Source: Salpingoeca rosetta (lineage: Eukaryota; Protista; Choanoflagellata). Taken from it: a DNA stretch of 64,000 nucleotides. The stretch spans positions 571,312 through 635,311 of the forward strand of contig JAWQFM010000014.1 in NCBI GenBank assembly GCA_033442325.1. The letters are read 5' to 3'. The notes beneath the pieces are model-generated. The model saw only the letters and a program-made list of their open reading frames with translations. It was not told the DNA's origin and searched no databases. Made by a program: the position numbers and the translations under genes. Each line of letters begins with the position of its first letter. The first letter of the stretch is position 1. Shown one piece after another: positions 1-64,000 of this stretch.

Positions 1-1
1 G

Positions 2-73
<72 letters not shown>

Positions 74-180
74 ACATGTGTGTGTGCACATGTGTGTGCG
101 TGTAAAGCACACTCCCTGTGTCTTCGTCCCTCTGTTTTTTTCCCCTTGCTCGCTGTGTGATCATCTGTGTACACTGAGGA

Positions 181-6167
<5,987 letters not shown>

Positions 6168-6177
6168 CCAAACCACA

Positions 6178-6243
<66 letters not shown>

Positions 6244-6555
6244 TGTGTGTGTGTGTGTGTCTGTGTGTGTTGCTGCGAGGCTCAACACTCCAACATACGC
6301 CAATTCAACGCCTGTGCACCCGCTTCACTGCCCACAAAATGTCGCCATTTGTTTAGTTGGCCACGGTGTACTTGACCCGCCAGATATAAGCGAAGTCATA
6401 GCTCTCGTCACGTTCACACAGCACATGCAACCAGCACAAGCCACGTAACACCACGCGTCACAACCATCACAAGCCACGCTCACAGCTGCAATGAGTGATC
6501 ACAAAGCACATCAACCAAGAAAACGGAAGACTAAAGAAAAACGACGACAACAACG

Positions 6556-6667
6556 CAAACAAAGCAACTCAAACAAAGCAACTCAAACAGAGCAACTCAA
6601 ACAGAGCAACTCAAACAAAGCAACGCAAACAAGGCAACGCAAACAAAGTAACTCAAACAAAGCAACA
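6556..6667. repeat. 14-bp minisatellite (CAAACAAAGCAACT, 8 imperfect copies) between the convergent DNA2 and HGSNAT 3' ends
   Basis: Directly visible tandem units with single substitutions. Confidence 0.9.
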
Positions 6668-6748
6668 CAACACACATACACAAATACACAAATACACAAA
6701 TACACACGCACGCACACACGCACACATACATACAAACAGCCTCCTAGA

Positions 6749-9700
6749 TCAAATCTTGACAAAAAAGTCAATCTTGAAGCAGTAGTAGCAGATGAGGATG
6801 AGGATGGAGACGGCACACACGTTCATGAACATGAGCTTGCCGTGCGTCACGCCATCCGTCCATGCCCACGAGAACGGAAAGTACTCCTGGAACGTCTCAT
6901 GGAACACTGGTGGTGGGCAAGCGCATGTGTGTGTGCGTGCGCGTGCGGGAGCAGGGGGGGGGGGTTGTTGTGGATTGCATTTGAATGAGGGAAGGCGGAG
7001 CGTGGCGGTGTCACAACACATCACAAGAATGCCAACTCCTCTTCACACATCCACACATCCACGCATCCACGCGTCCACGCATCCACACAAGCAAACAACA
7101 CACACACGCACACACGCACACACGCATCCACGCATCAACACACAAGCAAACATACACGCAGCGCATACAACACACACACAACAACAACAAATGCACACAA
7201 GCAAACACACAACACCTAATGCACACGGACCGTAGATGAAGATGGAGTTGAGACCGACATATCGGAAGGGGGCGCCGTCCCACACGCGCCAGATGTCAAT
7301 GAGCCAATAAAACGCCGTGAGGGAGATGAAGCCAAACCCGCTCATGAGAAGCACAAAGCTGAGGCTCCACAGGTTCTTGCTGACGGGGATCACGCCATCA
7401 TTCTTGCTGCCGCCGCACAGGCCCGTGGCAATGGCGCAGCACAGCACCCCCCACGCCAGCCAGCGGACGCTGCGAGCGCGCGCCGCCTTGTAGTGCACGA
7501 TGATCTTGCCGGACTGAAGGCCAAGGTAGCAGATGAGGATGGAGGTGAGGGAGCCTAGGATGCCCTCGGGGTCATATGCGCCCGTCTGGTATGTCTCCTG
7601 GCTCGTTGGCGATCCGTAGATGTGCTTCCATGACAGCAGCCACCTGTCCACGTGCCCCGCAGCTCCGCCCTCGCAGCAGAAGGTGCCGTTCACACAGGAC
7701 CCATTCGCCGGTGCAAACTGTCCAAATTCGGCAAGCGCGCCGCCAGGCCCAATGTAGCCTGTCGGGCAGCCTGGCACGGGGAGGAGGAAGGTGATGCACG
7801 TGTGAATGACGACGAGGACGATGATGGCAATCCACTCGCCGACGTACGGGGCGACGTCAGGGAGGTGGCGCAGCATGCCGCAGCCGCCGGGATCGAGGTC
7901 GCTCGCCGGGTTGCGCACGGTCGGCGTGAGGCGCTGGTGACAAATGGCCGTGACGGTGGTGATTGTAGTGTTGGTGGTGGTGATGGTGATTGTGGTGGCA
8001 AGACGAGTGTGAGCAAAGAGGAAAGTAGAGACGTCGCAATGCACACACAGACACAGACACACAGACACAGACACGCACACGCACACGCACACACACATAC
8101 ACACACACAGACTCAGACACACACAGACTCAGACACACACAGACTCAGACACACACACACAGAGACTCAGACATACACACACAGGAAGCGTACCCTGATG
8201 AGCGGAGTGACCTCGTCGACGTTGCGGAGGAGAGAGACGGCCTTTGGCACAAATATGATCACCAGCGCAACAACAAGATAGGCGATGGCAAAGCGCTGCA
8301 GTACGCCCGGCACACGCGCAAAGCGCAGGTCGTGCACCACGTTGATGAAGATGACGCCAATGCCAAAGAGGAGGAGGGTGCGGCGGGCAACCTTGTACAG
8401 GATGGTGCGGAGTGGGGTGTGGCGCTTGAAGAGCGAGTTGAAGGTGATGGCCATGGACGTGCCCATGATCCAGATGAACCACGGAAACACGAGATCCGCC
8501 ACCGTCAGGCCGTTCCACACGCTGTGATCGAAGAAGTTGTAGTCGCCGCCGCCGTAGTTGACGAAGATCATGATGGTGAGCGCCATGCCACGGAACGAGT
8601 CCAGCGACTGCAGGCGCGTCTTGGAGCGCTTCGGGTTACCAATGGCGTGCGTGCTGCTGGCAGCCTGGGCGGCTGCTGCTGCATCCGCGTTGCTGGCAAG
8701 TGACAATGGTGATCGCCAAGTGATGGGATGCATGTAGATTGCGTGCGGGTGAGATGGCAACATGTCAGCATGCAACGTCAGCAACGACAGGAGACACGAC
8801 CCACCGCAAAGTGAAGATGACACGTGATGAAGTGAAGCACACAGTCGCGTGCATACGCACATGTACTCATGTACACGCATATGCACAAACACGTACACAC
8901 ACACATGTACACACATGAACACACACACACGTACACACACATGTACACACGCACACACACACACACATGCACACACACGTACACGCACACATGTGTACGC
9001 ATGTGCGCATGTACTCGTATACTCACGCACGTGCAACCTGCAGCGGTCTCACCTCAGCAAGGGATCGCGGGTGTATTTCTGCGTGTTGAGCAGGAGCATC
9101 TGCTCGTCCTTCTGCTCCATGAGCATGGTGTGCGGATACAGCGCGCGCGCAACGCGGGGGCAGCAGTTCTGGGGCGCGTACCACAGCACAAAGAGGCCCA
9201 CAATGATGCCGAGGGCAATGAAGACCGGGCGGACATCCGGTCCGTGATCGGCATCGCCCCGAACGTCGCGCACAATCTGCAGATGTGGTTGGGCGCTGTC
9301 GGCGCTGTCGCCTGCAGCTGTTGACGACACGATGAGAGTGTAGAAGCCGCGCTCGCCAAAGTGGTATGTCTGGTTGTTGTAGCCGACGCACGCGCAGGTG
9401 TTGTTCACGGTTGGCGTGCAGCCGGGTGTGGGGGTGCAGTTGGCCACACTCAGCTGCAAGGCGCAGCACGATTCATCGAAGGGAAGGCATCATGTGCATA
9501 CGTGCGTGTGTGTGTGTGTGTGTGTGTGTGCGTGCGTGCGTGCATATGTGTGTGTGTGTGCGTGCGTGCATTTGTGTGTGTGTGCGTGTACGTGTGAAGG
9601 AGAGGGATGTGAGATGGAGATGGAATCCATGACTGCGCCGTGCACAGTGTGGGCATGGGAAAGGCAGATGGTGGCGAGCAGTGCAAAGGATCGATACAAC

Positions 9701-10198
9701 GACAGAGTGGTCTGCTAACATGCCGCGTACGCTCACAGAGATATCACACTCCATAATGATGCACACCTCCTGTGGAAAGTTGGTTTGGACCGTCAGATAC
9801 GGGGTGGCGGACATGAAGGGCCCAGCCTCGGCGAGCACAGTGTCGATGCAGCGGTGGCAGTTGGTGTTGCGTGTGAGCACGCGCAAGGGCGGGGCCTGCT
9901 CCTCATCGGTTTTTGACAGCGAGAGGACGCGGACATAGGCGTAGTTGAGCAGGTGTTTGTCGTAGGAAGGCTCCGTGGAGATGAAGTCTGCATCCGATGG
10001 CATGTCGTACCACAGCGTGAACCGGGACACGCCTTTTGCAGCCAGGTCCTCTGTGCGGTTGAAGAGGAGGTGGGATCTGTCTTTTGTGTCGACCGCCTGC
10101 ACAAAGAAAGCGCCCTGGAACAGGGCTGGGTCTGTGGCATAGTTGGAGCAGCCTTGCGCCAGGATCCCTGAAAACAACTGTTCGTGTTGTGTGTGTGT

Positions 10199-10262
<64 letters not shown>

Positions 10263-10686
10263 AAGTGAGTGAGTGAGTGAGCGTGTGCGTAAGTACGTCA
10301 AGTGACTTTGTGTCACGAGAACATTTGTGATGTGATCTCAGACATGAATCGCACCATGTATGTGACATGTCACGTACACATGCATCTTTGCTGATGAAGG
10401 GCATCCAGCACACACACACACACACACACACATGCAGATTAGGTGCATGTCTCACCTTGAACTGGTGGCCGCTCTGGATGGAGATCAGGGTGACGTCAAC
10501 CGTCAAAGTGGTGGTGTGGTTCTTGACACCACCGTTCAAGAAGCACATGCGAAAGATGAGGTTGGATTGACTGGTTGCTGGTGGTTGTTGCACAGCATTG
10601 GCGCCATCACCAGCAACAACCGCCACACCACCGCACAGCGCTACGCTGAATGCAGCGAGCAGCAACAAGGCCGCTGCACTCTGCAT
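6749..10686 (-). CDS. HGSNAT: Heparan-alpha-glucosaminide N-acetyltransferase (lysosomal multi-pass membrane protein)
   Basis: Signal peptide MQSAAALLLLAAF. Luminal NCHRC and YHFGERGFYTLIV. Hallmark RLQSLDSFRGMALTIMIFVNYGGG..DHSVWNGLTVADLVFPWF, PGVLQR, PGCPTGYIGPGG, YDPEGILG, KNLWSLSF, C-terminal FFVKI. Six exons: ~10686-10456, 10167-9767, 9453-9053, ~8695-8193, ~7935-7231, ~6906-6749. Confidence 0.95.
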
Positions 10687-10702
10687 CGGGCTTGTGTGCG
10701 TG

Positions 10703-10794
<92 letters not shown>

Positions 10795-11850
10795 TTGTTC
10801 CGTGTGCCCGCCACCACACACTCTTTCTTTCTTTTGATATTGGGTGCGACTGAATTCAGGGCTTGGAGCGATGTCGTGAGTATTTGCCATGATTTCTATC
10901 AATTTGCCGTTTGAAAGCTTAATCGTGCATCGCACCTTTCAGAGGGGCAAAACGGCAAAACATCGGCGCGAGCGCAGAGCGAATGCTTGCAAGCAACCAG
11001 GGCCGTGCCTTTGCGACGCGCTCCACCTGCACGAGCACACAGAGACCCGCACCATAACGAAAAACTGGCTTGTTGGTGGCCTTCCTTTCTTTCTTCTGCG
11101 AAGCCACTGCTGCGCAAAACAACATCGCACAACAGCACCACTCGCTCTTGCTCTCTTGCTTGTTGCTTGTTGTGTTGTTTGTGAGAACAACTTCGATTTG
11201 ACCCATCCGCCAAACAGCCAGCCTTTCCCCGCTCCCTCATTTCTCTTCTTCTTTGCGGGTTGGTCGTGCAGCGCACGAGAGGTGAGGGTGACGACACTCG
11301 CGCTCGCTCGCCCACACACTCGCTCATCGTCATCAGTCACAACACAGCACTGCGTGCTGTCTCCTCTTGTTGTTCTCCTGCTTGCAGGCCCACTTTTTCT
11401 CTTTCTTTCTCTGGCGCTTTCTCTCAACCCCGACACTCGCGTTTGTTCTCGGTCTGGTCTTGCGCCTTGCGGCTGCTCTTCCGCTTGTTTTGGTTTCTCC
11501 AGTAGTCGCGCGAGCGCGCGTGCGAGAGTTTGACTTTGCCTTTGACTTTGCGTTTGCCTTTGGCTCTGGCCTGTTTATTGTGCTGTTTGTGTGCTGTTGG
11601 GGGGTAGCTGGCACTACCAGCCGTCTGTGTTGTCCCTGACAAAGCACCGAGACCTGGGGTCTCACCACGCACGCACGTTCACATCCAACGCAACACGCAC
11701 GCGCACGAGCGACGCCAGCATTTGTTCTGCGACATTGCTCTTGGCACAACACACACACACACACGAAGTTCCCAAACGACACCGACCGACCGGTGCTACA
11801 AAAGTGTTTGGTTTGTGGCTGTGCCACCGCCAACACCAACAACAATAACG

Positions 11851-11883
<33 letters not shown>

Positions 11884-12440
11884 CTTTGTGGACGTGTGGC
11901 GTCATATTTCTTACCCTCTTTCTCCCAAACACCGATCGTCGTCACTGCTCCTGCCTCGCCCATCGATCTCACAACCGACAACCAAGCAAGGTGTGTGTTT
12001 GTGTGTTTGTGTGGTTGTGTGGTTGTGTGGTTGTGCGCTTGTGGTTGGTGTGTCACGTCAGCCCACACGAGCAGCACCGCGGCGCATTTCCACCTTCTAC
12101 ACTCGTCAATGCGTTCACCGATTGCCTTCTTTCCGCCTGCCTGTCCGAACATCGCATCCCCATACCGAAAACACATACAAGGCAGTGCCTTCTGTGCTCA
12201 CTGTGACACAACACCCCCCCCCCCTTTGTGCTGGCTGCGTTCCATTGACCACAGCGACGTGCTCCGGAACGCGAAGCGAAGCGTACCTTGCTTCTTGCCT
12301 CGTCGTTCACTTCACTGTGTGAAGGGCAATGCTGCTCGACCACACGAAGCAAACAAGGCCAAGAAAGGTACATGCGAACCCCATCATGGTGTGTTGTGTG
12401 TGTGTGTTTATCTCTCGGCCTATCTCTCAGTCAGTCAGGC

Positions 12441-12477
<37 letters not shown>

Positions 12478-12666
12478 GTCAATGACGATAGTTTCGCTGT
12501 TGCGGCCTGCGACCAGTCCATCTGCTGGTGCCTTCCTAGTTACACCTGCTCACCCAGTTGCCACCACCCCTCTCCCCCTGCATCTCTTTTGTTCCCCATC
12601 CCCTCTCCTCCACATCTTTCTCCACATCTCCCCACACTGCAATCTCAGAACGTTGTCGAGGCCAAG

Positions 12667-12845
12667 ATGGACCTGTCACCGCCTGCGACAACCGCGGTGC
12701 CGCGGCACACGCGCGTCGACGAACCACCTCACCCAATGGTCTCGGTCGCCGAGGGCCAGGCCCTAGTGAAGGGCCGCCACAACACGCCCAGGCGACACTC
12801 CAGCCTCCGCTCCTCGTCCTCGTCCCCAGCAAATGCACAACACAC

Positions 12846-12878
<33 letters not shown>

Positions 12879-14029
12879 ACAACAACCGAACCGCGTGCGC
12901 GCTCTGTCAACGTCAACAACCCACCACCAGCACCACCAGCACCATCATCGCTTGTCGCCGAGCTGGTCCCCGACCCCCGCATCCACATCACCAGCGCGCG
13001 AAGGCATCCTCTCCAACTCTCTCCACGGCAGCCTGCGTCGGCGAAGCTCCCGGCGAAGGGACGACCCACAGCGGCGCAGGTCTGTGCACTTTGCCACAAG
13101 CGCGTCCACCAGCCCCTCCAGGAGCCCAGTGTGCTCCCCAAACACCTCCACCCTCAACCTCTTCTCAAGCACCACAGCCCCAGGTGCACGGCCAGGCGCG
13201 CCCTCCCCCAAGTTCTCCTCATCCCCCACCATGCTGGCATCGCTCACCCCGCCAGCGACGCCGCCCACCACCATCACGTCGAGCCTGCTGCGATACGAGG
13301 CAACATACAACACGGAGGAGGAACCAACCAACATCATCTACGACAGCGTCGCGGGCAAGAAGCCCAGGCACAAGACAGACCCCGCTGTGCTTGCAGGCAC
13401 GCCACAGAAGCTGCGTGCTACCCCGCACAGTCACACCCACAACCACGACCGTGTACGCCACGCTGTCCGCAACTGCCACGTTCGAAGCAGCAGCGACTGC
13501 GGTGTGCACGACACCGCCAATCACGGCCATCGCCTGTCCGACGGTCGTGTGCACGACACAGCACCATGTACACATTCGCGCTCACTGGACGATACAATTG
13601 ACACAGAGTATGTCGTTGCCGGTGCTGCTGGTTGTGACCAGATTGGTGTAGCGGATCAGGAACTGCTCAAACAGCAACAACGACACCACCAACATGCCAG
13701 GCAGCTGCTCCTTGAGGACCAGCTGCACGACGTCTCCATTGTTGATGGCGATGAGGCGGCTCGTCATGAGGAGAACGCTTGCCGCTGGCAAGAGGGCGGC
13801 GCCAGTGTCGATCACTGCCGTGATGACTACACCGGCCAAAACACCACCTCCAACGACGACGACGACGATCACGGGTACTGGCGTACGAGTTTGCTGGCGG
13901 ATGATTCCCTCTTGACGCCTCAGCCACACCACAGCCACCAGCAGCTGCTGCATGGAAGGAAGAGCGGGTCCGGTCGACGACGCTCCCTCTCTGAGGGCGG
14001 AGGTGGTCCCACCACCACCACCAACGCTG

Positions 14030-14081
<52 letters not shown>

Positions 14082-15402
14082 CGCTATTACCAAAAGCAGC
14101 AGCAGCAGCAGCAGCAGAAGCAGTCGGCGCGCCAGCGTAAATGGCGGCCATCGCCACCACACTGCAACGTATGCCGCACCCCCACCACCACCGCCTCCAG
14201 CGCCGGTGCCGCACATGGACGAGGACTTCCGTGTCTTCCGCCACCAGATTCGGACCATCCAACGGCGCTTCCGCCTCAACGAGCTGCCATACTACCATGG
14301 ATGGAGGCGCAGGGCGTGGGTGTCTCTGCAGCTGCTGCGGCCTGGCGTTGGCGACGGCACGTTCCTCATCCACTTTGATATTGTCAACAACCAGCTCATG
14401 TTGCTGCTGTCGCTGTGCACGCCATCGTATGGCGTGGCACACGTGCCCATTGAGCTCGTGCAAGACCAGACGGTCATTGTTGAGGAGCAAAACTTTGACT
14501 CCATCACCGACGCCATTGCCAACTTCCGGCAGCACCCGCTCACCACCGCCAGCCCGGCATCAAACTCCGAGCAGCAGGTCTCCTCGCCCCCACTGTCGCC
14601 AACGGCTGTCGTCGCATCACTGCCGTCGCACGGCACGGCCCGCAACCCTCACCAACAGCAGCAGCAGAAGCAGCAGGGCGGGGCGTTCCTGAAAGGGTTT
14701 CTCCCGCGTGATGTTGAGGTTCGCACGATTCGGCGTAGCGCCTCGTACACCGCCCCTGCGTCGCACGCGTCCCCCGCGTCATCTAGTGCCTACGTGGCAC
14801 CAGAGGAAGAGTACGATGACGTGGAACTGCAGCACCAGCACGAAGAGGAGGAAGAAGAAGAGCAGGAGCCGGAGGAGGATGAGGGTGATGATGTTGACGA
14901 CACGTTTCACAGCGGTCGTGGCGTGCGGCGCACAGGGAGTGTGAGCAGCGCTCACAGCCGCGCAAGCGACTGTGTCAGTGCCGACAGCGGGCTTGGCAGC
15001 ATCACCGCAACCCTCATCATGCCCATGGACACCATGACCAGTGGCGCTGGAGGCCACAGCCTCAACGTGCCGCGGACATCAGCGCCGTCGTCCACGCGGC
15101 GGTCGCACGCGTCTGCCCCACGCCGAAGCTCATCGCTGCGGATGGAACGACGGTCCTCCTCCCTCACGGGAGTGAACGACGCTGTTGGGCGCTCGCCCCT
15201 TGCCCACGTCATGACACAGCGGCACAAGCAGGGGCAGTACCATGACTACCACCTCCACGATTACCACAACGACGACGACAATGACAACGACGGCAGCGAC
15301 AGCACTGGCAATTGCCCCGTGCAGCTGGCTCGCCCACCCTTGCGCCGAGCAAACGCAACGGCGCCAGCCCTTACTTCGTGCTCCATGTCGACCACCTTGT
15401 AA
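12667..15402 (+). CDS. Large disordered protein with one divergent SH2 domain (~14281-14540)
   Basis: Long open frame. PYYHG...GDGTFLIH...LLLSL...VAHVPI...NFDSITDAIANFRQHPL follows the SH2 fold pattern. ATG in a GCCAAGATGG context; an upstream exon is possible. Confidence 0.75.
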
Positions 15403-16125
15403 CACTCCCTCCGTATCCGTGTGCATGTGTGTGTCTGTGTGTGTGTGTGTGTGCGTGTGTATGTCATTATGTTTCTGGCTGACGTAAGGACGTATTCTTT
15501 CCTAAAATGCCTCATTGTGCCTCGATGGCAGTGTGCTGTGAAGCTCTTGTGAAGGTTTTGTTGCCTGCTGTGCAGGGTAGACACTTGGTGTCTTAGCATG
15601 TGAGTGTGTTTTCTGCCTGCGCGCGCGCGCGTGTGTGTGTGTGTGTTTGGAATGTATGCGCCTTGTAGCCGTGTGCAGCTGTGCAATAACATGTATTGTT
15701 TTGTTCACACACACTATGTAGCCTTGTTGGTGTTGTTGCACGCTTGCACGTGCGCGTGTTCCTTTCAGTTGGTTTCATTGACATGACGTCATGCGGCTTG
15801 TTTGCAGCTGTTTCTGGTTTGTTTTGTACTCTGTGTGTGTGTGTGTTTCGTTTTGAGTTTTTTTTTTTTTTTTTTGCCGCAAGTCATTGTCATTTCCTCT
15901 CTTTGAGTGCTGTGAGCACCAGCTGCTTCCACTCTTTTGTATGTGACCCGCCCGTGTCGCCGTGCTTCATTGAGTGATCGCATGGCGTGCACACGTGGTG
16001 CTTCTGATTATATCACCTGACCACTGCTGTTCATTCGTGCCGAGCCACAACAACACGACAATGCAATGAACACCATCTCGCCCATTGGACAACACGTCAA
16101 CTGCCACACATACACGACACTGATC

Positions 16126-16213
<88 letters not shown>

Positions 16214-16321
16214 GCAGCAACAATGTGTGATGGTAACTGTCAGGGCCGATTCCTTGTTCAGCATGGCACACAAAACGCGCGTGCAGAAACACGGTGGCAA
16301 TGTGTGCATCAGCCACACCGC

Positions 16322-17946
16322 TCACCACCGCCGCTGTTGCTGCCCTTGTTGTGCGCGGTGTTGTTGCTGCTGCTGCATGGCGCGTACCTGGGACACGTGC
16401 ATGGGCCCGTATGGTGTGATCACGTAGTGCGATGACGGGTGGGACTGCTGCTGCTGCTGTTGATGGCCCCGCTGTGTGCTGCCACCTTGCTTCGGGGACG
16501 CTGCCCCTCGCCGAGCGACAGCAGGCGAGCCCGGGCCACTGCCGTGCTGCTGGTGCTGCTGCATGGGGTGGTGGCCCTGGTGGAAACCTGGTGGGGGAGC
16601 AGGCCCGCGTGGCGGCATGGGCCCACGGTAGCCCGGCGGTGGCCGCATACCCGGCGGCAGCGGGCCGCGCAGGTGTGGCGGCGGCACACGGCCTGCAGGT
16701 GGCTGCTGGTGCTGCTGGTGCTGCTGGTGGGCGTGGGCATACTGCTGGGGCATGCCGCCCCGCATCGCAGCGCCGGGAGCGTGAGGATGTTGCTGCTGCT
16801 GCTGCTGCTGGTGGTGGTGGTGGTGGTGGTGTGCATGCGGTGGTGGCCGTGGTGGCGGCGGGCCTGCTTGCGGCTGCTGGTGTTGTTGGTTGGCAGGGGC
16901 GCGGCTGGCCATGTACAGCGGACGGAGGAGCAAGGCCATCTGCTCGCGGCGCATGGGCTTTGGCGGGCGGATTGGCAGCACCATGCCCTGGTAGGGGCTC
17001 TCCGGGAAGAATGTCGGGTGGTCCGCGAGCCACCCGTTGTCCTGTACGCATGTGCAGCAGTTTGGGGGGGGGTGTCAAGGGGCAGTTGGGAGTAGAGGGG
17101 TGTGGGAAGTTGGGGGAGGTGACGAGGCACAAAGATGACCAGCGCAAGGATGAGGGAATGTGTGAGACTGAGCAAACGCGCATTGTGGTGTTGAGGACAA
17201 GACATACACATGGGCACACGCATGCACACACATTTGCATTCGCATGCACACATTTGCGCGCACACACACACACACACACATTGGCGCACACACACATGGG
17301 CACACACACGCACACACGTTGCACACACACACACATGAACACACGCACACACGTTGGTACACGTGAAGCATGTGATCAGCGTGCATGCATGGCACACCTG
17401 TTTGTAGTCGCGCAGGTACGTAAAGTAGTCCTTGATGACAATGGGCTCATCGTCCTCCGGCTGCTCTGCCTGTTGCTTGGTGTCGTCGGATGCGTCGCCA
17501 CGCGCCTCGCCATCTGCACCAGCCTCCTCACCTTCGCCTTTCGCCTCTTCGTCTTCCTTCTGCTGGCGGCGCTTCATGCCCATAGCAGCCTGCAATCACC
17601 AACACGGACAACATCGTCAGAAAGATGCACACGCGTCACAGGTCACACAGCACGGGGCGCACAAGAGTGGGCGAAGCAAGCACAAGCAAGTGAACCACGC
17701 AATATTCGCTGTGCACCACGCGCATCCATCCATCCATCCGTCCTTCCATCCATCCGTCCATTCTTACAAGGTTGCAGTAGATGCGTTGGCCGTCGACATA
17801 GTGGTACGGAGCCGCAAGTGCAGCATGCACAGACTCCAATTCCGAAAACGTAACAAAGCCATACCTGTGGAAGGAGAGGAGGTGTGTGTGTGTGTTGGTG
17901 GTTGACGGTTGAGAGTGTGGATGAGTGTTCGCGGTCCTTGTGTGTG

Positions 17947-18031
<85 letters not shown>

Positions 18032-18287
18032 TGTCTGTGTGTGTGTGTGTGTGTGTCTGTGTGTGGTGTGTGTGTCTGTGTGTGTGTGTGTGTGTGAATA
18101 AACGAGCAACCATTGACTATCACCATACCGCTTTGACTCCTGCGTGTCATGATCGAAGATGACAACAGCCTATTTCATAGTAGAGTCAGTGGATGGGGCA
18201 AATGTTAGCGAGCTTCGTTGCAAAGCGGCTCTGCATTGCACCACCTCTGCACACACATACACACACACACACACATACACACACACA

Positions 18288-18322
<35 letters not shown>

Positions 18323-18442
18323 CTCTTCCACCGGCCCAAAGGAGGAGAAGTAAGCCTTGAGCTCGTCGCCCGTTGTCTTTGAGTTGAGCTGCTTCACAAA
18401 CAGCTTGCGATCATTGTCGCGGTGATGGTAGTGTCGACCCAT
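16322..18442 (-). CDS. Single-RRM RNA-binding protein, RBM24/RBM38-like, with a Pro/Gln/His-rich tail
   Basis: Spliced RRM: KLFVKQLNSKTTGDELKAYFSSFGPVEE|AVVIFDHDTQESKR|YGFVTF...APYHYVDGQRIYCNL|AAMGMK (RNP2, RNP1 and the NLA..G.K ending typical of RBM24/38). Five exons. Confidence 0.8.
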
Positions 18443-18751
18443 CCCAACAGCACAGCACAGCACAGCACAGCAACAGACAGACAGCGGATCGACTACAACA
18501 AGCCGCAGCCAGCCGAAATTGGTTGCGACACCACAAAAAGGTTTCACTGGGCATGGGCTGCTGCGCCAGGCAGTCGTGGAGACTGATGTGATGTGGATGA
18601 TGTGATTGATGATGACATGACACTTGTATTGGAAGAAGAACAACCGCAGTGCACACACACACACCACGCGCACGCACGCACGCCAGAAGGCAACAAGCGG
18701 AGAGCAAAAACAAGGGCCCAACAGCACAGTGGACAGACGCGTGTGCCCATT

Positions 18752-19385
18752 TCATGCAGCAGCAACAACGGCGCGCAGAATGTCCGTCAGCGAAACCACA
18801 CCCTTGACTTTCTTGTCGTCACCCACCACATATAACCTGCAATGGTGTGTGTGCGTGTGCGATTGTGTGTGCGTGTGCGATTGTGTGTGTGTGTGTGTGA
18901 TTGTGTGCGCACATCAGGTTGCGCGCATCAGGTTGCACAAACACTCAAAGAAACGAGCACAGCCACTCAAAACCAAGCCCCAACACACACACACACACAC
19001 ACACCAACCTGTGGACGCGCTGCTTGACGAGACGGTCGAGGATACTCTCGAATGTTGCATAGGGCTTGCAGGTGATGTCCTACAGGCGGTGTGCAAGGGA
19101 TGTGCAGGTGGGTATGAGAACAAGAAAAAGTGTCCAACTATCTGATAAAGAATTGCTGTCCATCGCAGACAAGTGTGTGTGACAGGGGCGAACACGTACG
19201 GCTTCGTGCTGGTGCTTCCGCTCCATGGCGTGGATAAACTCCTCCACGGACCGCAGCAGCATCGGCACCTTCTTAGGGGTCAGACCCTGCAGAGCAACGC
19301 GGGGGGTGGTGATGGTGGTGGCGTGAACAACCAGGGTCACCAAACAGAAACAATGTTCCTGTTAGTCACAAACACAACACACAAG

Positions 19386-19434
<49 letters not shown>

Positions 19435-20413
19435 CAACACACACACACACACACAAAACAACGCACATGAGCACACGTTGATCGTGCTCCATACCCTGAG
19501 GTCGCTGTTGCTGAAGTTGTGGCGGAACTTGCAGTCGTCATCCACCACGGCCACGGCAGCGTGCTTCTTGTCGACCATGGTGTGCACAACCGAGGCCACA
19601 ATGTCCTTGGACGAGACGGTGGGCACATCGCGGTCCGCCCAGCCAAACTCCTCCGCCGTCGTCTGCAGCAGCTTCTCTCCGAGCGACTTCTTGTGCTTGC
19701 TCAAGTACAGCACCACGTCCGACTGCATGTTGTGTGTTGAGTGTGTGTGTGTGTGAGTATGAGAGAGAGAGAGAGAGAGTATGTGTGTTGGGGGGGGGGT
19801 GGGTGTTTATGTGAGTTGTTTGGTGAACGAGCGGACGGATCAGCGAGGGGACGGTACATCAAACGACACAGCAACGACGGGTGTCACCATGGCTGTTACA
19901 AACGCGCCAACACAACGACGACAACGAGACACTCAAAGCACACACACACATAAAGCTACGACAGCGAGACACGCAAAGCACAGACACACACGCACACGCA
20001 CACACAGGCCGCACCATGGAGATGACGTCGTTGATGCGGCCCGTTGGTGTGAAGATGGCAATGCGGTGGGCCAGGTCGTGCGCTTGCTCATGTTCGCCTG
20101 CATAGCAGATACAAGAGGGGGGGGGTGACACGTGGCACACAGTGGCAGCATGACGTCAATGTGAATGCCCACCAGCAAGCACAACGACACCACCAATCAT
20201 GCACACACACACACACAGAACACAGAGCACAGCGGACCTGCGCCGAGGAAGCCGTCTGCGATGAGGTCGTGGAGGGACTGCGTGGTTTCACCGCGGTAGC
20301 GGAGTTGCACGTCGTTGCCGAGAAGGGTGATGACCTTGCGGTCGAAAAACGGCTGTGCAGATTCCTTGAGCGCCTCCCAGCGGAACGCCTTCTCGCTCGC
20401 CTTGGACAGCACG

Positions 20414-20499
<86 letters not shown>

Positions 20500-21119
20500 T
20501 ATACACATGTGAGGTATTGTTCGCACAGCCATGAAGCTGACGCCGCTTCAAGGACGCACACACACACACACACACACTCCTTTGGCACAGTAACACATAC
20601 ACACACGCACACACACACGCACACACACAAACGCACACACACACGCGCACACACAAACACACATGGCACACCTTCAAAGAGGCCCTTGAGAATGGCGGAG
20701 ATGTCGATAATGCCCATGTATGTGTCGGATTCCTGGTCCTCAATGGAGGCGGCGAGGACGACGGGTGCAGACAGGATGTGCTCCTTGGCCAGCTCGTGCA
20801 GTGCATCGTCCGCCGTCGCGTTGTGGTTGATGGACACCACGCGGCGGCGGCCATGTTGCACATCAGCCAGCGTCGTGGACACCAGCAGCCGGCGCAGAGG
20901 CGTCTGCATGTGCGTGTGGGTTGTGCGCGGGCGGGGGGGGGGGTGATGCGTTGTGTATCTTTAGATTAGGATAGAGGTGGAGGGGTAGCAATAGTCCGTG
21001 AGATCCTCACCTCAGTTCACACACACACACACACACACCACAAGACACGCTAACCAAAGCGTCAGGCTCACCTCGGCATCCTCTGCCTTGCGCTTGGCGC
21101 TTGGCTTCTCAGAAGACAT
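18752..21119 (-). CDS. Four-CBS-domain protein (AMPK-gamma/SNF4/SDS23-like)
   Basis: CBS signatures HILSAPV..MGIIDI, HRIAI...VISMSDVV, AAVAVVD..NFSNSDLR, ITCKPYATFESILDRLVKQRVHRLYVV..GVVSLTDIL across 8 exons; stop at 18752. Confidence 0.85.
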
Positions 21120-22038
21120 GATGAGTTTGTGTTGGTGAATACAAAACGAGAGGCAGACACGGTATGTTTGCTGGATACTGGGATCAGGCAACCACGGGGC
21201 GACAATGGCAGGGACGGTGGTGTGAGTGCGGAATGAGGCGTTGCGTTCGCACTCCAACACACGCCGAACATGGACACTGCACAACCTCGCAGATCACTGC
21301 TGTCACAACTCATCTGCATTCGCACTGAGATCTTGCAGGTGCTGTGTGCACCACACCGACAACACAGCAAACAGCACACATACACACTCCCACCCACCAC
21401 ACACACACACACACAGCAAACCACACACCACACACCCCTCCTCTGCCACCCATTCACTCATCCCCACCGATCCAACCACAGCCATCCTACCCCCCAGCCA
21501 TCACCTTCCTCTCTGATTGCTTCATTCACTCACCTCCTTGCTCTTGCGTCAGCGGTGGATAGTGCGCACCATCTACGTTTCGCACAAGAAACAAAGCAGA
21601 CGCACACGTGTGCGTTCCTTTCCTCCTCCTCTTGCTGTGCTGCTTGTGCCTTTTTTTTTTCCGTCCAGATCAACACAACGTGCACCAAGCCCTTGCAGAC
21701 CAATCACACACAGGTGAGAGAAGTGGAGTGGTGTGGCTATCTTTTCGTTGTAACACACAACGACAAGGGTGCGGTTAAGGCTGTGGGCGTGTAGTGTACA
21801 TGTGTGTGTTGTGTTGTGTGTGTGTGTTGTGTGTGTTGTGTGTGTTGTGCACCTCTGATCTCCTTCGTGCATTACTTTTGTCTTGTTGTAACTTGAACTG
21901 CAACTTGAACTTCATTTCTTTTGCTTGTAGTTGTGCGGTGCGATCTCCTCTCTGTCACCAACACTCACTCACGCGTCCACACACGCATCCACTTACACCC
22001 CCTCCCCCTCCCACAACACTTGACAAAGAACCGACACC

Positions 22039-22800
22039 ATGCCTGAGTTCACCGAGAAGCAGATCAAGGCCGCCAAGAAGGAGGGTGGCAAGAAGGGCCA
22101 GGACCTTTCCGGCATGCACGACATGGGTGGCATCAGGTAAGCAGCAGCGTAGTCTGTGTCTGTGTGTCTGGTATTTCTTGTGCTTCTGGCATTTCTTGCG
22201 CTTCTAAAGCGTTGTGATTGCCGTCGTGCATGCACATCGTGCTCGCGGCTGTGCGTGGTGCGCGCATGCCTCCACTTGTTGCACTAGCTGCTGCCATGCC
22301 TGGTCTTTTCACTCACTCACGACGCCCTTGGTTGCCATGTGTTCACCAGCTACTTCCACGTCGCCATGGAGAAGTGCGAGGGCTCCCTCGAGCTCCTGCA
22401 GCACGCCCTTGACGGCGCCAACGTCGAGGTCGACGAGAAGGCCGACGACCGCAAGGGTGGTGCCGGCCACCTCGGCAAGATGTTCCTGTCTGCCAACAAC
22501 GACCAGCTCGCCATCATCTGCCACGTGCCCAAGGACCGCCACGAGGTTGTCACTCCCAAGGAGTGGGTCGAGGTCTTCCTTGGCATGTACAACGGCAAGA
22601 TCGTCGAGGAGGGCGAGGACTTTGTCAAGGCCACCGTCCCCGCCGACAAGGACAACGAGCGCTTCCCACTGAAGATGCGCGACGAGGCCATGAACCTCGG
22701 CTACAGCTTCCTCGCCAAGAAGGGTCTTGTGCGTGAGGACGAGGACGAGGACGACATGCTCGACGGCGACGCTCTTGAGGCCGCTGGCATCGAGTGGTAA
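22039..22800 (+). CDS. Small conserved-looking protein resembling a stand-alone C-Ala (DHHA1) domain of alanyl-tRNA synthetase
   Basis: Exons 22039-22136 and 22350-22800 join in frame. Strong C/G third-position bias suggests high expression. GKMFLSANNDQLAIICHVP...KEWV...GK resembles the AlaRS C-Ala region. Confidence 0.7.
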
Positions 22801-23438
22801 ACAGGTGCTGCTACACAAGCCACGTGCATCAAGTCGCGCACTTGTTGTGACATGTGATGTCCCGTGGTCGTTCCACCACTGCCGCCACCACCAATTCACC
22901 TTAAGCCTTGGGAGCTGTTTCGGCCTGTCTGTTTAGTTGTCCCCCCCCCCCACCTTTCTCTCCTTTTTGTCTCTGCTATGTCTCACATTCATTGCGTGTG
23001 CATGAATTGTTGATCTCCTTGGACGTGTGCTCCGGCCTCCGTTCATTGCCATTCATTGATGCTTGTGGTTGACTTGAAGTACAACGATGCCGCCAGCAAT
23101 ACAAAACGATTGTGTGGGTGGGTTTGCATTGCATATGTGTGTGTGTGTGTGTGTGTGCATGGGTGTCTATTTTTTTGCGTGTGTGCAGGCGGAGGTTGGT
23201 GTTCCTTCATTTACGTGTGGTTGTGACAGATGAGACGCGGTCTTAACAATCAAGAAGAGTGGGCGATGAGGAGAGATGAGTGCGCACAAAACAAAAACAG
23301 GAAGGTAGTGGATGCGGTGTGATGGTTGAACCAGCGGTCCCATCAGATGAAGCATAGGCACGTAGCATTCGCGCCGTCATGTGGGCAGTGTGTATGAGAG
23401 CTTGGGAAAGGGCAACATCTTGCTGGGTTTGGGAGCGG

Positions 23439-27484
<4,046 letters not shown>

Positions 27485-27632
27485 CTTGGCCAGGAAAGGT
27501 AATACAGACAAGGGGTTGCTGGAGGGGTTGTGGTGTGTTGTGGCTTGAAGCTGCGACCGTGTGCACGACAAGGAGAGATGTGCTCTGCTGTTGTTTGGGT
27601 TGGTTGGTTGGCTGTCGTCTCGTTTGCGCGGT

Positions 27633-27645
27633 GTTGCCAAGCAAA
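27633..27645. promoter_or_regulatory. Putative RFX X-box (GTTGCCAAGCAAA) about 150 bp upstream of the ODA-DC2 start codon
   Basis: One mismatch to GTNRCC-N0-3-RGYAAC, directly upstream of a ciliary gene. Confidence 0.55.
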
Positions 27646-27812
27646 AGCGGATATGGACGATTTGCCAAATCGCCAGTTGTTTTTCCGTGACCCTGGTTTT
27701 GGTGGAAGTCTTTGCGAAAAGCCAATCGCAGCCCAACGATAACCTGCGTGCAGATGACGTCATTTTCTTTGTCTCGAGTCTTCGAGTTGGAGTGCGTGCG
27801 TGCGACGCAACA

Positions 27813-29536
27813 ATGGCGCTGGAGATGTCGTCGGGATATGGCGGCTATGGCGGCTATGGCGGTGGTCGCTTGTTTGTGTTTGTGCTGAGCGTGCTGGTCG
27901 CCCTCGCACAGCAGCCACACCTGCACCTCGCACGAGCCGACTGCCCCGACGATATTGGCGTCGACGACACGGTCGAGGTCAAGTCGTGTTCGGCCGGCAG
28001 TGCGTTCATTGTGACACAGGGCATGTTCAGCACCAGCAACGGCGACGACTACGCCATCGACGCCACAGGTGCATGCAATCACATTGACGTGCAAGCAACA
28101 AGCTTCGACGACTTTGAGCTCAACATCAAGAGCGGCGCAGAGATCGACACCATCGTCTTCACAGGCATGACAGCCGTCGACGACATGTACATCTTCGTGG
28201 ACGGCGACGTGTCGTCGAAGATTGAGTTCCCAAACCTGCAATCCGTGGACTGTCTCCGGATTGAGGCGGCGGTGGATGTGCCCCTCATCTCCTTTCCCTC
28301 CCTCAAAGCTGCGACCAACATCCACCTGGAAACGAAGAACGACGCCTCCCTCAGCGTCACCATCGGATCAAGCACCTCAAAGACGTATGTCATTGCTGTC
28401 ACTTCACATCAGCTCACCCCACCATGACATCGCCACACCCACACACTACCGCCCCGCCCCGCTGAGCATGTTGTCCACAGAGTCACTCAACAATCAACAC
28501 CAAAATCGCCTGTTCTCATGCACAAGCAATCTCACGACTGTGTTGTGCTTTTCATCCACGATCGCACATCATGCATGCCACATGCAGGTTTGAGACTGCA
28601 GGTGATGTGGAGATGGAGATTGATGGGGACATGGTCCTCAAGGTGTACGGAAATTGCGGAAGCATTGATCACCTGGACATGGACCGGGATGCAGGCGTTG
28701 GTTATGCCATATTCTACAACATGGCCGAAGTTGCGGAGGTCTCGCGCAACCACATCTTCAAGTGCTTAACGTACTGGGATAACAGGCGCACATCAAACCT
28801 CGAAAACAGCCATTGTGTGCCGCAGCAAACGACAACCACAGCAGTGTCACCAACGGCATCATCAACGGCACCCACCGACTTCATTGTTGGCGACGACATA
28901 TATGCGGTCAACGCTGGCGACAGCAACTCGTACACAGACACAGAGGGCCGCGTGTGGCAGCCCGCAGGCTCCTACATCCAAGGCAGCACGTTCGTCCAGA
29001 GCATCAACATCGCCAACACAAACGACGACACCCTGTACCAGTCAGAGAAGTACGCAAGCACGCTCAGGATGAACTTCCCCGTGACTCGCAACAAGTGGTA
29101 CCGCGTGTTTCTCCACTTTGCTGACATCTGCGAATGCACCGACCAGCCTGGAGAGCGCGTCTTTGACATTTACATTGAGGGCACGCTTGTGGAGAGTAAC
29201 GTGGACTTGACCGACAGTGTTGGGTGGGCCACGGCCACGGTGAAGGTGTTTGATGTGTACGCGGGTGACACGAACCTCGACATTGACTTCACCAGCTCTG
29301 CAAACAATGGCAAGATCAGTGCAGTGCGCATTGCACAGTTGGTGCCGGTCACATCGACAACAACAATGACAACCACACCGATGACAACAACAACCACATC
29401 AACCACTCTGGCCTCGAGCACGATGATGACAACAACTGCTGAAGAGGCGACAACAACCACAACAACAACAACCACGTCTACAACTACAACAACTACAACC
29501 ACGTCCACAACAACAACCACGTCTACAACGACAACG

Positions 29537-29594
<58 letters not shown>

Positions 29595-30091
29595 CCACCA
29601 CCACCACCACCACGACAACAACAACAACAACAACAGCAACAACAACTACAACTACAACAACAACAACAACAACCACCACCACCACGACGACGACAACAAC
29701 AACACCAACAGCAACAACAACTACAACTACAGCAACAACAACAACTACTACTACTACAACAACTACAACCACCACCACCACCACCACCACCACGACAGCG
29801 AAGTTGGCCACGTTGTCAACAGCGTCGCCCTCGGATCACATGAACCTGACGGCATCGACGTCCTCCTCGGCGCCAAGAGCCACCGACGTGACAGCACAGT
29901 CAACCTCAGAGCTCTCCACGCCAACGTCAACAGCAGCAGACATCAACCCGCAAACGAGTCGCAGCGGCAGCGGCAGCACGGACATGACGACCATCATTGT
30001 CGCCGTCGTCGCTGGCGCCATCGGTCTCATCGCCGGCATCTGTGAGTTTGTGGTTGTTGCGTGTGTGTGTGTGTTTGCTTGCATGTGTTTG

Positions 30092-30146
<55 letters not shown>

Positions 30147-30970
30147 GACATGTGCACTGTAGCGCAAGAATGCGCAATTGCGTGTTGTATGTGCGCAAGT
30201 TTTGTGTTCTTGTGCATGCTCTGGGCTATCCACATATGCAATGGCTCACACTCGCATGCCCAAAATCAACCACATGACACTGTATTCGTCTTCGTGCAGT
30301 GCTTGCCGTATTCGTTCGTGGTCGCAGCAAGCGCACGAAGCTGCCAAAGACCCGCACCACACCGCCCATCACCATGAACCCAACGTACGACCCGTCGCCC
30401 CGCTCGCGTCAGGATGGACTTGCAGGCGGCAAGATGAACATGGCCATGTATGACGACGAGTACGCTGACCCGAACGAGTGCCGCACGTACGAACAGCCTG
30501 TTGTCGGCCACGGCGGTGTTCAGGAGAACACATACGATGTACCAGATACGTCGTGGTCCGAGCAACCCTACATGGTGCCAACACCCGCCTCGAGCGTGAA
30601 AGGTATCCACAGCCACAGCGGCAGCAGCATTCGCAGCTCCATGCACCAGCAGCGACCACTGCCTCCACCTGGGTATGGCGTGCGCCTCCAGGACAGCAGC
30701 GAGAACGTGCATTACGATGTCGCTTCCCCATCAACGGCAACTGATGTGAACAGCTCTGCACGCACGGGGCAACCCCAGCTCCGCCTGTATGACAACTACC
30801 CAGCCGTTGCCAGCACCTGTGATGACGAAGACAGTGCTGAAGAAGGCGTTGACACCACAGACCGTGTGTATGAGACGCTTCCGCCCATCTACGACAATCT
30901 TGCGGTGTCTCCGAAAGCGAACCATCTCGTGCAACTGGGCGACGGCGCTGGCTTTGGCTTCGACGCTTAA
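27813..30970 (+). CDS. Type I membrane receptor A: signal peptide, L-domain/LRR-like repeats, malectin domain, Thr-rich stalk, TM, Tyr-rich kinase-less tail
   Basis: Exons 27813-28384, 28588-30041, 30300-30970 join in frame. Repeats FTGMTAV/FPNLQSV/FPSLKAA. Malectin YAVNAG..LYQSEKY..LHFAD..GERVFDIYIEG..KISAVRI. TM IIVAVVAGAIGLIAGILLAVFV followed by basic residues. Confidence 0.9.
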
Positions 30971-31844
30971 GGCTTCACGGTGCTATCAACACGCCATACC
31001 CCTCCACTGTGTTGTGTTGTGTTGTGTTGTGTGCTTGGAGCTGCGTTTGGATTTCCCGTGCCCTTCCTTCCCCCTCCTGCTTAATGTCAGCTGGACACGC
31101 TTCTCGTTGGGAGCCTGCAGCTGCCCGGCGTTTCATGCCTGCTTTCAGTTCCCCTGTCCCTTTGTTGTTCTCACCACTTCATGTTGTTACTGAATATCCA
31201 TGTTGTTGTCTTCTTCATGTTGTTTGCTCACACCAGGACTGGTGATGGGCTCCAGCGTTCGTTTCTTTTGTTATGCTTTCGCTTTCCTTGAGAGGAGTTC
31301 GCCACCACCCCCAGAAGACACCACAGACGAGCCGGCTCGCTGTGTAGTGCTGCTGCGTGTGTTGCTCCCAAAGACAGCGAAGCGCCATGGGCCAGAAGCT
31401 CTGGCAAACCCCTTCTGCTACCTGCCTTGCTTGTGTTCTTTCTTTGCATTCTGCTGTTCGCGCTTTCTGCTTTGCTGCTTTAACGCTTCAGAGAGGGTGT
31501 TCCCTCATCGAGCGAGCCACCTCGTACAGCAGTGAACAAATGCGAACAGAGAGAAAGAGAGAGAGAGAAAGTGCAAGCAAGTCAACGCAGAGCGGCCTGC
31601 TGGAGACACGCTCTCATGAATGAGTAGGCAAATGACGTGATGAGGCGAGGGCGAGAACGTAAAACGCGCCGGAAATGCACGCAGGTTCCCACGGCGCCAA
31701 CGAGTTGGTGCAGCCGAAATGTGATGGAAGACGTCAACGAACACCGCCATTTTGCTTGCAAGCAACAGCAGGCGCTGTAAACTGCTTCCCACAGCCACGC
31801 CAATTACTTCTGCTGCTGCTGCAAAAGCAACCATCCCAAAGAGC

Positions 31845-32487
31845 ATGCGACGTTTGTTTGTGCTTGTTGGGGTGCTGGCGCTGGCGGTGCTGCTGTGCGC
31901 GAGCGAGCTGCACCTGGTGCACGCACACGGCGATGGCGGAGACGATGGCGAAGAAGAAGGCCGCGGTGGTGGTGGAGAGGGTGGAAGCAGCAGCACCTGC
32001 CCTTCCTCAATCGACCCCGACGACACGGTCGAAGTCAAGTCGTGTTCGGCCGGCAGTGCGTTCATTGTGACACAGGGCATGTTCAGCACCAGCAACGGCG
32101 ACGACTACGCCATCGACGCCACAGGTGCATGCAATCACATTGACGTGCAAGCAACAAGCTTCGACGACTTTGAGCTCAACATCAAGAGCGGCGCAGAGAT
32201 CGACACCATCGTCTTCACAGGCATGACAGCCGTCGACGACATGTACATCTTCGTGGACGGCGACGTGTCGTCGAAGATTGAGTTCCCAAACCTGCAATCC
32301 GTGGACTGTCTCCGGATTGAGGCGGCGGTGGATGTGCCCCTCATCTCCTTTCCCTCCCTCAAAGCTGCGACCAACATCCACCTGGAAACGAAGAACGACG
32401 CCTCCCTCAGCGTCACCATTGGATCAAATACGTCTCACACGTGCGTTTCTTATCCCTGCACAAATCATGTGAATGGATTTGCTCAGT

Positions 32488-32570
<83 letters not shown>

Positions 32571-33689
32571 TGGCAGCCTGTTGTCAGTCTGCCTGCTTAT
32601 GTCCGTGTCTATCGAAATGCAGCATGATTGGCCAATGCCGTGTCTGCTCTGTGGTTTGTGTAGTCCCTTCTTTGCCATTGCTGATGGCTTCTTCACTGGG
32701 ACAACTCGACGACACGCTCTCTGGCATCTGCTTACATGTCTCATCACATCACTGCTTCCGTCCATCCTGCCTCCCAACCATGTGTACTTTTGCGGCTAGG
32801 TTCGAGTCCGCGAGCGATGTGGACATGGAGATTGATGGCGACATGAACTTGAAGCTGTATGGCAAGTGTGGTTCCATTGGCGCGCTGAACATGGACCGGA
32901 GCAGCGGTTCCGGAACGGCAGAATTCTTCCACATGCGCGAAGTGGCAGATATCTCGCGCAGCAGCTTCGAATGCAAAACGTACTGGGACGGCGCATTCAA
33001 GTTCGCATCCAGCTTGCTGAACAGCAACTGCCAAGTCGGCGTAACAACCATTGTACCCTCTGTGGCGCCATGGACAAGCTCAACTGCCTCCGCAGCCAGT
33101 ACTACAACAACCACAGCGTCAATGTCAACGTCCATGTCCCCCGCAGCCCTCCCCAATGTCCCCACCGACTTCATTGTTGGCGATGATGTATATGCGGTCA
33201 ACGCTGGCGACAGCAACTCGTACACAGACACAGAGGGCCGCGTGTGGCAGCCCGCAGGCTCCTACATCCAAGGCAGCACGTTCGTCCAGAGTATCAACAT
33301 CGCCAACACAAACGACGACACCCTCTACCAGTCAGAGAAGTACGCAAGCACGCTCAGGATGAACTTCCCCGTGACTCGCAACAAGTGGTACCGCGTGTTT
33401 CTCCACTTTGCTGACATCTGCGAATGCACCGACCAGCCTGGAGAGCGCGTCTTTGACATTTACATCGAGGGCACGCTTGTGGAGAGTAACGTGGACTTGA
33501 CCGACAGCGTTGGGTGGGCCACGGCCACGGTGAAGGTGTTTGATGTGTACGCGGGTGACACGAACCTCGACATTGACTTCACCAGCTCTGCAAACAATGG
33601 CAAGATCAGTGCAGTGCGCATTGCACAGTTGGTGCCGGTCACATCGACAACAACAATGACAACCACACCGATGACAACAACAACTTCTA

Positions 33690-33731
<42 letters not shown>

Positions 33732-34921
33732 CCACGTCTACAACTACACCAACTACAACTACAACAACAACAACAACCACGTCTACAACGACAACAACGA
33801 CCACCATGATTGTTACGTTGTCCACAGCGTCGCCCTCAGATCACATGGACCTCACAGCGTCAACGTCCGCCTCAGCGCCACCGACCACATCTGACGCACA
33901 AGAGTCGACAACTGCGACCACAGTCAGCTCAACGCCCCCCAACCAGAACATCAACCCACAAACGAGCCGCAGCGGCAGCGGCAGCACGGACATGACGACC
34001 ATCATTGTCGCCGTCGTCGCTGGCGCCATCGGTCTCATCGCCGGCATCCGTGAGTTTGTGTGCGTGTGTGTGTTTGTCTCTGTGTGTGCGTGTGTGCTTG
34101 CATGTCTGTGTGTGTGTTTGCATGTGTGCTTGCATGTGTCTGTGTCTGCGTCTGTGTTTGTGTTTGCATGCGTGCACGCATGTCGTTGCGTTTGTTTGTG
34201 CGTTGCGGTGGTATTTTGTCCATGCAACCCATCTTCATACTCTGACACAAACTGCCACTTGCCACGTGTCACATGACATGCAGTGCTTGCGGTGTTTGTT
34301 CGCCGCCGGAAGAAGCGTACACGGCTGTCCAAGACCCGCACCACACCACCCGTCTCCATGAACCCAACGTACGAAGAGTGCGCGAGCGACAATGACGGGC
34401 TTGCTGGCGGCAAGATGAACATGGCCATGTTCGACTACGAGTACGCTGACCCGAACGAGTGCCGCACGTACGAACAACCTGTGGTCGGTCACCTCGCGCA
34501 GCTGCACAAAGGTTCCGCCTGGGCAGAAAACGCCTATGCCATGCCTGCTTCACAGCCCATCCAGCACGCGAAAGCCAATGAATACGAGGTGCCTGTGTCC
34601 TCGGCAGCCAAGCACACTGCAGCAGCAAGCACGACGGTGTACGACATGGCCTCACCCGACACACCTGCAGCTACAGCGCCTGAGTATGACTTGGCCTCAC
34701 CCCACACAACTGCAGCTACAGCGCCTGAGTATGACTTGGCCTCACCCCACACAACTGCAGCAACAGCGCCTGAGTATGACATGGGTGACGAGGGTACGGG
34801 AGATGATGCCTACGCGACAGTCGCCCCTCCTGGCTGCACATATGACAACGTGGTGCTGTCAAAGACTGGGGAGCAGAGGATGCAGTTAAACGACGCAGAT
34901 GACTTTGGGTTCGATGCATGA
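31845..34921 (+). CDS. Type I membrane receptor B, tandem paralog of receptor A with the same architecture
   Basis: Exons 31845-32440, 32800-34049, 34284-34921, with the same intron positions and phases as A and near-identical L-like, malectin and TM blocks. Confidence 0.9.
34640..34784 (+). repeat. 45-bp coding tandem repeat (about 3.2 copies) encoding YD(L/M)ASPxTxAATAPE in the receptor B tail
   Basis: Units start at 34640, 34685, 34730 and 34775. Confidence 0.95.
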
Positions 34922-35411
34922 AGTGGCACAAAGATGATGGCTTGTCGCAGCATATCATCTCGATTGTGTGTGTGTGTGTGTTGATTTTTTTGTTGCTCGT
35001 GATGTTGTTGATCTGTTTGCATTGCGTCCACCCTCTCGAATGCGTACTCGTGTTTCCATTGCATGCGCGCGTCTTCTTTCAGTCTTCTTCATTTGCTCTT
35101 TCCTCCCTTTGACTTTCTTGCTTGTTTTGTCGTTCAGTGTCGCTCTGACTGCTGAAATTGTATCCTCGTTCCTAAGCACGAAATTGCCTGCTGTTCCACG
35201 TTCCACCTTTCCTTGCTGCGTTGCCCGAGCCCTGCTTTCTTTTTAAGTATCGTTGGTGAGTTGCATCATGTTTCAAACATGCCTTCTGTTCTGCTCTTGT
35301 GGTTTACTTCATATCAGTTCTGTTCCATTACACGCGCTTACAAGCAGTCACAGAACCCATACCCAACACTCTTGAAACAGAACAGCACGCACACGCACGG
35401 CACTCTCTGTC

Positions 35412-35767
35412 CTACAGAGTGAGGAAGTCAATGTCCTCATGGTCCGAGGATGCATCAAAGTCACTGCTGTCAGCACCAGCAACAACACCACCGCCCACGC
35501 CGTTGTGTCCTTGACGTTCAGCGAGTTGTGCTCGTTGTCCTGCTCTTATTGGCGTCTTCTTGCGCCTGGCTGATGATGACGGTGATGGTGTTGGTTGACC
35601 AAGGACACGCGCGACCTTGCTGTCATTGCGGCGCTGATTATCGGAGAACGTGTCATCCGCATCGTCAAATGTCGCCAATGCCTGCAAGCATCAAGGATGG
35701 GCGGCGTGCCATACATAAAGGGGCGAGGGACGACACAAAATGATGAGGCAAGGATAGCATGTGGCAT

Positions 35768-35828
<61 letters not shown>

Positions 35829-37025
35829 CGTGCGCAAGGTTTACCAACCACTGGTGTCGATTCCGTGGCAACTTCGTGCAGCACAACTGAGGACGATGAA
35901 GAAGATGATGATATGGCGTCCGCTAATGACGATGACGATGGCGAGCGCGCTGCCAGTGCCGCCATGCGTGCTTGAATCGCAGAGGACGCATCGCGGCCAG
36001 GAAACACAGGCAACACGGGCTTCCTTGGAGTCTTGTGCGTCGACGAGGGTGAAGACGGGTGCACGGTCGCGGCCGCCTTGGGCCGTGTTGCGGTGGTGCC
36101 ACGTGATGCACCCGCTGTTGTGTTGACCGGTGGCAATTTACCGACATGGGGAGTGTGAGCAGGGTGTGCGGGGCGAGCAGGCGACACATCTGCACTCGAC
36201 GGTTCACTCCACACGCGATCACGCATGACGCCTTCATCAAGATCAAAGGGACCGGCAGAGGCTGCTGTTGTGGGTGATGTTGGCGTCATTGCAGATGGAG
36301 AAGGCAGATGCCGGCCTTTCTTCGGCTTCCTTGTTAGCTTGCTCTTTGGGCGTCGTTCACGGTGCTGCTGGTGCTGGCGCTGCTGCTGGTGCTGCGCTGC
36401 CGCTCGCGTGTTTCCTTCCATTGGCAGCGCCTGTGGGAGCGGTGAAGATGGCGGTGACAGCCGTGACGCACCAGCATCATCGCCATCATCAACACTTCCT
36501 GTTGTTGGTGGTGTTGTCGATGCTGTTGTTGCTGCCTTGTGTTCTGAGGCGCGTTTGGTCACTTTCGCGCGCTTTGCTGCCAGGGTGTCGCCGTCACGCG
36601 CTGCGCTGGCCCTGTGCTTCTTCGCACCTTTACCTGTTCTCGCTGAGGCAACACTCGACGACGGTGCGGCTGATGTGGATCGCGGCGCCCGTCGCAATGG
36701 GGTGGAGCCGCTAGCGGAACGAGACAACGACGCCGCTGATACCGTTTCTCCGCTGGACAAGAGCTCATCTTCGCCCTCTGCTGCAGCGAGTGTGGCGTGG
36801 TAGGCCATGACAGACGCGTGGGCCATTCGCGTGTTGTCGCTGTTTCCGTTGACGTCGTCGTGCACAACAATGATGTCTGCGCCTCCTTCTTCCAAAAAGT
36901 CCATCTCCTCATCAACGTCATCACCAACCATGGTATCAGCCCCTCCTTTCCTTCTACAGTGTCCCGACTTCCGTGCCTGGCTCTTGGCTGATTTTTTCTT
37001 CTGTTTCCCCCTCTGCTGCTGCTGC

Positions 37026-37082
<57 letters not shown>

Positions 37083-38458
37083 CTCCTTTTGCTGCTACTG
37101 TTGACTCTGCGCGCCTTTGGAGTGCTGCTGGCCGAGCGGCGGGAAAACTGTGGCGAAGACGGAGGTGTGATGCCGTCAACAGCACCATCGTCGACATCAG
37201 CACGCGCACCAGTTCCACGCGGCCGTGACACGCTCGAGGTGGACGATACGTCCGAATCCCCACGCTTCCCTTTCCCCCTCGACCCACGTCGTGTCTTCTC
37301 CCGGGATGATGTCCGCTTTGATGACGACGCTGCTGTTGCTGTTGTTGCTACTGATGCTGTTGTTGAAGTGGTTGTTGATCGCCGTCGGGTGCGCTGGCGG
37401 GATGTGGCTGCTTCGCTTGAGTGTGGCGATGACAGCAGTGCATCATCACCTTCATCAAAGTCCTCCTCCTTCACATCACGATCTGTGATTGCCATTGCGC
37501 TGCGCTGCCGCTGCTGCCGTTGTTGGCGTTGTTGGCGTTGGTGTGTGTGAGGGGCGTGTTGCTGGTCAGGTGCAGCCGTTGCGATGGTGCCTGCAGCCAT
37601 CAGCACCATGGCTTTGCCATCGCTCGACCTGAGCAGCTTCCCTGCCCGGTCAGGGGTGCGCATGCCACCACGGCCTGATGAAGCTGGGCGTGCCGTGGTG
37701 GTTGAGGTGGGCGTGGCCGCAGTCGTGTCACTACTCGCCTGCAACAAAGGCGTTCGTTTCATGTCTTCATCGCCAGCGTATGCACGCCGGACAGAGCGGC
37801 GCGAGCGAGAGGACCGCGAGTGGCGCACGTCTGCTGCAATGCTGTCACTATCACCACCCAGGTGCCCAAGGTCCTCGTCTTTCACGGCAGCAGACGACTG
37901 CGGAGGCGCACTGCCTGTGCTGCCGTTGGTGTGGAGGCGTAGAGGATGAAATGCAGAGGACGCGTTGGCCACGCGATGAAACGCAGATTGCGCCACTCGA
38001 CTAACACCACGAGCCTGGTGGTGCTGTCGCTGCTGTTGATGTTGCTGATGTTGCTGATGTTGCTGTTGCAGTGGATTTCTTACCCACTTGAGCTGCCATG
38101 CATCTGTGGTGTCTACTGTTGCGGTGCTTGTTGCTGGCGGGCGACCAACAGCCATCCCACTGCCACCACCACCACTGGCACCGCCACTGGCACGACCCCC
38201 ACGCTGCCGCTGGTGCTCTTGCTGCTCTTGCTGCTGTTGTTGTGGTCGCCGTGTGCTGCTGCGGTGTGCGGGCAGCGGGCGCTCGCACTCGGCCGCGTGT
38301 GCGTATGCAAACGAGTGTGGGCGTGGGGGGAACCAGACCGGGTTTGAGTACAGGGGCGGGTCTGACACGAGGAGGCGAAAGGGAAACAGCGGCGCCAGAA
38401 ACGGATGCTGCAGTGCTTCCAACGGCGTCATGCGCTTGGCTACAACACCAGTACACAC

Positions 38459-38522
<64 letters not shown>

Positions 38523-39282
38523 ATGCACGTGCAAGCGGGAATGACAAACAAGACACAGTGCTCGATTCGCGATGGAACTCACAAGGCGCGGGATGGAGCA
38601 TGCCAGCAAGGAAGCTGGCAAAGCTTGGGTGGTTGAAGTGAAGATGCTCCTGAAGCCGTGATGCAAGGGCCGCGTGCCTGCAGGCAACGACGAAAAAAAA
38701 AAAGCGGAGACCATTGTGATGAATCGTCACGGAAAGGGGGGGGGGGATTGTCGCCCCATAGTATTGTATTTTGCTCTGTTTCGGCGTGGTGTGTGTGTGT
38801 GTGTGTGTGTGTGTAAGTGTGTGTCCGTCATGGTGCAGGGGAGGCGCGTGCGATATGGGCATACATGCGGTCGAGCGGTTCGTGTGGCGTTGAGGGCCGG
38901 CTGTCCACGTGCTGGGAGAACTGCAACAACAGCAGTGGAGGGAATACAGTGGTGAGCAACCCGACAATCGCCAGGAACTGCAGCACATTATGTGGTTGCG
39001 TGCGCGAATGCATCGCACACACAAATACACACGCACGCACTCACTGAATGCACACACGCACATGCACATACACACATGCACATGCACACACACGTACACA
39101 TACGCATGCAAGGTGCGCACCCTGGCGTAGAATTTGCCTGCGGTGTACATGTGTGGCAGGTGTCCTGTCAGTGCGACGATGCTGCTGACGACGTCATCCG
39201 GTGTTGAGCCGCCAAACGGGACGCGACCAAGCAGCAGCTGGAAAGGGGCGGTGGGGGAGGGGAGATGAAGAGAGAGAGAGAG

Positions 39283-39316
<34 letters not shown>

Positions 39317-41850
39317 AGTGTATGTGTGTATGTGTGTCAGTGAGAGAGTGTGTATGTGTGTTTGTGTGTATGTGCATGTGTGTCAGTGTGAGAGTGTGTG
39401 TATGTGTGTATGTGTGTATGTGTGTATGTGTGTATGTGAGTGGGAACCATGTGCATCGTTTCAATGTTCACTGGTGCAAGCTATCTTGTACGTGCAGGTA
39501 TGCTGTACCTCGAGCAAGATGCAACCGGCTGACCACATGTCAATCTCCGGACCAAAAGGAATGCCAAAGTACACCTGTGCATGAAATACAACACGCGAGT
39601 ACGCGTGCACGTGAGCGTGCATCACGGTTTGAGTCCAGGCACGAGTCCAGACGTTCGCCACAACAAGACTACAACCATCGCCATGATCACAGCTGCCACT
39701 ACCGCCACCAATAACAGATACTGCGATACTTGTCACCTCTGGTGCACGATAGAGCGGTGTCTGGATGTCAAACGAGTCGTAGTATGGAGCAACAGCCTCC
39801 TCCGTGTTGCTGATGGCATTGCCAAAGTCAGCAACTTTGATGAAGCACGAGTTGGCGGCGTCTGCGGTGATGAGCGGTTGTGATGAGTGGTTGTGATGAG
39901 TGGTAGTGACGAGTGGTGGTGATGGTGTTCATGGTGAGCAGCAAGTTTGGTAGCATGGGAAAATAGGTAGTGGGAAACCACACAACATTGGTTGTTGCCG
40001 TACAGCAGCACAGACATACACACGTAGAAACACACAAACACATGCATCCATCAGCACACACGCGCGCATACGCAGACACACACACACACACACACACACA
40101 CGCACGCACACACGCAAACACATACACACACACGCACGCACCATCACGGAGGAGAACGTTGTCTGGTTTAAGATCGGCGTGGATGATGTTGGCATGACGA
40201 AACACGGCCTAAGGGAATTGAACGCACACGTGCACGTGCACACATGCACACAAATATCAGACGCACGACACGAGAAGAAAGGTGATGATGTGGCGTTCAC
40301 GCGCACACGCGAGATGCCATGATGTGACACAATGACAACAACACGTGCAAGGCGGCAAGCGCTGTGTGTACATGTGCATATATGACACGTACGAGCGCAG
40401 TCAGAAGCTGGGCGGCCACCTTGCGCACAGCCTGTAACTTGAGACTCGCTGTCTCATACGCAACAACACAGCACAATTTAGAAGTGAGAGTGTGTGTGTG
40501 AGTGAGTGAGTGCGAGTAAGAGAGAGAGAGAGTGTATGTGTGTGTGTGTGTGCGTGAGTGCGTGTGCGTGTGCGTGAGTGTGTGTGTGTGCGTGCTCATC
40601 ACACACCAAAGTGCACGACACTGCAGTGGTTGAACAGATGATTGTAACTTCCGCGCACACCACGCACACGCATGCGCGCGCATACGCACACACGCAGACC
40701 TGTGTTTGCTGCTTTGGTATTTGTGAACTGCGACGCTGTTTCCACTGCATGTTTCAGCTGTGTTGATGACAGCAACTGCACCATGGAACGTGTGATTCAC
40801 GTGTGCACGTGTGTGTATGCGCGTGTATGCGCGTGTATGTGTGTGCGCGCGCGCGTGTGTGTGTGTGTACACGTGAGACAAGACAACGGATGAAAGAAAG
40901 GTCGTGGAGATGAACGAAACACAAAATCAACACGTCAGCAGGACAAGCACGCACCTCGAACACGATGCAAAAGTGACCTGCAAACTCAAACGTGTTGATG
41001 CAGCGGACAACATGACATGTGCTGCGGTACAACGCGAACAGAAAACGGAATCATCGCTGTGTGCGTGAGCTTCGATGGATGAGGAGGGAGGTACCACTAA
41101 GGCATACATTCCACAAAAACACATGCATGCGAACAAGCATGCACTTGCACGTGGACACCTGCACAAAAACACAAACACACACATGCACACACACGCACGC
41201 ACACACAAACGCACACATGCACACCAACAAACAAAATGCACACCAACAAACAAACATGCACACACACACGCAAAGTACGCACTCTAGCGGGTCAAGGGTG
41301 TTGAGCTGGCGTGTGACGGTTGCTTCGTGTGAGCCCAGCTGTGCAAACTGGGCGTGCATGATCTTGATAGCGACGTGACTGTGGGTGGGGCAGTAGGTAT
41401 CCTCGGCGCGGATCAGGAGCGCAAAACCGCCACGCCCAATGCTGCGCAGATACCGGTATCTCCCACCGAGCAAAGGCACTGCCCATCCCCAGCAAAGCAA
41501 CAAGAAATCAGCGAACCAGCGAACCAGCGAACCAGCGATGCTGAGGGGAGATGGACAGACAACTGACTGTGACACGGCACGCGGGATGCACGCAGACGCA
41601 TGATGTGCACCGCGTCCAATAACACCACTCCCACTCCATACTGTGCTCCGCATCTCCTCCGCATTGTCACTACACGCTCACCTGGAGGCACAGGCTGAAA
41701 GCAGCCATCTTCGGCAGTCAGGCGACTCAGATCTACTCCCCGCAAAACACCAAGGACACCAGCAACAGTGTCACAGTGAGTGCGTAAACCAATAACCAAC
41801 CGAAGCACAGCCAGACATTGGAGGCGTTCAACGCTTTCAGGCTCCGCCAT
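35412..41850 (-). CDS. CMGC protein kinase (DYRK/PRP4/SRPK-like) with a disordered C-terminal extension of about 1000 aa
   Basis: Spliced motifs [84 protein letters not shown]. Start may be 41850 or 41928; the last exon is inferred. Confidence 0.85.
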
Positions 41851-42580
41851 GAACAACCACGACAACCTGCACAAACTAAAGCGGCATGTGGGCCAACCAC
41901 TCCCAACTTTTCGTCGCCACAGAGACATGCCATCACGACTTCACTGTGCTACACGCCACCTTCTTGCTGCTCCTGCTTTGGCTGTTGGTGTTGTGCTCGT
42001 CCATGGTGTGCGCCGTCATCGCGCTGCTGTGCCACAGACGAGTACAGCTGCGTCAACCCAGCCGTTGCCCGGCTCACAACGTTCGCCATAGCTACACTTT
42101 ATGGTGTCGGCTGGAGCGTGCCTTGATGGTGCCTTGACACTCCTACACAAATCCTTGACACTACAGACTACTCCTCCATACTTCTGTTTTGGTGTTCCGA
42201 GGTTCCTTGCTTGTTCGAATAGTCGAATGGTGTGTTCTGCTCTGCTCTGCTCTGTAAGTCTAGTAAGTATGGTGAGCTTGTCTGGTGTGTTCTGCTGAGC
42301 TTGTCTTGTCGACATCCCTTCTCCTCTCCTCTGCATGTTCTCCACGCGCCTGCAACGCGCTGGCACTCGACCTTCAACTGACACGCTCTCTACTTCCAGT
42401 ACTTCTCTTGCTCCTCTGCCTCTGTCAGAGCCCTCGAGCCCAAGAGCCCTCCTCACATCTTGCTCTTATCAGTTGGTCAGTTTGTGTATTCGTCACACGT
42501 AGCAAACTTCCTCCCAGTGCCGTACATTCATCCTTGGATGCGTCATGTAACCATTCACACACACACAGAGACACCCGCGT

Positions 42581-43206
42581 TCAAGAACTGTTTAGGAGCG
42601 AGTGGATGTGCATGTGGTCAAGGGAAGATGACGATGAGGAAAGAGGGGAGTCGTGTTCGTAAACGCGTGGGTGGTGAAAGTGGCGCGACTGCTCGCGGTG
42701 ATGATGCTTGTGGTGGTAACGGTGTGGTGTTGAGCGAGAGCAACTTGTGGCAGGACGCCCAGCGTTGCCGCCGAAACTGTCTTGCTTGCTCTTTCTTCTT
42801 TCTTCCCCGTCGTCATCGTCATCCTCGTCGGAACCGAGGACGGCAATGAGGAACGCATTGAGCTCCAACTCCAGCTGTCGCTCTTGCTCCACAAGCCTTT
42901 CGCGTTGATCAGGCGTCAGGGCCTTCTTACGCAGCTCGGCCACTGAAACAACACAAGTACAACCGGCAGAGGCATCAAGACACCAAGAAGATTCGTGTCA
43001 GGCTCTCTCGTGCGGGATGCAGCTTGCTGGGGACTAAACCCGAGACAGACCCGCGAGTTTCGCTTCATGAAACCAACGGGGACGACAGGGCGACAGGGTC
43101 AAACAAAACACTGCACAACGACAACACAGGCATGCGCATGCGTGACTGAAGGAGCCAAAGGAGGAGGTCGTGGTGGTGGAAGAGCAACCTGCCCCAAAAC
43201 CCTCCT

Positions 43207-43304
<98 letters not shown>

Positions 43305-44415
43305 GCACACACACAAGCACACACAAGCACACACACAAGCACACACACAAGCACACACACAAGCACACACACACACATAAGGGCAACCACACACGCACAC
43401 ACGCAAAAGCAAGCACAAACACAAACACCAGGTATGTTTTGTTTGCCTTGTGATTGAAGGGTGCTCAGCTCTGTGTCGAGAGAGCGGGCCATCTCAGCGA
43501 TGTGTGGGTCTTGATGCAGTCGCCTTTGCTCTTCTTCCGCCTTTGTCAGGGCCGTGCGTGTCTCCTCCAGCAAGCCTGCCGTGCTTGACTGGAGTGCAGT
43601 GTCCCACTCGTCTCCTTGCGACTTCGCTATTGCTGCAGCCGGTGTGCTGGAGAACGCAAGCGTGGTTGGTTGGAGCGTGTTCTGTATCCAGCTTGCCAGC
43701 GCTTGCCCATCCTGACAGCCCCTGGACTGCAATGGTGTGCCGCTGATGCCAAGCTTGTCGCACTTGGACCGCAGTTCCTGCTGAGCCTAACCGTCATGTC
43801 ACAAATGACGAAGGTCACCCGTTAACAGCCAGAGAAAGCACGTTGTCACAAACCCGGGACAGCCACCCGCAACCGCATGTCGTGTGCAAGCGCTTTCCGA
43901 GGCACTTCGCCCACAAAGCATGTGCATGCGCAGACACGCTCTCACTCACAACATCCAAACACTCGTCTGTAACCACTCACAATCACGAACAAACACGTGC
44001 GTGCACACTCACACGTCCCATCACGCTCTCGGCGTACCTGTAATAACTCGGTGCGAAGCTGCTGTCGTTTGAGGTGGAGCCGCTGTCGTGTACGCTGCCA
44101 TGCTGTGTACCGCGCAGCGGTTTCTCGCAGCACACCGGCCGCCTTTGCCAGGCGCTCCCTTGCACTGTGCAGGAACTCCACTTGCTTGGCTTCTGCTTCC
44201 AGCACTGCGATTCGCAGAAGTTGTGAGAATGAAGAAGCAAGTGAGGCCTGCCTGAACCCCTCACAAGGTCGGGCACGGCAATGAAAGATACGGAAGAGGA
44301 GATTGGCGTTCCTGCAGCGCGCACAACTTCGGGATGGAAGAATGTAACTTGTGTCTCTGCAAACAAATAGCACCCACGACTCACATTGCTGTTCGAGGGC
44401 TGCGATATTGGCCAT
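42581..44415 (-). CDS. Hypothetical coiled-coil protein (multi-exon), divergent from the TERB1-like gene
   Basis: Helical exon-like segments (LLRIAVLEAEAKQVEFL..., LLEETRTALTKAEEEQRRL, ELRKKALTPDQRERLVEQERQLELEL) separated by repeat-containing introns. No family recognised. Confidence 0.5.
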
Positions 44416-44641
44416 CCTCGTCTCCTTCTGAATTGCTTTGCCTGTTTGCGTGCACGGCAGGCTGCAGGTTCTGCAGAAACAAGTGTGGTGCTGGTGCTGG
44501 TGCTGGTGCTGGTGCTGGTGCTGGTGCTGGTGCTGGTGCTGGTGCTGGTGCTGGTGCTGGTGCTGATGGTGCTGGTGTGCTACACAGACGAAGAGTGCAC
44601 CAATGCTTGTGGTGTGTGTATGAAGAAGACAAGGCGATGAA

Positions 44642-44655
44642 TTTTGGCGGGAAAA
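44642..44655. promoter_or_regulatory. E2F-type site TTTTGGCGGGAAAA in the bidirectional promoter region; second site TTTGGCGCC at 44954-44962
   Basis: Matches TTTSSCGC (TTTCCCGC on the minus strand). Confidence 0.55.
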
Positions 44656-44962
44656 TGAACACACACACACACACACACACTAATCTTTGCAGGTGTAACG
44701 AAGAAGCAAAGAAGCCATCTCATCGTTCGCTACATGAGCTCGTTTGTGCACTGTGCTCACTCTAATCACACAGATCTTGGTAGCACCAACACATAACCAA
44801 CACACGCCTCCAGTACTTAGACACAACGCCGCAAACACAAAAACACATTGTACCTCAAGTTCCACAGGCGCATTCCCTTCCAGGGTGTCGTCAAATAGTA
44901 TTCACTCGCACCACCGCACACACAAACGGCATACGGCAAAACGCAAGTCGTCCTTTGGCGCC

Positions 44963-50241
<5,279 letters not shown>

Positions 50242-50895
50242 CCCGGTTGCTGTTTTGATGGATAGTTTGGCCACCTTGCTCTCATGCTTGCTTGTGGGTC
50301 GATGTTGCGGGCTTGTACGCTCTGGTTCGATGGTTACACTCTCTGGCTGTTGTACTGTGTGTTGTACTTGGGGCGTTACACTCGCGGGTCATGATACAAA
50401 AATACAAAGGACAGAAAGGGCCGCTCGGAAAATGTAGACATGTACTGATTTGGACTGGGACCAGGGGAACGGAACAAAGCACACCTGCACACGTGCAGGC
50501 GCATGTATATGCACACGAGCACACAATAGCAGAACATGACCAAGTGTACGGCACGGGCAACAAGGACGAACTGACAGTCTTGAGCATCCACGACAGCATT
50601 AAGCTCACGAGCTTCCGGTGTTGTCGATACTCAAGCCATTGGCTGCCTGGATTGGGTTGAAGAGGCATGTGATTTGTGTTGACAGAGATGGCAGAGTGAG
50701 CAACAAGCGGTCAACGGGTCAAGTGGTCAATGGGTGCGCATCGATAAAGAAAAAAGGGAGTGATCAAGTGAGCACAGTCCTCCTGAGTGGCAGGCCGCAT
50801 CACAACACCAATCAACAAATGAAGCACAAATCACTCTTCCACTGCAGACACAGTATCGCGCACAACTGCGGGAATGCAAGCACCCGTACTCTTAC

Positions 50896-52324
50896 TCACA
50901 AGAGCTTGACGATGGCTGTTGATTGCTGCCGCAGGCGCGTTCGCAGCGTCTCCACCTCGGCTTGTACCTGGGCCTGATGGAGAGAAGGCGGGCAGGGGCA
51001 GATCGCAAATCGCGCACGTATGAGTGAGGGAGGGGGGGTGAGTCGGCAGTTGAGGGAAGGGTTTGGAAAGATGTTGCAGATGGATATGAGAGGCTGAGCT
51101 GACACGATAACACGGCGCATTTCAACCCAACACCTTGAAATGCGGCCAGCATCAGTAGACAACAAAGGCTTACGTGGTAAGAGTGGTAAGCTGCTGTAAT
51201 CTCCTCCAGTGTCTGAAGGAACTCGGCTTCTTGCTTCTTCAACTGCTCCTCGTGCGTCTTCTGCGTCGCTCTGACGGCCTCTTCGTATTGGCCAGACAGG
51301 TCCTGAGGAGCAACAGCAATGGATAAGAAGAAGAAGAGAAGGATACAAGTTGAAAGGCAGCAAGGAAAGCAACGCAGAACACAAGCAAGGGGGCAGACGA
51401 AGCAAATCACCCTTACAAACACACGCACACACCCTTGGTTTAAGCAGACCTGAAATGCAGTAAGAACGACGGCCCAACGCTGTGAATCCTCGAGCAACAC
51501 GCGACGAGAGTCATCGACCCCTTCCTTCGCTTTGAGTTCGTTCAAGCTGCAGACACACACACACGAACACACACGAACACACACGAACACACACACACAC
51601 ACACACCAGTACGCAGGGGCATGGTCGATGAGAATCGGCGAGCGAGACAGAAGTGTGTCTCAACGCAGGTTACACAACACCCCAACACGCTTCCGCCCTT
51701 GCCTCGCTTCAAGCGTACACAGTTAGCTCATCGCACATTCTTTCTTTACCGTTCCTCGACAGCTTGAAGCGAGGATTGCACGGTCTGCTTGAGTGTTGCC
51801 GCCTGTGCTTTACACAGTGTCTCAAGTTTCTTCTTCTTCTGCGGATTCTCGTCCTTCTTCGGCTTGAGTTGCTTCAGGATGTTCTCAAAGTCCCTGAGGC
51901 GCGCGTGTAACAGTGTTTCAGTGAGAGGGCGCGCGCGGGTGTGTGCGAGTGCGGGTGTGTGTGTGTGTGTGAATAAGTGCGCGAATACAGTGCTTTTGCG
52001 TCGCACTCGCTTCTTGACAAACCACCCCCTTTGTTGTACATCTCGCTTTGAGACGTCGTGTGGTAACGTACAGGTCAAAGCCGTTCGCGTCCCCGCTACC
52101 ATCCTGTACATCAGTGTTTGTGGGGGGGGGGCAAGGGATGAGCACAGCATAGGATGGTTTAGATGGTTTGGTGGTCTGATACAAGGATACACACCCAGTC
52201 TCTGCCTGTCACTGTCATCCCTTCCCCAACCCCCCCCCACACACACGTTGGAACTCACACCGCCCCACACACGAACCCGTACCATGGAGGCTTCGTCGTG
52301 ATCCCTCTTCCCGCGCCTTGGCAT
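50896..52324 (-). CDS. Coiled-coil protein of about 175 aa, possibly SYCP3/Cor1-like
   Basis: Six exons join in frame: MPRRGKRDHDEASM|DGSGDANGFDL|DFENILKQ...KKKKLETLCKA...EER|LNELK...W...FQ|DLSGQY...EFLQTLEEI...YH|AQVQAE...AIVKLL*. The gene model is well supported; the family assignment is tentative. Confidence 0.6.
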
Positions 52325-52521
52325 GTTGATCTTGTGTGTGCTGTGTGCTAATGGACGTCGTGTGCTTGCACTCTGTGATATGACACGTCCAACTGTTGCT
52401 GTGATGAATGACGCATAGTACTCGAAGCCCGCGTAACAGACATCACCAAGGCTGCACGCTACACCTCAATCGCAGAGATTACTCGCGCCCTCCTCTCCCC
52501 CCTCCCCTCTTTCATGCACGG

Positions 52522-52630
52522 TTTGGCGCCAAAACCAAACCCTTCCTCTTGCTGCTCCTGGTGCTGCTGCTCGACGTCACATCATGTCGTTTCAATGTGT
52601 ACAAAACTGCCAGGGTTTTTCGCGCCAAAA
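52522..52630. promoter_or_regulatory. Two E2F-type palindromic sites (TTTGGCGCCAAA 52522-52533; TTTTCGCGCCAAAA 52617-52630) upstream of the SYCP3-like gene
   Basis: Both contain TTTSSCGC matches on both strands, 200-300 bp upstream of ATG 52324. Confidence 0.6.
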
Positions 52631-52680
52631 ACGTGTGTACAAGGCAAGCAGAAGTGTGTAGAAGGAAACAGGAAAGAAGG

Positions 52681-53301
52681 TCACGCTGTCGCCGCATCTT
52701 CCGTCGGAGCCGGGTCATTGCCATAAGTGGGTTCCTCAGGCTGACTCATGTTGCTCTCCCCTGTCGCCCCACCAGCACCAAGGGCCGGCGGGTCGATTGC
52801 TTGCTCCACACCATCGCGACCACTATCCGCTGTGGTGTCGCCCTGACCGCCCTCAGCATCATGGCCAGCATCAGCATCATCACCGTCGTTGTCGTCGTCG
52901 TCGTCGTCATCATGGTCAGCATTAGCATCATGGTTATCGTTCTCATCATCACCGTTCTCATCAGGACGATCAGTTTCCACGCCCTTGTCACCGTCGTAGG
53001 CGTCAAGGCTCAGTGACACGCCGAGCTGCTCCGCCAATTCACGCAGTTCCGGAAAGAGCTTGGTCCGATCAATGTGCGGGTTTCGCGCAATGTGGTGGTC
53101 AAACACGCTTTGGATCGCCCTGCGAATCGCACCAGCACACAAGAGGCAGCAAGAAGCAAGCAGGCGTCAGAACAGCACACAACAGGCGCAAGCACCCACG
53201 CGAAGGTTGCGCGTGCCACGGTCAAACAAGAGGTGCTTGGCAAGCACTGCAACGGTTGCCCACGCAGATGGCGGAGAGACGCAGAACAACCACCCCATGC
53301 G

Positions 53302-53378
<77 letters not shown>

Positions 53379-54905
53379 GTCTGTAACGAGGCCTTGGTCC
53401 AGGATCTCTCGCGTCACGGCGCTGACGACTTCCTGAATGTGGTCGTCATCGTCCATCATCTCTGGCAGCGGGTGCCGCGTCATTGCGTCCAGCGCGGCCT
53501 GATCACGTGTCAGCTCGTCCAGGCGCTCCTCCAAACGTTTGGAAAAGCCCGCCAGCGTTGTTGACAACACGGCCGCCTTTCGACTCGCAGTTGCCCACAG
53601 TGTCTTTGCAGAGGATGATGACGCCGCTGTGCGCGGTTTTGTGCCCTCAGTGTCCCGAGCAGCTGTGGCCGTGGTCGTTGCTGGGGTGGCACGTGATTGC
53701 CACAGCGCTGCGATGGACGATGTCGTTGCCGGTTTGTTCGCATCTGCATCCGCAGCGGGTGCCTGTGCACTGTCATCGCGAGCGGCAGCATCGTCAGTGC
53801 ACGTGCTGCCGTTATCGTACTCGTACTCTTGGGTGAGCGTGTCATGAAACCGAAGGCGTCGCGTGCGCTGCAAGTCGCCCCCACGAGCACTGTTGGCGCC
53901 ACCTTCAGCGCCATCATCATTGGCATTCCCATTCTTGTCATCGTCGCCGTCGTCATTGTCGCTGCCTCCACCATTGTGATCAGTGTCAGTCGAGGCAGGC
54001 TGCTGCCATAATCGCTGCGTCTTGGAGAGTTGATGCTCTTCACCACCGTTGCGGTCTGTGTTGGCAAATCCCACATGATCATCATCGTTGTCGGCCTCAG
54101 TTGTCAACCGTGCAGTTGTTGTTGCAGTTGCCGTTGCCGTTGCGTCCGTGTCAGCCCAGAGCGCCTGGGCCGGGTTCAGACGCACGGTGTCGTTTAGGGG
54201 GTCTGTTGGGGCCTCCGTAAGCAGGGTTGGCGTATGCTTGCCTGCTGGCATCCCTGCCTCCTCTGTACCGCCCCAAGTTTCAGCGACAGTGTTACCCTCG
54301 CCATCATCCCCGTCATCGTCAAGCCGCCGCGTAGCCATCAGATCATCGTCATTCCGGCGCGTTTGCTGTCAACGCAAACAGGAGTGAGTGAGTGAGTGAG
54401 TGAGTGAGTGAGTGAGTGAGTTTAGCCCATGCGTCTGCTTGAATGGTTGTACGCGACGTGTGTGGGTTTCGACACACTTTGAAGCTGCTTTCATGATCAT
54501 TTCGCTTCTTCATCATCACCTGGGTGGGTGGGCGCGAGCGCCTGTGCTGAGATGTTTTGGCCTGTCGTTGCTTCGCACGCTGCTTGCCCATATGGCTGTG
54601 TGTCATGCTTTTGGGAGGCCTGTTGTCAATCGTCGCTGTTGATGCCAAGCCCAGCAACAGCACAAGCCGACACGCAGCAACAGAAATTATTTGTGAGTGA
54701 GCTGGTGGGTGCGCGCCAATTTGTTGTTGTTTGCTTTTGTTGTTTGTTTGTTTGTTTGGTTGGTTGTTTGTTTGGTTGTTTGGTTGTTTGTTTGTTTGTT
54801 TGGTTGTTTGTTTGTTGTTGTTGTTGTTGTTGTTGTTGTTTGCTTTTGTTTGTTTGTTTGTTTGTTTGTTTGTTTGTTTGTTTGTTTGTTTGTTTGTTTG
54901 TTTGT

Positions 54906-54999
<94 letters not shown>

Positions 55000-56346
55000 G
55001 GTGGTGGTGGTGATGGTGTGCGTGCTACAAGCACCGCAGTGGTTATGCGCCACGCTGTCGCAGACTGACCGCCGAACGTCTTTGCAACCCAACGTACATT
55101 TTGCGCTGGCGACGCGGCCGAGAAGGTGCCGGACCTGTGCCCGTGCTGCTTCTGGCGACAGCGGCTTCTCTGCAGTCGAACCGAAGGAAAGCCGGCGGGG
55201 GGGGGGGACAGGAGGTGGGCAAACAGTGTGAACAGCTATGAGGGCGGTCGTGATGGTGGTGATGGTTGGTTGTGTGATGCGATCGTTTGGGAGTCGAGAG
55301 AGTGGTGTGACGCGGCTGACTTGGAAAATAATGCGCACCAGTCAAGACACACACACACAGACACACACACACACAGACACACACACACAGACATACACAC
55401 ACACACACACACAGACGCACACAAAAACACATTCAGAGGAGAGCCTTACGCTTGTAGCGCTGGGGAACCTTATAGTGTGAGCCACTTGATGGCGGCAACA
55501 CCCGCCGCTTGGATGGGGGAGGGGCAGCTACACAACCGCCAGCAAACACGGTAGCAGGACACATGAATATCGTGAGAGCACGCACTGGATTTTCAGGGAA
55601 CATAGCCGGTCCAACAGACAGACAAACATTAGACACACAGGCACACAGGCACACATAGTCACAGACACAAACACACAGATACAAACACAGGCACAGACAG
55701 ACAGCCCGACAAGACGCAAGTGTCCACATCATGACTAACGGGGAAAGGTGCTCAGGTTGCGTTGGTTGTATGGGCGGAGGCGGGTGCGGGACACGTTCGT
55801 TGGACGCGCGGCGCTGTGATCATCTGCATCGCCCTCCAACAGTCTCCTCAGCGTGCTCAGTCCGCTGGCACCACTTCGAACACTGTCCACAGCGCTGCCG
55901 TCGACAGCGGCTGGTTTGGATCGCGTCGAGGTTCTGGCATCGGTGGCGGCGACGGGCGGCTCCGCTGGTCTTGCCTGTGGTCTCCGCTGTTCTTTGTTCG
56001 GTTGCCACTCTTGTTGCAGGACGTTCTCTTTCGCAGGCGCAGCGGGAGCGGGAGCTGGTGGCGCCCGATCTGGGACCACGAGCGGCCGCTGCTGTGGACG
56101 AGGGGTAGGAGGGCCCTGTGCTTGGTGCTTCTGTGGCGCATGCTGCTGCCGCTTTGGCCGTGGTCGGGCCGGCTGCTGCTGTTGTTGCTGCTGTGCTGAC
56201 TTTGATTGTGATGACTGTGCTGGCGGCGATGCAGGGTGCTTGGCGACAGGCTCGGCTGCCTGCGTTGTTGTAGCTGGTGTGTCCGGTGTGGTGTGCTTCT
56301 TGGATTGGCGCTGAATGGCTGGCTGCTTGTTGTGGCCTGCCGCGTC

Positions 56347-56429
<83 letters not shown>

Positions 56430-56676
56430 GCTGTCTTTGTGATTGTTGGTCTTGTTGTTTGTGTCGTGCTTGCTTCATGCCGGCGGCACTGCTGGAGCGC
56501 TCTGGTTTGGTGCTGGCATGGGTGTGCGTTGTCGTTGTCGCTGGCGTGGTCGTCTCGGCCTTGTTCTCACTGCTGCCCTTGTTTACCGACAGCGTCTGCA
56601 GCGCCTTGCCCGCCAGCGGGTTTGGCGTGATCCCGAGCTTGCCCAGGTCAAGCGCCGGCACGGTAGGACGCGACAT
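52681..56676 (-). CDS. SPATA7-like ciliary protein: long disordered N-terminus plus a conserved C-terminal helical block
   Basis: Spliced AVTREILDQGLVTDG|AIQSVFDHHIARNPHIDRTKLFPELRELAEQLG aligns without gaps to the recalled SPATA7 block VTDEILKLGLFSNRFLERLFERHIKQNKHLEEEKMRHLLHVLKVDLG. Internal small exons are uncertain. Confidence 0.65.
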
Positions 56677-56747
56677 TGTCGGGATTTGACGTGAAGGGCG
56701 ACCTGGTGATGACAATGCGTCCAAGTCCCTCGCCCGCATACACGATC

Positions 56748-56801
56748 CAAGCAGCCAAGCAGCCAAGCAGCCAAGCAGCCAAGCAGCCAAGCAGCCAAGC
56801 A
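56748..56801. repeat. 8-bp tandem repeat (CAAGCAGC, about 6.5 copies) upstream of the SPATA7-like start
   Basis: Directly visible. Confidence 0.85.
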
Positions 56802-57179
56802 GAAGCGAGCAAGAAGCGAGCGCACACACCAAGCAACCACAACAAAACAGCGAGCAGCGTCCGTTGCCAGCCACGGTTCACGACACGAAAAAATGCGTCA
56901 TCACGTGTTGTGTGGCTTTTGCCTGTTGTCTTGCTCATCAGTTTCCTTGCTTCTGCTCTTCCACTGCCACGTCGCTCATCGATTTGTGCGTTGGCTCGTG
57001 TGTGCTGGTGTGCGTCCACGTGTGCATGGGGGCCTTGTGGTGGCTGTTGAGAGCGCGCTCAGCGATGCTGGAATCAGCCACAATAGCTGTTGTTGCTGCT
57101 GCTGCTGTTATTGCTTTTTGCTTGCTTGGCCTACCACCGACAAAGACCTATTGTTCTCCCCTCTGTGCGTGTGAATGAA

Positions 57180-57264
<85 letters not shown>

Positions 57265-57510
57265 GTGTGTCTGTGTGTGTGCGTATGTATGTGTGTTTGT
57301 GCGTGGGCTCTTTCCTCTCCGCTTTGCACCCACTACGTCACTCACCAACTCTTACCTGTCTTTTGCCCTATTTCAACACACACACACACACACAGACACA
57401 CACAGACACACAGACACACACACACACACACGTGCGCGCGTTCACCAACAGATCGCGGATAAGAATTATCACACACGCCTGAGACAGCAACAACAAGAAC
57501 AACGGCAACC

Positions 57511-57654
57511 ATGGAGGTACGACAAGAAAAGGCATACTGCTGTGCAAGTTGGAGGAAAATTAGATGCGAACATTGCGTCCTTTGAGGCCACAGACTGCAA
57601 CAAGTGCCGCGACACTTGTCCAACACACTTGTCCCCCCCCCTCTCTGTCACATT

Positions 57655-57700
<46 letters not shown>

Positions 57701-58554
57701 AGGTGTTGCGAGAGGCCATGGCATGGTACGAAAACGCCTCAGCCGAGTTCCGGCTGGACAAGCAAGGGATCGTTTTCTTGGACAAGTACTTTTGGGTCAT
57801 GGCTGGCGTGGCTGCCGCGTACTTGCCAGTGGTGTTCTCCTTGCAAGCGTTTCTGAAGAACCGGGAGCCGCTCAACCTGCGCGCGCTGCTCGTGCTGTGG
57901 AACCTGATCCTCGTCGTCTTCAACCTCTACGTGCTGGTGTACATGGGCCCTGCTGTCATCAAGTGGCTGCGCAGCGGCGACTTCCTGGAACGCATGTGCT
58001 ACATCCCCGAGGACGCCGCACAGGGGCCCGTCGCCATGGCCCTCTTCGCCTTTGCGCTGAGCAAGGTGCCCGAGATGATTGACACGCTGTTCATCGTGCT
58101 GCACAAGAAGCCGCTCATCGTGCTGCACTGGTACCACCACCTGACGGTGATGCTGTACTGCTGGAACATCACGTACGCGCCGTCCGTGGGCACCGGCGGC
58201 GAAGGCGTGCTCTTCTCCGCCATGAACGCCCTCGTGCACGTGATCATGTACACCTCGTACGGGCTCAAGGCCATGCGCTTCCGCCCGCCGGGCGACATGC
58301 TCATCACCGTCATCCAGCTCACGCAGATGGTGATTGGCGCGTACATTGCCGTGTATCGCATTACCAGCTGCCGCGTCATGCGCCCGTGGAACGCGGCTGG
58401 CGGCGTCATCATGTACCTCTCGTACTTCTATCTCTTTGCTGACTTCTTTTACGCCAAGTACATGCGGAAGAGGCCAAAGAAGCCAGCTGCTGCTGCTGCT
58501 GCTGCTGCTGCTCCTGCTGTGAAGACCAATGGCGAGGCAAAGAAGACCAAGTAG
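57511..58554 (+). CDS. Very-long-chain fatty acid elongase (ELO/ELOVL, ELOVL3/6-like)
   Basis: SKVPEMIDTLFIVLHKKPLIVLHWYHH, MNALVHVIMY, ITVIQLTQM, MYLSYFYLFADFF and a C-terminal KKTK ER-retrieval signal. Probable 2-codon first exon (57511-57516), then 57703-58554. Confidence 0.95.
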
Positions 58555-59764
58555 ACCAACAACCAGGATCGGTGTCACGGTGGTGGTGATGGTGGTGGTG
58601 GTGGTGGTGGTGGTGGTGGTGGTGGTGGTGGTGGTGGTGGTGGTGATGATGTTTAGGTTGAAGTGGTGGAGGTGAGGATGAGGGTGCGGGACCGTTATGC
58701 CGTGCTGTCTCGTGATGGTGTGATGTCATGTGGTATCACTTGGTTTGTGCAGTGATTGTTAGTGCGCGCGTGCGTGTACATGTGCTCTGCTGTGTGTGCG
58801 CCCGTGTGTACGTGTGCTCTGGTGCGTGTGCGCGCGCGTGAGAGTGGTTTTTGGTGTCTTGCTTCGTGTTGTTTTGTCGTTTCTTTACCTGCGACTAGCT
58901 GAGCCCCCTTTGTTTCCTTTTAACCCACCTGTGACGCTTGTCTTCATATGGCGTGCGACCATGTGTGCGTGTGCGTGTGCGTGTGCGTGTGCGTGTGCGT
59001 GTGCGTGTGCGTGTGATGTTCTCTCGTGTCCGTGACAGCGATACTTCGTCCCCGCGCATGCGTGTGTGCACATGTATGTGTGTGTGTGTGTTTGTTGTGT
59101 ACATGTATGTGTGTTTGTGCGCGTGTTCGCGTGTCACTTTGAGCCTTCTGTGCTTTTTCTGGCTGTTGACTGCCGCTGCGACAAGCGCGCGTGACTTGTT
59201 CTCTTCGTGTTGAGGGTGTGAGGCGCGTGCTTTGCTCGGGTGATGTGGTTCCCGTCCTTTCATTCACCTCCCCCTGCCATGTTCACCTGGCGAGCCGTGG
59301 CTGGTTTCGTTGCTTGCGTTACGCACGATTGGAAAACCAACACAGCGGGAGGGGTGGTCGGGTGAGCGAGCACCACGAGCATGCGCTGCCGCTGTTTCCA
59401 GCCCCCCTCCCCGCTCTCTACCCACTCTGCGCCTTCACCCCTCTTCCCCTGTCCGCTTTTGTTGCATGTATGTCACCGAATACACGCGCACACGCGAGCA
59501 AGCACTTACAAAGCGTTTATTCGTGCACGTGATGGCATCCAAATGAGGGGAGTGTGCAAGCGAACGCATGTGCTAGGCAACGAATCGAACTGTAACAGGA
59601 GGTGTGTGCATGTGTGTGTATGTGTGTGAGCGCACAGCCGGTCCAACAGACAGACAGACAGACGCAGACACAGACGCAGACACAGACACAGACAGACAGA
59701 CAGACAGACACACACACACACACACGGGCCGGCCGTTTACACGCCGCTGTGGCAGCAGCAGGCG

Positions 59765-60521
59765 TCACTGCTGCTGCGGGTGCATGTTGATGTTGTGCGC
59801 GCGGGAGGGCGGGATCAAAGGAGTGGTGACGCTGGACGATGGCGCGTCAACAAACGATGCGGACACGGGCACGAGGTGCTCCGGTGCCGACGACACCACC
59901 ACGCCGCCGCCGCCGCCGCCATGACCAGATGCCAACACGACAACGTGCTGCTGCTGTTGTTGGTGATGATGCTGCTGTTGATGTTGTTGTTGCCCCTGTT
60001 GCTGCTGCTGCTGCTGTTGTTGGATGGGGACCGCGATGGTTGGCAGCTGTTGGTGTTGGTGCAGCAGTGAGGGCGCCACCGTATACGCGTGGGACGAGGA
60101 CGTCGGCAGCCGAGTCGCATCCAGCAGCGGGTGCTGGTGCAGCTGCTGGCCCAGACGTGACTGGGCATCCTGCACACTCACCACCGCAGGTTGCTGCTGC
60201 TGCTGCTGCTGCTGTTGTTGTTGTTGTTCCTCGACGTCCTGCTGGCTTCGTTGTCGCTGTTCCTGCTCGTGTTGCTGCTGTTCGTGTTGCTGCTGCTGGC
60301 GCGTGGCTGCGTCGTCGTCATGCACGGCCACCAGGCGTGCATCGAGCGGCAGTTGGGACTGAACAGTGGCGGTGGCGGGGGCGGTGGCGGCAAGTGAAGC
60401 ATCGCCGCTGCTTGCATCACTGGTGCCAGGCAGCACGCCCACCACAGACACGGGCTGCCCCGATGGCCACTGCGCCGACGAGAGGGGGTGGCCTGCGGGC
60501 GCAACCACCACATAGTGCACC

Positions 60522-60554
<33 letters not shown>

Positions 60555-60583
60555 GCATGTGTCTGTGCTTGTACATGTGCTTG

Positions 60584-60623
<40 letters not shown>

Positions 60624-60986
60624 GATTGAGTTGCGTTTCCATTGCCACTGCTGGGCGGCGGGGGCGCAGCGCTGCTTGCAGGCACCTGCGCCAACACAAG
60701 CACATTCTGCGGGTTGCTCGTCGCCGTGCTTACAGCCAAGGATGACTGGTGGGTGTGCACGCGCAAGTGTTGCGTGTGTAGATGTGGTTGCGTTTGTCGG
60801 CGAGTGTTTGTGCGTGTGTGTGAGTGAGTGTGTTTGTGCGTGTGTATGCGTGCGTGCGTGCGTGCGCGCGCGCGTGTGTGTGTGAGTGTGAGTGTGTGTG
60901 TGTGTGTGTCGAACCCGCAACCGTGTCCATAGAAGCAAAGCGAGCACACACACGCAAATCATGAACATGACAAGCAGACAACCTTG

Positions 60987-61052
<66 letters not shown>

Positions 61053-61347
61053 GCCGTTACGGCGGTTGATGAGGGAAAGTGTTACCCGACTTTCGTTATT
61101 AACGCCCAGTACCCGGATGACGAACGTTTTGCGTACTCTACGTGCGATCTTCAGAGGTACAGAATGCGACAGAAGCAATATCACTACAGCATGCTAGTCC
61201 ATTGACGTACTCCTATCTTGGGACTTGATCCCTCAAAATTAAACCATGAAGATAGGTAGCGTAGATACTTGGGTCGATATACCAACACGGATGAGTTAGC
61301 AGAATGCAGGCAATTGTCAGTAAGACACACAAACAGACAGACAAACA

Positions 61348-61387
<40 letters not shown>

Positions 61388-62394
61388 TACACAAACACAT
61401 TGGGCAACCTTGTTGCGGAGTGGATGCAGGAGGCGACGCCGTGCGTTGATAAACCAGTTGTTGACTTGCGTCATAGATAGGTTGAACTTGGTTGCCATGT
61501 CTCGCTGTTGGCACACGAACGCAAGCAGTGCCATGCCAGCCGTGGTGAGCAGGAGGTAGCCACCCTCTCAACAAGCAAGAACAACAGCGTGCGTGTGCAA
61601 ATTCACACCCAACGCAACACACGCACACACACACACACATGCACACACGCACGCACGCACATGCGCACTCACACGCACGCACGCACACTCACACACACAC
61701 AAACACACATCAATCAAGGTACCTTCTCCACGTCTGTTGGGTAGGGGTGGTGATGGTGGTCAAACAGCCACGCCTTGAGCATGTTTGTCGTTGACTTTGG
61801 GAGGTTGCTTCGCTTTCGTCTGCGGTCCGAAGCTCCGGTGCCGTCGGTTGATTCTGCCATGGCCTGGGCATGCATTTGTGGTGGTACGTGCTTGGGCGAT
61901 GTTGGAGGGTGATGTGGTTGGTGTGCCTGTAGTTGTGCAGCCGAGAGTTGTTGCGGCTGTTGCGGCTGTTGCTGCTGTTGCGGTTGCTGCTGTTGCAGGG
62001 GCTGTGGAGGGGTTGGTTGTGGGTGGTGCTGGTGCGGAAGCTGTGGTGGGTGCTGGTTGTTGTGCTGCTGCAGTTGCAGTTGTTGCTGTGGATGTTGTTG
62101 CTGTGATGACGGGTGTGGTGGTGCTTGCTGTGGTTGGCTATGAGGAGGGGTGGGACCGGACGCAGAGGTGGGCAGGGTGGAGTCGGAGTCGGATGGAGCA
62201 ATTCTCACGGGGAGGGACAGTCGCACCAGGGGCGGGTCTTCCGTGTGTGTGCTTATTGTGTGTTGTTGAGGAGTGACCTTTGCCATCTTCTGTGGTGGTT
62301 GCTGGGCGTCATCTTCCATGGGTGGTGGTGGTGGCGGTTGGGCGTCGCCAGCGCTGGCAGGCTGGCCTTCGTCTGGAGGCACCGCAGCACTCAT
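59765..62394 (-). CDS. TALE-class homeodomain transcription factor (Meis/PKNOX/TGIF-type, I50)
   Basis: RRKRSNLPKSTTNMLKAWLFDHHHHPYPTDVEK|RDMATKFNLSMTQVNNWFINARRRLL shows the PYP loop and WFIN, flanked by Q-rich regions. Confidence 0.9.
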
Positions 62395-62666
62395 GCGCCT
62401 TGTTCCTGAGAAAGGTGGAGAGGGAGGGAGGTTAGGGGTGGTTGGTTGGTTGGCTGCTGCTGATGGTGGATTGAATTGGCTGTCGTCCCCGTCGTTGTTC
62501 AAAAGGAGCAGGGAAGGTAGTGAGGAAGAAGTGAAGGTTGTGGGAGGAAAGAGGCAAGGGAAGGAAGAGGGCGCACGAGGGCGCACGAGGAGTACTATCA
62601 ACGCCTAGCACGCACGCTCCACACAACACAAGACAAGCAAGCAAGCTGCCTGTAAACCTAGGCAGC

Positions 62667-62731
<65 letters not shown>

Positions 62732-63350
62732 GCCACTGGTAGCGGTTGATGTGAGCCTGCCAACGTGCGTCAACTGGTGGTTGGCGGACCAACAACAACG
62801 AGACAAGTCAAGCAAAGACGTTATTGAGCGCAGAGGACAACACACGTCAAAATAGACAGGTGTGGTGGTTGTCTGCTTCTTGCTTGTTGGCTTTTTGCTT
62901 CTTGGCTTTTTTGCTTGTTGGCTTGCTGCTTTGCCTCTTGTTTCACTTTCTCGCTTTCCTCTGTTGACGCCCCACCTGCGTGTTTTCCAACAGATTGGAA
63001 AGCAATGGTGCGAATCTGTTGTACATCTTGGCAACTTTTCTTGCTTGCAAGTTGAGCTGCCCCGAAACATCACAACAGCAAAAAAAAAAACGGCTGCTTC
63101 TGCTTCGGGTGTCTTCTTGCGTGCCTGATTGCTTGCGAAGTTGGCAACAAGGGGTGTGTCGCCTTGCTTGATTGATGACGAAGCAGCCTTTTTTCGTTTG
63201 TCTGTGGTTTCTGCTTGCATACGCTGACCATTCATTTCTCCTGTCGTTGTGAGAACTCAGAAAGCAAGCGCAAGCACAGCAAAGCAAGCACCTTCTTCTC
63301 CTTCTCCCTTCCAACTCATCAAGCAACGCGCAGCAAAGCAACAAGCCAAG

Positions 63351-64000
63351 ATGGCTTCCTACCGCCCTTCCAAGTCGGGCTCCGACTTGTGCCTGCACAG
63401 TACGTCTGTGATGAGGAGAGGGGAGATGTTGATGGGAGGAGAGGGAGTGGAAGAGGGGGAGCGAGAGAGGTTGCTGTGCTGTTTGTTGGTGGTGATGATG
63501 GGTGTCACGCATGGCAACAGCCAAACAAACAAGCAAACAAGCATATGCGCTCACATGCACACAAGCTACAAGGATACACATACACAAAGGAACACGCAAG
63601 GGTACATGATGCATCCACAACACTCCTCGTAACCCCAATGTTAACCCCATCTTGCCCACGTTCTCCTCTCTCGTCTGGCATGTTGCAGTCGTGTACTCGT
63701 TCTTCCTTCTCCTCACCGCCGTGCTCGGAACCGTGGCCATCGCCTCTCCCTTCTGGCTCACCACCCCCTCTGGACTGACGGGCACCTCCCAGGCCATTGG
63801 CATCGTCTCCTGTGCGTGCTGGAGCCCCTTGTTCTCACACGCTGGGTTCTTTGTGCTGAGCTTGTTTGCTGGGCGTGCGAACGTCGAGTGCCTGGCTTTT
63901 CCCCGCTTTGTTTTGTGATGAGCAAACGTATTGTGTGAGTTGTCGTGAGCTGGCGTGATGTGTGAGCTGGCGTGATGAACACTCTGTTTGCCCAGCTTCT
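63351..64000 (+). CDS. Partial claudin/PMP22/LHFPL-like membrane protein (runs off the window)
   Basis: Exons 63351-63399 and ~63689-63811 give MASYRPSKSGSDLCLHIVYSFFLLLTAVLGTVAIASPFWL...AIGIVS, i.e. TM1 followed by the PxW...G pattern of the claudin superfamily. Confidence 0.55.

What the first reader, a model, noticed from the sequence alone, without database searches (positions are those of the whole stretch)
27813..34921. Tandem kinase-less L-domain/malectin/mucin receptors with 12-tyrosine tails: candidate glycan-sensing pTyr signalling system
Seen: both proteins have a signal peptide, ~23-aa L-domain/LRR-like repeats, a malectin carbohydrate-binding domain, a Thr stalk, one TM and a ~200-aa tail with 12 Tyr each and no catalytic domain. 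Tails contain NPTY (PTB/endocytic NPxY), YxxP (YDVP, YEVP, YMVP; Crk/Nck-type) and YxN (YDNL, YDNV; Grb2-type). LRR+malectin ectodomains are known from plant receptor kinases; coupling to an SH2-docking tail resembles animal immunoreceptor logic. Inference: surface lectin receptors for bacterial or self glycans, relayed by cytoplasmic tyrosine kinases.
Basis: partly seen in the sequence, partly recalled or inferred. Interest (0 to 1): 0.8.

Follow-up and report, generated by a model that had tools for sequence, protein, structure and literature searches.

The report
Tandem lectin-mucin receptors with tyrosine-rich tails
Two neighbouring genes of the choanoflagellate Salpingoeca rosetta encode cell-surface proteins with a beta-helix "adhesin head", a malectin sugar-binding domain, a threonine mucin stalk, and a disordered tail whose 12 tyrosines sit in non-random, kinase/SH2-style contexts. 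They are plausible but untested kinase-less receptors of the substrate-attached cell type.

Summary
Window 27813-30970 and 31845-34921 carry two three-exon genes with GT..AG introns. They are an 898-aa gene and PTSG_05203 of Salpingoeca rosetta. Both encode type I membrane proteins. Each has a signal peptide, a ~225-aa beta-solenoid with ~23-aa rungs, a malectin domain (Pfam 1e-21), a poly-Thr stalk and one TM. The tails are 217 and 206 aa, with exactly 12 Tyr each and no Pfam domain, and are predicted disordered.

One correction: the N-domain is not a detectable L-domain or LRR. Its model matches bacterial DUF2807 "adhesin head" beta-helices (Z 12.3), against insulin-receptor L1 at Z 6.0-6.5.

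The tail tyrosines are not random. An acidic residue follows 8/12 and 9/12 of them (shuffle p<5e-5), and Pro lies at +3..+5 in 8/12 and 9/12. Eight Tyr columns are invariant between otherwise diverged tails. NPTY, four YxxP per tail and YDN[LV] are confirmed. There is no canonical ITAM or ITIM.

Published RNA-seq lists PTSG_05203 as upregulated in thecate (attached) cells, not rosettes. RNA contigs show the Thr stalk is kept in the mRNA, contrary to the deposited 754-aa model.

Phosphorylation, sugar binding and localisation remain untested. I rate this a new domain combination of a known kind, of moderate interest.

The parts
27813..28384 (+). Gene 1 exon 1: signal peptide (aa 1-43) and the first ~147 aa of the beta-helix N-domain
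   Evidence: Model. The exon 1/2 junction is seen as loose ends and a bridging insert in RNA. Hydropathy.
28588..30041 (+). Gene 1 exon 2: last rungs of the N-domain (to ~28819), malectin domain (~28877-29347), poly-Thr mucin stalk (~29348-29980) and the start of the TM (from 29987)
   Evidence: Pfam Malectin 1.4e-21. 129 Thr in the stalk. Model.
30300..30970 (+). Gene 1 exon 3: end of the TM (to 30316) and a 217-aa cytoplasmic tail with 12 Tyr (30317-30967), then the stop codon
   Evidence: Junction 30041>30300 is supported by 81 and 121 reads whose loose ends match the end of exon 2. Tyr list. Predicted disorder.
30971..31540 (+). Gene 1 3' UTR (about 570 nt)
   Evidence: Stranded RNA depth of 360-650 continues to ~31490. 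Contigs end at 31538 and 31541.
31845..32440 (+). Gene 2 (PTSG_05203) exon 1: signal peptide, an acidic Gly-rich spacer and the first part of the beta-helix N-domain (from ~31998)
   Evidence: The stretch 32018-32427 is 99.5% identical to gene 1 27962-28371.
32800..34049 (+). Gene 2 exon 2: divergent last rungs of the N-domain (to ~33031), a Ser/Thr linker, the malectin domain (~33164-33637), the Thr stalk (~33638-33988) and the start of the TM (from 33995)
   Evidence: Junction 32440>32800 (GT..AG) appears in RNA contigs and one read. Pfam Malectin 1.1e-21. Contigs run through the annotated donor at 33609.
34284..34921 (+). Gene 2 exon 3: end of the TM (to 34300) and a 206-aa tail with 12 Tyr (34301-34918), including three tandem APEYD[LM] units, then the stop codon

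Best explanation
These are two old tandem paralogues, partly homogenised by gene conversion. They encode type I plasma-membrane glycoproteins of Salpingoeca rosetta.

Outside the cell, a right-handed beta-helix of the DUF2807 'adhesin head' type and a malectin (CBM57) carbohydrate-binding domain sit on a long, presumably O-glycosylated poly-Thr stalk. This part most likely binds a polysaccharide or glycoprotein of the substrate, the theca or bacteria.

Inside the cell, an acidic, intrinsically disordered tail of about 210 aa has no enzyme domain. It offers a membrane-proximal NPTY and eleven further tyrosines, mostly Y-[D/E/A]-x-x with Pro at +3 to +5. The inferred mechanism is that ligand-driven clustering exposes these tyrosines to cytoplasmic tyrosine kinases, and the phosphorylated sites recruit SH2/PTB proteins. 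The NPxY and YxxPhi motifs may also drive endocytosis.

What is shown:
- the gene structures
- transcription
- domain identities
- topology by hydropathy and the positive-inside rule
- predicted tail disorder
- the non-random, conserved tyrosine contexts
- thecate-biased expression of PTSG_05203

What is inferred:
- surface localisation
- glycan binding
- tyrosine phosphorylation
- the downstream partners
For: Architecture. N-domain fold: the AF2 model has pTM 0.70, with pLDDT about 90 over residues 11-140. It matches five DUF2807 crystal structures at Z 12.3-8.8, with rmsd 2.8 A over 161 residues for 3lyc. ESM Atlas gives DUF2807 and DUF4097 at TM 0.55-0.56, and Pfam gives a weak DUF2807 hit at E 0.003. 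One DUF2807 protein, PGN_1547 of P. gingivalis, behaves as an adhesin (PMC10949514).

Selection: dN/dS between the paralogues is 0.04 for malectin and 0.26-0.29 for the N-domain.

Tail: disordered. Tyr makes up 5.5-5.8% of it, against 2-3 Phe and 1 Trp per tail. An acidic residue at +1 occurs in 8/12 and 9/12 tyrosines, against shuffle means of 1.6-1.75 (p<5e-5). Pro at +3..+5 has p=0.004 and 0.00015. Eight Tyr columns are invariant between the tails. In the diverged distal part, 5 of 8 Tyr are conserved against 34 of 144 other residues (Fisher p=0.027). The proximal tail has dN/dS 0.39 at dS 0.58.

A second S. rosetta protein with the same N-domain (P0004) also has a Thr stalk, a TM and an NPVY. 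It carries ankyrin repeats instead of the Tyr tail. So the ectodomain module is coupled to different cytoplasmic scaffolds.

Expression: PTSG_05203 has FPKM 123-261 in attached cells, 69 in swimmers and 11-38 in colonies. The log2 fold change attached/colony is 3.5 (P=1.6e-12) (PMC4054682 supplement). Both genes are transcribed from the + strand. S. rosetta has active phosphotyrosine signalling (PMC11984502), and distinct subsets of tyrosine kinases are upregulated in thecate cells (PMC4054682).
Against: There is no direct evidence of phosphorylation, SH2/PTB binding, sugar binding or plasma-membrane localisation.

No orthologue with this tail was found, so Tyr conservation rests on two paralogues. 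Three of gene 2's tyrosines come from one recently triplicated unit and are not independent.

Two of the four alignable malectin ligand-contact residues are changed (Y116 to C, F117 to E).

The N-domain model rests on a four-sequence alignment, and its C-terminal third has low confidence.

The published FPKM for PTSG_05203 may include reads from gene 1, because long stretches of the two genes are near-identical.
Confidence: 0.5

Rival explanations
1. These are structural or adhesive mucins of the thecate cell, involved in attachment or theca assembly, with no signalling role. In this reading the tail tyrosines are only sorting signals (NPxY for PTB-type clathrin adaptors, YxxPhi for AP-2) that control surface level and recycling.
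For: The beta-helix adhesin-head fold and the long mucin stalk. Co-listing with collagen, vWA, FAS1 and C-type-lectin genes among thecate-upregulated genes. NPTY in both tails, plus YETL and YDNL in gene 1 and YATV and YDNV in gene 2.
Against: Only 2-3 of the 12 tyrosines per tail fit YxxPhi. The dominant context is Y-[D/E]-x-x-P or ASP, which is not an AP-2 signal but is typical of kinase/SH2 sites. Twelve tyrosines are far more than sorting needs.
Confidence: 0.25
2. These are receptors for prey or bacterial cues. The lectin ectodomain recognises bacterial polysaccharide, and the NPxY plus Tyr tail drives engulfment, in the manner of Draper/CED-1/MEGF10.
For: A malectin/CBM57 domain whose best sequence matches here are bacterial-looking proteins (P0002 39% and P0003 36% identity). 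NPxY combined with a distal YxxL/V pair. The second half of the N-domain diverges between the paralogues (47 of 78 residues identical, dN 0.32), as expected for a ligand-facing surface.
Against: Expression is highest in attached cells and 5-10 fold lower in rosettes and chains, which also feed. There is no canonical ITAM. No localisation data exist.
Confidence: 0.15
3. These are orthologues of the animal ER lectin malectin, acting in glycoprotein quality control.
For: The only Pfam family is Malectin. PDB hits are to Xenopus and human malectin (E 6e-9 and weaker).
Against: ER malectin is a ~290-aa protein with no other ectodomain and only a short anchor. These proteins add a beta-helix domain, a 120-210-aa mucin stalk and a ~210-aa tail. 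Y116 and F117 of the Glc2 site are replaced. The match to bacterial-type malectin domains (70 bits) is stronger than to Xenopus malectin (39 bits).
Confidence: 0.03

Closest known systems
Multi-tyrosine, kinase-less transmembrane scaffolds of animals (nephrin YDxV sites, ephrin-B tails, beta-dystroglycan; also the YxxP-rich substrate domain of p130Cas). This comparison is from established knowledge and was not tested here.
   Same: A single-pass protein with an adhesive ectodomain. A disordered tail without enzyme activity. Many Tyr in Y-D/E-x-V/P contexts, an NPxY, and a conserved C-terminal end (FGFDA in both paralogues).
   Different: There is no sequence homology. The ectodomain modules are unrelated to Ig, cadherin or ephrin folds. 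Phosphorylation is unproven, and the organism is a choanoflagellate.
Bacteroidales DUF2807 / 'head GIN' putative adhesins (PDB 3lyc, 3ljy, 3jx8, 3pet, 4ygu; PGN_1547 of P. gingivalis)
   Same: A right-handed single-stranded beta-helix of similar size: Z 12.3-8.8, rmsd 2.6-2.9 A, 119-163 residues aligned.
   Different: Sequence similarity lies below the Pfam cut-off (17.7 vs 24.2 bits). A profile of the N-domain finds no PDB chain by sequence. The context is eukaryotic: cysteines, an intron inside the domain, and fusion to malectin, mucin and a TM.
Malectin (ER lectin of animals) and plant malectin / malectin-like receptor kinases (CrRLK1L, LRR-malectin RLKs)
   Same: A PF11721 malectin domain on the lumenal or extracellular side of a single-pass membrane protein. 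Like the plant proteins, it is combined with a solenoid repeat domain at the cell surface (PMC8287233).
   Different: There is no kinase domain and no LRR by Pfam. Y116 and F117 of the diglucose site are replaced. A mucin stalk and a Tyr-rich tail are added.
P0004, an S. rosetta paralogue of the N-domain on scaffold GL832982.1
   Same: The same lineage-restricted N-domain (phmmer E 4e-9), then a Thr-rich stalk, a TM and an NPxY.
   Different: It has no malectin domain. Its cytoplasmic part carries ankyrin repeats rather than a multi-Tyr tail.

Membership tests
Malectin domain (Pfam PF11721 / CBM57) | Profile match above the curated cut-off | tested here: met
   77.5 and 78 bits against a cut-off of 23, covering profile positions 2-144 of 163. 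Also phmmer to Xenopus malectin 2k46 at E 7e-9.
Malectin domain (Pfam PF11721 / CBM57) | Diglucose-contact residues of Xenopus malectin (Y67, Y89, Y116, F117, D186; listed in PMC7783096, citing Schallus 2008/2010) | tested here: not met
   Read off the alignment with a chain offset of 23: Y67 to F, Y89 kept, Y116 to C, F117 to E. D186 lies outside the aligned stretch.
ER malectin orthologue | Architecture of signal peptide, malectin domain and a short C-terminal anchor, about 290 aa, with no other domain | tested here: not met
   898 and 827 aa, with an extra beta-helix domain, a mucin stalk and a ~210-aa tail.
Receptor L domain (PF01030) | Profile match; L-domain-type beta-helix as the best fold match | tested here: not met
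   No Pfam hit even at E<=10. Insulin-receptor L1 gives Z 6.0-6.5 at rmsd ~4 A over ~131-142 residues, against Z 12.3 for DUF2807. The only lead is a language-model feature score of 0.89 to bacterial Recep_L_domain clusters.
Leucine-rich repeat | An LRR profile match | tested here: not met
   No LRR family in Pfam at E<=10. FSH-receptor LRR gives Z 7.1, and an Atlas LRR cluster gives TM 0.47. Both are at the generic solenoid level.
DUF2807 / head GIN adhesin domain (PF10988) | Profile match above the cut-off | tested here: inconclusive
   E 0.003 and 17.7 bits against a cut-off of 24.2, over profile positions 7-139 of 181.
DUF2807 / head GIN adhesin domain (PF10988) | The same fold as the solved family members | tested here: met
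   3lyc Z 12.3, 3ljy 11.6, 3jx8 10.7, 3pet 9.9 and 4ygu 8.8, with unrelated beta-helices at Z about 8. An Atlas DUF2807 cluster gives TM 0.56/0.54.
Plant malectin/LRR receptor kinases | A cytoplasmic protein kinase domain | tested here: not met
   No Pfam family in either tail. The tail is predicted disordered.
Immunoreceptor-type tails (ITAM/ITIM) | YxxL/I-x6-8-YxxL/I, or [SIVL]xYxx[ILV] | tested here: not met
   The regex search finds none. Only a relaxed Val-type pair, YATV-x6-YDNV, occurs in gene 2.
Phosphotyrosine docking scaffold (functional class) | Tyrosines phosphorylated in vivo and bound by SH2/PTB domains | not testable with these tools
   Only the sequence context could be tested: NPTY, 4 YxxP per tail, YDN[LV], acidic +1 enrichment at p<5e-5. 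No S. rosetta phosphoproteome covering this protein was found.
Mucin-type stalk | A long Ser/Thr/Pro-rich, O-glycosylated segment between the ectodomain and the membrane | tested here: inconclusive
   The composition fits: 129 Thr and 9 Ser in aa 443-604 of gene 1, and gene 2 is similar. The segment is retained in mRNA. Glycosylation itself cannot be tested here.

The most novel reading that the evidence does not exclude
This would be a choanoflagellate-specific receptor class. Two modules typical of bacterial surface proteins, a DUF2807-type adhesin head and a CBM57/malectin domain, were joined to a eukaryotic mucin stalk and to an animal-style multi-site phosphotyrosine scaffold (NPxY plus YxxP/YDxx). 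The receptor is switched on when the cell settles and builds its theca. It would be a kinase-less link from adhesion or glycan contact to the large tyrosine-kinase/SH2 network of choanoflagellates. That would give the network, whose physiological inputs are largely unknown, a concrete upstream receptor that can be tested genetically.
Probability: 0.25. Interest if true: 0.75.

Novelty: new variant of a known kind. Interest (0 to 1): 0.5.

Why it matters
Choanoflagellates carry tyrosine-kinase, SH2 and phosphatase repertoires as large as those of animals. Very few physiological receptors or substrates of that network are known.

This is a well-expressed, cell-type-regulated pair of surface lectin proteins whose tails look like multi-site pTyr scaffolds. 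It is a concrete candidate in an organism where CRISPR editing, tagging and cell-type induction are established.

The pair also shows how a lineage-restricted ectodomain module (three S. rosetta genes and one environmental relative) is combined with different cytoplasmic scaffolds, a Tyr tail or ankyrin repeats. And it corrects the public model of PTSG_05203.

If the tails turn out to be only sorting signals, the genes are ordinary adhesion mucins of the thecate stage.

Tried and rejected
- Receptor L-domain or LRR identity of the N-domain: rejected as a family assignment. Only a sub-threshold language-model lead remains.
- Foldseek against the PDB gave nothing significant for the N-domain. 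VIA-align was needed.
- A profile of the N-domain against PDB sequences found no hits.
- Relatives of the tail: two word-index searches (P0001 regions 520-754 and 549-680) found only the query. Atlas features and structure gave only noise, at <=0.81 and TM<0.3. The 898-aa gene 1 protein was not returned either, so that index apparently lacks it.
- Bacterial or archaeal close relatives of the malectin domain: the genome-contig scan found none.
- Literature by locus tag: no paper text names PTSG_05203 or PTSG_05202. The supplements of the 2025 thecate/iron paper do not hold them.
- An SH2 gene inside the window: the six-frame scan for the FLVRES-type motif was negative.
- Pfam on ORFs of the large downstream minus-strand gene: nothing.
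- ITAM/ITIM reading of the tail: rejected.

Full report
**What is there**

The stretch is eukaryotic, with GT..AG introns that hold (GT)n and (CTGT)n microsatellites. Splicing the long ORFs gives two clean three-exon genes on the + strand.
- Gene 1: 27813-28384, 28588-30041, 30300-30970 (898 aa).
- Gene 2: 31845-32440, 32800-34049, 34284-34921 (827 aa).

The organism is Salpingoeca rosetta. Gene 2 is PTSG_05203, annotated "Malectin domain-containing protein". The assembly GCA_000188695.1 also calls an 898-aa gene exactly at gene 1.

**Transcription and the gene models**

I laid two stranded RNA-seq runs and two spliced contig sets on 30000-34950.
- Reads ending at 30300 carry the last 16 bases of gene 1 exon 2 (81 and 121 reads).
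- Reads and contigs carry the gene 1 exon 1/2 junction.
- The gene 2 junction 32440>32800 (GT..AG) is present.
- Gene 1 has a ~570-nt 3' UTR, ending near 31540.

The deposited PTSG_05203 model (754 aa) removes 33609-33827 as an intron. That deletes the Thr stalk and the last malectin strand (ISAVRIAQL). No run shows this junction. A gene-2-specific contig with no mismatches runs 64 nt past the supposed donor, and another starts 17 nt before the supposed acceptor, both at exon-like depth. The 827-aa model is therefore preferred. The contigs do break inside the low-complexity stretch, so a minor spliced isoform is not excluded.

In paralogue-specific stretches the two genes differ strongly between runs. 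Gene 1 exceeds gene 2 by over 300-fold in X21 and about 20-fold in X22. In X4 the depths are comparable, and in X10 gene 2 stands at roughly 40-50% of gene 1.

**Domains**

Hydropathy gives one N-terminal signal and one TM per protein. The TM is followed by a strongly basic stretch (RGRSKRTK in gene 1, RRRKKRTR in gene 2), so the C-terminal tail is cytoplasmic.

Malectin (PF11721) is solid at 1e-21. It aligns to Xenopus malectin. Of the diglucose-contact residues named in PMC7783096, Y67 becomes F, Y89 is kept, and Y116 and F117 become C and E. Ligand specificity therefore cannot be transferred.

The stalk holds 129 Thr in gene 1 and about 71 in gene 2. Each ectodomain has only one N-glycosylation sequon.

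**The N-domain**

Pfam finds no L-domain or LRR, only a sub-threshold DUF2807 match (E 0.003). An exhaustive phmmer search of 1.84 billion representatives finds just two relatives.
- P0004 is another S. rosetta protein. It has the N-domain, a Thr stalk, a TM, an NPVY and ankyrin repeats.
- P0005 comes from environmental contigs. Its intron sits at the same position inside the domain.

An AlphaFold model built on this small alignment has pTM 0.70 and pLDDT about 90 for residues 11-140. It is a beta-solenoid with rungs every 22-24 residues.

Structure comparisons:

| Comparison | Result |
|---|---|
| VIA-align, 48,161 PDB representatives: DUF2807 "putative adhesin" structures (3lyc, 3ljy, 3jx8, 3pet, 4ygu) | Z 12.3 to 8.8 |
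| Best of these, 3lyc | rmsd 2.8 A over 161 residues |
| Generic beta-helices | Z about 8 |
| Insulin-receptor L1 | Z 6.0-6.5 |
| FSH-receptor LRR | Z 7.1 |
| ESM Atlas, DUF2807 and DUF4097 clusters | TM 0.55-0.56 |
| Language-model features, bacterial Recep_L_domain clusters | 0.89 (lead only) |

I therefore call it a DUF2807-type beta-helix, distantly L-domain-like at best. One DUF2807 protein has experimental adhesin behaviour (PMC10949514).

**The tail**

The tails are 217 and 206 aa with net charge -10 and -14. Each has 12 Tyr (5.5-5.8%), 2-3 Phe and 1 Trp. There is no Pfam family, and AlphaFold gives pLDDT 44 with no secondary structure.

Motifs present:
- NPTY, 24 residues after the TM, in both tails.
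- Four YxxP per tail: YADP, YEQP, YDVP and YMVP in gene 1; YADP, YEQP, YAMP and YEVP in gene 2.
- YDNL and YDNY in gene 1, YDNV in gene 2.
- Y[DE]x[AV]SP, once in gene 1 and three times in gene 2. Two of those three lie in a triplicated APEYD[LM] unit.
- Two PPxY in gene 1 only.
- No ITAM, ITIM or di-leucine motif.

Shuffling each tail 20,000 times gave these results.

| Context | Gene 1 | Gene 2 | Shuffle mean | p |
|---|---|---|---|---|
| Acidic residue at Y+1 | 8/12 | 9/12 | 1.6 / 1.75 | <5e-5 (both) |
| Pro at +3..+5 | 8/12 | 9/12 | 3.3 / 2.7 | 0.004 / 0.00015 |

Gene 2's repeat units are not independent.

The two tails are about 85% identical for the first ~70 residues and barely alignable after that. 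Even so, eight Tyr columns are invariant. In the distal part, 5 of 8 Tyr are conserved against 34 of 144 other residues (p=0.027). The last five residues (FGFDA) are identical.

This is what one expects of kinase-substrate and SH2/PTB docking sites. It does not prove them.

**Evolution of the pair**

Unconverted segments have dS 0.6-1.2. Exon 1 of the N-domain and the malectin domain have dS 0.05-0.06. So this is an old duplication with recent gene conversion. That agrees with the scan's other note on this stretch (s1-432601).

dN/dS is 0.04 for malectin, 0.26-0.29 for the N-domain and 0.39 for the proximal tail. The last rungs of the N-domain are the variable part (47 of 78 residues identical). 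The upstream regions are unrelated, which fits the different expression of the two genes.

**Published context**

The supplement of Fairclough et al. 2013 (PMC4054682) gives these FPKM values for PTSG_05203.

| Sample type | FPKM |
|---|---|
| Attached (thecate), three samples | 123, 216, 261 |
| Swimmers | 69 |
| Rosettes and chains | 11-38 |

The log2 fold change is 3.5 for attached/colony (P=1.6e-12) and 1.85 for attached/swimmer (P=2.6e-5). The held file carries the label "colonial", but its header columns are Attach/Colony and Attach/Swim.

The same paper reports that thecate cells preferentially upregulate choanoflagellate-specific genes and a distinct subset of tyrosine kinases. S. rosetta shows inhibitor-sensitive global phosphotyrosine signalling (PMC11984502). 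A review notes only that choanoflagellate malectin domains sit in "different protein contexts" (PMC8287233). I found no functional study of these genes.

**Verdict**

The interpretation, a kinase-less lectin receptor with a pTyr-docking tail, is the best-supported mechanism. I give it about 0.5, because phosphorylation, ligand binding and localisation are all inferred. The link to rosettes or prey is not supported by the expression data, which point to the thecate, substrate-attached stage.

The main rival is an adhesion mucin whose tyrosines are only sorting signals.

The domain combination appears unique to S. rosetta and close environmental relatives. The functional type, an adhesive ectodomain with a multi-Tyr scaffold tail, is known from animals. 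Hence "new variant of a known kind", with moderate interest.

Noticed in passing
window 33609-33827: The deposited PTSG_05203 model (754 aa) splices out this in-frame 219-nt stretch, which holds the Thr stalk and the last malectin beta-strand. No RNA run shows that junction, and gene-2-specific contigs run through both supposed splice sites. The public model is probably wrong.
   Followed up: yes
window 27962-28371 vs 32018-32427; 28871-29340 vs 33161-33630: Patches of 99.5% and about 98.5% DNA identity (dS 0.05-0.06) lie inside paralogues that are otherwise at dS 0.6-1.2. This indicates recent gene conversion of N-domain exon 1 and the malectin domain. The last N-domain rungs, the introns and the distal tails escaped it.
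   Followed up: yes
window 30300-31540 vs 34300-34921: The two paralogues are expressed very differently between RNA data sets. Gene 1 exceeds gene 2 by over 300-fold and about 20-fold in two 2026 runs, with comparable depths in X4 and gene 2 at roughly 40-50% of gene 1 in X10. Their upstream regions share no similarity. The conditions of the runs are not known to me.
   Followed up: partly
L001:3001-7643 (S. rosetta scaffold GL832982.1): P0004 is a 768-aa protein with the same lineage-restricted N-domain, a Thr-rich stalk, a TM, an NPVY, a Gln-rich region and ankyrin repeats. It is the same ectodomain module joined to a different cytoplasmic scaffold.
   Followed up: partly
L003:1473-2615 and L004 (ENA metagenome contigs): An environmental relative of the N-domain (P0005) has an intron at the same position inside the domain. 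It probably comes from an uncultured choanoflagellate. The contigs end before any malectin or tail could be seen.
   Followed up: partly
window 32489-32575 and 30050-30150: A long (GT)n microsatellite lies in gene 2 intron 1, and (CTGT)n/(GT)n tracts lie in intron 2 of both genes. The (ACA/ACC)n coding repeat of the stalk differs by about 95 codons between the paralogues and is likely length-polymorphic.
   Followed up: no
PMC4054682 supplementary file 11: The held copy is labelled 'upregulated in colonial cells', but its header columns are log2Fold(Attach/Colony) and (Attach/Swim). It is really the thecate-upregulated list. Captions and contents seem shifted by one file.
   Followed up: partly
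not in the window (PTSG_05198, a few genes upstream on the same scaffold): In the same supplement, an SH2-domain gene has read counts of 61/30/63/73 in attached and swimmer samples against 1/8/13/0 in colony samples. That is a similar solitary-cell bias. It is only a weak lead for a partner.
   Followed up: no
window ~23439-27484 (-) and ~35412-42089 (-): The flanking genes are an ODAD1/CCDC114-type outer-dynein-arm docking protein upstream (Pfam ODAD1_CC on record) and a 1320-aa Gln/Ser-rich gene downstream. The downstream gene has no Pfam match in the exons I scanned.
   Followed up: partly

What the first reader, a model, noticed from the sequence alone, without database searches (positions are those of the whole stretch)
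50896..52324. SYCP3/Cor1-like small coiled-coil gene hidden in six short exons
Seen: a spliced ~175-aa protein that the ORF track does not show whole. KKKKLETLCKA resembles the SYCP3 conserved motif AKRKRLEMYTKA, there is a central lone Trp, and EFLQTLEEI resembles QFIKSMEEL (recalled). Size, basic N-terminus and hydrophobic C-terminus also fit a meiotic axis-core protein. Spacing between the motifs differs by about 5 residues from human and coiled coils mislead, so this is a hypothesis.
Basis: partly seen in the sequence, partly recalled or inferred. Interest (0 to 1): 0.75.

Follow-up and report, generated by a model that had tools for sequence, protein, structure and literature searches.

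The report
Small coiled-coil gene, possible SYCP3 relative
A real six-exon gene of the choanoflagellate Salpingoeca rosetta encodes a small helical protein with a nuclear-import-type basic patch. It resembles the animal meiotic chromosome-axis protein SYCP3 in layout, short motifs and protein-language-model features, but no sequence-profile test shows kinship, so the SYCP3 idea stays open.

Summary
Six minus-strand exons (52324-50896), all with GT..AG introns, join in frame to 173 aa. The product is identical to the public protein PTSG_05207, a "hypothetical protein" of Salpingoeca rosetta.

The SYCP3 reading is neither shown nor excluded.

Against it:
- Pfam Cor1 scores 13.7 bits (cut-off 32.1), below several unrelated helical families. 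It is absent from either half of the protein and from a six-frame scan of the genome.
- A search of 1.84 billion proteins finds only two choanoflagellate relatives.
- A profile of the family finds no SYCP3 chain in the PDB.
- Fold searches return only generic helical hairpins, and the tetramer prediction gave no verdict.

For it:
- The nearest named ESM-Atlas clusters are all SYCP3/Cor1/Xlr or plant "ASY3-like" axis proteins (0.86-0.88, lead level only).
- The most conserved block carries an [EQ]NIL motif 16 residues before a KKKK patch. Human SYCP3 has QNML 17 residues before KRKR.
- The promoter holds two of the genome's 44 perfect E2F palindromes. E2F-type sites also precede the SPO11 and Mei5 genes.

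No RNA data could be obtained. I put an SYCP3-type axis role at about 0.4. The scan holds another note on this same stretch (s1-432491) and a withheld follow-up.

The parts
52283..52324 (-). Exon 1: ATG and residues 1-14 (basic RRGKR, then acidic)
   Evidence: Identical to the start of P0001. Not conserved in the Barroeca orthologue.
52072..52103 (-). Exon 2: residues 15-24 plus two bases of codon 25 (acidic, Gly/Asp-rich)
   Evidence: AG acceptor, GTACGT donor.
51750..51893 (-). Exon 3: residues 25-73, the most conserved block (short helix 27-34, basic patch, start of the coiled coil)
   Evidence: AF2 helices 27-34 and 42-77.
51875..51889 (-). Codons F27-L31 (FENIL), a motif like the Nt6 patch of SYCP3
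   Evidence: FQNIL in the orthologue. Human Nt6 is 69-EVQNML-74 (PMC4102245). Composite-motif statistics.
51827..51838 (-). Codons K44-K47 (KKKK), followed by L-E: like BP2 of SYCP3, and also like a monopartite nuclear localisation signal
   Evidence: KKKKK in the orthologue. Human BP2 is 88-KRKR-91.
51450..51546 (-). Exon 4: residues 73-105, with the G/D/S-rich linker 78-83 and the only Trp (W97, codon 51474-51476)
   Evidence: The exon is recovered in the metagenomic relative L004.
51174..51302 (-). Exon 5: residues 106-148, the conserved core of the long helix (Y111, H122, F133, Y144, Y147)
   Evidence: 67% identical over 43 residues to the same exon in marine metagenome contigs L002-L007.
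50896..50973 (-). Exon 6: residues 149-173 and the TGA stop
   Evidence: The stop overlaps a donor-like GTGAGT. No conserved downstream exon was found.
52522..52533 (.). Perfect palindromic E2F-type site TTTGGCGCCAAA, about 200 bp upstream of the ATG
   Evidence: One of 44 such sites in the genome, against 4 for the reversed control.
52618..52629 (.). Second perfect E2F-type site, TTTCGCGCCAAA, about 300 bp upstream of the ATG
   Evidence: This is the only pair of perfect sites within 100 bp of each other in the genome list.

Best explanation
SHOWN. PTSG_05207 is a real, single-copy, six-exon gene. It encodes a 173-aa, almost wholly helical protein. Its parts are a disordered acidic N-terminus, a short conserved helix (FENIL), a conserved KKKK patch of the kind that acts as a nuclear import signal or DNA-binding patch, and about 130 residues of coiled-coil-type helix. 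That helix is interrupted once by a conserved Gly/Asp/Ser linker. The family diverges fast (39% identity between two related choanoflagellates) and can be recognised by sequence only in choanoflagellates. The short promoter carries two optimal E2F sites.

INFERRED, about 0.4. It is an SYCP3-type component of the meiotic chromosome axis. The helices would pair antiparallel into a rod-shaped oligomer, consistent with conserved aromatic residues that pair up around H122 (W97+Y147 and Y111+F133 both sum to 244). The basic patches at the rod ends would hold DNA. The short N- and C-terminal motifs would link rods into fibres. Expression would be switched by E2F-type factors together with other meiotic genes. 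Whether it is an orthologue of animal SYCP3 or an independent analogue is open.
For: Gene model. Single copy. Helical layout: AF2 helices 27-34, 42-77 and 84-172, mean pLDDT 72; heptad signal in three blocks. Nearest named ESM-Atlas clusters by features are SYCP3 (0.88, 180 of 256 features shared), Cor1-domain, Xlr5C-like and two plant 'ASY3-like' clusters of 222 and 265 aa; 9 of the 10 best named hits share a family or clan. Motif pair: [EQ]NIL lies 16 residues (15 in Barroeca) before a run of four or more Lys in both orthologues, against QNML at 71-74 and KRKR at 88-91 in human SYCP3 as printed in PMC4102245. The composite occurs in 11 of 200,000 shuffles of P0001 and nowhere else in 148,000 six-frame residues. 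This block is the best conserved part of the protein. Promoter: two of the genome's 44 perfect E2F palindromes (control 4) lie 200 and 300 bp upstream. E2F-type sites also lie 50 bp from a Mei5/Sfr1-domain ORF and as a twin about 550 bp upstream of the SPO11 exon, against a background of 0.16 per kb. No other Cor1-detectable gene occupies the SYCP3 role in this genome. The tail-to-tail neighbour was read by an earlier agent as TERB1-like; I could not confirm that.
Against: No profile-level similarity to SYCP3. Cor1 scores 13.7 bits against a 32.1-bit cut-off, ranks under unrelated helical families, is out of register with the motif alignment and is absent from either half. It is also absent exon by exon and in the six-frame genome scan. 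phmmer over 1.84 billion representatives finds only choanoflagellate relatives. The family profile finds no SYCP3 chain in the PDB at E<=10. ESM scores under 0.9 are leads only, and about one shuffled protein in ten reaches that level. The motif match is post hoc, and KKKK may simply be an import signal. The helix has a conserved break, and the region from the basic patch to the C-terminus is about 19 residues shorter than in human SYCP3. BP1 and the C-terminal patch are not conserved between the two orthologues. No SYCP2-type partner or paralogous coiled coil was found, although that method is weak here. E2F sites equally fit an ordinary S-phase gene. There are no expression data.
Confidence: 0.4

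Rival explanations
1. A choanoflagellate-specific nuclear coiled-coil protein with a mitotic cell-cycle role (for example replication, chromatin or kinetochore), expressed at G1/S under E2F and unrelated to the meiotic axis.
For: Twin optimal E2F sites are the classic mark of G1/S genes. One perfect site lies beside a HIRAN-domain repair gene. Earlier notes report E2F/CHR elements at CENP-F, Polo and Ki-67-like genes. There is no sequence link to any meiotic family. The basic patch fits a plain nuclear import signal.
Against: The ESM feature neighbours are specifically meiotic axis families, not mitotic ones. The protein was not found in the many vegetative choanoflagellate transcriptomes held in the protein collection, only in a genome-based Barroeca gene call and in metagenome DNA. 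E2F-type sites also precede the meiosis-specific SPO11 gene.
Confidence: 0.33
2. A diverged member of another small coiled-coil family of meiosis or recombination, such as SYCE2/TEX12/SYCE3-type central-element proteins, Mer2/IHO1/Rec15, or Swi5-Sfr1-type accessory factors.
For: Size and all-helical build fit several of these. The SYCE3 hairpin matches residues 41-113 of the model at Z 7.8. The promoter type is shared with a Mei5/Sfr1 gene.
Against: None of these families appears in the Pfam list even at E<=10 or among the ESM neighbours. Z 7.8 is within the noise range for helical models. A separate Mei5-domain gene already exists.
Confidence: 0.15
3. A cytoplasmic coiled-coil adaptor (BLOC-1/BORC-like, a STIM-like fragment, or an autophagy adaptor with an acidic F-x-x-I motif) whose resemblance to SYCP3 is only compositional.
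For: Weak hits to BORCS6 and Muted in the orthologue and to the STIM1 SOAR coiled coil (E 0.01). D-x-D-F-E-N-I fits the loose Atg8-binding pattern, which I know from the literature and did not test.
Against: All of these hits are far under their cut-offs and differ between the two orthologues. The conserved P-x-KKKK patch and the E2F promoter point to the nucleus.
Confidence: 0.08

Closest known systems
SYCP3 (animals; Pfam Cor1 PF04803; human tetramer structure 4CPC, PMC4102245)
   Same: A small protein with a disordered N-terminus and one long coiled-coil region. A conserved short motif ([EQ]NIL against QNML) lies 15-17 residues before a four-residue basic patch followed by Leu, at the start of the helix. 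Conserved aromatic residues are placed symmetrically, as expected for antiparallel packing. The C-terminus is hydrophobic. It is the nearest named family by language-model features.
   Different: No significant profile or pairwise similarity. From the basic patch to the C-terminus it is about 19 residues shorter. The helix is broken by a conserved linker at 78-83, whereas human SYCP3 has one helix from 82 to 221. It has one Trp instead of two. BP1 and the Ct6-type patch are not conserved between the choanoflagellate orthologues. Oligomeric state, DNA binding, fibre formation and meiotic expression are all untested.
SYCP3-type proteins of other lineages (plant ASY4/'ASY3-like', S. pombe Rec27, kinetoplastid KKT16; Tromer et al. 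2021, PMC8131943)
   Same: Coiled-coil-only proteins of similar size that diverge beyond BLAST reach. Plant 'ASY3-like' clusters of 222 and 265 aa are among the nearest ESM neighbours. As that paper reports for metazoan SYCP3 profiles, apolipoprotein families appear as cross-hits.
   Different: [quoted passage not shown] No such paralogue or SYCP2-type gene was found here. The Pfam ASY3-like profile does not match.
Small central-element proteins of the synaptonemal complex (SYCE2, TEX12, SYCE3)
   Same: Small, helical, fast-evolving meiotic proteins. The SYCE3 hairpin superposes on residues 41-113 of the model (Z 7.8, rmsd 1.8).
   Different: That Z is within noise for helical hairpins. There is no profile or language-model signal for these families.

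Membership tests
SYCP3 / Pfam Cor1 (PF04803) | Match to the Cor1 profile at or above the curated cut-off (32.1 bits) | tested here: not met
   13.7 bits, E 0.079, fifth among helical noise. Equally weak in the orthologue. Absent in either half, exon by exon and in the six-frame genome scan.
SYCP3 / Pfam Cor1 (PF04803) | Recognised SYCP3 proteins recovered by sequence or profile search | tested here: not met
   phmmer over 1.84 billion representatives gave only P0002 and P0003, both from choanoflagellate-type sources. Word searches returned only the protein itself or it and P0002. The A2 profile against PDB sequences found no SYCP3 chain at E<=10.
SYCP3 / Pfam Cor1 (PF04803) | Conserved Nt6 motif followed by basic patch BP2 at the start of the helix | tested here: met
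   ENIL 28-31 with KKKK 44-47 in P0001; QNIL 25-28 with KKKKK 40-44 in P0002. Human has EVQNML 69-74 and KRKR 88-91. Seen in 11 of 200,000 shuffles. This is a motif-level, post hoc match, not proof of homology.
SYCP3 / Pfam Cor1 (PF04803) | Second basic patch (BP1) and the conserved C-terminal six residues needed for fibre assembly | tested here: inconclusive
   RRGKR at 3-7 occurs only in S. rosetta. The C-termini read AIVKLL, SFSAM and ISQLL in the three relatives.
SYCP3 / Pfam Cor1 (PF04803) | Uninterrupted helix of about 140 residues forming an antiparallel homotetramer | tested here: inconclusive
   The AF2 monomer has helices 42-77 and 84-172 with a conserved linker between them. The four-copy prediction gave no verdict. 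Fold searches returned only generic hairpins.
SYCP3 / Pfam Cor1 (PF04803) | Meiosis-specific expression and localisation on chromosome axes | not testable with these tools
No paper in the library names PTSG_05207.
SYCP3-type proteins in the sense of Tromer et al. 2021 | An SYCP2-type (ARM-PH-coiled coil) gene in the same genome whose coiled coil is the closest paralogue | tested here: inconclusive
   No hit for SYCP2_ARLD, SYCP2_SLD, Red1 or ASY3-like, and no paralogous coiled coil. The same method recovers only one 24.5-bit HORMA exon, so absence means little.
ASY3-like (PF20435) | Match to the profile | tested here: not met
   No hit in the whole-protein Pfam scan at E<=10 or in the genome scan.

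The most novel reading that the evidence does not exclude
PTSG_05207 is a true orthologue of animal SYCP3. The SYCP2/SYCP3 split, currently placed in the metazoan ancestor (PMC8131943; PMC13693662), would then predate animals. Together with the TERB1/TERB2-like genes reported by this scan, choanoflagellates would already have had an animal-type meiotic axis and telomere-attachment kit, switched by E2F-type sites.
Probability: 0.28. Interest if true: 0.65.

Novelty: new member of a known kind. Interest (0 to 1): 0.45.

Why it matters
Synaptonemal-complex proteins evolve so fast that their origin is disputed. SYCP3 is currently traced only to the animal ancestor. A choanoflagellate SYCP3-type protein would move that origin back. 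It would also give a tractable single-celled model, since S. rosetta mates in the laboratory and can be transfected and edited, for studying how axis fibres assemble. If instead the protein is a lineage-specific E2F target, it is still a clean example of a fast-evolving nuclear coiled-coil gene with one of the strongest E2F promoters in the genome. Either way, the report separates what has been tested from what only looks similar.

Tried and rejected
1. Exon-by-exon Pfam scan by reference found nothing.
2. Six-frame Cor1 scan of the genome gave one hit (C15, 17 bits, E 0.21). It lies in intron-like sequence with an internal stop and is at the level of the Methanosarcina control, so it is noise.
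3. Foldseek against the PDB, VIA-align wide and the Atlas shape search returned only generic helical hairpins and long helices, with Z <= 8.8, which is within noise for helical models.
4. Complex prediction with four copies of residues 25-173 gave no verdict (score 0.01) and is not evidence either way.
6. The JGI metagenome scan with the family alignment found no further relatives.
7. The ENA contigs of the marine relative all end in repeats just upstream of exons 4/5, so its exon 3 could not be read.
8. The weak own-genome hit on C3 is a 1283-aa repeat coiled coil with no Pfam family, not an SYCP2-type gene.
9. Pfam scan of 30 long ORFs next to the other perfect E2F sites had low yield: Mei5, HIRAN, two retrotransposons and some unrelated enzymes. 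It is too noisy to define a regulon.
10. The strict site TTTSGCGC is absent upstream of the two Rad51-family genes and SPO11. Only the wider TTTSSCGC form is present there.
11. Pfam scan of eight ORFs of the neighbouring 'TERB1-like' gene found no family, so that neighbour's identity was not confirmed here.
12. A search for a conserved seventh exon downstream of the stop found none.

Full report
**1. What is there**

The window is part of contig C14 of a 55.4-Mb, 68-contig genome. An exon-3 search identifies the organism as Salpingoeca rosetta. On the minus strand between 52324 and 50896 lie six short exons:
- 52324-52283
- 52103-52072
- 51893-51750
- 51546-51450
- 51302-51174
- 50973-50896

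Every intron starts with GT and ends with AG. The exons sum to 522 nt, which is 173 codons plus TGA. No single ORF shows the product.

I sent no hand-joined sequence to any search tool. The join was made only inside a script, to check the reading frame. The exon-3 search was run as a region of the 192-aa open frame that happens to hold exons 1 and 3. It returned the public protein P0001, "hypothetical protein PTSG_05207 [Salpingoeca rosetta]", 173 aa, identical to the joined model. All later whole-protein work used that database record by its id.

The model has comparative support:
- The Barroeca monosierra orthologue P0002 (170 aa, 39% identity, E 2e-32) aligns across every exon junction with only two small gaps, both in the unconserved N-terminus.
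- A marine metagenomic relative keeps the introns after residues 105 and 148.
- The gene is single-copy in the genome.

**2. The protein**

AlphaFold2 on the two-sequence alignment (mean pLDDT 72) gives:
- a disordered segment 1-25
- a short helix 27-34
- a helix 42-77
- a break at 78-83
- one long helix 84-172

The break is Gly/Asp/Ser-rich in all three relatives. Heptad-type hydrophobic periodicity is seen in residues 55-78, 86-108 and 124-170, with a polar stretch around 109-123.

Conservation between the two orthologues is concentrated in F27-L59 (F-x-NILKQLKPK, P-x-KKKK-x-E-x-LC, QAA-x-L), in R87/R88/W97, and in Q110-Y147. The conserved aromatic residues pair up around H122: W97+Y147 and Y111+F133 both sum to 244. 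An antiparallel helix pair centred on H122 would show this pattern. This is my inference from the sequence.

The patch P-x-KKKK-[LI]-E looks like a classical monopartite nuclear import signal. That rests on established knowledge and was not tested.

**3. Tests of the SYCP3/Cor1 reading**

Negative results:
- On the whole protein, Cor1 scores 13.7 bits, E 0.079, against a cut-off of 32.1. It ranks behind Baculo_PEP_C, Apolipoprotein, DOCK_C-D_N and DUF5344.
- It is equally weak in the orthologue and vanishes when the halves are scanned separately.
- The Cor1 profile finds nothing at this locus in a six-frame scan of the genome. Its only hit elsewhere is noise.
- phmmer against 1.84 billion representative proteins finds only P0002 and a 50-aa exon-5 fragment, P0003.
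- The word-index searches find no relative beyond P0002.
- The family profile finds no SYCP3 chain among PDB sequences at E<=10. The top hits are the STIM1 SOAR domain (E 0.01) and Spc25 (E about 1), which I read as coiled-coil noise.
- Fold searches give only generic helical hairpins.
- The four-copy complex prediction returned no verdict.

On these results it is met.

Positive leads:
- In the ESM Atlas feature search, the best named clusters out of 7.7 million are SYCP3 (0.88, 180 of 256 features shared), a Cor1-domain cluster, Xlr5C-like (both 0.86), and two plant clusters named "meiosis-specific protein ASY3-like" of 222 and 265 aa. Nine of the ten best named hits share a family or clan. 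The tool states that scores under 0.9 are leads only. It also states that for a first named hit in this range, 170 or more shared features are typical of true family members (9 in 10) and uncommon otherwise (1-2 in 10). The size of the plant clusters fits ASY4, the plant counterpart of SYCP3. That point is from my own knowledge and is untested.
- The structure paper on human SYCP3 (PMC4102245) defines a conserved patch Nt6 (69-EVQNML-74, needed for fibre assembly) and a basic patch BP2 (88-KRKR-91, DNA binding) at the start of the helix. P0001 has ENIL at 28-31 and KKKK at 44-47. P0002 has QNIL at 25-28 and KKKKK at 40-44. The order is the same, and the spacing is 16 and 15 residues against 17 in human. 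The composite pattern arises in 11 of 200,000 shuffles of P0001 and 2 of 200,000 of P0002, and nowhere else in 148,000 six-frame residues. The comparison is post hoc, so the true significance is much weaker. Still, the motifs sit in the best conserved block of the protein.
- Tromer et al. (PMC8131943) note that metazoan SYCP3 profiles cross-hit apolipoproteins. The same families appear among the weak hits here. This shows shared composition, not kinship.

Differences from human SYCP3:
- The stretch from the basic patch to the C-terminus is about 19 residues shorter.
- The helix is interrupted.
- There is one Trp rather than two.
- BP1 and the C-terminal patch are not conserved among the choanoflagellate sequences.

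**4. Context**

The upstream gene on the same strand ends at about 52681, which leaves a 357-bp promoter. That promoter holds two perfect palindromic E2F-type 12-mers, at 52522-52533 and 52618-52629.

Genome-wide there are only 44 such sites, against 4 for the reversed control. This is the only place in the list with two of them within 100 bp.

Other sites that I checked:
- One perfect site lies 50 bp from an ORF with a Mei5/Sfr1 domain (E 1.8e-11).
- One lies beside a HIRAN-domain ORF.
- Two lie in retrotransposon copies.

With the wider consensus TTTSSCGC (background 0.16 per kb):
- A twin site lies about 550 bp upstream of the SPO11 exon.
- Single sites lie upstream of both Rad51-family genes.
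- Two sites lie just upstream of the neighbouring gene that starts near 44963.

Earlier notes of this scan report the same theme at ZIP4/DMC1 and SPO11-TRIP13. I checked only the SPO11 and Mei5 cases myself.

E2F control fits a meiotic regulon, but it fits an ordinary G1/S gene equally well.

The tail-to-tail neighbour was called TERB1-like by an earlier agent. My quick Pfam check of eight of its ORFs found no family, so I give the adjacency little weight.

Searches for an SYCP2-type partner found nothing. The same exon-wise method recovers only one borderline HORMA exon, so it is too weak in this intron-rich genome to show absence.

**5. Literature**

- PTSG_05207 is named in no paper of the library.
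- The SYCP3-type gene of animals is currently placed at a duplication of the SYCP2 coiled coil in the metazoan ancestor (PMC8131943).
- Orthologues are reported down to sponges and ctenophores (PMC13693662).
- An older survey found only minor similarity to SC proteins in choanoflagellates (PMC4132317).

**6. Verdict**

The gene is already annotated, but only as a hypothetical protein.

Membership in the Cor1 family is not shown, because the defining profile test fails. An SYCP3-like role remains the single most likely named function, at about 0.4. It rests on language-model neighbours, a motif pair and the promoter context, none of which is decisive. The main rival, at about 0.33, is a lineage-specific nuclear coiled-coil protein of the mitotic cycle.

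Expression during mating and meiosis, localisation, and the oligomeric state of the recombinant protein would settle the question. S. rosetta is a system in which all three can be done.

Noticed in passing
window 52522-52533 and 52618-52629; G000 genome-wide list: The perfect palindromic E2F 12-mer TTTSGCGCSAAA occurs 44 times in 55.4 Mb, against 4 for the reversed control. This promoter is the only place in the list with two within 100 bp. Other sites lie next to a Mei5/Sfr1-domain ORF (L020) and a HIRAN-domain ORF (L033).
   Followed up: partly
L058:1992 and 2018 (G000:C2, about 1525.5 kb): Twin GCGGGAAA (E2F-type) sites 26 bp apart, about 550 bp upstream of the SPO11 TP6A_N exon. This agrees with earlier scan notes on an E2F-type SPO11-TRIP13 promoter.
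   Followed up: partly
L030:2477-5011 and L045:3228-5012: Two of the perfect E2F 12-mers lie beside or at the 5' edge of long open frames with reverse-transcriptase (and, in L030, gag) domains. Part of the genome's count of 'E2F sites' may therefore be carried by a retrotransposon family.
   Followed up: no
window 50896-50905; L004:640-660: The TGA stop of the gene overlaps a donor-like GTGAGT. In the marine relative the frame stays open at the same point and a GTACGT sits at the same position and phase. No conserved further exon was found downstream, so the true 3' end in the relative is unresolved.
   Followed up: partly
window 51556-51610 and 51940-51975 (introns 3 and 2); L004:1-34 and 240-345: The introns of this gene carry (GT)n/(CA)n and other simple repeats next to their splice sites. 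In the marine relative the same introns hold (CTC)n and (TTG)n runs. All six of its contigs that were fetched (15 carry the fragment) end within 360 bases upstream of the exon-5 fragment.
   Followed up: no
L013:2518-6366 (G000:C3, about 2546.5-2550.4 kb), minus strand: A 1283-aa open frame made largely of dozens of tandem 11-residue units of the type AEHAQQLEQKD, flanked by ordinary coiled coil. No Pfam family matches. It surfaced only as a chance hit to P0001.
   Followed up: partly
window 52681-54338, minus strand: The gene just upstream on the same strand has extremely acidic, Asp/Asn/Gly-rich low-complexity exons and ends only 357 bp before the ATG of PTSG_05207. The two E2F sites may therefore lie in that gene's 3' untranslated region as well.
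   Followed up: no
L002-L007 (ENA marine metagenome contigs, one from Tara): An uncultured marine relative carries the same gene (exon 5 is 67% identical at the protein level), so close kin of S. rosetta are present in ocean metagenomes.
   Followed up: partly
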